In this document: piece by piece, positions 1 through 47,769 of the stretch
Layout: the number at the start of each line of letters is the position of its first letter
Position numbering within the stretch: the stretch's first letter is position 1
Virus record (IMG/VR): IMGVR_UViG_3300023100_000001
Coordinates: 1-47,769 of that record
Strand: one strand, 5' to 3'
Source: a virus
Lineage: Duplodnaviria > Caudoviricetes
Length of the DNA stretch: 47,769 bases
Program-made: the position numbers and the translations under genes
Notes under the pieces: generated by a model
What the model saw: the letters and a program-made list of their open reading frames with translations, nothing else
Databases searched by the model: none
Told to the model about the DNA's origin: nothing

Positions 1-99
1 CTGTGAACCTACACCGTTTAATAAACCAAAATCAAATTCTGTTTTTCTTTCAGCTAAAAATACCCACATATCATCAGGATATTTTTCAAGTTCTTTTTT
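1..99. repeat. 99-bp direct terminal repeat, left copy (circular assembly overlap)
   Basis: Bases 1-99 are identical to 47671-47769, and an ORF reads intact across the join. Confidence 0.97.
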
Positions 100-150
100 A
101 AGTTCTGCTACTGTCATATCTTTCTTTCTTTATATCCCTACAATGAGGGG

Positions 151-357
151 TTAAATAGTTGTTCTTTTTATGATTGTCGATCCTTTTATCAATTCTCCAT
201 TTGAAAGCCTGTATTTTTTGGCAGAAGACTTAAATCCTGTATGAATACCGCCTTGAAAGCATGGCTGTGTATTTTTTGTTCCTTTGACTATTTCTAAAAT
301 GGAAACTGTTTTGCCATCCATTTCAAATGTTTCTCCTAATTGCAGTTTTGGTCTCAT
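151..357 (-). CDS. Hypothetical protein
   Basis: 68-aa ORF in the early-operon orientation. Confidence 0.65.
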   Translation of the reverse strand: MRPKLQLGETFEMDGKTVSILEIVKGTKNTQPCFQGGIHTGFKSSAKKYRLSNGELIKGSTIIKRTTI

Positions 358-414
358 TTTTCTTTCTCTTGTTTTTCTACACCATTTATTGATGGGGGGG
401 GGTTTAGTTAATAA

Positions 415-629
415 ATAAGGGCTGTTGTGTCACCTTCTGAGTGTTAATGAATTGAGTTTGCAACCTCGCATCAAAACCGTTAGCCAAATTCCCTTATCTT
501 TTTTAATTTAGTCAAGTGGTGTAAAAATTGCCGTCTTTCCGTGCTGTCATAGTTGCGCTCTTTACTTAATCAATGTGTCCAACTAACAGAATTTGCAACA
601 TTGATCCATAAGATACAGTACTTTCCTGT
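415..629 (-). ncRNA. Putative structured non-coding RNA region
   Basis: ORF-free gap with stems ATAAGGG(415-421)/CCCTTAT(491-497), ATCAATGT(569-576)/ACATTGAT(598-605) and ACAG-GAAAGTA-CTGT(615-629); motif at 528-558 resembles 13743-13775. Confidence 0.4.
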
Positions 630-665
630 GTGTCAACCTTCACGTGTTAGGATTTTATCTTTACG

Positions 666-950
666 CTAATCTAAGGGTGTGTTTATTATTGAATCTTTGT
701 TGACGGAGAAATATATCCAATCTCGATCCATTATTGCCGATAGTCTTTTCCCAGTATCATATACTTTTTCGTCATCGCTCTCATCTACCATCGCTCTTTC
801 CGCAGCTTCTTCAAGTTTGGCTTTAATTGCGTATTTTAATAATTTGTCAATGTAAAAGTCCGGATCTTCAGTAAGTAACATATTGACATCTACGCTGCAA
901 TATCCTTTTTCAGAGTGGAAATTTTCTCGTATCTCATTAAGTGTTGCCAT
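666..950 (-). CDS. Hypothetical protein
   Basis: 94-aa ORF coupled to the upstream gene. Confidence 0.7.
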   Translation of the reverse strand: MATLNEIRENFHSEKGYCSVDVNMLLTEDPDFYIDKLLKYAIKAKLEEAAERAMVDESDDEKVYDTGKRLSAIMDRDWIYFSVNKDSIINTPLD

Positions 951-1192
951 TAGTTATTTGGTTTATTGATTTGTTCAAAAACTTTTGTTTCAATAAGCAG
1001 TAATATTGGGGTGTACTTTGGGGTAGGATTCATAGCCATATCAATTACAATATCGTCAGGTACACCCATTTCTATTACCCCTCCCTTCTTGTTCTTTTTT
1101 GCACCCACAACACTATCACACCTTAAAACACTTCTTGACCCATTCTCAATATCTAAGTCAATCATTTTTCCAATTACTTCTGTAAATTTCAT
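950..1192 (-). CDS. Hypothetical protein
   Basis: 80-aa ORF with stop/start overlap. Confidence 0.7.
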   Translation of the reverse strand: MKFTEVIGKMIDLDIENGSRSVLRCDSVVGAKKNKKGGVIEMGVPDDIVIDMAMNPTPKYTPILLLIETKVFEQINKPNN

Positions 1193-1260
1193 CTTCTATT
1201 TTTTAAATCTAACAATTATATTTTCCCCTATTTTTTCGACTTGGTATGTGCCGTCATGTG

Positions 1261-1512
1261 TTATACCCTTTTTATTTCGACTTCAAAAAGAAGGTTTGCC
1301 TTGCCGACCGCTGCTGCTCCATTTGCCTTGTAGTACCCGTGTGGTACACCATAGAACGGCCAGTCTAAATTACCTTTGTTCTCATATACCTTTATGAACT
1401 CGCCATCAGAATTTTCGTAATACTTTTCATGACACAGGTTAAGTTCTTTTATGAGAAGTGCAGCATCTTGTCTTTGCCTTATTTGGGATCGCTGTTCATC
1501 AGTTAGTCCCAT
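1261..1512 (-). CDS. Hypothetical protein, N-terminal paralog of 1559-1792
   Basis: MGLTDEQRSQIRQRQDAAL versus MGFTDEQRREIRERQEAAL. Confidence 0.7.
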   Translation of the reverse strand: MGLTDEQRSQIRQRQDAALLIKELNLCHEKYYENSDGEFIKVYENKGNLDWPFYGVPHGYYKANGAAAVGKANLLFEVEIKRV

Positions 1513-1558
1513 TCTTTAACCTGGGTTTTTTCTTTTGATGTCATTGTTTTATTTTTAA

Positions 1559-1792
1559 TTAACCACGTTTCATGTGTATTTCGACAGCTTTGCTCTCCAT
1601 GCTTAATAGATGAAGATCTTCTTGCAACACTGCTTGCTTTACCCTTTCAGGGATATTGCCTTCTTCATCTAAACCTATAAGCAATGTTATTTGATACCCA
1701 TGTCTTATAGGTGGGTTAAGGGCTGCTTCCTGACGCTCTCGTATTTCACGTCTTTGTTCATCAGTAAAGCCCATTGCTTTTAGAAAACTCAT
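1559..1792 (-). CDS. Hypothetical protein, first gene after the divergent promoter
   Basis: 77-aa ORF downstream of a minus-strand TACATTTG box. Confidence 0.7.
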   Translation of the reverse strand: MSFLKAMGFTDEQRREIRERQEAALNPPIRHGYQITLLIGLDEEGNIPERVKQAVLQEDLHLLSMESKAVEIHMKRG

Positions 1793-1817
1793 TGTTATAT
1801 ATTTTTATAAGTACTCA

Positions 1818-1887
1818 CAAATGTATATTATTTTGATATACTTGCCTAATTTTTTGTATATTATTTTGATATATTTTTTTACCTTTG
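1818..1887. promoter_or_regulatory. Divergent promoter pair with a 19-bp direct-repeat operator
   Basis: TACATTTG (minus, 1818-1825), TACCTTTG (plus, 1880-1887), TGTATATTATTTTGATATA at 1822-1840 and 1855-1873. Confidence 0.75.
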
Positions 1888-1891
1888 ATTT

Positions 1892-2050
1892 ATGGTAAAG
1901 GAACAGACAAACATTAGGTTATCAAGTGAAGCAAAATTGCTTATTGCGGAACTGAAGAAAAAGCGTGAAACAACTGCAACAAACATCATAGATGAGGCTA
2001 TCCGCTTACTCGCTAAAAAAGAGGGAGTAAAATTACCTCCACCAAAATAA
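1892..2050 (+). CDS. Ribbon-helix-helix DNA-binding protein (52 aa, not in ORF track)
   Basis: MVKEQTNIRLSSEAKLLIAELKKKRETTATNIIDEAIRLLAKKEG...: alternating beta-ribbon followed by two helices. Confidence 0.8.
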   Translation: MVKEQTNIRLSSEAKLLIAELKKKRETTATNIIDEAIRLLAKKEGVKLPPPK

Positions 2051-2053
2051 CCA

Positions 2054-2140
2054 TCACACCAACTCCCACCTGACATACCTTGAAAAGTACGCGAAGAGAA
2101 TGGCGGTTAATAATATTGTGAATAGTAGTTTTGCTTTCAT
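2054..2140 (-). CDS. Small hydrophobic peptide (28 aa)
   Basis: MKAKLLFTILLTAILFAYFSRYVRWELV; ATGA overlap with the upstream gene. Confidence 0.5.
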   Translation of the reverse strand: MKAKLLFTILLTAILFAYFSRYVRWELV

Positions 2141-2586
2141 AATCCATATACCAACATTGCGGCATCTCTTTCTTCCTGATTTGTTCTGCCGGAATATCCC
2201 GTAATTCTTTTGAATGTCGATGAATCTATTTTCCCTCTGGGCGGAACATTGAAATGTGTTATCCCGTTTTTTTCGCAGTATTCAGTGATCAATTTTCCTA
2301 CCTGATGATTTTTCCCTATACTTTCTGCTATTTTTTCATTTACTCCGATACTTGCACCGGTTTTTCTATTCCAATTTGTCTTTTTAATTAGCCATCCTGA
2401 TTCGATGTATACTTTTAGGTCACATCGTACATGAAAATTAGAGATCGTCGCTAAGAGGTCAAAAAAAGACATAGTTTTCAAATCAAGTTTTTTTGTTTTT
2501 GTATCGTACGCCGCAAATCCCGATTTTTCAATGTCCGGATCAATCCCGATTTTCATTTTAAGTGCTTCTGATTGTCGTGTAGTCAT
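2137..2586 (-). CDS. RuvC-like Holliday junction resolvase
   Basis: IGIDPD, VYIES and C-terminal ERDAAML RNase H-fold motifs, downstream of replication genes. Confidence 0.75.
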   Translation of the reverse strand: MTTRQSEALKMKIGIDPDIEKSGFAAYDTKTKKLDLKTMSFFDLLATISNFHVRCDLKVYIESGWLIKKTNWNRKTGASIGVNEKIAESIGKNHQVGKLITEYCEKNGITHFNVPPRGKIDSSTFKRITGYSGRTNQEERDAAMLVYGL

Positions 2587-3224
2587 TCCATCTCTTTTTG
2601 CGCCATATAAAGATTGTATTCCTCTTCTGGCAGGTTAATTTTTGATTGTACTAAAACATAATCGTCTTTTGGTTTAAAAAGCTCAGGGTCGTATCCTGAT
2701 ATTTTCTTGCCTATCCTGAAATTTCTTATTGTTGAGGCCGACACATCTGTAATTTTTGAAATAGCATCCAGAGTATAACCCATTTTATTTAACAGCATGA
2801 TTTGCTTAATAAGGTCCGGAGGTATTTTTGACTTTGATATCGCAATTGCCTGGCTATGATCAATCCATTCTAAATTTTTTGCAGCAACATTCCTAAAATC
2901 AGAATCTATAAACTTTAATGATGTTTTATTAAATGGGTTTGGTACAAAGTGTTTCGCAACCAACAAGGCTAAGTTGTAAGATTTGTACTTTCTGTTTTCG
3001 TTTCGCAACTTGACAGTAACTTTATTTTTAGCAATATATACAGGGACAGGAATTGAATTTTTCACCTTATTGGTTTTTGAGATAGGCATAAAATATTCAA
3101 CTCTTGGTATTCGTATATTTCCATAATTACTTATTTCGTAATTGCCATAAACTTCTCCTGTGTTTGTCCAGATCTCACAGTTAGAATTTATTGCTATGCT
3201 GGATATTTGTCTTACTGCGTTCAT
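2583..3224 (-). CDS. NUMOD4/degenerate HNH protein with a C-terminal HTH
   Basis: YEISNYGNIR (NUMOD4-like), LVAKHFVPNP...NLEWID (HNH-like, lacking His), TLDAISKITDVSASTIRN HTH. Confidence 0.65.
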   Translation of the reverse strand: MNAVRQISSIAINSNCEIWTNTGEVYGNYEISNYGNIRIPRVEYFMPISKTNKVKNSIPVPVYIAKNKVTVKLRNENRKYKSYNLALLVAKHFVPNPFNKTSLKFIDSDFRNVAAKNLEWIDHSQAIAISKSKIPPDLIKQIMLLNKMGYTLDAISKITDVSASTIRNFRIGKKISGYDPELFKPKDDYVLVQSKINLPEEEYNLYMAQKEME

Positions 3225-3526
3225 TTTTGTTTTGCGATTATAATTTCCAAATCAATTCTGAATTGTTCAATATGCTTTCTAGCTGCTTTTGCCGCCTCGT
3301 AATCTTCATCCTTTATCGCCGCTTTCTCAACTTGCTGAAGTGCATATAAGTGAATCATTTTGTAGTCATCAATTATTTGTAGGTTCCAATCAAGTAACTC
3401 ACTGTAATCCTTTGCAAGTTTTCTATATTTTCTTGTAGATTCCTTTTTGAATAGCAGGAATAGTGCGCTCCATATTACCACCGGCACAAAAGCAATAAAT
3501 AATTGAAATATTTGATTCGTTGTCAT
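3221..3526 (-). CDS. Membrane-anchored hypothetical protein
   Basis: N-terminal TM helix; C-terminal EDYEAAKAARKHI UVR-like motif. Confidence 0.65.
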   Translation of the reverse strand: MTTNQIFQLFIAFVPVVIWSALFLLFKKESTRKYRKLAKDYSELLDWNLQIIDDYKMIHLYALQQVEKAAIKDEDYEAAKAARKHIEQFRIDLEIIIAKQK

Positions 3527-3529
3527 GGG

Positions 3530-3985
3530 TTAATCGTTTTCTAGTTCAGAATAGGCGACTCCGCAAAATGGACAAAAATTATGCGAAACCTTCCATTTTT
3601 CTTTTGGCTTTGTTTTGCCGTCAGGTTGATACGTAAAACAAACTACGGCGTCATCCGCATTATCATTTGAATGTTTATCCCAGAAAAAATAATGAATGTC
3701 TTTGAATTTTTCCTTGTAAAGCTTCATTAACTGCCTTTTACAATCATGATCGCCAACGTATTTTATTGGTGATTTGAAAGGACTTTCAAATTTTTGAAGA
3801 AGCAATTCAGCATCTTTGTAACTAATCATAACGCCTTCGCCTGCATCAAAATTTAATGGCTCGTTAAACACCTCAATTTCTTTAGCATCTTTGATCGCTT
3901 GCCTTAAATTATACATGATTGTAGGTATATTATTCCCATTCTTTAATTTTGCGCTCACAGACTTGTTTTTCTTTATGATTTTCAT
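3530..3985 (-). CDS. Hypothetical protein with a C-terminal FCPFCG Zn-ribbon motif
   Basis: 151-aa ORF, translationally coupled. Confidence 0.7.
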   Translation of the reverse strand: MKIIKKNKSVSAKLKNGNNIPTIMYNLRQAIKDAKEIEVFNEPLNFDAGEGVMISYKDAELLLQKFESPFKSPIKYVGDHDCKRQLMKLYKEKFKDIHYFFWDKHSNDNADDAVVCFTYQPDGKTKPKEKWKVSHNFCPFCGVAYSELEND

Positions 3986-4245
3986 TTCTCTATTCTTTTA
4001 CTTGTTCCTTTTACTTCGATTTTTCTATTCACATCCAAAGCGTAGATACAACCTACCTGCTTTATTTCATGATCTCTCAGATGTTCCGGCAGATCACTAT
4101 CCATCACCTTCTGTATTCTTTCCCTCATTTCTGCAATCTTTCGATCAAATGGCTCGTATTCTCCATTTGATATTTGCGCTTTGATCGCATCATAGACCTG
4201 CTGAAGATCCATGTTCTGGTATTTGTCTATTCTTATTATTTTCAT
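3982..4245 (-). CDS. Hypothetical protein
   Basis: 87-aa ORF overlapping the dnaB stop. Confidence 0.7.
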   Translation of the reverse strand: MKIIRIDKYQNMDLQQVYDAIKAQISNGEYEPFDRKIAEMRERIQKVMDSDLPEHLRDHEIKQVGCIYALDVNRKIEVKGTSKRIEK

Positions 4246-5612
4246 TAGAATGGTATGTCTATAAAATCGTTTCCCCGTGCTGTCTGAGGTATTGAGTAAT
4301 CAACCGGGACTTTAGTATCCGGATATTCGTTTATTGGAGCGTTCGGGTCCTTAAATTTCAGTATTTCCTTAGCAAATTGCAGCTCAACATTGAAAAGCGC
4401 ACCACCTCTGTTTTTTGCACATTCGCAATAAACTTTCTTTAGCGGGGAATTAGCATCTGTTTCCGCATCTTCCCCATATAGAAACCATACTACATTTGCA
4501 TCTGCTTCCAGATCTCCGGTGTCTTTCAGGTCAGATAATTTAGGACGTGAAGTAATTCTGTTTTCTACCGCACGGCTTAATTGGCACAAAGCAACTACCG
4601 GTATTCCAAGTTCTTTTGCAAGTAACTTGCTGTCCCTTGAAATTTTGGACATGTGCATGTACTTTGACTGCTCGTTGCCTCCTGAGATCAACCCTATGTG
4701 GTCAATAAAAAGTATTTCAATGTTTTTCTGCTTTTTCCACTTGATCGCATTTGCCCGGAGTTGTGCAAATTTTAATGGTGCTTTGTCGTTTACAAACAAT
4801 CTTCCATATTCATCAGAATTGAACCGGGTATTGTACTGATGCCATTTTTCAACATCATGATTATCCAATCCTCCCTTTGTGAACTTGTCGTGCTTGACTT
4901 TTGATCCGGTGGATGCCATGCGCTCGTAAATCTCTTTTTTATCCATTTCCAGACTAATCACACCTACATTTTTTTTCAAGTAAAGGATGTGTTCAATGAT
5001 ATTCAGAATAAATGCACTCTTTCCGGTTGCGGGTCTGGCACCAATCAAAACAAAAGCGTTTCTGACAAATCCACCGAAAGTTTTATCTATTGAATAGATT
5101 CCGGTCGTAATTCCTTTAGGCCCTTTCTTTTGCACCTCTTCAACATCTTTTACAAATTGCGGAATATGTATTCTCATGTCATCCGCTCCATCCGTTACGC
5201 TTGGTAATGCTTCGATCAATTCAGATGTGTACTTGTCGTTTACTTCGAAAGGATCTATCTGTGAATTTTGCGCATCCCTCATAAGTCTTTCTCCTATGCT
5301 GATCATCTTACGCTTCAGCGATAGATTTACAAGCGTTTCCGCTTTTTGTCTAAAATCTACTGTATGGCTTCCGGTCATTGAGGTTAGCAAGTCAATGTTG
5401 ATGGTCCGGTTTGATGTAAAAATATTCAGTAGGTCCGGGACCTTTGAATCGTTGATACACTCCAAAGCAGTTCTGAATATTAAACGGTTGTCAACATCGT
5501 AAAATACTTCCTCTGTAAGAATATCCAGCACCTCAAAGATTGAATCCGGATGGCTCATTATGTGACCAAGCACCATTTTTTCAATCATTACATCTTTTGG
5601 CAGGTCGATCAT
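4245..5612 (-). CDS. dnaB: Replicative DNA helicase
   Basis: GARPATGKS Walker A, SLEM, FIDHIGL, QLSRAVENR...PKLSDLKDTGDLEADA, AKNRGG. Confidence 0.95.
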   Translation of the reverse strand: MIDLPKDVMIEKMVLGHIMSHPDSIFEVLDILTEEVFYDVDNRLIFRTALECINDSKVPDLLNIFTSNRTINIDLLTSMTGSHTVDFRQKAETLVNLSLKRKMISIGERLMRDAQNSQIDPFEVNDKYTSELIEALPSVTDGADDMRIHIPQFVKDVEEVQKKGPKGITTGIYSIDKTFGGFVRNAFVLIGARPATGKSAFILNIIEHILYLKKNVGVISLEMDKKEIYERMASTGSKVKHDKFTKGGLDNHDVEKWHQYNTRFNSDEYGRLFVNDKAPLKFAQLRANAIKWKKQKNIEILFIDHIGLISGGNEQSKYMHMSKISRDSKLLAKELGIPVVALCQLSRAVENRITSRPKLSDLKDTGDLEADANVVWFLYGEDAETDANSPLKKVYCECAKNRGGALFNVELQFAKEILKFKDPNAPINEYPDTKVPVDYSIPQTARGNDFIDIPF

Positions 5613-6361
5613 AGTGCGTCAAGTTGAGCTTGTGTAAGTCCTTGTGTTGCTCCGTAAACAGGAGGCTTGCCATGATCGGACCGGTGTCCTTGCGCTGATT
5701 GCGTATTTTTGAATGGTATTCCTAAGTTTTTCCATCCTCCAGCCCAAGAAGCTTCCAGGATTTCAATTGCCCTTTTCTCGTCATTTTTGCTAAGTTCAAT
5801 TAATTGTCGGACATGGTACTCTTGACCACTAGAAGTTTGGGCTGCTCGATTATTACCTAAAATCAGATTTCCGATAAAGAGATTGAAAAGCGATTTTGCT
5901 TTCTCAGAAAATGGAAAATAAATTCCAGAGATTAGGTAAGGTTTCCCGTTAATAAGATTTATCTTATTAATCTCATTATCAGTTACAGTTACATTATCAG
6001 TTACATTATCATTTACATTCACAGCTTCGTTTGCTTCGTTTTGCTTCGAATCTGAAGCATTTGCTTCGTTTGCTTCGTTTTGGTTGTCTTTGCTTCTGGT
6101 TTCTCCACTTGCTAATCCTCCCTGTCTTCCTGCTTCTGATCGCCTTTTTTTAATAACTTCGTATTTTTTTAAGTCTCTTTTTAATTGCGCCTTAATAGGC
6201 TCAAATAATAACCTAAGCATCCTATCTTCTAATGTTGGATCTTCATCATTTACGTAAGCGAGTAAATGTTTCAATAAAATTCCCGCTTCCTCATTGGTCA
6301 ACTCCTTGAATGTACTGATCATATCTGCGTACATCACGAATGATTTTTTATTTTCTGCCAT
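5609..6361 (-). CDS. Phage replication initiator (DUF6291-like N-terminus)
   Basis: KKSFVMYAD...EAGILLKHL N-terminus, RSEAGRQGGLASG and NVNDNV low-complexity linker; directly upstream of dnaB. Confidence 0.8.
   Translation of the reverse strand: MAENKKSFVMYADMISTFKELTNEEAGILLKHLLAYVNDEDPTLEDRMLRLLFEPIKAQLKRDLKKYEVIKKRRSEAGRQGGLASGETRSKDNQNEANEANASDSKQNEANEAVNVNDNVTDNVTVTDNEINKINLINGKPYLISGIYFPFSEKAKSLFNLFIGNLILGNNRAAQTSSGQEYHVRQLIELSKNDEKRAIEILEASWAGGWKNLGIPFKNTQSAQGHRSDHGKPPVYGATQGLTQAQLDAL
5949..6096. repeat. Putative replication origin: iterons plus AT-rich palindrome inside the initiator gene
   Basis: TTAATAAGAT-TT-ATCTTATTAA (5949-5970), CATTATCAG/T repeats (5974-6012), five GCTTCG repeats (6024-6077). 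Confidence 0.65.
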
Positions 6362-6848
6362 CGATATAATTTTTTATAAATGAAATATCTTCTTGGTCCA
6401 AATTGAACCATTCTCCTCTACCTCTTTTATGCTTAAACTTCCTGTGCAATTCGCTTTCAGTCTTAAACGGGACCATGTCGCTTACATAAATGTGTCTTAT
6501 GGTTGGCTTTTCTGACATTAAGGTCTTTTCTCTTCTTTCTGGCTCCATACTCCTCCCTATTTTATACAGACCGGTATGTTCATCAAAGGCAATATAAATT
6601 CTTGTGAACTCAAAGGACTTTTTGCACTTTGGTTCAACCCCGTAAAATCTGGCCATTTCATCTCGATACAATGACAGCCCCTTTAAAATAAAATCCAAAT
6701 CATTTACTATATCAGTAAATCCTGAGTTATGAATAGCTACCACCTTACCTCCCTCAAAACACAAGTCCATTGTCATGCCATGTGTTTTTGTTATGTCATT
6801 CCAGATATTTAAAGGACGCATATCAGTTTCGATGTATTCCGTTGTCAT
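6348..6848 (-). CDS. GIY-YIG/T5orf172 (MUG113-like) domain protein
   Basis: IYIAFD...LYKIGRS...ESELHRKFKHKRGRGEWFNL. Confidence 0.85.
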   Translation of the reverse strand: MTTEYIETDMRPLNIWNDITKTHGMTMDLCFEGGKVVAIHNSGFTDIVNDLDFILKGLSLYRDEMARFYGVEPKCKKSFEFTRIYIAFDEHTGLYKIGRSMEPERREKTLMSEKPTIRHIYVSDMVPFKTESELHRKFKHKRGRGEWFNLDQEDISFIKNYIDGRK

Positions 6849-6867
6849 ATGTGCAATATTTGAAAAA

Positions 6868-6964
6868 CAAAGATATAAATTAATTCTATATTAACGGTAA
6901 TATAACGGCATTATAAATATTAAATAATTCACATTTGCAGTTATGCTATAAATACTTATATTTG
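6868..6964. promoter_or_regulatory. Divergent promoter pair with candidate operator repeats
   Basis: TATCTTTG (minus, 6868-6875), TATATTTG (plus, 6957-6964), two TAACGG copies within 6892-6908. Confidence 0.65.
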
Positions 6965-6980
6965 CACTTCAATATCGAAT

Positions 6981-7142
6981 ATGGAAAAGGAGAAAAAAGC
7001 AATTAAAAAAACAGATGTAAGGCTCCCAGATGAAACTTATAAAAAGATCATTGATATGGCGAAAGCTGATCACCGGTCTTTAAATTCTATGTTTATCCAT
7101 ATTATTGAGGAGTATCATAAAAAGATCTTTACAACTCAATAA
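6981..7142 (+). CDS. Arc-like ribbon-helix-helix repressor (53 aa, not in ORF track)
   Basis: KKTDVRLPDETYKKIIDMAKADHRSLNSMFIHIIEE fits the Arc/Mnt pattern (xRLP...A...RSLN). Confidence 0.85.
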   Translation: MEKEKKAIKKTDVRLPDETYKKIIDMAKADHRSLNSMFIHIIEEYHKKIFTTQ

Positions 7143-7413
7143 CAATCTTATTCACGCCCCTCAGCGCCCACACGTGCATACTATTTCCATTTAGCTTTGA
7201 TGGTGTAGTTACTTTCGTTTTGAAGATCCTCCCGGCCTCCTGCATCTTTGCAAGCCTTCTGGTGACTTCTACGCTGTTTAATCCGGTTCGTTGTGCAATG
7301 TCCTGAGCGTTTCCATGTCTTATAAAGCATAATGCCTCATAGATCATCTGTTCATGTGCTTCAGTGGTTCCTGTAGTGTCCATTTTGTGCTTGGCAGCGG
7401 TTGATGTGGTCAT
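7129..7413 (-). CDS. Winged-helix DNA-binding protein
   Basis: AQDIAQRTGLNSVEVTRRLAKMQEAGRI HTH followed by a wing. Confidence 0.75.
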   Translation of the reverse strand: MTTSTAAKHKMDTTGTTEAHEQMIYEALCFIRHGNAQDIAQRTGLNSVEVTRRLAKMQEAGRIFKTKVTTPSKLNGNSMHVWALRGVNKIVIEL

Positions 7414-8153
7414 TGGTTTTTTGTTTTAAGGTTAATTATTTGGTTGTGTGTCTTAATGCATTCAAATAGATAATTTGCGACGGTTGGATTTACTGCATTT
7501 CCTATGGACCCAACTCGGTGTGACCAATATCGAAACCCATCACCATTTCGAACAGTGCTACACGCTGGTATTTCGTGAATCCTTTTTGACATAGAATGTC
7601 CATCATTCTGATTTGATGTCCACTTTTTAAATATCGAGTTAGGGCTTCCACTTGTGCGAAGGTTGCTTTGTAATCCGATTTGGTGGGAGTAGGCAATAAC
7701 ATAGATCCTTTCTCTCTTATGGGGATATCCAAAAGCGTGGTTAGATATACATTGCCATTCAGCATTATACCCGATTTCGGAAAGGTCGAATAAGATTCGC
7801 TCAAATCCTCGAATAAGCAAAGCTGGGCTGTTTTCAATGATTGCGTACTTTGGTCTAACTTCCCGTATAATTCTAAAATTTTCGGACCACAATCCACTTC
7901 TTTCCCCAGATATTCCTTCCATTTTTCCCGCAACGCTAATGTCCTGACACGGAAATCCTCCACTAATGATGTCCACATATCCGGGGTTGAACATTGTTTT
8001 AATATCTGAGTATTGCTTTGCATTGGGGTACTTCTTTTTTAAAATTATTCTATTATGCTCCTCGAGTTCGCAATTCCACAATGTCTCTATTCCAGATCTG
8101 GCTGCGCCTTCCTCAAATCCTCCTATTCCGGTAAATAATGATCCATGTACCAT
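7410..8153 (-). CDS. DNA cytosine-5 methyltransferase, large (alpha) chain
   Basis: Motifs I SLFTGIGG, IV GGFPCQ, VI IENS, VIII PHKRERIY and X GNAV; no obvious motif IX. Confidence 0.92.
   Translation of the reverse strand: MVHGSLFTGIGGFEEGAARSGIETLWNCELEEHNRIILKKKYPNAKQYSDIKTMFNPGYVDIISGGFPCQDISVAGKMEGISGERSGLWSENFRIIREVRPKYAIIENSPALLIRGFERILFDLSEIGYNAEWQCISNHAFGYPHKRERIYVIAYSHQIGLQSNLRTSGSPNSIFKKWTSNQNDGHSMSKRIHEIPACSTVRNGDGFRYWSHRVGSIGNAVNPTVANYLFECIKTHNQIINLKTKNQ
7502..8023 (-). CDS. Nested alternative-frame ORF, probable C5-MTase small (beta) chain
   Basis: 173-aa ORF wholly inside the MTase gene on the same strand; LLPTP and terminal FEMVMGFDIGHT resembling motif IX. Confidence 0.7.
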   Translation of the reverse strand: MQSNTQILKQCSTPDMWTSLVEDFRVRTLALREKWKEYLGKEVDCGPKILELYGKLDQSTQSLKTAQLCLFEDLSESYSTFPKSGIMLNGNVYLTTLLDIPIREKGSMLLPTPTKSDYKATFAQVEALTRYLKSGHQIRMMDILCQKGFTKYQRVALFEMVMGFDIGHTELGP

Positions 8154-8551
8154 TAATTTCTTGTTTGCATAAGACCAAGCTTCACAGCTTCATCCATAGG
8201 TAAATTATTGTGTATGTAGTCATGACAGTTCCGGCAAACGGAAAGCCAGGTTTCCTGATTTCTTAAATTTGCAGTTCTTCCCTTGCGGTGGTGCAAGTCA
8301 GTACTTTTTGCAGTGCATACCTTTGATACTTTCGCATGGCAGAATTTATTCTGAGCCATGAAGACATCTCTTTCTCGTCTGTAAAGCACAAGTTCTTTTT
8401 GGCGCTTATCACTCACCGGCTTTATCTTATTTCTTGGCTTGAATGTCTGTGGATTGAGCCGGAAATTGCAGTCTTTACATAGGCGTGCTTTCGCATTCCA
8501 TAAAGGGAGCATTCTGAGGCATCCTTGGCATTCTTTGATGGATGGCTTCAT
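8153..8551 (-). CDS. HNH endonuclease with CxxC Zn sites
   Basis: STDLHHRKGR...WLSVCRNCHDYIH. Confidence 0.8.
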   Translation of the reverse strand: MKPSIKECQGCLRMLPLWNAKARLCKDCNFRLNPQTFKPRNKIKPVSDKRQKELVLYRRERDVFMAQNKFCHAKVSKVCTAKSTDLHHRKGRTANLRNQETWLSVCRNCHDYIHNNLPMDEAVKLGLMQTRN

Positions 8552-8802
8552 GCAACTCTTTCGCCAATAGTTAATATATTGTTTCCTAATCTCGATATAT
8601 CCATTCCTCCCTTTTCCATGATCTTCATTGCTTCTATTGTCACTTTACTTGACTCGATGATCATGTCTGCCACTTCTGATATTGCCTTGCTACGATTGAT
8701 TTCTAACTGTAATTGATCGCATGAAATATCATCATTGTTCAGCCTTTCAAGCTGTGCAAAAAGATGGTTGTTCAGATCGCTTATTTTGTTTTTTGATGAC
8801 AC
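8548..8802 (-). CDS. Conserved small phage protein (DLNNHLFAQLERL type)
   Basis: Motif I recognise as commonly adjacent to HNH genes in phages. Confidence 0.75.
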   Translation of the reverse strand: MSSKNKISDLNNHLFAQLERLNNDDISCDQLQLEINRSKAISEVADMIIESSKVTIEAMKIMEKGGMDISRLGNNILTIGERVA

Positions 8803-9442
8803 TTTGCTTAAGTTTATTGATTAATGTTATTGATTGTTTTATTTCATGTGGCAGCTTCACGCCACCCCTTTTATTATGTTGTGATTGTTCGGATCTTGCA
8901 ACCAGATACAGATTATCAATTTCACAATTCATACTGTCGTTGTCCTTGAATTGCACATTAAATCCTTTTGGAATTGTTCCATTTTGTAGCTCCCAGACAT
9001 ATCTGTGGTATGGCATCCAATTACCGATTGAAACTCTGATGTATTTGTATGCCCTTGGATTATATCCGCTTTTGTTTTCATGCCTAATAGTGATCGTTCC
9101 GTCTTGATCTTTTGCATTGGCCGGAACATTACCTTTTTTAAACATTGTCCTTTTCACCTTTTCGTAAGTTTCATTGGACATTTTTTGCCCTTTATTCTCC
9201 GGAATCCTACCTTTCGAATATCTGTGTGCCGCCCCATCTCTTTTAAGTCTTTCTGCTTGTCTTTGGAATTCAACTTTTTGAGAATATTCTGATTTGCTGA
9301 GATCCAAAAAATGCACCCTGTTGTAAATCGAACATTCAGATCTTTGCATCCATTTTGAAAGAAATTTTGCGCTTAAATTCGGATACCATTCAATCAGTAA
9401 CCTATCTTCGCTGTCAGACCATTTTGTGTTTCTGCCCTTCAT
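8747..9442 (-). CDS. HNH endonuclease family protein
   Basis: FKKGNVPAN, HRYVWELQNGTIPKG...FKDNDSMNCEIDNLYLV. Confidence 0.85.
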   Translation of the reverse strand: MKGRNTKWSDSEDRLLIEWYPNLSAKFLSKWMQRSECSIYNRVHFLDLSKSEYSQKVEFQRQAERLKRDGAAHRYSKGRIPENKGQKMSNETYEKVKRTMFKKGNVPANAKDQDGTITIRHENKSGYNPRAYKYIRVSIGNWMPYHRYVWELQNGTIPKGFNVQFKDNDSMNCEIDNLYLVARSEQSQHNKRGGVKLPHEIKQSITLINKLKQSVIKKQNKRSEQPSFCTA

Positions 9443-9669
9443 TTCCTTTTCCCTTTTATTATCACCTCCCTTGCTACAAAATCCACTGATAATTTATCCG
9501 CCGGTACATGAAATTTTTCATCACCTTTTTGACAGATTACAAGTTCTCCGGAGTGTACAGGTAGATAATCCAATACAGTCACCAGATCACCCTGAGAAGC
9601 ATACTTTGTGCCCTTGCTGTGGGAGATGATGTCTGTTGTTACGTACATTTTAGTTTGCGTGGCTTGCAT
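9439..9669 (-). CDS. Hypothetical SH3-like small protein
   Basis: 76 aa; starts MQATQT like 11393-12427. Confidence 0.7.
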   Translation of the reverse strand: MQATQTKMYVTTDIISHSKGTKYASQGDLVTVLDYLPVHSGELVICQKGDEKFHVPADKLSVDFVAREVIIKGKRK

Positions 9670-9725
9670 TAGAAGTTTGTTTTATATTAAATTTTCAAAT
9701 GTGATGGGTTAAAAAAAGTGATGGG

Positions 9726-10457
9726 TTAGGCCACTTTTTTAAGCATCAATGATTTATTAAAGTCAATCTGAGAAAGCCTTTCATCTTCCATTTTATTTAA
9801 TCGCTCCCGGCACTTGATAATCTTTTCTTTCAGCTTTTCAATGTCAGATTCTTTGCGCTCGATCTCCCATATTTTAAATCTTTCTTCCAATGGCATATGG
9901 TCGAATACATGGAGCTTTCTAAGTTCTTCGCATGCTTCCAGATAATCAGGGCTTTCCATTGTGGTAAATCTACCTGTGTAGAATAATTTGCGCTCTTCGT
10001 CCATGATCATATGTTCCGGAGTATTATTCAAAGAGTAGAATAGACGTGCTTTAGGTTTATCCCAAAGCCACATATAGGCGACTAATTGCCAATAGTAGAC
10101 ATCGGTTAATGAAGCTGTGCCGAATGTGAAAAGCGTATAAGCGGATTTAATATCATAGATTGTATCACCAACTACACAATCACATTCGCCGTGTACAAAC
10201 CCATTATGAATTCGTTTTTTGTTTTTAAGGACAAGTTTGTTGGAGTGAATTGTATTTTGTAGCATCGTTATTCCGTCCTCTTCGGTTAGATTACCCTTTT
10301 CAAAATACTTGGTGGATATGTCTTTACGTATTCCGTAAGTTTCGCCGATAAACATTTCTTTGAGATAAGTATCATTGCCTTGAGTAATCTCACCTCTTGA
10401 GCTCATTATCCTGCCAACTGCAGAAGATCGGAACTCGTAGTTATCATACTTTTGCAT
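9726..10457 (-). CDS. YqaJ/lambda-exonuclease-like recombination nuclease
   Basis: FRSSAVGRIM, KGNLTEE, GECD...YDIKS, YYWQLVAYM; adjacent to recT. Confidence 0.8.
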   Translation of the reverse strand: MQKYDNYEFRSSAVGRIMSSRGEITQGNDTYLKEMFIGETYGIRKDISTKYFEKGNLTEEDGITMLQNTIHSNKLVLKNKKRIHNGFVHGECDCVVGDTIYDIKSAYTLFTFGTASLTDVYYWQLVAYMWLWDKPKARLFYSLNNTPEHMIMDEERKLFYTGRFTTMESPDYLEACEELRKLHVFDHMPLEERFKIWEIERKESDIEKLKEKIIKCRERLNKMEDERLSQIDFNKSLMLKKVA

Positions 10458-11367
10458 ATGCTTCTCTTTTTTGGTTGAATAAATCTTGTTGCCCGTCCGT
10501 CAATTCTACTTCGAACAAGTCAATTTCTGCCTCTCTCAATGAATCTTCGTCAGATATTGCATCAATGAATTTTGTTACCCGGTCCGCTTCTTTAGTTTTT
10601 GCAACTTCCTGGACATCGATCACTTCAACCGAATCCGTATATGTCACATCCATTGTATCAGAGTTGTTGATGACCGCTTGATCAGCTATGTTTGCTTTTT
10701 GCATCTCAATAGATAGTGGAGCGTATTTTGCAAGCAGTAACTTGATGACGGTTTTAAGGGCCATAGAATCAAAATCATCTTTCCATAGACCAAACCCCTT
10801 TTTGAAAGTCTGGCTGTATTTCGTGCCATGCTTTCGGACATCTTCAACTGTTACAAACATGGTTTTTTCAAAGCCATTCATCAGACTGAAGTATGAAGCA
10901 TACCCAATAACCTTATCAGATGTTTTTTTGGTAAAGTCAAATACAAAGCCTGTAAGCGGGTTTTCTTCAACAAGCTGACCTTCATAAATAGGAGTGCCGG
11001 AAATTGTTTTGAATAAACCTGTGCGCTGTGCTAATTGGATATATCCTTTATAACCCATCTGGAATTGCGCAACATTTTTATAAGAGCCGTCTTTTTGTTT
11101 AGATTTATAAGGCACTATGTACGCAAATCCAAGATTGTTATTCAGTGGTAAGTCTAATGTAGCTGCCACTACTGCACTGTGATATACAGATGTCAAGTCT
11201 GCATTTTTTAATAGGTCGTTGGATGCCACAATCTGCAAAACAGATGTTACAAAAGCGGATGCACGCTTTCCAAGTAGTTCTTCAAACTTTTGCCTGACTG
11301 ATATGCCCTGCATAAAGTCTTTCAGGCTCATTGGTTTTTGATCGGTTTTTTGTACTTCGGTACTCAT
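10444..11367 (-). CDS. recT: RecT-family ssDNA annealing recombinase
   Basis: LGFAYIVPY, AQFQMGYKGYIQLAQRTG, WKDDFDSMALKTVIKLLL. Confidence 0.93.
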   Translation of the reverse strand: MSTEVQKTDQKPMSLKDFMQGISVRQKFEELLGKRASAFVTSVLQIVASNDLLKNADLTSVYHSAVVAATLDLPLNNNLGFAYIVPYKSKQKDGSYKNVAQFQMGYKGYIQLAQRTGLFKTISGTPIYEGQLVEENPLTGFVFDFTKKTSDKVIGYASYFSLMNGFEKTMFVTVEDVRKHGTKYSQTFKKGFGLWKDDFDSMALKTVIKLLLAKYAPLSIEMQKANIADQAVINNSDTMDVTYTDSVEVIDVQEVAKTKEADRVTKFIDAISDEDSLREAEIDLFEVELTDGQQDLFNQKREAYAKV

Positions 11368-11392
11368 TAGTTAATATTTTTAATTTGATAGA

Positions 11393-12427
11393 TTAGATTG
11401 CGGATGTGTTTTCTCTGATGTATGTGGTGACTTTGCCTAAAAGTATTCTAGTATTAGCAAGGATTTTTTCTGCATCTTCACTTGACATTGTAGGGAGTTG
11501 TAATGATTCTATTGAAACCGCAAGTGCTTCAAGTTTTGCTTTGTCCGGTGCTGATTTCGCTTTCTTTTCTGCAAGTTGTTTGGCCTTTAATTCTGCGGCT
11601 TCTTTTTCGGATTTTTCCTTTGTCGCTCTTTCCTCTGCATCTTTTTTGGCTTTTAATTCAGCTTCAAGTTTTGCAGATGCTTCACGCTCCGCTTTGAGTT
11701 TCAATTCCGCTTCCTCTCTTTCTTTTCGTGCCTTTTCCTCAGCAACTTTTCTTTCAGATTCTACCTTTGCCCTCTCAGCAGCGATTTCCTTTTCTCTGGC
11801 TTCACGCTCCGCTTTGAGTTTTTCGTTTTCAATTCGCATTCTTTCTCTTTCCTCTGCTACAGCTTTTTCACGTGCTATTCTTTCGGCTTCTGCCTGTTTG
11901 ATCGCATCTTCTTTTTGCTGAAGTTGAAGTTTTGCACCGTTCAATGTTTTTTGATAATCATCTTCTGACATTCTACCAAAGTCAAGACCGAAAGGGACGA
12001 ATTCAGAATAAGCGGATATTTCTGCCTCTCTTTCTGATTTAAGTATTTCTCTTTGTTTTGCTTCTTGGATTTCAGCAAATTTTTCCTGCTCTTCAAGATG
12101 CTTTTCGATAGGAGCGATTAGGTATTCAATTACATTGTACACTCCCTGTACTGCCTTGCCATATCTTAGACTATCCTCTTTTAATTCCTTGCGTTTTTTA
12201 TCAGCACTTACGCGAATGTCTTTCAATGCAAGCCTTGCCTCTCTTGCCATTTTCATTTCACGTGTTTGTGATACATCAGTCACTACAAGTTCATGTGCTT
12301 TGCTTTTCCATGCTTCTGCCTGTTCAAAAAAAGGCAAAAAGGATTCTTTTAATGTTTTTGCCGTTGTGGCTTCCAGATTATTTGATTCTACAACCTGAAT
12401 AAGTTCGTTAGTTTGCGTTGCTTGCAT
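11393..12427 (-). CDS. Long coiled-coil protein upstream of recT
   Basis: E/K/A/R-rich helical 344-aa protein. Confidence 0.8.
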   Translation of the reverse strand: MQATQTNELIQVVESNNLEATTAKTLKESFLPFFEQAEAWKSKAHELVVTDVSQTREMKMAREARLALKDIRVSADKKRKELKEDSLRYGKAVQGVYNVIEYLIAPIEKHLEEQEKFAEIQEAKQREILKSEREAEISAYSEFVPFGLDFGRMSEDDYQKTLNGAKLQLQQKEDAIKQAEAERIAREKAVAEERERMRIENEKLKAEREAREKEIAAERAKVESERKVAEEKARKEREEAELKLKAEREASAKLEAELKAKKDAEERATKEKSEKEAAELKAKQLAEKKAKSAPDKAKLEALAVSIESLQLPTMSSEDAEKILANTRILLGKVTTYIRENTSAI

Positions 12428-12440
12428 TAGTTAATTTTAT

Positions 12441-12686
12441 TTAAAATGTTATTGATAGATTAGATTCTTTATTATTCATCATCAGATCGATTTCCTCCCG
12501 TTCGCATTCTGATAATCTCCATTGATCTATGCCGGATCTCAGGTTATCAAGTTGCTCATATGTGTCGCAGCTTCTGATGGATTTGGCGAGCATTTTGTAC
12601 TTCTCGCTTTTGTGATGAAAATTGTTAATTATTACGTGTGGATCAGGAGCGAATATTGATCCGAATACAGAGAATAGGTCGGTCAT
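12441..12686 (-). CDS. Hypothetical protein
   Basis: 81-aa ORF within the operon. Confidence 0.65.
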   Translation of the reverse strand: MTDLFSVFGSIFAPDPHVIINNFHHKSEKYKMLAKSIRSCDTYEQLDNLRSGIDQWRLSECEREEIDLMMNNKESNLSITF

Positions 12687-12688
12687 GC

Positions 12689-13219
12689 TTACGTCTTTGA
12701 TACAGTTAATAAATTACCCCTTTCGGAGAAGTCAAAATGTAGTTTGTTATTTCGGGTTGCCTTTTCGAAAGTGGCATCAAGTCTTACCCTTGACATCACT
12801 TTCTTTTCTGCAGACCACCCACCGCCCTGATTGGATTTTATGCACCCAACGAAATAAGGCTGTGGTTTAAAAATGAGTGATCCTTTAATTGTGCTTGAAC
12901 CGGCTTTGTCATTGATTTGGATTTGATTAGCCATAGTGAGTTCCAGGTAATTCTTAATGTCGCTTTCAATATCTTCTGAATATTCGAGATAATCCCGAAT
13001 GTCTATTTCCTGTAAATAAGTATCTCCGTTTCGATTTGATGGATCGTCTGGATGTGATAATGGATGATCGATTTCTATTTCCCCGATCTTGTTTTCTGCC
13101 CGCAGATACATTTCAAAATGTTCAAGCGGAATTTCTGTTGACCGGGCATCATCGAAGTTGGAATAATCCACCTCAATAATTTTTCCGTTGATTTCGTGGT
13201 TATGAATGGTTATTTGCAT
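12689..13219 (-). CDS. Hypothetical protein
   Basis: 176-aa ORF; its leader overlaps the antisense RNA candidate. Confidence 0.7.
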   Translation of the reverse strand: MQITIHNHEINGKIIEVDYSNFDDARSTEIPLEHFEMYLRAENKIGEIEIDHPLSHPDDPSNRNGDTYLQEIDIRDYLEYSEDIESDIKNYLELTMANQIQINDKAGSSTIKGSLIFKPQPYFVGCIKSNQGGGWSAEKKVMSRVRLDATFEKATRNNKLHFDFSERGNLLTVSKT

Positions 13220-13230
13220 TATCTTTGCTT

Positions 13231-13289
13231 TTGATAGATTAACTAATTCATTAGTTAATAGAAAGCCTCATTTGCCGTGAGGCTTTTTT
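13231..13289 (+). ncRNA. Putative small antisense RNA (about 58 nt)
   Basis: Plus-strand TATCTTTG -7 box (13220-13227), hairpin ATTAACTAAT-TC-ATTAGTTAAT (13238-13259), terminator AAAGCCTCA-N7-TGAGGCTTT plus T tract (13262-13289). Confidence 0.6.
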
Positions 13290-13500
13290 ATGCCCTCTGC
13301 ATTTTTAGCGGTTGATTGTGTTTGTTCGTCAGGAATTTTATCCTATTCCGGATGTGAGCAAATGCCACCTGATGATTTTCTTTAGGAAGGCTTTCGATTT
13401 GCTTCTGAAGGTTATACATATCATCCAATTTTAAAGCGTGTCTGATCGCATATACTATTTGGTGGAAGTCCATTGGTTTTACTGTTGCTGTAGCTGTCAT
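13288..13500 (-). CDS. Hypothetical protein
   Basis: 70-aa ORF. Confidence 0.65.
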   Translation of the reverse strand: MTATATVKPMDFHQIVYAIRHALKLDDMYNLQKQIESLPKENHQVAFAHIRNRIKFLTNKHNQPLKMQRA

Positions 13501-13521
13501 TATTTATGATGTTTAGATTAT

Positions 13522-13590
13522 TTACTTCTTTTTATCACTCAATACCCAAGGCATTAAGAGTGCGGTTATTAATAGGATTAGGTTTGTCAT
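13522..13590 (-). CDS. Small hydrophobic peptide (22 aa)
   Basis: MTNLILLITALLMPWVLSDKKK, downstream of a hairpin at 13604-13626. Confidence 0.4.
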   Translation of the reverse strand: MTNLILLITALLMPWVLSDKKK

Positions 13591-13666
13591 TTCTTCGAAT
13601 TTAGCGGTAGATATTACCTCTGCCGCCCTTAGTTAAATATGAGTAAGTGTGCCAAGTGGCGTGTGT

Positions 13667-13738
13667 GTGACTGATCCGGGTGTCGCTCCCGTCCAACATC
13701 CTTGTACTTTGGATGCCTGCCTCGTTGGCTTCAGTCTC
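13667..13738 (-). ncRNA. tRNA-like cloverleaf (non-canonical), possible regulatory RNA
   Basis: 72 nt: GAGACTG/CAGTCAC acceptor (one mismatch), GCC-AACGA-GGC, CATCC-AAAGTACAA-GGATG, CGGG-AGCGACA-CCCG. Confidence 0.5.
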
Positions 13739-13961
13739 CCCTTTGTCGTCTTTTCCTCTGTGACTATAATTGCGCCTACCACAATGTCAAATGTGTCACT
13801 TCGCAATTCAGAGTAATAAGATTTTGAGGTTGGTCTCACTTCTTCGTGGTTAGTTGTTATTTCTTTAAAAAGCAGCCTGAATAACTTTTTACCCCGACTG
13901 CTTGGTCTTATTAAGTCGTGCATTCCGATACTCAATAAGAGAACTTCTCTAAATAATATTC

Positions 13962-14168
13962 TTAGTGGCCTCGTTTGGCTTTCACTGTGCGGCTATCCAT
14001 ATATTCGTCTAGCCACTCTTTTTTAAATCTTAGATCTCTCCCTAATCTGCTACTTGTGATCTTATTATTTTTTAATAATGCAGCCATAGTGCTATAGCTG
14101 ATTTTTAAATAATTCATGGCCTCCTCTTTAGTCATAAATGGTATTGGTTCGGCTTTCATATTATTCAT
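13962..14168 (-). CDS. Excisionase/Cro-like HTH protein
   Basis: MTKEEAMNYLKISYSTM...SRLGRDLRFKKEWLDEYM; divergent from CI. Confidence 0.88.
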   Translation of the reverse strand: MNNMKAEPIPFMTKEEAMNYLKISYSTMAALLKNNKITSSRLGRDLRFKKEWLDEYMDSRTVKAKRGH

Positions 14169-14260
14169 TCTTTATATAATTTATTTTAATATGGAATAGT
14201 ATTTGCATCTGCAAAGCCTTACTGCTTTTGTAAAATTGTGCTTGATTGCTGATGACTTGA

Positions 14261-14302
14261 CAAATGTACAATACTATACAATACAAAACTATACTATACT
14301 TA
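14261..14302. promoter_or_regulatory. Early leftward promoter and candidate CI operator
   Basis: TACATTTG (minus, 14261-14268) abutting tandem TATAC/AATAC pentamers. Confidence 0.6.
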
Positions 14303-14324
14303 TTTATTAACTATTAATTAACAA

Positions 14325-14945
14325 ATGGATTTCGATTTAGCAAATTTTATTGAGGAGCGCGGACTGAAGCAAAAGGATATTGTGGATATTTTGAACGTAA
14401 GCAAGGGCGCTGTTTCCAACGTTGTAACGGGTAAGGAAAAAATACCATCAGGATGGGTAGATATTTTACTTTCAGCGGATTTTAGTAATGTTGCCACAAC
14501 AAAAAAAATAGGATATTCTAAAGAACAGCAATTACATTTAAAGCCTAAGCCGTTTTTTGATTATGAGGTATACGGATCTTTTGATACTGTTATTAGCCAC
14601 TTGCTTGTCAATGCAAAGCCTAGCGCAATGTATAATATTCCGTATCTCAATGGATGCGATTGTTATTTAAGGCTTTCCGGGGATAGTATGTATTCTAAAT
14701 ATTGCCACGGTGACATTTTGGCTTTGAAGCGGATTTTTAACTTAACCGATTTTATATTAAATGAAGTTTATGTGGTTGTAACGACAGGTGACCATCAGAA
14801 CACAACAAAATATATTCAGCAAGATCCTAAAAATGAAGATAGATGGCTTTTAGTCGCATATAATCCGAAGGCCGGAGCTCCACAATCAATACCAAAAGAA
14901 AACATACTTGAACTCTGGCAAGTTATGGGGGCGGTTAAAATATAA
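14325..14945 (+). CDS. cI: CI-like repressor (HTH plus S24 autopeptidase)
   Basis: GLKQKDIVDILNVSKGAVSNVVTG HTH; LSGDSM serine, TTKY lysine, LVAYNP. Confidence 0.92.
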   Translation: MDFDLANFIEERGLKQKDIVDILNVSKGAVSNVVTGKEKIPSGWVDILLSADFSNVATTKKIGYSKEQQLHLKPKPFFDYEVYGSFDTVISHLLVNAKPSAMYNIPYLNGCDCYLRLSGDSMYSKYCHGDILALKRIFNLTDFILNEVYVVVTTGDHQNTTKYIQQDPKNEDRWLLVAYNPKAGAPQSIPKENILELWQVMGAVKI

Positions 14946-14973
14946 TTTGTAATTTTGTCAAAATTCGAATATC

Positions 14974-15201
14974 ATGAAAAAAATATTTACTTTCCTTTCA
15001 CTTGTATTACTTATTTCATCATGCGCACCAGAAGGATCTGGTCGTGTAAGTGATGAAATCCCATTTTGCTGGACTTGCTATTTTGATAGTAAAACAGACT
15101 CGTATTCAGAAGATCTCTGCGGGTACACTCAATCAGATATTTACCGTTATGTTCGGAAAAATTCCGTCAATGGCTATTTTGTAGAATGCGAACAAGAATG
15201 A
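14974..15201 (+). CDS. Small lipoprotein (superinfection-exclusion candidate)
   Basis: MKKIFTFLSLVLLISSC lipobox; CWTC plus further Cys; own TAATTTTG box at 14950-14957. Confidence 0.75.
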   Translation: MKKIFTFLSLVLLISSCAPEGSGRVSDEIPFCWTCYFDSKTDSYSEDLCGYTQSDIYRYVRKNSVNGYFVECEQE

Positions 15202-15216
15202 CCATTTCGTTAAGTA

Positions 15217-15431
15217 ATAATGAAAACATAATGAAAGGAATCTTTTGTTTCTGTAAAACCCAATAATATACGCATCTTTAAAAATATAGGGTAATCCCAG
15301 CGGGATCACTAAGGCCTCTTGTGTTTACAAGGGGCCTTTTAGTTTTCATGCGGCTTTGATGTATTTTTCTATACTTTACTATTTTATATTATGTACCTTT
15401 ACAATGAAAATATAATGAAAGAATAATGAAA
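15217..15431. other. attP: attP site: tRNA-3'-end core flanked by arm-type repeats
   Basis: Core AATCCCAGCGGGATCAC (15293-15309); AYAATGAAA at 15217 and 15228, and at 15401, 15412 and 15423 (11-bp period). Confidence 0.85.
15311..15340 (+). terminator. Intrinsic terminator following the tRNA core
   Basis: AAGGCCTCTTGT-GTTT-ACAAGGGGCCTT followed by TT. Confidence 0.8.
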
Positions 15432-15441
15432 ATGTTAAAAA

Positions 15442-16506
15442 GTGAGAATATACCCGTACCTCGACACTAGATTTACAAAGCGCAACGGGCTGTTTACTAT
15501 AAAAATAGTTATTGACAGCCTGGTAGATGGTAAGCAAAAGCAGAAGCACATAAACACCCAGATAGAAATAGAAAAGAAGTATTGGAAAGACGGCAACCTG
15601 TTGAGATCATGCCCTGATTATCATTTTATAAATTCCTTTTTGACAAATAAGCTGGCTGAACTTAGGACACAGCACATTGTATCATTGGCATCAGGCAAGA
15701 CATTATTTGAAGCGATCGACAATAAAAAGCCATCAACATTTGAAGCATTTGTTTTAGACCGGGTCAAATACTATGAGAGTATTGGCAAAAAGCAATATGG
15801 CAATAGGTTATTGAGTGTTTTTAAGGAAAATAACGGAATGCAAGCTGAAGAATACCATAGTTGGTTGATCAAAAAAGGTAATGGACCAAATATGATATTT
15901 AAAAAATTTAAGTATTTGAGGCAGCTTTATGACAAATTTGATCCAAGCGGAAAGAATCCATTTAAAATTACTATCAAGCAGGTCCCGGTAAATAGGGTAA
16001 AACTGTCGAAAGAAGTAATGCACCGGATGGAAGAGATAAAACTTGATGGAACTCTTGACTTTACCAGAGATTTATTTTTATTCTCATATTACTGCAAGGG
16101 AATGAGGTTTCAAAACTGTATAGATGTAAAGAAGGAAGATATCAGGGATGGCCGGATCTATTTTCCAAAAATAAGCAAATCAAATAAACCCATTTCAGTA
16201 AAAATACATCCAAAGCTGCAGGACCTTATAAATAAGTATAAATCAGATGATGAAAACTTATTCCGTCTCTTATCAAATAATGAGGTTAATGTAAATTTAA
16301 AAGGGATTGCCCTTATGCTCGGTATTAAAGAAAAGCTTTCGTTCCATATCGCGCGGCATAGTTTATCTATGAACTTAAAGCGGTCCGGGATTTCTACAGA
16401 TGTTATTTCAGATGTGCTTGGTCACGGCGATACAAAAACTACTCAGGATTACTTAAATGCCCTGGATGATGAATTGCTTGATCCGGCGCTCGACAACTTC
16501 TATTAA
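15442..16506 (+). CDS. int: Tyrosine integrase with N-terminal arm-binding domain
   Basis: GMRF (R), K, FHIARHS, LGHGDTKTTQDY catalytic residues; GTG start. Confidence 0.96.
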   Translation: MRIYPYLDTRFTKRNGLFTIKIVIDSLVDGKQKQKHINTQIEIEKKYWKDGNLLRSCPDYHFINSFLTNKLAELRTQHIVSLASGKTLFEAIDNKKPSTFEAFVLDRVKYYESIGKKQYGNRLLSVFKENNGMQAEEYHSWLIKKGNGPNMIFKKFKYLRQLYDKFDPSGKNPFKITIKQVPVNRVKLSKEVMHRMEEIKLDGTLDFTRDLFLFSYYCKGMRFQNCIDVKKEDIRDGRIYFPKISKSNKPISVKIHPKLQDLINKYKSDDENLFRLLSNNEVNVNLKGIALMLGIKEKLSFHIARHSLSMNLKRSGISTDVISDVLGHGDTKTTQDYLNALDDELLDPALDNFY

Positions 16507-16892
16507 ACCTCCACCACTCGAACCTTCAATCCATATTTTACCGCCGTGTCGATCATGTTTTGTGTCCCGGCCGATCCACTGTGAAAAGCGATGAGGTGTG
16601 TTGCTATTCGTGCCATATCTTCATTTCTTCGAGGTCCCGCACTTTTGCCAAGTTTCCAATTTGCAGGAAATGGATGAACCTTGTATCCTTTTTCTTCTGC
16701 GTACCTTTCACCAAGTCCATCAGCTCCGAATACTTTGATGTGATCTTTTGTTCGGAATGTTTCAGTTCCGGTTGAGCATCTGCCTGATATTATTTCTATT
16801 GGCGGTTTGGCATTAGATAAATAATAATCAAGTTTTTCCTTGAGTAGATCGTAATTTGTGAAGTAGCGGGAACCTGCGATTATTAGTTTCAT
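16503..16892 (-). CDS. SLOG/YspA-like (DUF2493) protein
   Basis: MKLIIAGSR, GADGLGERYA, GKSAGPRRNEDM, SAGTQNMI; likely start at 16892, just after a promoter box. Confidence 0.88.
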   Translation of the reverse strand: MKLIIAGSRYFTNYDLLKEKLDYYLSNAKPPIEIISGRCSTGTETFRTKDHIKVFGADGLGERYAEEKGYKVHPFPANWKLGKSAGPRRNEDMARIATHLIAFHSGSAGTQNMIDTAVKYGLKVRVVEV

Positions 16893-16895
16893 TCG

Positions 16896-16933
16896 CAAAT
16901 ATAAAAAAAGCCGCCCATTTCTGAACGGCCTTC
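16896..16933 (-). terminator. Lysis-operon terminator followed by the promoter of the SLOG gene
   Basis: GGCCGTTC-loop-GGGCGGC plus T tract, then TATATTTG (16896-16903). Confidence 0.7.
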
Positions 16934-16964
16934 CCAAAACTATGCTGTTTTTCAACAGTATGCC

Positions 16965-17372
16965 TTAATAAGTTATCTGTGTTGGGTCATACAAATGTTG
17001 GCTTTTCATTTCCACTGCAGCTTTATTTTGCTGGTAAAATCCAAGCATGACCGATAATGATTCTATCCTCCCAGCCTGATCTGCAAGAATACCCTTAATG
17101 CTTTCTATCGAATCAAACACATCAATGACTTTGCCATTTTTTTCAAGTGTTAATGGAGGACAATCACCCACCTTTACAGTACCGCATGTAGTGTATAAGA
17201 AATTTGGCTTTTGCTTTTCCAACCAATTTGTTACATCTGCATGATGCACTCCATTCAATCGATCCTCCAATGGCATATACCCGGGTTCCGTATTGAACAT
17301 TTGTTTGCGTTCGCTGCTTAATAAATAATTTCCAAAATCCACTAAGTCTTTCTGATTAAATTGAGTTACCAT
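16965..17372 (-). CDS. Hypothetical phage protein
   Basis: 135 aa; DLVDFGNYLLS...HADVTNW. Confidence 0.75.
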   Translation of the reverse strand: MVTQFNQKDLVDFGNYLLSSERKQMFNTEPGYMPLEDRLNGVHHADVTNWLEKQKPNFLYTTCGTVKVGDCPPLTLEKNGKVIDVFDSIESIKGILADQAGRIESLSVMLGFYQQNKAAVEMKSQHLYDPTQITY

Positions 17373-17483
17373 TTTCTTATTTTTTCATGGTAATTGCAAT
17401 ATTGCGTTTTTGTGTAGGCTATCCTACAATTGTATCTTTCATGATTCTATATGTTACTTTCACTCCCCAAAATAGTGGGATTC

Positions 17484-17984
17484 TTATTTACTTATCCACA
17501 ACGCCAATAAAAAGCCAACAACGACACTACCGCCACCGATAACTATATTTTTACTCCTGCGCTGTCTGTTTATTTCGTTATTCATGTTCGATATTGTATT
17601 CTGCATTTCCTTAGTGCTGCGGTCGCATTCATTTACGACCCGGATATAAGAAGCAATTGCCTTGTCTTTTTCTCTGATCATTGTATCTTTTTCGATAATG
17701 ATCTTTGATTTGTAATAGGAAATACTATCCGTCAATGTCAATTCTGCCCTGCAATTATTCAGCAACTTGGTTTTTGTGTCAAGTTCGATCAGCTTTTTAT
17801 TGATAAGGCTAAGATGCTTGAACGAAATACCTACATGAGTTGCGCTAATCTGTTTCGGATAATCTACTTTATTCTGTTTCGGATAATCTTTCTTGCTCGA
17901 TGATCCAGTCTGTGAGAAACCCGATTGCAGCAGAAGAGTCAAGCTTATTATAAGCATTAATTTTAGCCTCATGATCCCTTTCAA
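17484..17984 (-). CDS. Spanin-like protein (signal peptide, coiled coil, C-terminal TM)
   Basis: Follows the endolysin; overlaps the upstream gene by 116 bp; no lipobox Cys. Confidence 0.6.
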   Translation of the reverse strand: MKGIMRLKLMLIISLTLLLQSGFSQTGSSSKKDYPKQNKVDYPKQISATHVGISFKHLSLINKKLIELDTKTKLLNNCRAELTLTDSISYYKSKIIIEKDTMIREKDKAIASYIRVVNECDRSTKEMQNTISNMNNEINRQRRSKNIVIGGGSVVVGFLLALWISK

Positions 17985-18246
17985 TTATTTGAGTGTTATA
18001 AATTAAATTTCGTTTGCGTGCTTCCAAAGCCTTAATTGTAGTGTTTGCTGTATCTATTCGCAACCCGGCTATCTTTAGCCGCTCATTGATCAGTTTGATA
18101 TCTTCTGTATGTTCCTGGACTACCGTAGATACTTCCTCTGTGTCGTATGAGTTTCTAAATGACTTATAGCTATTGATTGCCAGTACAACTACTAAGCAAA
18201 TAACCACCACCCACCCCCTACTTTTGTTTGTTACTAAGAATTTCAT
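17869..18246 (-). CDS. i-spanin-like protein
   Basis: N-terminal TM plus periplasmic coiled coil, directly after the endolysin. Confidence 0.6.
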   Translation of the reverse strand: MKFLVTNKSRGWVVVICLVVVLAINSYKSFRNSYDTEEVSTVVQEHTEDIKLINERLKIAGLRIDTANTTIKALEARKRNLIYNTQIIERDHEAKINAYNKLDSSAAIGFLTDWIIEQERLSETE

Positions 18247-18292
18247 CGTTATAAAATTTTAAGTGAGGTAATATTTAAAGGGTAGTATGCTT

Positions 18293-18787
18293 TTAAATGT
18301 TGACATATGTAGTTCCCTTGATAAAGTCTTTTTTATTGTGCTTTGCAAGGAGCTTTTGCCATGTGTAACCATAATCATATTGAAAGTGAGGTGCATCAAA
18401 CAGCGTTTTAAAATTACCGCCCCAGAACCAACCTCTTGAAATCAAAAAGTCAATAACAGTTCGCCAATCAGATTTTCCGTTTTTGTCACCATCCCTTTTT
18501 TGGTCGTAACTTGCTTCTTCAAAAACACCGTCACCATTTTTATCATAAAGCATGACAATATCGAACGCAAGCCCGTAGTTATGAATTGATTGCCCGGCAT
18601 CCGCATTTGTCACTTTCGAACGTTTCAGAAACAATTGATGCTGTTCTGGAAAAGTCCTTAAGGAATAGGTGATCCGCAAACGGACGCCCTTTCCAAGAAG
18701 TTTATTTGCATCCGTATAATCTTGTATTGCTTTTGCCCTTAATTTAGGGTGCATTAATTGTAGTCTTTCTAATGATATTTTGTCCAT
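18293..18787 (-). CDS. Endolysin, M15 (L-Ala-D-Glu peptidase) family
   Basis: SLRTFPEQHQLF, SIHNYGLAFD, WGGNF...DAPHFQ. Confidence 0.92.
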   Translation of the reverse strand: MDKISLERLQLMHPKLRAKAIQDYTDANKLLGKGVRLRITYSLRTFPEQHQLFLKRSKVTNADAGQSIHNYGLAFDIVMLYDKNGDGVFEEASYDQKRDGDKNGKSDWRTVIDFLISRGWFWGGNFKTLFDAPHFQYDYGYTWQKLLAKHNKKDFIKGTTYVNI

Positions 18788-19302
18788 TATCCTTCTATGT
18801 TTTCAGGGTTATCAATTGTTTTTTCGTCTGAAGGCGTGGCACCTCCTTCCACTTTTTCTTTACTAATATTCGGCTTATGAGAGTCGATAAAGTCTGTGAT
18901 TGCGGTAAGCATACTGCTTTTTAAGTCTCCCGATTTATTAGCATTGGTAATTGTCATTCCAAGTAGAGCGCAAGCTAATACCATAAATAAGCCTTCTCCA
19001 ATCCAATTAGCAGAAGGTTCTGCATCTTCAATCTGAAAGGCTATTAATAGCAATGTCCAGTACACAATCATATCTCTCGTGCATTTCATGAACTTGGTCC
19101 ATGTAAATTCCGATGGTCTTGCTTTCGCTGCCCGCCTTGCCCCAAATATCGCATCGGCCAAAACAAGTACACCTATGACAATGAACTTCTTATGATTAGG
19201 AACTATGACCAATTCCAAATAACTTATCATAATCCCTGCCACAGCTGAGAAAATGGTGCTTATTGAAAGCTCAAAATTTAAAATTGCAACCTTGTACGAC
19301 AT
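18787..19302 (-). CDS. Holin
   Basis: Three to four TM helices, LVLADAIFG...A motif, coupled to the endolysin. Confidence 0.8.
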   Translation of the reverse strand: MSYKVAILNFELSISTIFSAVAGIMISYLELVIVPNHKKFIVIGVLVLADAIFGARRAAKARPSEFTWTKFMKCTRDMIVYWTLLLIAFQIEDAEPSANWIGEGLFMVLACALLGMTITNANKSGDLKSSMLTAITDFIDSHKPNISKEKVEGGATPSDEKTIDNPENIEG

Positions 19303-19311
19303 TATCTTCTT

Positions 19312-19650
19312 TTACATCCAATCCCCAAGCTTACCATCCGCAACACTTAATTGCTTAATGGTATCAAGTCCTTTTTTTGTGAGTTCCGGGAAGAAATCAG
19401 AGATCATATTTCCCTCAATTGTTTGCCCTCCGATGTATGTTTTATCACCTCCGAAGTTGATGTTCGCTCCGTCAAGCGTTCTGACTTGCTGCCCCTGCTC
19501 ATTGTAAATTGAGATCACTACGGTGCCAGATCTTTGATTTGGATCAATGGTCTGATACACTAATCCGATAGAGCTTTTTTCTTTGAAATAAATTACGGCA
19601 CTACTTCCATCATGCTGAGGAATTGCCAGGTCTTTTTTTAGTTGATACAT
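19312..19650 (-). CDS. Hypothetical protein (tail-fibre associated)
   Basis: 112 aa, between the fibre and lysis genes. Confidence 0.7.
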   Translation of the reverse strand: MYQLKKDLAIPQHDGSSAVIYFKEKSSIGLVYQTIDPNQRSGTVVISIYNEQGQQVRTLDGANINFGGDKTYIGGQTIEGNMISDFFPELTKKGLDTIKQLSVADGKLGDWM

Positions 19651-19665
19651 GGTATTTGTTTTTTA

Positions 19666-20070
19666 TTATTTGAATAATTTATCCCAAAGAAGATAAACCG
19701 AACCGCCCATTTGCGATGGGTATTTACTTGTTTTTGCCTTGTCGATCGGATCAAAATTGAATTTTACAGTTTGCTCTAAGATTTTAATTTGTTCTTCACG
19801 CATAAAAATCCCGCCCTTATTTGTCCATACCTGATTTCCGTCTTTTTCTTCAACATATTCAGGATTTGCTTTTGCATTATCGGCAAGTAGCCTCAATTGC
19901 GTTTCGGTTGTTTCGTGCTCAAGTTCAAAATTGCGCAATGGCGTGTACAACTCAGTGCTGTCTGTGATGTCCTTAAAGTCTTTCAAATGTGGCTTTATAC
20001 CTGCGATGATATCCCCGAGTTCTGATCTTTTTAATTCAAACTCTTTGTTGCCTGTTAATTTTACTTTCAT
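19666..20070 (-). CDS. Hypothetical protein (possible fibre chaperone)
   Basis: 134 aa, immediately after the fibre gene. Confidence 0.7.
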   Translation of the reverse strand: MKVKLTGNKEFELKRSELGDIIAGIKPHLKDFKDITDSTELYTPLRNFELEHETTETQLRLLADNAKANPEYVEEKDGNQVWTNKGGIFMREEQIKILEQTVKFNFDPIDKAKTSKYPSQMGGSVYLLWDKLFK

Positions 20071-20096
20071 TGTTATAGTTTTGGTTAAAAAATTAT

Positions 20097-22907
20097 TTAT
20101 CCTCTTGGTGTAAGAATAATTTTAGCTTTTGTAATCGTAATATTTGACCCGGTGCACCCTACATTTATACTTGCATAATCAGTGGCGTTTACACCTGATA
20201 TTAATTCTGCTCCTTTTATTCTATTTGTTCCTATTACTCCTGTGGATTGCGCTGTTTCAAACAAAGTTCCCCCATTGTTTAATCTTAGTTCGCATGTAAC
20301 CAATGGTGTTCCGGCTGTTGTATATTCTATCTCATAAAATGCTATTACCTCACGCCCGGCAATTCCAAACTGAATCTTAACATCGCCCGTTGTTACATCA
20401 TAACTAAAGAGAGAATTTGTAGAAGACCTATTCGTGTTGAATGTAACCCTTGAGTTTCCCGCTCCCGCTGTTCTTGGTTCAGATGTGGTTATGTATACTT
20501 CACCACCATCATTCTGAATTATTCTGATAGGCATTGACCTTAATCCTCCGGCGCTTGAAGTGAATAAAGCATTTAATGCAGGTGTAATAGGTGTGTCATC
20601 TCTTGTGTTTAGGTATTTTGGTAAAGTCAAATCATTGGTAGTATTACCAATTTCCACAAAAGACCCCGCAATTTGACGAACCATGTATCTAACTGCACCG
20701 CCAGAATCCAATCCACGCAAACCAACACTTAATGCAGTGAAGTCTAAGTCAGATGAAACCCCTGCATTTCCAATTAGTGATAAAGTGTAGGCGCTTGACC
20801 CTGTCGCTCCAATCCTTACCCTTCCTGCCCTTGCAATGTGCTGTCCATTGCTGGTTGCTGCTACTCCTGTTGTTTGATCGAACCAAACGTCACCATTTGC
20901 GACAATGCCTAATGATGCTATTGTTCTGGACTGAATTGTTCCGCTACCCGAACCACTACTTGTAAGTATATTTACTGATGTTGAAGATGTTGGAATAGAA
21001 TCAATTGCTAAATCGCCTCCGATGTGAAGTTGTGAAGTTGGAGCAACTTTATTTATACCTGTGCGCCCGTTGGTTAAAAGAATTGTCAATCTTTCAAGTG
21101 TAGTTCCTACTGCATCGTCTACCAATCTAAACCTACCATTCATAGTAGATGCGTTATTTCCTGTTTGAAATAACCAATGTGATCCACCCGTACCGCTGCT
21201 TATAAATCTAAAGAGTGAAGTACTTGCGCCTGATGGACTCCCTTCATGTACCCTAAAATCAGCTCCTCCTGTAGTTCTGTATAAGTGTATTCCCCCTGCT
21301 GCCGTTATACCCGTCCCTACCAATAGATTTCCTGAACTGTCAATGGTTGCAACTTGGGTAGGAGACACCCCTGTTCTAAACATTATTCTGCCATAACCGT
21401 ACATGTCTGTAGTCCAAGCAGTACCATCATATGAGTTTCTTAAGTATCCAAATGTTGATCCACTTGCAGTAAGATTGATATTAACTCCATTCCCTGTATT
21501 GTTTTCTAATGTAAGCAGCGTTTGCATCCCTGCTGTGTTCTTAGTTATATTTACTGTGTCACCTGTGGTTGTCGGACTCAAAACTGTTCCTGATCGCTGC
21601 CAATATTGAGCCGGGTATGTCAAAGTTGCTTTATCCCACTGTGTGCCATCCCACATAATAACCTGTCCAAGCGTTGCACCGTTCTGCTGCAAATCACTTG
21701 TCTGTAATTGCCTCCAAAATGGCGTGCCACTTGCGCCCCAAGGTGCAGCAAAAACTAACTTTTGAGGCAATGTCGGAAGCGAAAATGTTAAATCAGGTAT
21801 TGTGGTAGGATTCGTTACATTGACTGAAAATAAATCATATGTACCTGCATTAAGATCCTGTGCGCTAAAATTGGTAACAGTCCCTGTGTTTGTGGTATAG
21901 CCTTGCGCTGTCACCCAAGATCTTGAAGCTATTTGATACCAAGAACCGGGGATACCTATTGAAAGCCTGTACCATGCAGAATCATGTGTATTTTCTGCTG
22001 AGAATATCTTAAAATCATATGCAGCACCCCTACCCATCGTAAGCAAATATCCAGTGTCCGATACAGGTGTATTGCTGTATCCCGAACCTATTCCAATAAT
22101 GGATGTCGTTGATACAGTATTTAAGTTGACACTTGTTTGAGTTGAACTATACTGCGCATCCGTAGTATTTAATGCGACAAAATCTCCTATAGCATAATTT
22201 TGAGCTGTTACCCATTGCCTCGATGCAAATTGATACCAAGAACCGGGGATACCTACAGATAATCTATACCAAGACGAATCAACTGAATTCTCAGCGGTAA
22301 ATATTTTGAAGTCGTATCCTGGACCTTTGCCTAAAGTCAATAAATACCCCTGATCTGCAACGGGTGTATTGCTATATCCTGAACCAATTCCTAATGCTGA
22401 AGTCTTATGGATTGTATTTAAATCAACCCCTGTTTGATTCACATTATAAGCCGCATCTGCATCTGTAAGCGCTACATATTTACCTGTTGGGTCAGCATAA
22501 GCATTTGATATAGTAATATTTGGGTAGCTACCTGTGACATTTATTCCTGTGCCAGCTATAATATTTACAGGAGCTCCCCCACCGCCTGCCAATTTCTTGG
22601 CATTCCCCAGCACATCAATTATCCATTGATCACCTGCGCTGTCTGTAACATATTCATTTAGATTAGATACATTTCCTGTGAGCATTGGTATATACCCAAG
22701 ATCAACATTATTGACCTTTAATCCCACAAAATCATTTACTGCACCAAGATCAAATTTCCAATTTCCTGATGGCTCCGCAATATCGTACACCTGTGAGTAA
22801 AACTGCGTTGACCGGGTTAAATCGGGTATGTCGTCGAAGCGTTTAGGCTGTTTAAAATTACAGCCACATCCTTTTTTTCCACATTTCTTGCACATTATAG
22901 ACCCCAT
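20097..22907 (-). CDS. Tail fibre / receptor-binding protein
   Basis: G/T/S-rich 936 aa; IIAGTGINVTG, GRTGINKVAPTSQLHIGG shaft motifs; internal 99-aa duplication. Confidence 0.85.
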   Translation of the reverse strand: MGSIMCKKCGKKGCGCNFKQPKRFDDIPDLTRSTQFYSQVYDIAEPSGNWKFDLGAVNDFVGLKVNNVDLGYIPMLTGNVSNLNEYVTDSAGDQWIIDVLGNAKKLAGGGGAPVNIIAGTGINVTGSYPNITISNAYADPTGKYVALTDADAAYNVNQTGVDLNTIHKTSALGIGSGYSNTPVADQGYLLTLGKGPGYDFKIFTAENSVDSSWYRLSVGIPGSWYQFASRQWVTAQNYAIGDFVALNTTDAQYSSTQTSVNLNTVSTTSIIGIGSGYSNTPVSDTGYLLTMGRGAAYDFKIFSAENTHDSAWYRLSIGIPGSWYQIASRSWVTAQGYTTNTGTVTNFSAQDLNAGTYDLFSVNVTNPTTIPDLTFSLPTLPQKLVFAAPWGASGTPFWRQLQTSDLQQNGATLGQVIMWDGTQWDKATLTYPAQYWQRSGTVLSPTTTGDTVNITKNTAGMQTLLTLENNTGNGVNINLTASGSTFGYLRNSYDGTAWTTDMYGYGRIMFRTGVSPTQVATIDSSGNLLVGTGITAAGGIHLYRTTGGADFRVHEGSPSGASTSLFRFISSGTGGSHWLFQTGNNASTMNGRFRLVDDAVGTTLERLTILLTNGRTGINKVAPTSQLHIGGDLAIDSIPTSSTSVNILTSSGSGSGTIQSRTIASLGIVANGDVWFDQTTGVAATSNGQHIARAGRVRIGATGSSAYTLSLIGNAGVSSDLDFTALSVGLRGLDSGGAVRYMVRQIAGSFVEIGNTTNDLTLPKYLNTRDDTPITPALNALFTSSAGGLRSMPIRIIQNDGGEVYITTSEPRTAGAGNSRVTFNTNRSSTNSLFSYDVTTGDVKIQFGIAGREVIAFYEIEYTTAGTPLVTCELRLNNGGTLFETAQSTGVIGTNRIKGAELISGVNATDYASINVGCTGSNITITKAKIILTPRG
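21898..22477 (-). repeat. Tandem 297-bp (99-aa) knob-like domain duplication in the tail fibre
   Basis: GIGSGYSNTPV.D.GYLLT.G...YDFKIF.AEN..DS.WYRLS.GIPGSWYQ twice; 26 identical bp at 21933 and 22230. Confidence 0.9.
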
Positions 22908-24460
22908 CCGCCCCCGCTCGGTAATGTATTGTCTGTAATGGTAATTGTACCATCAGCGACCATTATAATAAACACCTGTGGTGTACATTCGCCACAACAA
23001 ACTTCTAAGAAATAAAGTCCGTCATCTTCCGGGGTGTATTCTTCTTCATCACCTACGACTGTTTTTACTCCACCATCCACATATGACCATTCATAAGTCG
23101 GTTCTGCACATCCATCAACCGAAGCAGTTAATGTTCCGCCATCGTTAGTTACATCTGCGCCAAAAGTTGCACAATCGCCGCACATAATATGATTTCTACT
23201 AAATCTTACAGTACAATCGCCATCTGTTACATCAACATAATAAAATCCACTTTCTGTTGCAGTATATTCCTCTAATGTTGCGCCGGGAATAGAAGTTATA
23301 GTATCATCTATTTGAATATACCATTGATATGTCATGCCTTCTGCCGCACCATTAAAAGATAGAATATTTCCATCCTTATCAATATTCCCCTCTATTATAC
23401 ATATATCTGCTTCTGAGACAAATAGTGTGCTTGATGCCTCGCAATCGCCCTTGTTTACTGTAACCCTGTAATATCCTTCTCCTTCAGTCGCTATTTGCTC
23501 CTGATCAGAACCCAATGCAGCCCATGAAGAGCCGTCTTCAGAATATTCCCATCCATAAGTATCAACCGGATCATGCATTGCCGGGACACTCGCATCTAAT
23601 ACACCGGCAGTATTTGTTATTGATACAGCAAAGCCTGTACATGGATCCAAATAAACTATTGATGCCCCTTTTTTACAAGCTCCTACACTGTAATTTACTG
23701 TAACAGTACCGTATGCCGGTGGCACAACAGAAGTAAGATTATTTCCCAAATTTATAGGAGATCCGCCACCATAAGGGGCAAATGTCCATACTGAAGAAGG
23801 TGATCCGAAAGGATTATCGACAGTAAGCTCTATTGTCCCATCATTATTTTCAAGTGATATGCTTAATAAATCACAAGCCTCCGGGTCTGGTGGGTCTGGC
23901 GGACAGTCATCTTCATATGGGGCCTCCTGATAAACATTTTCATTGCAACAAGGCGTTGTTCCTGTGGCAGGCAGTGTTGGCATTTCAAAAGAAAGCGTCA
24001 TGTACCAATAATTGCCATCCCCTATATTCTGCTCCTCATCATCTTCAATTTCAACATTTTTTATAACCCGGTTGGTCCATGTAGTTTCAAAGTCGATGCG
24101 AAGCTCATCATTCTCGGAAATCATTTTATAGAGTGCACCCCTTACGGATGTATCGATATTAAATGAAAACTTCATTCTCGGAACTACAACCCTGCTTTTT
24201 AGGTTTCTCTGCTCAAAATCATTTTCATACATTTCCTCTGAAAGCCTAAAATCCGGATCACCTATTTTTGATATGAAATAAATCGGATCGTTGGTAGCGC
24301 AACTTTCGGCACCTTCATATAATTTTACATTTTCATTGCCGCAAAGAAACTCCTGCTCAATAGAAGCGGTTATAAGACCCGGCGGAAACTCGTCAGTGCC
24401 GGTATTAAAGTACCGCCCCGTCGATTGTGTTATCGTAGATTTAAATATCGGATTGGGCAT
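22895..24460 (-). CDS. Tail protein with C-terminal Ig-like repeats
   Basis: Repeated TY.W...G.Y.V.V..G.C units; very acidic and Cys-rich. Confidence 0.75.
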   Translation of the reverse strand: MPNPIFKSTITQSTGRYFNTGTDEFPPGLITASIEQEFLCGNENVKLYEGAESCATNDPIYFISKIGDPDFRLSEEMYENDFEQRNLKSRVVVPRMKFSFNIDTSVRGALYKMISENDELRIDFETTWTNRVIKNVEIEDDEEQNIGDGNYWYMTLSFEMPTLPATGTTPCCNENVYQEAPYEDDCPPDPPDPEACDLLSISLENNDGTIELTVDNPFGSPSSVWTFAPYGGGSPINLGNNLTSVVPPAYGTVTVNYSVGACKKGASIVYLDPCTGFAVSITNTAGVLDASVPAMHDPVDTYGWEYSEDGSSWAALGSDQEQIATEGEGYYRVTVNKGDCEASSTLFVSEADICIIEGNIDKDGNILSFNGAAEGMTYQWYIQIDDTITSIPGATLEEYTATESGFYYVDVTDGDCTVRFSRNHIMCGDCATFGADVTNDGGTLTASVDGCAEPTYEWSYVDGGVKTVVGDEEEYTPEDDGLYFLEVCCGECTPQVFIIMVADGTITITDNTLPSGGGWGL

Positions 24461-26346
24461 CAGTTGAAGATTAAGTTTAACTTTAATTCTCTTGGCGGAT
24501 CGGTAATTGTAACCTCCGCAATTTCACCCCACCCCATTTGGGATTTAACCAAAATGTCCGGCTTGAAATTATACACGTCCTCGCAGCATATAGGTACAGC
24601 CAGAGGTATCTGTTTTCTCTTTTTGGTCTCCGTTTTGAATGTCGTGAATGTTTCGTCCAAGTATCCTTGAATGATTGGTCGCTGCCAATAGTGTAGAATG
24701 GATAAATTAGGGAAAGACAAATAATCATTTACCCGGACAGTGTCATTTTGCTCAACCAAAAAACCATTTTCGTCTACAAGTGCCATGAATATTCCGTCTG
24801 ACTCTTGGAACTCCGTATATTTCTCGCTGATATATCTAAGGTCTGTATATAACCTTTCTGTATATAGATTTGATTCTGTTGAATTATCCCCGGTACATGA
24901 ACCGAAATAATCTATCTGCATTCCAAAGGTTTTACTGAAATCCTGTGACCAGCCGAATTTTTCTACGGATGGAATATTTTCTGTATCAAAAGAAAATTTA
25001 TGGCCACCACGAATATACTTTACAAGCTGATCTGATGTAAGGTCAATTCTTCTTTCTAATATGAAATAAGATATGTGCTCAATTATAATAGTTTGTGTGT
25101 CCTCATCAAATCCATATCCAAGATTAAACACCTTTTTAAGATCAGTAAGGAATTGCAAGAATGTGATTCTGGCAATGGTCGCCTCGGTGCTCGTGTCTAA
25201 GCTGTCAATATCATAAACAAGAGGGTAAGAAATATCTGTTATTTGCCAAAATGCAAGTTTCCAATTTTCGAACAAGTAAGTAGCCAGAACATACGCTTCA
25301 TTATCCGGGCTATCACCAACGGGATTGATGTTGAAAAAGTTGGATTTAATAAGCATGCCCTGGCAATTGGTAAAGCCAATAAACATGTCAAAAATATCCT
25401 CTAAAAATCTACCATTTTCGTATCCCCAATTCTCTGGAGGCGTTCTTCTATAATATAAAAATGTTCCGGCTTCATAAATAGGTCTTTTTCGATTCCAATT
25501 AGGCGAATTCGTCTCAAAATCATAAGCAAGTTCCACAGTTGTGTCCGGCGGTTTCGCCCATCCTCCTGTAACTACGGTCCATTTATCTAAATCAGGAGGT
25601 GCTACAGATGAAAACACCCTATACCAATATGTTTCTATTCTATATCCCTGGATATCTACTTCTAATTGTCCCCCTTGATCACCTGAGCTTATTGCAGTAA
25701 CCAGGTAATTAGTCTTTATTTCAGTCCACTGTTGCGCAGGGTCGATAGTTATGCTATTCGGGATGTCTTGATATGCTGGAGGCAATGAAAGGAACTCGTC
25801 CGGGGTTAACGATGCCTCAACGGGGATGTAACCATCAATTATTTCATAAACTACATCGTAATAACATTTTTGCTTTTGGAGCGTGCCAAATCTCTTTAGC
25901 CATACATCGCCATCAGAATTTAAAAGGTTGGATCCTTTCTTTTCATTGAGAATACACCAAAGTGGATGAACATTGTGAACTTCTGCCACAACTTCGCACT
26001 TATCAAAGTCCCATACACATTTATTTATCCGGAATTCGCACTTGTAAAAATTCTCAAAAGATCCGACTCCGCATTTACGCTGAATATAAAATTCCCTTAC
26101 TATACATCTATCCGTATAGTCATATTCAGCCTTTAGGATATCGAAATCAAAGATGCCTTTTGCTACGTCATTTCTGAATGTAAGCTTGGTAGACAATTCT
26201 TTTCCCCATACGCCAAGCTCATTATCTTTTGACCACCTCCATTCAAGTTTTTGCTCCATTGGCGTGAGCTGCCAAAAGCCATTTTCCGTATCAGTATTAT
26301 ATACTTCCAGAATAAACCTATATGTATCACGTAGTAATGGGAACAT
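24460..26346 (-). CDS. Tail tip/hub-like structural protein
   Basis: 628 aa, first gene of the tail-tip operon. Confidence 0.65.
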   Translation of the reverse strand: MFPLLRDTYRFILEVYNTDTENGFWQLTPMEQKLEWRWSKDNELGVWGKELSTKLTFRNDVAKGIFDFDILKAEYDYTDRCIVREFYIQRKCGVGSFENFYKCEFRINKCVWDFDKCEVVAEVHNVHPLWCILNEKKGSNLLNSDGDVWLKRFGTLQKQKCYYDVVYEIIDGYIPVEASLTPDEFLSLPPAYQDIPNSITIDPAQQWTEIKTNYLVTAISSGDQGGQLEVDIQGYRIETYWYRVFSSVAPPDLDKWTVVTGGWAKPPDTTVELAYDFETNSPNWNRKRPIYEAGTFLYYRRTPPENWGYENGRFLEDIFDMFIGFTNCQGMLIKSNFFNINPVGDSPDNEAYVLATYLFENWKLAFWQITDISYPLVYDIDSLDTSTEATIARITFLQFLTDLKKVFNLGYGFDEDTQTIIIEHISYFILERRIDLTSDQLVKYIRGGHKFSFDTENIPSVEKFGWSQDFSKTFGMQIDYFGSCTGDNSTESNLYTERLYTDLRYISEKYTEFQESDGIFMALVDENGFLVEQNDTVRVNDYLSFPNLSILHYWQRPIIQGYLDETFTTFKTETKKRKQIPLAVPICCEDVYNFKPDILVKSQMGWGEIAEVTITDPPRELKLNLIFN

Positions 26347-26350
26347 GGGG

Positions 26351-26395
26351 CAATAGTATGATACTGACCTATTATTTTAGTGACAGCATTGTCAC
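26351..26395 (-). promoter_or_regulatory. Late promoter 2: degenerate -7 box plus palindrome
   Basis: TACTATTG (26351-26358) and GTGACAGCATTGTCAC (26380-26395). Confidence 0.65.
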
Positions 26396-26396
26396 A

Positions 26397-27230
26397 TTAA
26401 TAACCCTGAGTTTTCAATCTATCAAAATACTCTTTTGAAATAGGCATTAACCTGTGACGACAATTGTAGCCGCCGACGTTTAAAAATGGATCGTACGGGC
26501 TTGATTTTCCTTCCCATGTTAATTTTCTCCATGATTCGACTTGTTTTTTAGTGAATGCCTTTCTGTTTCTATGTTCGCAAAAGTCCCGGCTCCTTTGTAC
26601 CAGGCCGCCTGTAAATCTGTAATAATTATCCAGATCTAACCCCTTTGCCATTTCCTCCACCACGAAACGATCTCCCTCCATGAAGGTATCATTCAGCTCA
26701 GTTTTAATGTGAGAAAGCGCTTTTGTGTCTTTAACGAACCATTTATTTATGTCCTTTTTTAATTCGACATAATTTTTGCCCTTCAGTACCTCCTTTAGAA
26801 TAACTTTCCTGGCACGGATTGCATCTTTGCGCCTGACGGACATTTTGTCAAATACCTTTGCCCGCTTCATCATTTTAGGGAGTGTAGATTTTTCAATATT
26901 TTCTACCCTTTTCCGCTCAATATCAAATGCCTCAAAATATGGTGATGAGTTAGGTATCAGAGTTAGGTAATCAGCAATGGAAAGTTTCGCTAACTGCGAC
27001 AAGTCAATACTTGGCATAATTGTGATCACTTTATTGAGTAGTGCCATATTGTGCGCATTTCTCAATATCTTTCCCGTGTCGTCCATCTCAAGTTTAGAAA
27101 GCACTTCCTTATCAATCCTTTCAAACATGGAAGCACTGACCCGGGTCAAACGCATAAGCAAACGTTTATCAAGTTCGTCAATAAACTCCTGTTGCTTTAG
27201 GGTAATTCTATCAAATTGCCCTGTCGTCAA
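26397..27230 (-). CDS. Head morphogenesis / minor capsid protein (MuF-like)
   Basis: Follows portal; RSRDFCEHR...GGYNCRHRL. Confidence 0.8.
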   Translation of the reverse strand: MTTGQFDRITLKQQEFIDELDKRLLMRLTRVSASMFERIDKEVLSKLEMDDTGKILRNAHNMALLNKVITIMPSIDLSQLAKLSIADYLTLIPNSSPYFEAFDIERKRVENIEKSTLPKMMKRAKVFDKMSVRRKDAIRARKVILKEVLKGKNYVELKKDINKWFVKDTKALSHIKTELNDTFMEGDRFVVEEMAKGLDLDNYYRFTGGLVQRSRDFCEHRNRKAFTKKQVESWRKLTWEGKSSPYDPFLNVGGYNCRHRLMPISKEYFDRLKTQGY

Positions 27231-29001
27231 CTGCTTCAGCTTTTACATCGTACTTAACTATGATTTCATCAACTGCCTTGTCAATAAGTTTTTGCTGAAT
27301 GGCAATATCCTTTATTTTATAAAAATTGAGCGGCTGACCTCCATCTGTTTTTTTGGATTCAATATTCCGTTTTACTTCTTCGAAATAAGTATAAAGAACA
27401 CGTTTTTTATCCGTTACCGGAACCTCAACAAGCAGATTTAGCCTTTCTGTTACACCTATTTCTTTCCATGGACGGAACATTTCCCAGGTTCTTACCCATA
27501 ACACATTGTCGTGATCACCTTGAGATTGTTTTACTAAGATCTTGGTATCAATATTTTCAATGGCCGGATAAGGGAGACCGGCATCCAGCGCATTTTTTCG
27601 CATTGCGATCAGCTGATCAAGCGTTTCAAGCTGGAAATCTTTAGGGTATTCATGATTAACATATAGACCCTTATCGACACCCATGTATATAGCACACTGT
27701 TTTAGAGTCTGCTTATACAGTCTTGAAAAATTGGAGCCGTGCTTGTACAGAACTGCATTGATATTATCAAGGTCGATAACCTTTTCCGTTGCGGTAACAT
27801 TCTGCTGAATCTCTGACTTGTCGACCAACTGAGTATTCAGAATGGTTATTTGAAGATCTTCAATACAGCGATCAATGTTTTCTCTTTGCTGTTCAATTAT
27901 TTCTACCGGAATTTTGACATAATGCACCATCTCGGTAAGCGGAATATGCTCTTCCTTGCCGTCCGGCTTTCTGACAATTATTACATCTTGTGGCGAAATG
28001 TGAATTTTGAGGCCTACACCATCACATGAAGGACACTTTCTTTTACTTCCTTCATATCCGAGATATCCTTCATTGCACCTTACTATTTCTTCACCGTCAT
28101 TCTCTTCATACAAACAATCATTACCCATTTGTATTTTCTGAAAGAATCCGTGCAAGGCCATTGAAAGATCATATTCAGATCCGTCATTGATCAGCCTTTT
28201 GAAAATCTTCATTGCCGGCTGCAATATTGAAACAAATGTCCTCCTACCGGTTTTTACATCCCTGATATACCCCGCCTTAAATACAGGAGTTACCTTTGAT
28301 TTTGTTTCAGAAACGGTAAAAACAAACTTTCTGCCATCTTCTACCGTAAAGGTAAACTCAGGCTTTGCTGTTTCGCCTTCTTCCATCTGCTTTGCGACAA
28401 TACTGATATCAGGAGCAAGCATTGTGAACTTATCAAGCGTATTGGTAGCGTCAGCTGCAATCACTTTTTGGCGGGCAATGAACCAATCAACAGTATTAAT
28501 GGTTTCGCTCCATCTGTAAACCTCTGATGATGGAAATTCAACCGGATATGGGACATTTATGCCATCAACCTTTTTAAAGTTGATCATTAGCCAGGCATTA
28601 GGATCATAATAGGAATTAAACTGAACGAACTGATGTAGATATTCAGATAGGCTTAATCCTTGATAAAATTCTGCCTGAATTCCTGCAATCTTAGACTTGT
28701 CCGCTGCATCATTTTCGTAATAAACATTATCCACTACATTGTCAACCCTTTTTATTTTATCGGTAAGGGTGACGAATCTGTTTGCTTCTGCCTCAGTCCG
28801 GCTTATGGTTATATCAACTCTCTGATTTTTCTGATCCGGTGTTTCTCTACTGCGATACGAAAGAACCATTTTTTCCTGTCCGTCACCGGTCATGATAGCA
28901 TGATAATCTTTTGCAAGTTCAACCGTTCTGCCATAATCCTGATGTGGCTTATTCTCGCTGATCGCTTCTTTAAAAATGTCGAATAATTCCTGAGTCGTCA
29001 T
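27211..29001 (-). CDS. Portal protein
   Basis: 596 aa directly after TerL; TATEKVID motif; CPSCDGVG insertion. Confidence 0.8.
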   Translation of the reverse strand: MTTQELFDIFKEAISENKPHQDYGRTVELAKDYHAIMTGDGQEKMVLSYRSRETPDQKNQRVDITISRTEAEANRFVTLTDKIKRVDNVVDNVYYENDAADKSKIAGIQAEFYQGLSLSEYLHQFVQFNSYYDPNAWLMINFKKVDGINVPYPVEFPSSEVYRWSETINTVDWFIARQKVIAADATNTLDKFTMLAPDISIVAKQMEEGETAKPEFTFTVEDGRKFVFTVSETKSKVTPVFKAGYIRDVKTGRRTFVSILQPAMKIFKRLINDGSEYDLSMALHGFFQKIQMGNDCLYEENDGEEIVRCNEGYLGYEGSKRKCPSCDGVGLKIHISPQDVIIVRKPDGKEEHIPLTEMVHYVKIPVEIIEQQRENIDRCIEDLQITILNTQLVDKSEIQQNVTATEKVIDLDNINAVLYKHGSNFSRLYKQTLKQCAIYMGVDKGLYVNHEYPKDFQLETLDQLIAMRKNALDAGLPYPAIENIDTKILVKQSQGDHDNVLWVRTWEMFRPWKEIGVTERLNLLVEVPVTDKKRVLYTYFEEVKRNIESKKTDGGQPLNFYKIKDIAIQQKLIDKAVDEIIVKYDVKAEAVDDRAI

Positions 29002-29002
29002 A

Positions 29003-30520
29003 TTATGATTGTTTCATTTTTAGCCATTTTCCCCAATTGTAGCACACAAATCCATCCGTAGCATCGGACATGTGACCATATTTCTCTACCATCTCGCCCT
29101 CAACGTCCACCTTCTTTTTTGATTTTGCTCCGTTGATATCCTCTTTCTGATTTTCAAAGTCTGCAATAGTATATTTGCACTTCTGATCTATTTTTATATC
29201 TACCGGATATTTTCCACGAAATACACCATTCATAAATTCCCTTCTGCCAATGGTTCCCTTCCCGGTTGCGTTGTGTCTTGGGTTTTGTCTCAATAATCTA
29301 AGGCTTGATGTTTTCACCAATCCGGAAAGTTCTTTTTTTACCACATTGAAGTAATTTTGAACTGATCTTATTGGCATGCGTGAATTTCCCGAAGAGTCAC
29401 CATAGACAAATAAACCCGGACCACATAGATGCTCATAATCTCTGCGGAATGCATCGCATATGCTCTCAATGTCATTTTTTGGGGCTTTCATTGCATACTC
29501 ATCAATACACCTTGCTTCATCTCTCTGGCCTCTTGGTATAACCTGCCAGACCTGCATCGTCATATAAGGCTTTACGTTAAAATCGAGTGAGATATGTAAT
29601 GGCAATCCAGATACATATGGATAATGCCCTATGTGCTTAACTGCCGAAAATGAGCTGTAGTATTCTGATCCGGACTTCGCAAACGGAGATCCGTAAACAA
29701 GTCTTTCCGCTTCATCTTCTGTTAAATCCGCAAGCCTTTCTGAAATATAGTTCGATGGAAGGTTTTTTGCATTGTGATAAGTCGAGGCAATTACTACATG
29801 CCTGTTACCGATCATTGCATCAAAATAATCCGTGTCCGAATAAATGGATTTTACTATTTCTTCCCGGTGATCATCAAGTTTGAAATAGGTATTTAGCCAA
29901 TCAACTCTACCAGGTTTAGTAAACACATAAAGAGGATTGCACGGCTCAGTTCCGGTACTTGAATAAGGAAATCCACCTGAGCGGTCAATATAAACTCCTT
30001 CCTGTCTTAACCTTGCAGTAATTACCGTTCGGAGCGCATCTTCTTTTGTGTCTGATGTTTCGTCAAGTAATGCCCATGCAACGGTACGTCCTTCAATAGC
30101 CTCGTAATTATCGAGGGATGCAAGCATGACCACCGCACCATTTTTGAAATATATTTTATTGTGGTTATTCAGGAAGGTGTGCCCGTGATCTGTAAAGTGT
30201 TCCGGAGGTTGCTTATTAAACACAAAGCATCCATCTGGATTTACCTTCGTAAACTCCGATACACCCATTGTGCGCCACATGGAAAATATTTCCTTTAGCG
30301 TTGAATCCGATAATTGATTGTAGGTATTTGCGGCAATAAGACCAACTGCTGATGGCAAATAGGAAACAAAGCAATAAGACAATCCAGCCATTATTGCAGT
30401 CTTTCCAATACCCTGACCGCCCATGAATAGGTTACGTGATGCCGGGACTGTAAGAATAGAGGTTTGCGGCCTACTATATTCTATCGTCGGATGCGGCGCT
30501 TCCTGTACTGCTGTTGACAA
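29003..30520 (-). CDS. terL: Terminase large subunit
   Basis: GGQGIGKT Walker A, ALLDE Walker B, SLDFNV...GDSSG...HMSDA nuclease motifs. Confidence 0.93.
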   Translation of the reverse strand: MSTAVQEAPHPTIEYSRPQTSILTVPASRNLFMGGQGIGKTAIMAGLSYCFVSYLPSAVGLIAANTYNQLSDSTLKEIFSMWRTMGVSEFTKVNPDGCFVFNKQPPEHFTDHGHTFLNNHNKIYFKNGAVVMLASLDNYEAIEGRTVAWALLDETSDTKEDALRTVITARLRQEGVYIDRSGGFPYSSTGTEPCNPLYVFTKPGRVDWLNTYFKLDDHREEIVKSIYSDTDYFDAMIGNRHVVIASTYHNAKNLPSNYISERLADLTEDEAERLVYGSPFAKSGSEYYSSFSAVKHIGHYPYVSGLPLHISLDFNVKPYMTMQVWQVIPRGQRDEARCIDEYAMKAPKNDIESICDAFRRDYEHLCGPGLFVYGDSSGNSRMPIRSVQNYFNVVKKELSGLVKTSSLRLLRQNPRHNATGKGTIGRREFMNGVFRGKYPVDIKIDQKCKYTIADFENQKEDINGAKSKKKVDVEGEMVEKYGHMSDATDGFVCYNWGKWLKMKQS

Positions 30521-30815
30521 TAATGATGTTCTTTAACTGATTAATCAGCGAGGTATGCTCCCGCCTCAATAAAAGTGCATCATCTTCGAAGTCGAGGTTT
30601 TGTCGTAGTGTCTTATTGGCTTTGCGTGATAATCTGTGATACTGTGCTTTAAGAGCCGTGAATGCAACATCATCTTCTGCAATGCAAAAAGCACGCTGAA
30701 ACTCTATGATGCCCTCTTTGAGATTACCGCCTTTTTTGCGGAACCCCTCCACGAACCCGAAAAGTAGCAAATCAACACGTCTAAAATCATAAGACAGTAG
30801 TTCCCTAGCCTCCAT
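30474..30815 (-). CDS. Hypothetical protein upstream of terL (possible DNA-binding regulator)
   Basis: 113 aa, preceded by TATCTTTG (30830-30837). Confidence 0.7.
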   Translation of the reverse strand: MEARELLSYDFRRVDLLLFGFVEGFRKKGGNLKEGIIEFQRAFCIAEDDVAFTALKAQYHRLSRKANKTLRQNLDFEDDALLLRREHTSLINQLKNIIIVNSSTGSAASDDRI

Positions 30816-30829
30816 ATTAAAGGTTTTAA

Positions 30830-30898
30830 CAAAGATATGATTATTTTGGTGATATGAGAAAATTTATTCATATTTTGGTAATATTCTCATTATATTTG
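30830..30898. promoter_or_regulatory. Divergent promoter pair driving the terL-portal operon and the plus-strand block
   Basis: TATCTTTG (minus, 30830-30837), TATATTTG (plus, 30891-30898), TATTTTGGTRATAT at 30842 and 30871, ATGAGAA/TTCTCAT inverted repeat. Confidence 0.7.
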
Positions 30899-30902
30899 CA
30901 TT

Positions 30903-31370
30903 ATGGCCGCAAATAATGGATCGCCGCAGATTGAAAGGCTTGCAAAAGCAAGAACTAACTTTGCTAAATTAGCAGTTAAGGCAGTGATGCAGGTAGCCAT
31001 TGATTTGAATGCTAAGATTGCGGATCGTGTCCAAAATGAGGGCAAAAATGCAGAAGGCGAAGATTTCGGAACCTATGCCACAATGACCCAAGAGTACAAG
31101 AAGAAAAAAGGCCATGATCTGGCACCATTCCCACAGGTAAATTTTACAGATACCGGACAGATGTTCAACAGCATCCGACCGGAAATAAAAAAGCAATCAA
31201 ATTCAGAAATAGTAGTTGAGATTTCTGCTCATGGCGCATTCAATAAGTTTAAGATGGATAAGAATGTAGACAGGTTCGGAACAATCATAGAGGCATCACC
31301 TGACGAATTAAAAGAAGCTTTTGAAGATGTCGGAATTGCAATAGGCAGAGAAGTTGATCGAAATTTATAA
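30903..31370 (+). CDS. Neck/tail-completion protein (HK97 gp10 / virion morphogenesis-like)
   Basis: VNFTDTGQMFNSI motif; 155 aa. Confidence 0.7.
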   Translation: MAANNGSPQIERLAKARTNFAKLAVKAVMQVAIDLNAKIADRVQNEGKNAEGEDFGTYATMTQEYKKKKGHDLAPFPQVNFTDTGQMFNSIRPEIKKQSNSEIVVEISAHGAFNKFKMDKNVDRFGTIIEASPDELKEAFEDVGIAIGREVDRNL

Positions 31371-31376
31371 AAACGT

Positions 31377-31604
31377 ATGGCAGAATTAAGACACTTATCA
31401 ACAATCACCAGAGAGGAAATGATGGATGTTACACAGGCATTAAATGCAGGGATGACACGACCGGAAGTTGAAGAAATGTATTCTGATGGATTTATTGAAT
31501 CAACATATTCTTATGAAAATGCGGCACGTGAAGATTTTGACCAAATAGAACTTGACTACCTTATTGCAAAAGGATTTGATGTAACGCCAATAATGAATAA
31601 ATGA
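31377..31604 (+). CDS. Hypothetical protein
   Basis: 75-aa coupled ORF. Confidence 0.65.
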   Translation: MAELRHLSTITREEMMDVTQALNAGMTRPEVEEMYSDGFIESTYSYENAAREDFDQIELDYLIAKGFDVTPIMNK

Positions 31605-31819
31605 TCGAAGTATATCCATGTGGAACCCTTGTTGATATTCCAATTGCGGGAGGCATCCGAGGACACATAACAGAAGTAAATATTATCTGTGAATTAGTTT
31701 CATACAATGTGATGTACTTCAGTGACGGGCAAAAGCAAACAGTCTGGCTGTACGAATATCAATTTAATGTTTCCAAAGCTGCAAAAACGCCAATTGGATT
31801 TAAACAACTTAACCCATGA
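31601..31819 (+). CDS. Hypothetical SH3-like protein
   Basis: 72-aa coupled ORF. Confidence 0.65.
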   Translation: MIEVYPCGTLVDIPIAGGIRGHITEVNIICELVSYNVMYFSDGQKQTVWLYEYQFNVSKAAKTPIGFKQLNP

Positions 31820-31938
31820 TCCTATTCCTCCTTATCCTAAAACTATGCACTACTCCAATGCTTCCTGAGAGTGCGCCAAAAGTGATAAAAACGGAGCGGA
31901 CATTGACAAGGTATGAACGAAGAAAAATGAGGAGATGA
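31816..31938 (+). CDS. Small hypothetical protein (40 aa, not in ORF track)
   Basis: MILFLLILKLC...RRKMRR; ATGA overlaps on both sides. Confidence 0.55.
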   Translation: MILFLLILKLCTTPMLPESAPKVIKTERTLTRYERRKMRR

Positions 31939-32177
31939 GTGAAATTAACAGATGCGAAGATCTTCCAAAAACATTACCTGAAACCCATGATCCAAATGTG
32001 ATTGATTTTGACATGTACGGGGCACCTTGTAGGATTTTTGTAAATACGGGGTACGTTTACCATTGTGGGCAAATAATTGGCAAAGGTAAGGTTACAGATA
32101 AAATTGAACTTATATCTATGAATGAATTAGGTAAAAGAATATGGTTAAGATATCGTGGTAAAAAATGGGAAGATTGA
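31935..32177 (+). CDS. Hypothetical protein
   Basis: 80 aa. Confidence 0.65.
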   Translation: MSEINRCEDLPKTLPETHDPNVIDFDMYGAPCRIFVNTGYVYHCGQIIGKGKVTDKIELISMNELGKRIWLRYRGKKWED

Positions 32178-32178
32178 G

Positions 32179-32286
32179 ATGAAACAACACAATCCATATA
32201 AAGAATCTGAGAGACTTGAAAAAATATACATCATTGTGCTTATGCTATTTTTAATAGGATGGGCGGTATTATTTTGTAGCATATGA
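32179..32286 (+). CDS. Small membrane peptide (35 aa, not in ORF track)
   Basis: MKQHNPYKESERLEKIYIIVLMLFLIGWAVLFCSI; fills the gap exactly. Confidence 0.6.
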   Translation: MKQHNPYKESERLEKIYIIVLMLFLIGWAVLFCSI

Positions 32287-32555
32287 GCGACGCAGTACGA
32301 AATCCAATGCCATTTACAGACCGTGAAGGCAAAAGAATTTATATGCAAAGTTCTAACTTCAAAAGAAATGAGATTGTTAGAAATGGAAAGAGTGGCTTTA
32401 AGGTTACGTGGGATGTTTCTTATGTATATGAAGATGGAACTATATTTTCTTTTGGATTTTCGCCAAAACACGATACAGAATTAAGCGGAGATACATTAGG
32501 CAAACTATATTTTTCCGACGAAGGAGCTGAATCAGAAGAAGAATTAAAGGAATGA
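32283..32555 (+). CDS. Hypothetical protein
   Basis: 90 aa, coupled. Confidence 0.65.
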   Translation: MSDAVRNPMPFTDREGKRIYMQSSNFKRNEIVRNGKSGFKVTWDVSYVYEDGTIFSFGFSPKHDTELSGDTLGKLYFSDEGAESEEELKE

Positions 32556-32749
32556 CAGAAGCGGATCACATTCGACGATATAAAAAGGATATTGTTAAAC
32601 TACAGCAAAGAATTTCAGCAGAGCATCTGGTTAATCAAAGGCTTATAAATCTTTTGCGATTGTGTCACAATCAAGAGCCAAATGGATTGCTGAAAGACAT
32701 GATAAAAACAGAATTAGAGTCATTAATTTTTCAATATAGAGTAAGATGA
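32552..32749 (+). CDS. Hypothetical coiled-coil protein
   Basis: 65 aa, coupled. Confidence 0.65.
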   Translation: MTEADHIRRYKKDIVKLQQRISAEHLVNQRLINLLRLCHNQEPNGLLKDMIKTELESLIFQYRVR

Positions 32750-33138
32750 GCTTAACAATAATCTTTTCGATAATAATTGTCCATTGGATAGCGGATTTTG
32801 TCTTTCAAACTGAATGGATGGCATTAAATAAGAGCAAAGAAAATTCAGCTTTGGGGTGGCATGCATTTGTTTATTCTGCTATATTCTTTATTGCAGGAGT
32901 TATTTACGGGGAAATGTACATGGGGGAAGATCGAAGACCTATTGTTTATTTTGCTTTGGTGACTTTTGTATTACACTTTTTAACTGACTATATAACAAGC
33001 CGAATAACAAGTAGGCAATTCCGTGACAAAATCTACTATCAAATACCGCCAAAATTAGGTGCATTTGCAGTTATTGGATTAGATCAAGTTATTCATTACG
33101 TTTCACTTATTCTCGCATTTAAATACTTTTTATTATGA
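32746..33138 (+). CDS. DUF3307-family membrane protein
   Basis: HWIADFVFQT...H...HFLTDY...IGLDQVIH. Confidence 0.85.
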   Translation: MSLTIIFSIIIVHWIADFVFQTEWMALNKSKENSALGWHAFVYSAIFFIAGVIYGEMYMGEDRRPIVYFALVTFVLHFLTDYITSRITSRQFRDKIYYQIPPKLGAFAVIGLDQVIHYVSLILAFKYFLL

Positions 33139-33725
33139 CCACAGAACAAATAAAGGCTAAGATAGCCAAGAAGGAAGCGAAGATTGCAGAATTGAAAATG
33201 CAACTTGCAGGGGCAGCACTCCAAAACTTAGGAAAAGCAATAGCCGATCATTTAAAAAATCAGCCACAGCCAAAAGAATCTGCAAGCGGTGGATATGTTC
33301 AGAAGGAAGGGGAGCGGGTTATTAATCCGGTTAGCCCAATGCTATTCCCGACCAGAGTTGAGTTATTGGAAAAAAACCACAATTCCCTTTACAATTGGAC
33401 AACAGATAAAGTCAAATCTATTGAGGATCGCTTGGATAAAATAGAAATGGTAATGCCTCATATTGAATGGACTCTTGAGGACGTTGAAGGAGTGGACACG
33501 GGCAAACTACGAAATGATAGTCCGTTCCATAGAATGGAAAGGCATATTTACACCAACTCCACAGGCTCTGCAAAATCATGTAAAACAGATCAATGCAACG
33601 TTAAAGATGAGTACGCTGAATTGCTGGAAGAAATAAGATCACAAAATATGGGCTGGGAAAGAGTGGATGACGGATTCTCAACAACTATTATTTTCAAAGC
33701 GCCTTCATGCGGCAACAAATTCTAA
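33135..33725 (+). CDS. Hypothetical coiled-coil protein
   Basis: 196 aa; contains ASGGYV...GERVI. Confidence 0.65.
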   Translation: MTTEQIKAKIAKKEAKIAELKMQLAGAALQNLGKAIADHLKNQPQPKESASGGYVQKEGERVINPVSPMLFPTRVELLEKNHNSLYNWTTDKVKSIEDRLDKIEMVMPHIEWTLEDVEGVDTGKLRNDSPFHRMERHIYTNSTGSAKSCKTDQCNVKDEYAELLEEIRSQNMGWERVDDGFSTTIIFKAPSCGNKF

Positions 33726-33729
33726 TCTT

Positions 33730-34341
33730 ATGCTAACACTACTCTCACAACACATAGAAAACAAACTGTCAACACTGCCATACTTTGATGTGTGGGGTGG
33801 CGTTGTTAAGCCTTTTGAAAGGAAAAAGGATGATGGCACAACTCAAACAGTTCCGCTTTCGTGTGGGCAGGATTATAATGATTGCCTGAATGATCCATAC
33901 AGATTAATCACTGCTGATGATTCGAAACTTTCGGTAATGTATCTGGAAGCCGCCGATGAAGTAACGCTGTCAAATGATGGCTTAGGAGTCGGCAGAATAG
34001 AAACTTCTTTTGATTTGATCGTATGGCTCAATCTGCCAAAGCTTGGATATGAAGATTATTGCGGCGCACAAGCTTTCTTTTCAATGCAGTTTCAGAAATT
34101 ACTGAACTTTAAGCATAAAGTAAGAGCGGAAAATATTGATATTTCTTATGCAGTTACATCTGATCGAACCGATACGGATAACCCTTTTGAGAAATATGAT
34201 TATGATGCATTGCGTCTGATCCTACGACCCTATACTTACATTGTGTTAAGAATGTCCGCAATTGGTAGAATTGGATTATCTTGCCTTGATAATTATGAAC
34301 CTGGAGCAGAAATAGAGTGTTATGATGGAGAAACAACTTAA
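33730..34341 (+). CDS. Probable tail terminator / tail-completion protein
   Basis: LIVWLNLPKLG...PFEKYDY...RPY pattern and size; ATG at 33730 preferred over 33667. Confidence 0.55.
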   Translation: MLTLLSQHIENKLSTLPYFDVWGGVVKPFERKKDDGTTQTVPLSCGQDYNDCLNDPYRLITADDSKLSVMYLEAADEVTLSNDGLGVGRIETSFDLIVWLNLPKLGYEDYCGAQAFFSMQFQKLLNFKHKVRAENIDISYAVTSDRTDTDNPFEKYDYDALRLILRPYTYIVLRMSAIGRIGLSCLDNYEPGAEIECYDGETT

Positions 34342-34350
34342 TTATATTGC

Positions 34351-34674
34351 ATGGAAATAAAATTTGAACAAGGAAGCGAAGAAATACTTTGGTTTCCAGA
34401 TGACTTTAATATACAAGGGGCAAACGTTGAACAAAGCGACGACAACTTATCTGGTGTTTCTACATTCAATATCTTAAAAATAAGAGCAGGGATGTCATCT
34501 GATGCGGCGCAATATGGCCTTCACTTCCATATTAAATCTGAAATTATGAGAGGCGACAATACTGAAAGGGTAGATGACTTTGTTTCTACATCTATGTTTT
34601 TTAGTAAAACTAAACTACTTTATATGAGAAAGTTCATTGATGCTTTTTTTGAGAATGAAGCTCAAAATAAATGA
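34351..34674 (+). CDS. Hypothetical protein
   Basis: 107 aa. Confidence 0.65.
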   Translation: MEIKFEQGSEEILWFPDDFNIQGANVEQSDDNLSGVSTFNILKIRAGMSSDAAQYGLHFHIKSEIMRGDNTERVDDFVSTSMFFSKTKLLYMRKFIDAFFENEAQNK

Positions 34675-34853
34675 AATTTACCAAAGAACAATTAAAGGAA
34701 GCCTTAAAAGAAGATCATGAAGTGGCACTCAGCAGGGCATTAGATGGATTCGTGAGAACATTAACACCTGAACAAATAAAGCAATTACAAACCGAAGCAG
34801 ACCTAAAAGAGTTTGATGAGGTATTTTTAATGGACACAATTAAGAACAAATGA
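34671..34853 (+). CDS. Hypothetical protein
   Basis: 60 aa, coupled. Confidence 0.65.
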   Translation: MKFTKEQLKEALKEDHEVALSRALDGFVRTLTPEQIKQLQTEADLKEFDEVFLMDTIKNK

Positions 34854-35089
34854 AATATTTAATACTACTTTCCCTATTCCTATTTTCCTGCTCAAAAGAT
34901 GATGCAGATAAAACACCTTGTTATGCCTGCAAGGACATACAATATAAGTTTACCAATGGAGTAAAGACCATAACAGAAACAACTGAATACGACACTTGCA
35001 TGACCAAGCAACAAATAGATGTTTGGGTATCAGAAGGATCATACTCGCATGGTAGCTTTAATTATGAAACCAAGTGCACTGAAAAGTGA
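34850..35089 (+). CDS. Small lipoprotein
   Basis: MKYLILLSLFLFSC-SKDD lipobox with acidic stretch; CYAC plus two further Cys. Confidence 0.8.
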   Translation: MKYLILLSLFLFSCSKDDADKTPCYACKDIQYKFTNGVKTITETTEYDTCMTKQQIDVWVSEGSYSHGSFNYETKCTEK

Positions 35090-35575
35090 TCACTTATTCA
35101 ATTTAAACACCGGTGCTGGCATTATCGCATTCCCTTTTGTGGTGTGATCTATCTCCTGCTTATCCACAAGTCCAATATACTTACTTGTTTTCGTTGGGTT
35201 AAATATTCCCACTGCACCACCTGAGTAGTTATCCTCCCAGATCATATAATGCATTTGATTAAGCACGTCAATAAATTCCGGGTAAACACCATCTTTATTC
35301 AATCGGTAATGCTCAAAGTTGGGCAATTTATTTTGAAACAACCATGCATAAAATCCATTCCATGTTAAAGGTCGCTCACGGTCGACCGCAACGGTGAAAG
35401 CTTCTTTCTGGATTAAAACATTCTCTTTTCTTGGATTGCTTTTCGCCCACTGAACATATTCAAGGAATTTCTCCCAGATAGCTTCTGTGGTCCACAACTT
35501 AACGCCTCCGGTTAACTTTCCTGTGGCCGGATCTTGCGTTGCTTTTCTTTTTGCTTTTGGGTTTTTAGGTGTCAT
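35090..35575 (-). CDS. terS: Terminase small subunit (P22 gp3-like)
   Basis: RPLTWNGFYAWL, GAVGIFNP...IGLVDKQEIDHT; likely start at 35575. Confidence 0.85.
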   Translation of the reverse strand: MTPKNPKAKRKATQDPATGKLTGGVKLWTTEAIWEKFLEYVQWAKSNPRKENVLIQKEAFTVAVDRERPLTWNGFYAWLFQNKLPNFEHYRLNKDGVYPEFIDVLNQMHYMIWEDNYSGGAVGIFNPTKTSKYIGLVDKQEIDHTTKGNAIMPAPVFKLNK

Positions 35576-35576
35576 C

Positions 35577-36920
35577 TCATTTATGTTTGAACCAGCTAAT
35601 ATCATTAGTCTGATATGATTTAAAAACTGTATTTACTTGTTCGCCGTGGCTCAGCTCCATTTGATATTTAGTATAAGCGATATAATTCACTGCTGCCATA
35701 TCGGTTAATCCTACATCATTATTTTCGATCAGTTCAGTGAGGTCATTGAGGAAACGTAAAAGTATGTTTCGATTCCCTCCAACGATCCCCGCGTTTAACA
35801 ATACCTTTCTCCTGAACGACATAAAAAAGCGGGCAAATACCGGCTTATTATGATGCCTTCTTAGCCAATCATTATGGATAGTGCTTTTTTCATCACCTAT
35901 ATAAATTCTGTTTTTCGATATTTCATCAAATGGATTCTTAAGTACCTGGACATCTGTTGCATCTACGCAAAACATATTCTCAATTTCATTATTTTCAATG
36001 TACTTTTTATATTCAATCCACCTCTTTGTATATGGATTGCCTCCCGGCTCAACTCTTATCAATTTTGCGCCCCTATATTCCGTAACATCAAAACAATCAT
36101 GAATAATTACCAGACCTAAGCCGTTTAAGCTATCAATAAGATCATCAATAAGTGTTAAGTCTGCAGTCCATTGTTCGGTTCTTTGCGGATCATTTATTCC
36201 TGTAAAAAAGCAGGTCAATATTTGATTTACAGGCTCCATGAATGAAATGTATTTTTTTGACTTGATCTCTTTTTGATATTTTGCCCTATTTTTAAATGCC
36301 AGGCTATTTCTCAACTTCACATCGACACTTCTCTTGGTTGTCTGATCCCAATCATAAGAATAAAAAAGATCCAGAGAATTAGAAATATCCATGAATGGAT
36401 ACTTTGTCAACCCGGCATTATGAATTCTCCTGGAATGCCCTACATGCTCATATGACCATTTCCCGAATTCCGGATCCATGCCACCCACTGCCTCAAAGCA
36501 AGCCTTTGTATAAAAATTCATGCACCCACATGGCTCTTGATATATAGATAAATTGCCATTCTGTCCTATCTTTTTTCTACCATTTGGCGAACCATTAGAG
36601 AATTTAGTAAAACTGAAGCACAAATGATTTTCACCAGAATTAATATAGGGTAGATGCCAATCTTTAACCTTTGGGTAAACATCATCATCGAAGGCAAAAT
36701 GATAATCATATCCCTGAGTTAATTCAAATGCCTTATTTTTGGCCGCAGCAATTCCTTTTGATTTTTCAAAGCGGAATGTTGCCTCCGGAACCGGGACAAT
36801 AGAGCCATCATCAATAACCACCAAAAGCGCACCCTTGGGTAATAGCTTTTTGATGTTTTCGTACGATATTTTGAATATTTCGTAACGATTATGAGTGGTA
36901 ATGGAAACCGCTATCCTCAT
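35577..36920 (-). CDS. Two-domain glycosyltransferase (GT2 plus a second GT-A domain)
   Basis: SITTHNR, VVIDDGS, GIAAAKN, FDDD, VGGMD...YEH; second domain CVDATDV, LLNAGIVGG, DMAAVN. Confidence 0.9.
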   Translation of the reverse strand: MRIAVSITTHNRYEIFKISYENIKKLLPKGALLVVIDDGSIVPVPEATFRFEKSKGIAAAKNKAFELTQGYDYHFAFDDDVYPKVKDWHLPYINSGENHLCFSFTKFSNGSPNGRKKIGQNGNLSIYQEPCGCMNFYTKACFEAVGGMDPEFGKWSYEHVGHSRRIHNAGLTKYPFMDISNSLDLFYSYDWDQTTKRSVDVKLRNSLAFKNRAKYQKEIKSKKYISFMEPVNQILTCFFTGINDPQRTEQWTADLTLIDDLIDSLNGLGLVIIHDCFDVTEYRGAKLIRVEPGGNPYTKRWIEYKKYIENNEIENMFCVDATDVQVLKNPFDEISKNRIYIGDEKSTIHNDWLRRHHNKPVFARFFMSFRRKVLLNAGIVGGNRNILLRFLNDLTELIENNDVGLTDMAAVNYIAYTKYQMELSHGEQVNTVFKSYQTNDISWFKHK

Positions 36921-37102
36921 TACATCAATATTAATTTTGGTTTTGGTTTTTCCCTTACCCTCATTTGCTCCTGAAGTTCACCAATACGATTCATTTTCTC
37001 GATCACCCCATTGATGACAATTGTAAATTCTTCACCCAAAGCATCATATACTTCCTGTATTTCTGCTTTTAATTTTTCGATTTCTTGTGTCTTTTCGTCC
37101 AT
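36920..37102 (-). CDS. Small coiled-coil protein between the glycosyltransferases
   Basis: 60 aa, coupled on both sides. Confidence 0.65.
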   Translation of the reverse strand: MDEKTQEIEKLKAEIQEVYDALGEEFTIVINGVIEKMNRIGELQEQMRVREKPKPKLILM

Positions 37103-37635
37103 TATTTACACGTTTTTAAATGTTTTATATAATTCACCGGATCTTTTTGCCCCCACCTGTACAAGTGGAAAATATAAAGACCTTGTGCTATTCCAACTTT
37201 GCCGATTCGCCTTACTTTATTGGTAAAGTCACGGTCAAACAGTATTGATTTTTCTGCAAAGCCACCAACTTTTAACCATGCTTCTTTTGTGAAAAGCATA
37301 AAAACCCCCGCTAAGTCAAACTTAACAGGGGTAACTATGGATCGAAAAGAACAAAAGCGTTGATGTGCTATTTTTTGATGCTCGGTAATGCTTTCCTCAT
37401 AAGAGAATTTCTTCTCATGCAATTGCCTGTTATCTCTCAATCGATTAGTGATGCACCCGATCAAAGAGAAGTCTGTTTCGTTAATTATCTGCTCAATGAG
37501 TTGCGCCCCGTCTTCAAACATTAAAGTGTCCTGATCCCTTATACATATCCATGCATCATCAGGAAGTAAGGCAATATGATCATTTAATCCTTTGCCTATA
37601 TTATCCTTGAAATATGGTGTTATATAATAAATCAT
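37102..37635 (-). CDS. Glycosyltransferase (GT2-like)
   Basis: WICIRDQD DxD, AGVFMLFTKEAWLKVGGF...FDRDF, YIFHLY. Confidence 0.85.
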   Translation of the reverse strand: MIYYITPYFKDNIGKGLNDHIALLPDDAWICIRDQDTLMFEDGAQLIEQIINETDFSLIGCITNRLRDNRQLHEKKFSYEESITEHQKIAHQRFCSFRSIVTPVKFDLAGVFMLFTKEAWLKVGGFAEKSILFDRDFTNKVRRIGKVGIAQGLYIFHLYRWGQKDPVNYIKHLKTCK

Positions 37636-37961
37636 TTCTTTGCTTTCTTTTCTCTCGATTTTGCACGTTCAATGCACTCATGCTGCAATACCAGATATCT
37701 ACTCAGTGACATTTTTTCAAGTTCTGAAAGATCAAAACCTGATTCGCTTTTTATGAACATCAATCCACGCAGCCAATCAAGCTCCATGTCTGTTAACCGG
37801 TCTTTGAATCCCCCTTTTTGCCTGAAGCTGTTTTCTTTGGAGTAGAACCGGTAATTGTCGTCAAACTTGGTATCTTTAGGTTTAGACTCGGACTTACTGC
37901 CATTAAAAGGTTTAAGGATTCCTGATAGCCTCTTAACATATTTGCTGCCAAGTGAAAAAAA
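37632..37961 (-). CDS. -1 frameshift extension of the tail chaperone (gpGT-like)
   Basis: The -1 frame is open from the T7 run to TGA at 37632 (...LEKMSLSRYLVLQHECIERAKSREKKAKK), overlapping the next ATG. Confidence 0.7.
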   Translation of the reverse strand, partial: FFSLGSKYVKRLSGILKPFNGSKSESKPKDTKFDDNYRFYSKENSFRQKGGFKDRLTDMELDWLRGLMFIKSESGFDLSELEKMSLSRYLVLQHECIERAKSREKKAKK

Positions 37962-38365
37962 TCGATCGCTGCAATTCCTTCAGCTTTCCAATCATTAATT
38001 TTCTGCATGGCAATGTCTTTATTCCATGTACTCAGGTCTTCGCCCGGATAATTACAGAATAATGTACAGAACATTACCTGTGCCGGTATATTATCGTCTC
38101 CCTGCTCCTTAATCGCACTCATTTGATTCATGCAAAGCGACACGGCTTTGTGATGTGATTCGAGAAGATTGTTGCCCGATGTCAAAGCCTTTTGTATTTC
38201 CAAGAGAGTTCCGAAGATATCCTGATATGATACTCCGAAACCAAGCTCAACGCCTAATTTTTCATATAGCTGATATCTACCAACGGACATCTGGTCATAT
38301 TGAATAAGGAATTCTTTTCCGTTCGCCTTGAAACTATTTTGTGTTAGATCGATTCTCCTTACCAT
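37793..38365 (-). CDS. Tail assembly chaperone (gpG-like)
   Basis: 190 aa with slippery GAT TTT TTT at 37955-37961. Confidence 0.7.
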   Translation of the reverse strand: MVRRIDLTQNSFKANGKEFLIQYDQMSVGRYQLYEKLGVELGFGVSYQDIFGTLLEIQKALTSGNNLLESHHKAVSLCMNQMSAIKEQGDDNIPAQVMFCTLFCNYPGEDLSTWNKDIAMQKINDWKAEGIAAIDFFHLAANMLRGYQESLNLLMAVSPSLNLKIPSLTTITGSTPKKTASGKKGDSKTG

Positions 38366-38649
38366 TCCCAGAATTTATTAATAAAGCCAGCAATTAAAAT
38401 AGCGGCTCCTGTATTAAAGAATATGGTCGCAATTGGTAGCCACATAATGACTGAATACCATAATGCAATCTGTCCGGATAAACACAATGGACATTCAACA
38501 GCGTGCCTTATTTTACCAATGGCAGGATATTTGAGTTCAATCTTATTTAATTGTTTTGGAATAAATTCAAGAAGCTGATCTTCTGCGATCAACACAAGTG
38601 TAAAGCAGCACCCGATCACTACTGAAAATAAAATTATGTACGTATCCAT
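38359..38649 (-). CDS. Membrane protein with CPLC motif (DUF1360-like)
   Basis: TM helices flanking ECPLCLSGQIALW. Confidence 0.7.
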   Translation of the reverse strand: MDTYIILFSVVIGCCFTLVLIAEDQLLEFIPKQLNKIELKYPAIGKIRHAVECPLCLSGQIALWYSVIMWLPIATIFFNTGAAILIAGFINKFWEW

Positions 38650-38659
38650 AGTTATAGTT

Positions 38660-39586
38660 TTAAATAGTTTGTTCTTTTAGTTTTATCTTTCTTCGATTCT
38701 GTCCTTTAAATTCTATGTATCCATCAGAAACCGGAACCCTCTCAACCTTATTTTTCCAAAACTTATGATCTGAGTTCATGTATTCCTCCATTGTTTCCCG
38801 GAAAGCCTGTTTTATTCCATTGTCAGAGCTATCTCTTCGCCTCGTATGCTTTTCTGCCTGCTTTGCGAATGTTCGGCTTAAGGGATATCTGCCAGCATTC
38901 ATTTCAGCTAATTCTGCACGATATTTTACAGATGCGGCACCATTTACAATAGTTTCATCACCACCAATCTTTAAGAATGGTACTCCTTCGCTGTCTGTTA
39001 CATGATATCCTCTTTGCCCGTGCTTATCTGTTGGTCCGTTAAGGAATTGTGATACAGGACCACCATCAGCAAGGGAGTTTATTTCTGATTGTTTAGCCTT
39101 TATCCCTGCTATCAATGCTATAAATCCGGCAATAACCCCAGCAGCAACCGCAATACCAGCACCAAAAGGCAATTCTGAATTTGCGGCAACCGACTTGGTG
39201 GCCATCGTAATAATATTCGATGTTTGGGTGATGGCATCAGCTCTTAATTGAGCCTGTAACGCCTCTTTTTTGATCCGCTTTTGCTGTTCAAGTGCTGCCG
39301 CTTCACGTGCCTTTAATTCGTTGAGCTCTTTTTGTTTTTCGACAACATTATTGCGATAGCCTTTTGCAGCTTTGTCCTGCTCGTCTGCTAAAATCTGCTC
39401 TTTCTCTGCCACCTGCTCCCGGAGCGCATCTACTACTTTTTGTTGTGCGGCAATTTCACGGTCTGCCGATTCTTCGGCGGCATCTGCTACAGCTCCAAAA
39501 ATGGATGTAACACCCTCAAGAGCCAAAGCGGATTGATATGCAGGATTATCATCAGTTCCGCTTGATGATTTACCTTTGCCGGACAA
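38660..39586 (-). CDS. Tape measure protein, C-terminal segment
   Basis: LPFGAGIAVAAGVIAG TM-like stretch, LADGG...GGDETIVN; frame open upstream to about 39651. Confidence 0.75.
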   Translation of the reverse strand: MSGKGKSSSGTDDNPAYQSALALEGVTSIFGAVADAAEESADREIAAQQKVVDALREQVAEKEQILADEQDKAAKGYRNNVVEKQKELNELKAREAAALEQQKRIKKEALQAQLRADAITQTSNIITMATKSVAANSELPFGAGIAVAAGVIAGFIALIAGIKAKQSEINSLADGGPVSQFLNGPTDKHGQRGYHVTDSEGVPFLKIGGDETIVNGAASVKYRAELAEMNAGRYPLSRTFAKQAEKHTRRRDSSDNGIKQAFRETMEEYMNSDHKFWKNKVERVPVSDGYIEFKGQNRRKIKLKEQTI

Positions 39587-39588
39587 CC

Positions 39589-41589
39589 CTAATTTTTGCC
39601 TATAAAGAGCGATCTCATATTCAAGTATCTCTCTTTCTTTTTCCGTGCAGGATCACTCTGAATTGCGGACAATCTTAATTGCGCATACTTCAGATCAATT
39701 TCGAGAATGTTCCTGTTCTTCTCTTCCTCTTTTTGGACGAGTAGATCATTTTGCAGAAGGGACACTTCTTTTAAATGATCCAGATCAGCAAGCAATTCAT
39801 TTAGGTCTCTTTCTCTTGCTTCTCCGACCTTAACATAAGCGGCATTTAAAGCCTTGCCTTGAGCCTCAAAAGCATCCAACTGAGCCTGTAATGCCTCCTG
39901 CCTGATCTCAGCTAATGCTTCATTTTTCTTCTTAATTACATCAACCCGAAGCGTTTCAATGTCATTTAGCGCCTCTTGCGTGATTTTCCTGCCTACTTCA
40001 CCAGCTTGTCTTATTAGCGCTTCTTCAAGTTCTTGAATTTCGAGAAGTGCGATATTAGCCATTGCCTCAACTTGTGCGGCAGGATCAAGTGATCCAGCGA
40101 AAGCCACGGATGCCTTTTTTGCTAATGAATCATATGCATTATTGAGTTTTTCAATAGCATCGGCCAATTTTTTAGCTGCGGCCTCTTGTGCTTTTTTTGC
40201 AGCTGCGTTATCAGTAGTTAAATCGGTGTCTTCCTTGGTCTTTTTTGCGAGAAGCCCATTTGCTTGCAATAAAAGATATACTGCTGTTTTGGCTGTGTTA
40301 TTGGCGTTTATTACAGCGTTTTCCGCTTTTTGGTATTTGTCTGTTTCTTCTCGAAGGTTCTTTATCTTGTCCGCATATGAATCAACTGCTGACCCTCCCG
40401 TCAATCTTGCAAGATCCTGTATTAAGAAGTTTATGCCCTGAGCAACGTCCGAAATAATGGAGAAAACAGTTTCTAATCCGGGGACTGATTGTATAATAGT
40501 ATCAACCCCTCTGATTAATAAAGTGACAGCATCAACAATCGTTAATAAATTGTCGGCAATTTTATCACCATCAAAATCCAATAAGCCAGAAGTAACCGTT
40601 TGTAGGGTTCCTGCAAGTTCAACCAATGCCGGATAAATGGAGTCTTTAATGACAGAAAAGAAAACAAGCATCTGTTTAATATCAAGACTCTGAATAAAGT
40701 CAATCATATATTTAACCAACTCCTTGAGTGCCGGTAGCGCCTCTTCGCCAATTTCTCTACCTAATTTCTGAAACTCTTTTTGTAATTTACTTACCTGCCC
40801 TAAGAAAGTATTTGATTGAGCTTCTACGAGTCCAAAAAATAAACCTCCGGATTCGCCCATTGAAAGAAAAGCCTTATTGAAAATTTCGGCAGTAATTTTG
40901 CCTTCCTCCTGCATTTTATTGAGCTCAACTCTGGAAATACCTAATTGCTTGATCAATACATCATATATAGGTATACCAGCCTCGGCAATTTGAAGCATTT
41001 CATCACCTTGAACCCTACCTTGATTCTGAACTTTAGCATAAATGGTGACTAACTCGTCAATAGCTCTTCCTGTACCAGCAGAAATATCACCAAAGGCTTT
41101 CAGTTTCCCTTCAAGTTCATCTACCGGAACCTTTAGCGCTAAAAGTCTTTTGCCGGCGCTGAATATGTCCTCCTGGGTAAATAATGATTCTCCAGAGAAC
41201 TTGTCAAGTATAGCAAGCGCCTTATCAGCCTCAGCAGCCGACCCTAATAATGTTTTGAATGTAACGGTTAATTTTTCGTACTCCCCGGCCAGCGTTACTG
41301 TATTTTTTGCTGCAGCCGCAAGGGCATTGCTTATTTTATTAATAGTTTGCAATGCCAGACCACCTAAAGCCGACCCTCCCGCTATCTTCCAAAACGAAGT
41401 TGCCGATTGTGTTGCCTGCTGGAACTGCTTATTTGAATTACCAATTCCGGATGCAAGGTTATTCCCTCCTCCGGCACTTGATCCCGTTGCCGCCTGCCTT
41501 AATTTCTTATACGCGTTTTCGGCTTCATGGAGACCCTTGAGAAGCTGTTTATTGTCGACAGTAAGAACATATGTTGACTTTCCTGCCAT
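39589..41589 (-). CDS. Tape measure protein, N-terminal segment
   Basis: Tape-measure N-terminal domain GRVQGDEMLQIAEAGIPIYDVL; Ala/Leu-rich helical. Confidence 0.92.
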   Translation of the reverse strand: MAGKSTYVLTVDNKQLLKGLHEAENAYKKLRQAATGSSAGGGNNLASGIGNSNKQFQQATQSATSFWKIAGGSALGGLALQTINKISNALAAAAKNTVTLAGEYEKLTVTFKTLLGSAAEADKALAILDKFSGESLFTQEDIFSAGKRLLALKVPVDELEGKLKAFGDISAGTGRAIDELVTIYAKVQNQGRVQGDEMLQIAEAGIPIYDVLIKQLGISRVELNKMQEEGKITAEIFNKAFLSMGESGGLFFGLVEAQSNTFLGQVSKLQKEFQKLGREIGEEALPALKELVKYMIDFIQSLDIKQMLVFFSVIKDSIYPALVELAGTLQTVTSGLLDFDGDKIADNLLTIVDAVTLLIRGVDTIIQSVPGLETVFSIISDVAQGINFLIQDLARLTGGSAVDSYADKIKNLREETDKYQKAENAVINANNTAKTAVYLLLQANGLLAKKTKEDTDLTTDNAAAKKAQEAAAKKLADAIEKLNNAYDSLAKKASVAFAGSLDPAAQVEAMANIALLEIQELEEALIRQAGEVGRKITQEALNDIETLRVDVIKKKNEALAEIRQEALQAQLDAFEAQGKALNAAYVKVGEARERDLNELLADLDHLKEVSLLQNDLLVQKEEEKNRNILEIDLKYAQLRLSAIQSDPARKKKERYLNMRSLFIGKN

Positions 41590-42662
41590 TATTTTATATT
41601 ATAGTGGATTTCCGAAGATTGAGTTGTGATGATCGAAGCTTTGCTGTAGTTTCTTTTATTACCGCACAGCCAGCAGTTGTTGTAATCCTGATCTACATTG
41701 TTGGCCAGCCAATTCATATAATCGTTGATCATCTTCTGAACTTTGTTGTTGCGCCCCATAAGTCGTTCATTGTCCAGGAGGGTGTATCTGTTTACCGCAT
41801 TTGAGTTAAGTATATAGTTTATCACTTTTTTGATGACATAAAGCTGATATACCTTAGCGATTGTCTTATAGTATGGCTGGGAAATAAATAGATCCATATC
41901 ATCGCAAAGCCAGCTTTCAATGTCCTCACAATCAGAAGTCGTGAAGAGCGTGAATCCGTAGGTTAGTGTTACTATATCATCTTTAGAATCAATAATAGTG
42001 CTTATCTCATCAGCTTTTACCCCGTTGATGTTATAATACTTATTCCATCCTTTTGATGCGCCGGCACATGAGCATGTAAGCCGATTATTTAAAACCGTAT
42101 CATTGAATTGCGACCTGTCAAAAACTATTGAATAAGTCTTTGATGTTTGAAGCGTGATATCCGGTTCTATGAAAGTATTTGGCTTCACTGCGAAAGTATC
42201 TACTTCGTTTCCTTCACTATCGTAAATAAAGATGGTCCGGTCAACCAATGGGCTTGCAGGACTATCAATGTTAAGTTTGAATTTTCGGATTTTGAAACTA
42301 CCGCCCCTTACACCTTTGTTGAATAACTTTAATCCAACATAGTCTTCAGTGACAGACATGCCGACATTGCTTTTCACTTTGCCGATGACATCATCTACTT
42401 TTTTGAGCCTTACCCTGTTATACGTACGGATCATTACATGCAGGTCCACAAGCAAACTATTTTCTGCTTCTGCCCTTGCACGATCAATAATATTTACTAT
42501 GGACCCAGCACCACAATCAGCAGCGGATTTAATAGGGAGTATCGGAACGCCCACCTCCATATCATCTACGTAAAGACCTGTAGCCGGGGCAAGCTCTCCC
42601 TCGGTGTCAATACATGCACAATCGTTCGGAGTGATGCCAACTAAACTTTGTAAACAACCCAT
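41589..42662 (-). CDS. Head-tail connector-like structural protein
   Basis: 357 aa between capsid and tape measure; Cys-rich termini. Confidence 0.6.
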   Translation of the reverse strand: MGCLQSLVGITPNDCACIDTEGELAPATGLYVDDMEVGVPILPIKSAADCGAGSIVNIIDRARAEAENSLLVDLHVMIRTYNRVRLKKVDDVIGKVKSNVGMSVTEDYVGLKLFNKGVRGGSFKIRKFKLNIDSPASPLVDRTIFIYDSEGNEVDTFAVKPNTFIEPDITLQTSKTYSIVFDRSQFNDTVLNNRLTCSCAGASKGWNKYYNINGVKADEISTIIDSKDDIVTLTYGFTLFTTSDCEDIESWLCDDMDLFISQPYYKTIAKVYQLYVIKKVINYILNSNAVNRYTLLDNERLMGRNNKVQKMINDYMNWLANNVDQDYNNCWLCGNKRNYSKASIITTQSSEIHYNIK

Positions 42663-42675
42663 AGTAATTTTAATT

Positions 42676-42704
42676 AAAAAAGGAGAAGCATTAAGCCCCT
42701 CCTT
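42676..42704 (-). terminator. Intrinsic terminator after the major capsid gene
   Basis: AAGGAGGGGC-TTAAT-GCTTCTCCTT followed by a T tract. Confidence 0.7.
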
Positions 42705-42737
42705 CCTTCCTTTAATATAATTCGAAAATTATGCGTC

Positions 42738-43835
42738 TTATGTAGTAGGTGTATTCTTCGCAAAGTAGTACACCCCTGTGTCGTTAGCATTACATGCATT
42801 CGGCCCGATGTGGAAACCTCCTGAAAGTGTAAGTTTGAACTTGTACACCTTTCTTGGTCTGCCATTCACGCCCTCGATGCAATCTTCCTGCATATATACG
42901 TCATAGTACAGCGGATTGCCGTTTTGGTCACGTAGGTACATTGTAGGTTCTTTCCATCTGGTAAGCGCTTTAGATGACAACCACATTTCCGGCTCAAAAT
43001 TGGACACATCATTTGTGAACCATGCCAGAATGTTGTTAGGATCGAACATGATCAGCCTTCCGGCATCATTGTTCAGTGTTGACATTGCGATTGGGTCGAA
43101 ATACCATTTGTTACCCATGCCGTCATAAAGACCTGCTTCGTTGACAACTGCCCCACCATTGTTATTAAGGTGTTGAGCAAGGTAAACATCCGCTTGCCAT
43201 GTTCCATCAGCAACATAGACCGGGTTAGTTACCTGATTTATTTGAGACATTACATACATCTCTGACAATACTCTCGGTCTGTCAATTGCTGATCCCGGAT
43301 ACAAGTATGGAGTTCCGTCAAGATCCCATCCTTCTGGCACTTCGCCTTCGTATGCTGATGCCGGAGAAATACCTGCATAAAGTTGAGCCATCATGAAAGC
43401 GGATAAGTTTGCCTCTGCCTTTAATTTGGCATTCGCAATACCTTCAGCAATCTTTTTTACTGCCGGGAAAAGATCATTACACTCATCATCTCTGACAATG
43501 AATTTTTCTTCATGGCAATAATTTGCCTCAAGTCTTTCCTTTACGGATTCGCCTTCTGCGCCTGTGATGTCACAAGAGAAAACGTAATCTTCATCAGCGC
43601 AATCAACGCCGGTAGATCCGCAATACTTAAGCCATGTCATATCAACAGCGGTACATTTGCCGTCTGCTGTCATAACTGGAAGTGGTACTGCCGTTTGGTT
43701 TTCCAAGACCGCTTTCGCTGTGTTTAATCTTGGATCATTTTTCCGGAGGTTCAGCCTGCCACCGGTAATAAATATATTCTGCACTTCTGTTAAGACTTGC
43801 GGAATCTGTGATGCTGAAAAGTCGCCTGCTGCCAT
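42738..43835 (-). CDS. Major capsid protein
   Basis: 365 aa after the scaffold-like gene and followed by a terminator. Confidence 0.75.
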   Translation of the reverse strand: MAAGDFSASQIPQVLTEVQNIFITGGRLNLRKNDPRLNTAKAVLENQTAVPLPVMTADGKCTAVDMTWLKYCGSTGVDCADEDYVFSCDITGAEGESVKERLEANYCHEEKFIVRDDECNDLFPAVKKIAEGIANAKLKAEANLSAFMMAQLYAGISPASAYEGEVPEGWDLDGTPYLYPGSAIDRPRVLSEMYVMSQINQVTNPVYVADGTWQADVYLAQHLNNNGGAVVNEAGLYDGMGNKWYFDPIAMSTLNNDAGRLIMFDPNNILAWFTNDVSNFEPEMWLSSKALTRWKEPTMYLRDQNGNPLYYDVYMQEDCIEGVNGRPRKVYKFKLTLSGGFHIGPNACNANDTGVYYFAKNTPTT

Positions 43836-43858
43836 GTTGTAGTTTCTTATTTTTTTTG

Positions 43859-44716
43859 TTACTGAATTTCGCCCGCAGCGAGCTTAGTAGTGTATTCAGC
43901 TTCAAAGGCGTTCAGATCTTCGGCGGTTGTCATCGTATGCAGTCTCTTAATGTAGTCTGCTTTTGATTGTATTCCGAATATCTTTCCCGCAGGTTGACCA
44001 GGTTGGACATTGGCGGATGTTGATACACTTGGTGGAGTTCCCGGATCAGCATTGTCTACCTCGAATATGGTAGATGCTATACTTAATCCAAGATCTTTGA
44101 ACATCACATCTCCCTGCATATTGTCTTTTAATCGACTCTTTGTCTCTTTGGATAATGGTATTGGTTCGCCATCCTTGATATCAAAATCAGCCTTGTCCAT
44201 TAATTCAGTGACGAACTCATTTAATCTGCGCTGAAGGATCTTGTCATCCTGTGGTAGTTTAAATTTACCGTCCTTGATAATCTTCAGACCTAACTGCGAT
44301 AAATTGGAGCGCAACTTTTCAGTTTCGACCGTAGTCTTGAATGAAACAAAGTCGGACTCTGCCCGCTCTTTTGCCTCTCTCAATAACTTGAGATCTTCCT
44401 TATAAGTATCTGACTGGCGGATTGAATCAGGATTTGCGGGTTCATGCTTGGCGGGTTGAATCTTGTTTATCAAGTCGTCAAATCCGCTATAGCTTGCTAC
44501 CTCAAACTTATCAGCAAGAGCCTTTTCGACTTTCGTCAAAGACCTGCTTTCTCCCTGCTTCACACCTTCGTCACGTGCGCTTTTTACCTTTGAAGTAATT
44601 GCTCCTTTGAGTAATTCTTCTACTTTGCTTGCTCCGCCGTCTTTTAAATCTTCGGCGATAGATTCAGCACTTTGTGAAGTCAAGCGTGCGAAAACCTCAA
44701 TTAATTCTTGATCCAT
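43859..44716 (-). CDS. Capsid scaffolding protein
   Basis: Charged helical 285 aa with a P/G-rich C-terminal linker, upstream of the capsid gene. Confidence 0.7.
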   Translation of the reverse strand: MDQELIEVFARLTSQSAESIAEDLKDGGASKVEELLKGAITSKVKSARDEGVKQGESRSLTKVEKALADKFEVASYSGFDDLINKIQPAKHEPANPDSIRQSDTYKEDLKLLREAKERAESDFVSFKTTVETEKLRSNLSQLGLKIIKDGKFKLPQDDKILQRRLNEFVTELMDKADFDIKDGEPIPLSKETKSRLKDNMQGDVMFKDLGLSIASTIFEVDNADPGTPPSVSTSANVQPGQPAGKIFGIQSKADYIKRLHTMTTAEDLNAFEAEYTTKLAAGEIQ

Positions 44717-44728
44717 TAGGATATTATT

Positions 44729-44953
44729 TTACACTGTTTTTGGCTTCTCTTTAGGAGCCTGATCGTTGTCGTTTTCTTTTGGCTGATTTGCCGTTTTCTG
44801 CGCTTCTTTCGGCACGAATTCTTTTTTGTCCAATGTTTTAATTACTCCGAAACCTCCGAAACCTGGCGTTTTTCTAACCTTGTTCCAAGTCTCTTCCGGC
44901 ATTTCTTCTTCCATGCCGTTTTTATAGTTCCTGACTATTACCGTTTTACTCAT
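44729..44953 (-). CDS. Small late protein (paralog of the upstream gene)
   Basis: FVPKEAQK motif shared with 44946-45293. Confidence 0.7.
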   Translation of the reverse strand: MSKTVIVRNYKNGMEEEMPEETWNKVRKTPGFGGFGVIKTLDKKEFVPKEAQKTANQPKENDNDQAPKEKPKTV

Positions 44954-45293
44954 TGTCTTCTTCTTTTGGATTTAAAGCGGCTTTTACTGCCGCCCTTAAT
45001 TCAGGTAATGGTTGAGCCGGATTGACATCAAGTTTTTTATCCTTGATGAGTTTATTCAGATCCTTTCCGGACATTTCATCAATGCTTTTTGGAGATACTT
45101 TCTGTGCTTCTTTCGGCACGAATGATTTCTCTGCGATCTGACCGCCTGATTTTATCCTCCATCCAGCTTTTGGATATGTAGCCCCATCATGCTTGATAGG
45201 CTTAAGCCTTTTCCATGCCTCAGCATTAAAATCAAGCTCTATTGGTTGACCGCTTTTATCGGTGCGGAATTCGTGTTCTGCTCTTATGATCAT
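44946..45293 (-). CDS. Small late protein with a HeH/LEM-like C-terminal motif
   Basis: IDEMSGKDLNKLIKDKKLDV...LPELRAAV. Confidence 0.7.
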   Translation of the reverse strand: MIIRAEHEFRTDKSGQPIELDFNAEAWKRLKPIKHDGATYPKAGWRIKSGGQIAEKSFVPKEAQKVSPKSIDEMSGKDLNKLIKDKKLDVNPAQPLPELRAAVKAALNPKEEDNE

Positions 45294-45295
45294 AT

Positions 45296-45871
45296 TTAAG
45301 TTGGTGTGTCATTTTCGTAAAGCCATCCATTTTGTCTTGGAGGGTGACCTTTTGCTCTCCAGGTAGTTGTTACCTCGAACCTTTCATAATTACCCTGCCC
45401 TCTGTCAAGTGGCGCATTGGCTTTACTTACAGTTGCAGGAATACCGTTGGCCGGATCGCCATAGACTTTACCGCCTAATGTCATCCACCATATGAAAATA
45501 TTTGGTGCACATTCCAGCGTTCTCAAGAACTCGTAGTTCTCGTCTGATGTATCGTCTATTGTAAAGTTTGGTGCGAAGTTCTTTTTGCCCGGGACAGTTT
45601 GTCCAAGAGAAACAACTCTTTGGTTATCTTCTGGCTCCGGCAAATCACCAATAACCCTTAACATTGCACCTTCAGGGGCCGTAAAAGTTGCGGCAACCGT
45701 AGGGGATGAGAAGTCAGGGCTTGTTATTGCAGGTATATTCGGGTTGGATGGATCAGGAATTGATACAAATAAGTAGCATATTTCCGATTCGTTCTGCTCA
45801 GGAACGCAATTATTTGTTGTTTCTGGTAATTCCAGATCGTCACAGGCAGCACATGCAGGAGTATCGTACAT
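45296..45871 (-). CDS. Probable major tail tube protein
   Basis: 191 aa, acidic and beta-rich (IGDLPEPE...FTIDDTSDENYEFLR...W); first gene of the late operon. Confidence 0.6.
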   Translation of the reverse strand: MYDTPACAACDDLELPETTNNCVPEQNESEICYLFVSIPDPSNPNIPAITSPDFSSPTVAATFTAPEGAMLRVIGDLPEPEDNQRVVSLGQTVPGKKNFAPNFTIDDTSDENYEFLRTLECAPNIFIWWMTLGGKVYGDPANGIPATVSKANAPLDRGQGNYERFEVTTTWRAKGHPPRQNGWLYENDTPT

Positions 45872-45888
45872 TTGTCAATTGTTTGATA

Positions 45889-45933
45889 CAAATGTGATAT
45901 TCGGGCGTTTTTATTTGGTGACATGGCTGTCAC
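45889..45933 (-). promoter_or_regulatory. Late promoter 1: degenerate -7 box plus palindrome
   Basis: CACATTTG (45889-45896) and GTGACATGGCTGTCAC (45918-45933). Confidence 0.65.
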
Positions 45934-45981
45934 TTCGTTCATTATATGTAAGAAAAACTCATTTCGGGGGTAAATAAAATT

Positions 45982-46005
45982 AAAAAAGACGCCCTGGAGC
46001 GCCTC
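45982..46005 (-). terminator. Terminator ending the early operon before the late genes
   Basis: AGGCGC-TCCAGG-GCGTCT followed by a T tract. Confidence 0.65.
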
Positions 46006-46046
46006 ACCGATTTGAAAAATAACAGAGGGAAATTGGGTTCCGTCTG

Positions 46047-46550
46047 TCAACTATCTTTTACAAATATTAAAGTGGTGGATGGGGAGAAAACTTTCGCTTC
46101 GGCTTCTTGCCATTCAGCTAAATCTGCAGGATAAAACTTATGGCTATCATCATCTGCGCTGTAATGATTAGGTTTGGGCATAAAGCCACATTCATTTTCC
46201 AACATCACATCATTCGCCTTTAGAAGTGATTGGAATGATTCAATGGCTGATCCGACATAATTACAAGCCTTGTATCGTGTTGCCTTCCAGCCATAATCGG
46301 GCCATGTATTTATTGAGTGCGGAATACACTTCTCCACCAAGCCATCAGCCTGTTCCTCTGTGATCGCTTCAATGGTAGATATGAACTTCCAATTGCCTTG
46401 TAGGATAGGTATTGACATTGGGTAATCGCCTTGTACAAACTTTTCAAATTCATAATACAATGAATCACCTACAATTCCCGCGAATTTATTTTTATCTCCA
46501 AGATCCACAAGCAGGATAGTTTGCTTTCCTTGTATTTCACGTGTTTTCAT
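46047..46550 (-). CDS. Hypothetical protein
   Basis: 167 aa, coupled. Confidence 0.7.
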   Translation of the reverse strand: MKTREIQGKQTILLVDLGDKNKFAGIVGDSLYYEFEKFVQGDYPMSIPILQGNWKFISTIEAITEEQADGLVEKCIPHSINTWPDYGWKATRYKACNYVGSAIESFQSLLKANDVMLENECGFMPKPNHYSADDDSHKFYPADLAEWQEAEAKVFSPSTTLIFVKDS

Positions 46551-46804
46551 AGATTAATGTTTATTCCTCTTCCTGTTATTAAATCAACTAACCATATCAA
46601 TCTTTCAATATTTGCAAAAGGAACTTGATTGACAGTTATTGTTTTAGTATCTAAGACCCATCCATTTTCAATTTTATATGCGTAATATGTTCTGCCCCTA
46701 AAATTGTAAATCCATTTAATGGAACCATCTTTCATTTTATCAAATCCATAGTCCTCAATAATTGTAATTTCTTTTTCGGTAGGATTTATTTCTTCTTTAC
46801 TCAT
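46547..46804 (-). CDS. Hypothetical protein
   Basis: 85 aa. Confidence 0.65.
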   Translation of the reverse strand: MSKEEINPTEKEITIIEDYGFDKMKDGSIKWIYNFRGRTYYAYKIENGWVLDTKTITVNQVPFANIERLIWLVDLITGRGININL

Positions 46805-46837
46805 TTTCCTTTTTTTGATTGTGTTTGCTGTTGGTGG

Positions 46838-47068
46838 TTATGATTGTTTTTGAAGATCAAGAATCCTGATTAATAAAGCAGGCAATGTGTTCAACTTTAT
46901 CACACGAAGAGTGCCTGGAAAATCTGGATCATTGATAATTTTTAAGTGGCGGTCAACATTCATATCAGCCCATGTGTTGTTTGGGACGTTCATTAACTCA
47001 TCCCATTTTGCTTTTGCAGCCTTTACGTCAATTGGGTAATAATCCTTTAAGTCTAATAGATATTTCAT
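46838..47068 (-). CDS. Hypothetical protein
   Basis: 76 aa, coupled. Confidence 0.65.
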   Translation of the reverse strand: MKYLLDLKDYYPIDVKAAKAKWDELMNVPNNTWADMNVDRHLKIINDPDFPGTLRVIKLNTLPALLIRILDLQKQS

Positions 47069-47379
47069 ATCTCATTCTTTTTTATTGCGTTTGGTAGTGC
47101 CTTATATACTGTTTCCCACCACCATTGATCAAAATCCTTTTCGTCTAATTCCATTGCTTGTTGTTTAATAATATTGCTTTCAGGAACTCTTGTATCATCT
47201 ATCCATTTGCTTTCCTCCACGCTTTGAGATTTAGCAGCTAAACAGGCTTTGAAAAAATGCCTTATTAGTATTGCGCTTTGTTCTACGCTATCTGAGTTGA
47301 TAATTAGTTCGGTTAATTCGTTGAATTTTTCTACTAATTTGTTATCCGCTCTTGCAGAGATGTCTTCTGATTCTTTCAT
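47065..47379 (-). CDS. Hypothetical protein
   Basis: 104 aa, coupled. Confidence 0.65.
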   Translation of the reverse strand: MKESEDISARADNKLVEKFNELTELIINSDSVEQSAILIRHFFKACLAAKSQSVEESKWIDDTRVPESNIIKQQAMELDEKDFDQWWWETVYKALPNAIKKNEI

Positions 47380-47561
47380 TTTGTTGGATTTTTAGGTTCA
47401 AAACATGTTCCGATCGATTTATAATAAGCAACTTTCATTTCAGCAATCACCCTCATGTGTTTCAAATTACAAGTTTTATAATCAAGTGTAATTTGTTCAT
47501 AATGTTTGCAATCCTTACATGGTCGTGTTTCCACTTCCAATTTTTCATCATTCTCGCTCAT
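47376..47561 (-). CDS. Small Cys-rich protein
   Basis: CKDCKHY...C...CF. Confidence 0.65.
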   Translation of the reverse strand: MSENDEKLEVETRPCKDCKHYEQITLDYKTCNLKHMRVIAEMKVAYYKSIGTCFEPKNPTK

Positions 47562-47583
47562 GGCTTATTCATTTGTTTTGTTT

Positions 47584-47769
47584 TTAGATTTCCCCTAATA
47601 CCACGCAATCCATAGTCAATGGCTCTGTTGAATCATCATCATATTCACTTGCGTTGCTATATTCAATATACTGTGAACCTACACCGTTTAATAAACCAAA
47701 ATCAAATTCTGTTTTTCTTTCAGCTAAAAATACCCACATATCATCAGGATATTTTTCAAGTTCTTTTTT
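47584..47769 (-). CDS. Hypothetical phage protein spanning the circular junction (ATG at 117, 67 aa, MTVAELKKELEKYPDDMWVF...CVVLGEI)
   Basis: Translated by hand across 117->1 and 47670->47584; open frame ends TAA at 47584-47586. Confidence 0.85.
   Translation of the reverse strand, partial: KKELEKYPDDMWVFLAERKTEFDFGLLNGVGSQYIEYSNASEYDDDSTEPLTMDCVVLGEI
47671..47769. repeat. 99-bp direct terminal repeat, right copy
   Basis: Identical to 1-99. Confidence 0.97.

Follow-up and report, generated by a model that had tools for sequence, protein, structure and literature searches.

What might a small unit do that carries a predicted promoter, a hairpin and a terminator and points against the early operon of a phage? 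This question is raised by a viral genome of the Caudoviricetes, from a phage of Bacteroidota-type bacteria (IMG/VR record IMGVR_UViG_3300023100_000001; the whole stretch analysed, 47,769 nucleotides, is referred to as the window), which encodes both a CI-like repressor and an integrase and is thus taken to belong to a temperate phage. A sequence-only reading had proposed that the unit specifies a two-box antisense RNA that silences several recombination genes in trans. The boxes, the -7 box, the inverted repeat and the terminator were all located as described in this reading (Table 1). Of the recombination genes, however, recT is the only recognised one; the coiled-coil gene has no known function.

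Table 1. Features of the candidate RNA unit, its possible targets and the surrounding genes.
Feature	Position	Strand	Basis and remarks
-7 promoter box, Bacteroidota type, TATCTTTG	13220..13227	+	Abuts start codon of opposite-strand 176-aa gene; unchanged in compost relative
Predicted RNA of ~59 nt: 7 free 5' bases, 9-bp AU hairpin, terminator	13231..13289	+	Folding; five changes in relative fit plus strand
Box A of RNA	13231..13241	+	First 7 nt unpaired, last 4 within hairpin
Perfect 10-bp inverted repeat, predicted RNA hairpin masking box B	13238..13259	+	Folding, palindrome search
Box B of RNA	13249..13259	+	Complement of 8 nt preceding start codon plus AUG, both targets
Intrinsic terminator	13260..13289	+	Folding; U run overlaps stop codon of 70-aa ORF 13288-13500
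7-bp direct repeat, 10-bp period	13197..13213	+	Just upstream of -7 box; possible activator site, lead only
Candidate target site 1, recT start region	11365..11395	-	Box A complement, 9-nt spacer, box B complement ending in ATG
Candidate target site 2, coiled-coil gene start region	12425..12462	-	Box A complement, 16-nt spacer, box B complement ending in ATG
176-aa orphan gene	12689..13219	-	Leader fully cis-complementary to RNA
81-aa ORF, putative	12441..12686	-	3' end holds box A of target 2
344-aa coiled-coil phage protein	11393..12427	-	Closest clusters in the atlas are phage proteins without a name; DUF1351 as a lead only (fairly high score)
RecT single-strand annealing protein	10444..11367	-	PF03837, E 1e-42; phrog_148
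Exonuclease	9726..10457	-	phrog_5715, E 2e-37; overlaps recT stop
CI-like repressor, HTH + S24	14325..14945	+	Divergent from early operon
Integrase	15442..16506		Phage context

The -7 box fits the TAHHTTTG consensus of Bacteroidota promoters, at which transcription starts 4-5 nt downstream (PMC6847099). No TTTG -33 box was found upstream of it, an element that is weak in Bacteroidota generally (PMC6847099). A sigma-70 promoter and terminator scan missed the unit; the sigma-70 model is ill-suited to this host type. The predicted RNA folds at -20.7 kcal/mol (z about -6, 0/200 shuffles) into a 9-bp stem capped by 4 loop nucleotides and, 3' of it, a terminator stem of 12 bp and a U run; the perfect 10-bp hairpin proposed before thus exists as an inverted repeat, one of two perfect palindromes of at least 10 bp in the window, but the RNA stem is one pair shorter. 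The terminator reaches -14.5 on the plus strand versus -11.5 on the minus strand, and the detector scored it as usable in both directions. Opening costs only 0.01 kcal/mol for nucleotides 1-7 of box A, 4.3 for the whole of box A and 6.0 kcal/mol for box B. Since box A opens the predicted RNA and box B runs up to the terminator, the whole non-terminator part consists of the target match plus bases that the hairpin requires.

Box A (TTGATAGATTA) has exact plus-strand copies at 11385, 12452 and 13231, and box B (CATTAGTTAAT) at 11365, 12425 and 13249; neither occurs exactly anywhere else. They are the only 11-mers with three same-strand copies within 2 kb, and they are paired within 40 nt at all three sites. 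In the genome-wide comparison with shuffled sequence that had been called for, a comparable box pair appeared in none of 120 dinucleotide shuffles (60 of the whole genome and 60 in 300-nt blocks), and one local triple in 13 of them. As had been stated, box B is antisense across the start codon at both targets. The claim that one target box A lies inside a coding 3' end needs correction: at the recT site, the stop codon of the coiled-coil gene forms the first bases of box A; the other target box A lies inside the 81-aa ORF, which is only putatively coding. The overlapping exonuclease gene is likely to be translationally coupled to recT. The RNA had also been described as cis-antisense to the leader of the 176-aa gene, and this is borne out by full complementarity to positions -12 to -70 of the leader, provided that the early transcript runs through. 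No family was found for the 176-aa protein, and an atlas search returned nothing usable; close relatives of this gene or of cI were absent from the viral contigs searched (1 and 2 protein clusters only), and matches to annotated phages were confined to short recT and coiled-coil stretches. The boxes are absent from the corresponding starts in 86 RecT and coiled-coil relatives, with scattered single-box matches elsewhere, none of them at paired starts. A metagenome scan for the A...B pattern had a sole match (L089), of the same length and sequence context as the window, which was left out of all counts; another scan for this pattern yielded L087 and L088, rejected as chance matches without promoter, hairpin or terminator.

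The predicted duplexes amount to -11.4 and -13.6 kcal/mol for recT, -11.2 and -10.8 kcal/mol for the coiled-coil gene and -59.6 for the cis duplex with the leader of the 176-aa gene. Among the 68 starts scored for both boxes together, recT (-26.8) and the coiled-coil gene (-22.9) are followed by the next non-cis start at -17.0, and the remaining ones have a mean of -9.3 (sd 2.6). Specific complementarity to both starts is thus supported indirectly: they have the top non-cis scores, and none of 1311 foreign Bacteroidota-type starts reached the score of either. In the cofolding that had been suggested as a check, the pseudoknot-free gains are only -8.1 for recT and -7.6 for the coiled-coil gene, and the cI start, with an imperfect site, reaches -7.2. 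Because these single-helix gains barely exceed that of the cI start, specificity would rest on the formation of both helices.

A compost metagenome (runs X5 and X2 of study P2, X8 and X9 of study P3) provided one independent relative; X10, with scattered short pieces only, and X1 were left out as relatives. Its unit carries five changes in 59 nt (A>G at 13242, 13250, 13262 and 13280, G>A at 13261) and changes faster than the flanks (5/59 versus 22/843). All five changes keep plus-strand pairing and together wreck the minus-strand fold: their cost is +0.9 on the plus and +10.0 on the minus strand, the minus-strand hairpins fall from -16.7 to -6.7, and the terminator has -13.5 on the plus versus -5.8 on the minus strand. 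This asymmetry was matched by 0.13-0.43% of 3000 random five-change sets, the plus-strand cost alone by 6-13% of them. Strand-asymmetric changes of this kind argue for a real plus-strand RNA. The G at 13242 adds a twelfth pair to both targets while the hairpin is kept by a G.U pair, and the G at 13250 keeps a G.U pair with the U of the AUG and removes the start of a mini-ORF on the sense strand. The boxes of target 2 are unchanged, with a different ORF after the ATG, but at 97% identity all 38 target bases would stay free of changes in about one case in three. The co-variation of RNA and target boxes that had been anticipated was not seen in two-sided form: the changes in this one relative are one-sided, with no compensatory target change. 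The 176-aa gene shows 10 synonymous versus 4 non-synonymous codon changes, and the 81-aa ORF two of each.

A unit of the same promoter–free end–hairpin–terminator layout, but of different sequence, is present in the unrelated prophage L116 of Pedobacter, a soil bacterium. It folds at -28.7 antisense versus -7.9 sense, its first 7 nt open at 0.4 kcal/mol, and it matches its own recT start, with predicted duplexes of -27.5 and -27.8 at this start and at another one; the motif has 3 copies in the 4.9-Mb genome, all inside the prophage. In the discovery set, with the window excluded, an antisense terminator plus an antisense TAnnTTTG at a gene start was found near recT in 12/24 cases versus 69/1304, an enrichment that Shine-Dalgarno phages do not show (5/67 versus 62/1501). 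Held-out loci gave no significant enrichment (2/15 versus 77/1284, p 0.23), and neither did a further, underpowered held-out set (0/2 versus 2/50); a terminator-anchored held-out test whose definition was chosen after seeing the data gave 3/17 antisense versus 4/26 sense. A zone 3 kb upstream of recT, also chosen after seeing the data, gave 10/13 versus 21/297. A significant 5' hairpin is present in just 3 of 17 units, and own downstream starts outscored all foreign starts (pools of 54-60; L127 dropped as a probable non-phage match) in 4 of 11 other phages. Searching about 1600 Bacteroidota genomes for RecT added few loci.

We give somewhat more than even credence to a cis-antisense RNA with a layout like that of P22 sar and OOP, which likely also pairs in trans with the starts of the coiled-coil gene and recT. 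The plus-strand RNA itself is supported indirectly, by the strand-asymmetric changes, the predicted start and the layout shared with other Bacteroidota phages. Since the boxes are the exact complement of two start regions, the RNA is predicted to damp translation. The host housekeeping polymerase would start at or near 13231; full cis pairing would lower translation of the 176-aa gene, and the two 11-13-nt boxes would do so for recT and the coiled-coil gene by pairing in trans with their start regions. In a two-step toehold mechanism, the 7 free 5' bases may first anneal to the target box that lies upstream (about -6 kcal/mol); the helix would then grow into the hairpin and release box B, which would cover the AUG. 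The two helices would be pseudoknot-like and non-colinear, so that box B may pair incompletely or take the place of helix A. Initiation in Bacteroidota relies on an unstructured, A-rich stretch before the AUG and not on a Shine-Dalgarno sequence (PMC6847099), and pairing there would therefore block initiation without Hfq. In a lysogen, the RNA may serve to keep recombination functions quiet when the early operon is leaky or enters with a superinfecting phage, and it would be outrun once the early promoter is fully on.

The possibility that competes best, which we nevertheless regard as doubtful, is a real RNA whose action is confined to the leader of the 176-aa gene in cis, like that of sar, OOP or DonS; the boxes of recT and of the coiled-coil gene would then be recombination-shuffled copies of a gene-start cassette that match the RNA by shared ancestry only. 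The cis duplex is indeed far stronger, clear trans matches are missing for most similar units in other phages, and repeated start words exist without units, as 26 of 1219 other starts have at least 15 nt in common with a second start of the same locus. Moreover, the module swap in the compost relative starts exactly at the ATG inside box B, as expected of cassette junctions, and in mRNA sense the locus reads B-ATG-AAT-TAG-A, an empty B-ATG-stop-A cassette; the mini-ORF ATG AAT TAG was rejected as a functional element because its ATG is lost in the relative. The order of the boxes, A-B in the RNA and B-A at the targets, had been thought to speak against simple duplication; the swap is real, but duplication plus deletion can yield it. 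Duplication plus deletion alone, however, explains neither the inverted repeat nor the strand bias. Shared ancestry also sits poorly with two boxes that are exact at both targets although the spacers differ in length (9 versus 16 nt) and sequence, with a match that spans exactly the non-terminator part of the RNA, with a change at 13242 that improves trans pairing, and with L116, where the match between RNA and recT is repeated with another sequence.

That the boxes are instead protein-binding sites, either half-sites of a palindromic DNA operator or start sites of an RNA-binding regulator like SAS/ESAS (PMC3203893), or else sense mRNA elements, with the plus-strand RNA irrelevant, seems unlikely. 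The 22-bp palindrome, half-site near-copies before cI at 14306 and 14317 and the position of box A upstream of three consecutive starts in mRNA sense fit this idea, but in the relative the palindrome loses its symmetry at 13242 in a way that only a plus-strand RNA tolerates, and the minus-strand hairpins collapse. Quite unlikely, too, is an activator-dependent promoter of the pRE type that is aimed at cI for the establishment of lysogeny, with the terminator as an attenuator and the short RNA as a leader product, perhaps of the decision phase only. Lambda pRE overlaps the start of an early gene, and here the promoter likewise points toward cI and overlaps an early gene start; it has no -33 box and is preceded by the direct repeat, of a kind found in about 1% of random 40-nt windows, and the units in L096, L112, L116 and L244 lie a few genes from a repressor-like gene. 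A CII-like regulon search found no second copy of the repeat with up to one mismatch near int or elsewhere, the -33 box is generally weak in Bacteroidota (PMC6847099), and the boxes at the two other starts are left unexplained; such a promoter would, however, be compatible with our preferred reading. A chance origin, in which AT-rich words of start regions coincide with a by-product -7 box and a terminator of the ordinary kind, is very improbable and already disfavoured by the 0/120 shuffles and the strand-biased changes. In its favour, 4-5% of Bacteroidota-type starts have the reverse of TAnnTTTG nearby, CTAATG is often found at the starts of this genome, and random antisense promoters are expected in low-GC genomes (PMC7366714).

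It is tempting to speculate, and we do so tentatively, that temperate Bacteroidota phages share a re-programmable RNA switch: an antisense gene of about 50-80 nt, located downstream of the repressor at a distance of a few genes, would recognise by its free 5' end and masked seed a tag that differs from phage to phage and stands in front of the start codons of recT and other early genes, tag and RNA changing together as between the window and L116. An RNA that changes together with its tag would define a second, RNA-specified immunity group, and any gene that replaces another behind a tagged ATG, as seen in the compost relative, would immediately fall under its control. If trans pairing holds, it shows multi-gene silencing by a phage in a phylum without Shine-Dalgarno sequences or Hfq and assigns one testable role to the tags that recur at gene starts of phages; the 59-nt RNA would then also be a natural toehold repressor on which knock-down tools for Bacteroidota could be built.

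RNA-controlled lysis-lysogeny programmes have been described in a few enterobacterial phages, and in line with the sequence-only reading we found no equivalent described for Bacteroidota phages in the open-access literature. The SAS/ESAS repeats of Cluster K mycobacteriophages are likewise phage-specific, lie just before start codons and are discussed as possible protein or RNA sites; they have 11-19 copies per genome and, in that account, no cognate RNA (PMC3203893), whereas the window has a candidate RNA and two target copies only, not many pre-start copies genome-wide. DonS-type RNAs of Bacteroides are cis-antisense RNAs that repress the overlapped gene in a phylum without Hfq or ProQ, but they belong to host polysaccharide loci, are 78-128 nt long and are described there without trans phage targets (PMC7366714). 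The P4 CI RNA also pairs with two separated sequences of a phage transcript; unlike the unit here, it is processed from its target transcript and causes transcription termination (PMC4825925). The likeness to C4 of P1/P7 that had been drawn is partial: C4, too, is a small phage RNA that binds its target by two elements, of which one covers the ribosome-binding site and the other pairs further upstream, as here at the level of complementarity, and its role in immunity and lysogeny is the proposed analogue (PMC5320573). Yet the unit is not a C4 member, and an Rfam cmscan of 9000-16000 (E<=10) gave no match to C4 or any other family near the gathering score. C4 has about 77 nt and three stem-loops with the elements in the loops and is cut by RNase P from a longer transcript (PMC5320573), whereas the RNA here is a predicted primary transcript of an independent opposite-strand promoter-terminator unit and has two hairpins, with box A at the free 5' end and box B in a stem; its candidate targets are recT and the coiled-coil gene. 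C4 controls an antirepressor operon; the family searches of the neighbours here turned up no antirepressor, and the 176-, 81- and 344-aa proteins are unassigned. Lambda OOP likewise comes from a temperate phage and is encoded, opposite the early operon, by a compact unit of promoter, RNA and terminator, but it overlaps the 3' end of cII and acts through RNase III (PMC12197685; PMC7067206), while the unit here overlaps a leader and matches start codons. No sequence homology to sar or OOP was seen in the Rfam search. P22 sar, a small RNA with its own promoter between genes that is cis-antisense to a translation start and blocks initiation, has the single cis target ant (PMC12197685), whereas two further candidate targets lie 0.8 and 1.9 kb away here. 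With sar and OOP the unit shares a predicted promoter and terminator of its own opposite the early/immunity operon, as judged from the sequence and the strand-biased changes, and full complementarity to part of the overlapped mRNA.

The positions that the sequence-only reading had assigned to the boxes, the -7 box, the hairpin and the terminator all agree with the sequence, and the observation is confirmed. Among all 11-mers, only boxes A and B have three copies on one strand inside 2 kb; they stand together at all three sites, and such a box pair appeared in 0/120 shuffles. As folded, plus-strand 13231-13289 has seven unpaired bases, then an AU hairpin of 9 bp and then the terminator (-20.7 kcal/mol; 0/200 shuffles), with one base between the end of box B and the terminator stem. 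The -7 box lies at -12 to -5 relative to the predicted RNA start, and 4-5 nt separate this box from the start in Bacteroidota promoters (PMC6847099), which would put the 5' end of the RNA on the leading base of box A or on a neighbouring one. Directly upstream of the -7 box, within the first codons of the 176-aa gene, TGGTTAT is repeated with a 10-bp period, as happens in about 1% of random 40-nt windows; no second site was found with up to one mismatch. The position of the promoter resembles that of lambda pRE. No Rfam family matched the unit.

Features of the window and their positions
Feature	Position	Strand
Predicted antisense RNA	13231-13289	+
-7 box	13220-13227	
Box A; box B	13231-13241; 13249-13259	
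recT start (target)	11365-11395	-
Coiled-coil gene start (target)	12425-12462	-
176-aa gene (its leader is the cis target)	12689-13219	-
TGGTTAT repeat	13197-13213	
CI-like repressor, HTH+S24	14325-14945	+
Integrase	15442-16506	
Direct repeats in cI-early promoter interval	14250-14300	
Near-copies of box B target	14306-14327	
Back-to-back promoters	6875-6957; 1825-1880; 30837-30891	
Promoter of Arc-like gene	6957	
Leaderless-looking promoters	30891; 16903	
Perfect 10-bp palindrome	5949-5970	
AACGAAGCAAA repeats	6030-6070	
Nested 173-aa ORF	7502-8023	

The window is an entire virus record of 47,769 nt and carries a terminal repeat. On the minus strand, divergent from the CI-like gene, lie an HTH_17 gene, small ORFs, a 176-aa and an 81-aa ORF, and the genes for a 344-aa coiled-coil protein, RecT, an exonuclease and, later, a DnaB helicase. 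Because the gene starts lack Shine-Dalgarno (SD) motifs and several intergenic TAnnTTTG boxes occupy the expected promoter places, we infer that the host is probably a member of the Bacteroidota; in named genomes, Chitinophagaceae and Sphingobacteriaceae are among the sources of the nearest RecT relatives. Three pairs of TAnnTTTG promoters stand back-to-back, and the promoter of the Arc-like gene opposes the early operon. The short direct repeats TACAATAC/TATACTATAC are candidate CI operators. The sole other perfect 10-bp palindrome lies within a DUF6291 replication gene near the AACGAAGCAAA repeats, a candidate origin, and the 173-aa ORF is nested entirely in a methyltransferase gene on the same strand in another frame.

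A relative that retains 12425-13326 (~97% identity) is present in four compost metagenome runs from two studies; the four amount in essence to a single relative, and one run, X9, has a second variant at one site. In place of the coiled-coil, recT and exonuclease genes (window 9720-12424) it has a 1584-nt module, whose first ORF begins at the same ATG. The swapped box order had been taken as evidence against a simple duplication, an argument weaker than first held: Read in the direction of the mRNA, the coiled-coil gene stands between the boxes as B-ATG...stop-A. At the RNA locus the order is B-ATG-AAT-TAG-A, a copy of the cassette without the gene. The locus could have been born by duplication and deletion of a gene-start cassette, and the module swap, starting exactly at the ATG, is also consistent with cassette shuffling. 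Neither the inverted repeat nor the promoter and terminator framing the boxes nor the strand bias of the relative's changes would follow from such an origin.

This bias concerns five differences in the unit: four are A>G (13242, 13250, 13262, 13280) and one is G>A (13261). They are denser than in the flanks (5/59 vs 22/843); promoter and box A are identical. Read as plus-strand RNA, the altered stem positions pair as G.U or A-U; read as minus-strand RNA, they become A.C mismatches. The fold costs are +0.9 and +10.0, respectively. The same asymmetry arose in 0.13-0.43% of 3000 random five-change sets, and the low plus-strand cost by itself was matched in 6-13%. The strand-biased changes, from one relative, are the best evidence here for selection on a plus-strand RNA, and they argue against both alternatives, a sense-strand hairpin and an operator in the DNA. 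That the unit yields a real plus-strand RNA appears highly probable. No RNA run among the public runs listed contains this DNA, which weighs neither way.

For action in trans, boxes A and B were counted as two separate helices. Among 68 gene starts, the cis leader (-31.8), recT (-26.8) and the coiled-coil gene (-22.9) scored best, followed by a start at -17.0 (mean of the rest, -9.3); in other low-SD, Bacteroidota-type loci, 0/1311 starts scored as high as either target. At both targets the boxes match exactly in spite of spacers of unequal length (9 and 16 nt), a sign that the boxes themselves may be constrained. With 13242G, the relative gains one base pair in box A pairing at both targets, and its 13250G retains a wobble with the U of AUG. 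Its target site at 12425-12462 is identical, yet another ORF follows the ATG. Against action in trans, a stretch of 38 bases without a change is nothing unusual at this identity, and the compensatory target change expected from co-variation was not found in this one relative. Other contigs of the same runs carry coiled-coil and recT relatives at 76-87% identity. Pseudoknot-free cofolding, limited to a single helix, also speaks against trans action: the targets gain -8.1 and -7.6 kcal/mol, little more than an imperfect site at the cI start (-7.2). Ahead of the cI start codon, two tandem sequences resemble the box B target with 1-2 mismatches and lack box A; their one-helix cofold with the RNA is the -7.2 kcal/mol just given. 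On balance, regulation of the coiled-coil gene and recT in trans by the RNA seems slightly favoured.

The free 5' end had been proposed to pair first as a toehold that releases box B. Opening costs nothing for these 7 nt, 4.3 kcal/mol for the whole of box A and 6.0 kcal/mol for box B, and the 7-nt end would gain about -6 kcal/mol with the target. Read 5' to 3', RNA and target present the two boxes in one order, so that both helices together would form a pseudoknot-like complex. We infer that a toehold step is plausible; its exact two-step form, and a timing specific to the lysogen, are less probable than trans regulation itself.

In 95 low-SD loci collected via RecT or coiled-coil relatives, an antisense TAnnTTTG was found near 13/25 starts preceded by an antisense terminator, vs 70/1333 other starts and 3/25 with sense terminators (without the window, 12/24 vs 69/1304); in high-SD loci the counts were 5/67 vs 62/1501. 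Ten of 11 other antisense units lie at most 3 kb upstream of recT, several a few genes away from a repressor-like gene. The enrichment was reproduced neither among 85 low-SD loci held out for the test, most of which had the replication gene as anchor (2/15 vs 77/1284), nor in a small fixed-zone set (0/2); terminator-anchored held-out counts were 3/17 antisense and 4/26 sense (background 4-5%). The layout thus recurs in a subset of recT-type phages; the held-out counts do not show it to be widespread. Own downstream starts outscored all 54-60 foreign starts in 4/11 phages vs 5/47 control starts that reached p<0.05, and 6/12 units vs 203/1219 other starts shared at least 11 nt with another own start; 26 of these 1219 shared at least 15 nt although no unit was visible. 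A significant 5' hairpin was present in 3/17 units only. Cis-antisense action looks like the common core, with trans targeting and toehold as additions in some phages.

Among the fetched loci, L380 (8695-8714) and L244 (near 9140) have antisense terminators with a TTGC(C/A)GT loop as in the window, preceded in L380 by TACTTTGC in place of TAnnTTTG. Antisense terminators also precede early genes near recT in Acinetobacter, Haemophilus and Firmicutes-type phages (L105, L107, L109, L203, L119, L363-L368); the count is 55/1618 high-SD starts.

The clearest analogue is a 78-nt unit of the Pedobacter prophage L116, with free end, hairpin and terminator on the antisense strand only (-28.7 vs -7.9). 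Unrelated in sequence to the window's unit, it has matches at two starts of its own locus, that of recT and one other (duplexes about -27.5 each); its 19-nt motif has three copies in the 4.9-Mb genome, all within the prophage, and is absent from four other genomes. L116 has one colinear box, whereas the window has two swapped boxes. Other phage-specific 14-22-nt repeats occur at gene starts in L116 (9117, 12011), L240 (4342, 5220, 6054), L189, L018 and L198, where no antisense unit was detected in the fetched DNA.

No paper on an antisense RNA of this kind in Bacteroidota phages was found in searches of an open-access library. The layout is like that of P22 sar and lambda OOP, and P1/P7 C4 likewise places two elements on a start region (PMC12197685, PMC5320573, PMC4825925, PMC7067206). 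Start tags whose reader is not known have a precedent in the Cluster K SAS repeats (PMC3203893), and Bacteroides, which lacks Hfq and ProQ, has DonS-type RNAs that are host cis-antisense RNAs (PMC7366714). The unit did not match the C4 model and its fold is different. It would be a new form of phage antisense control, and one that is inexpensive to test.
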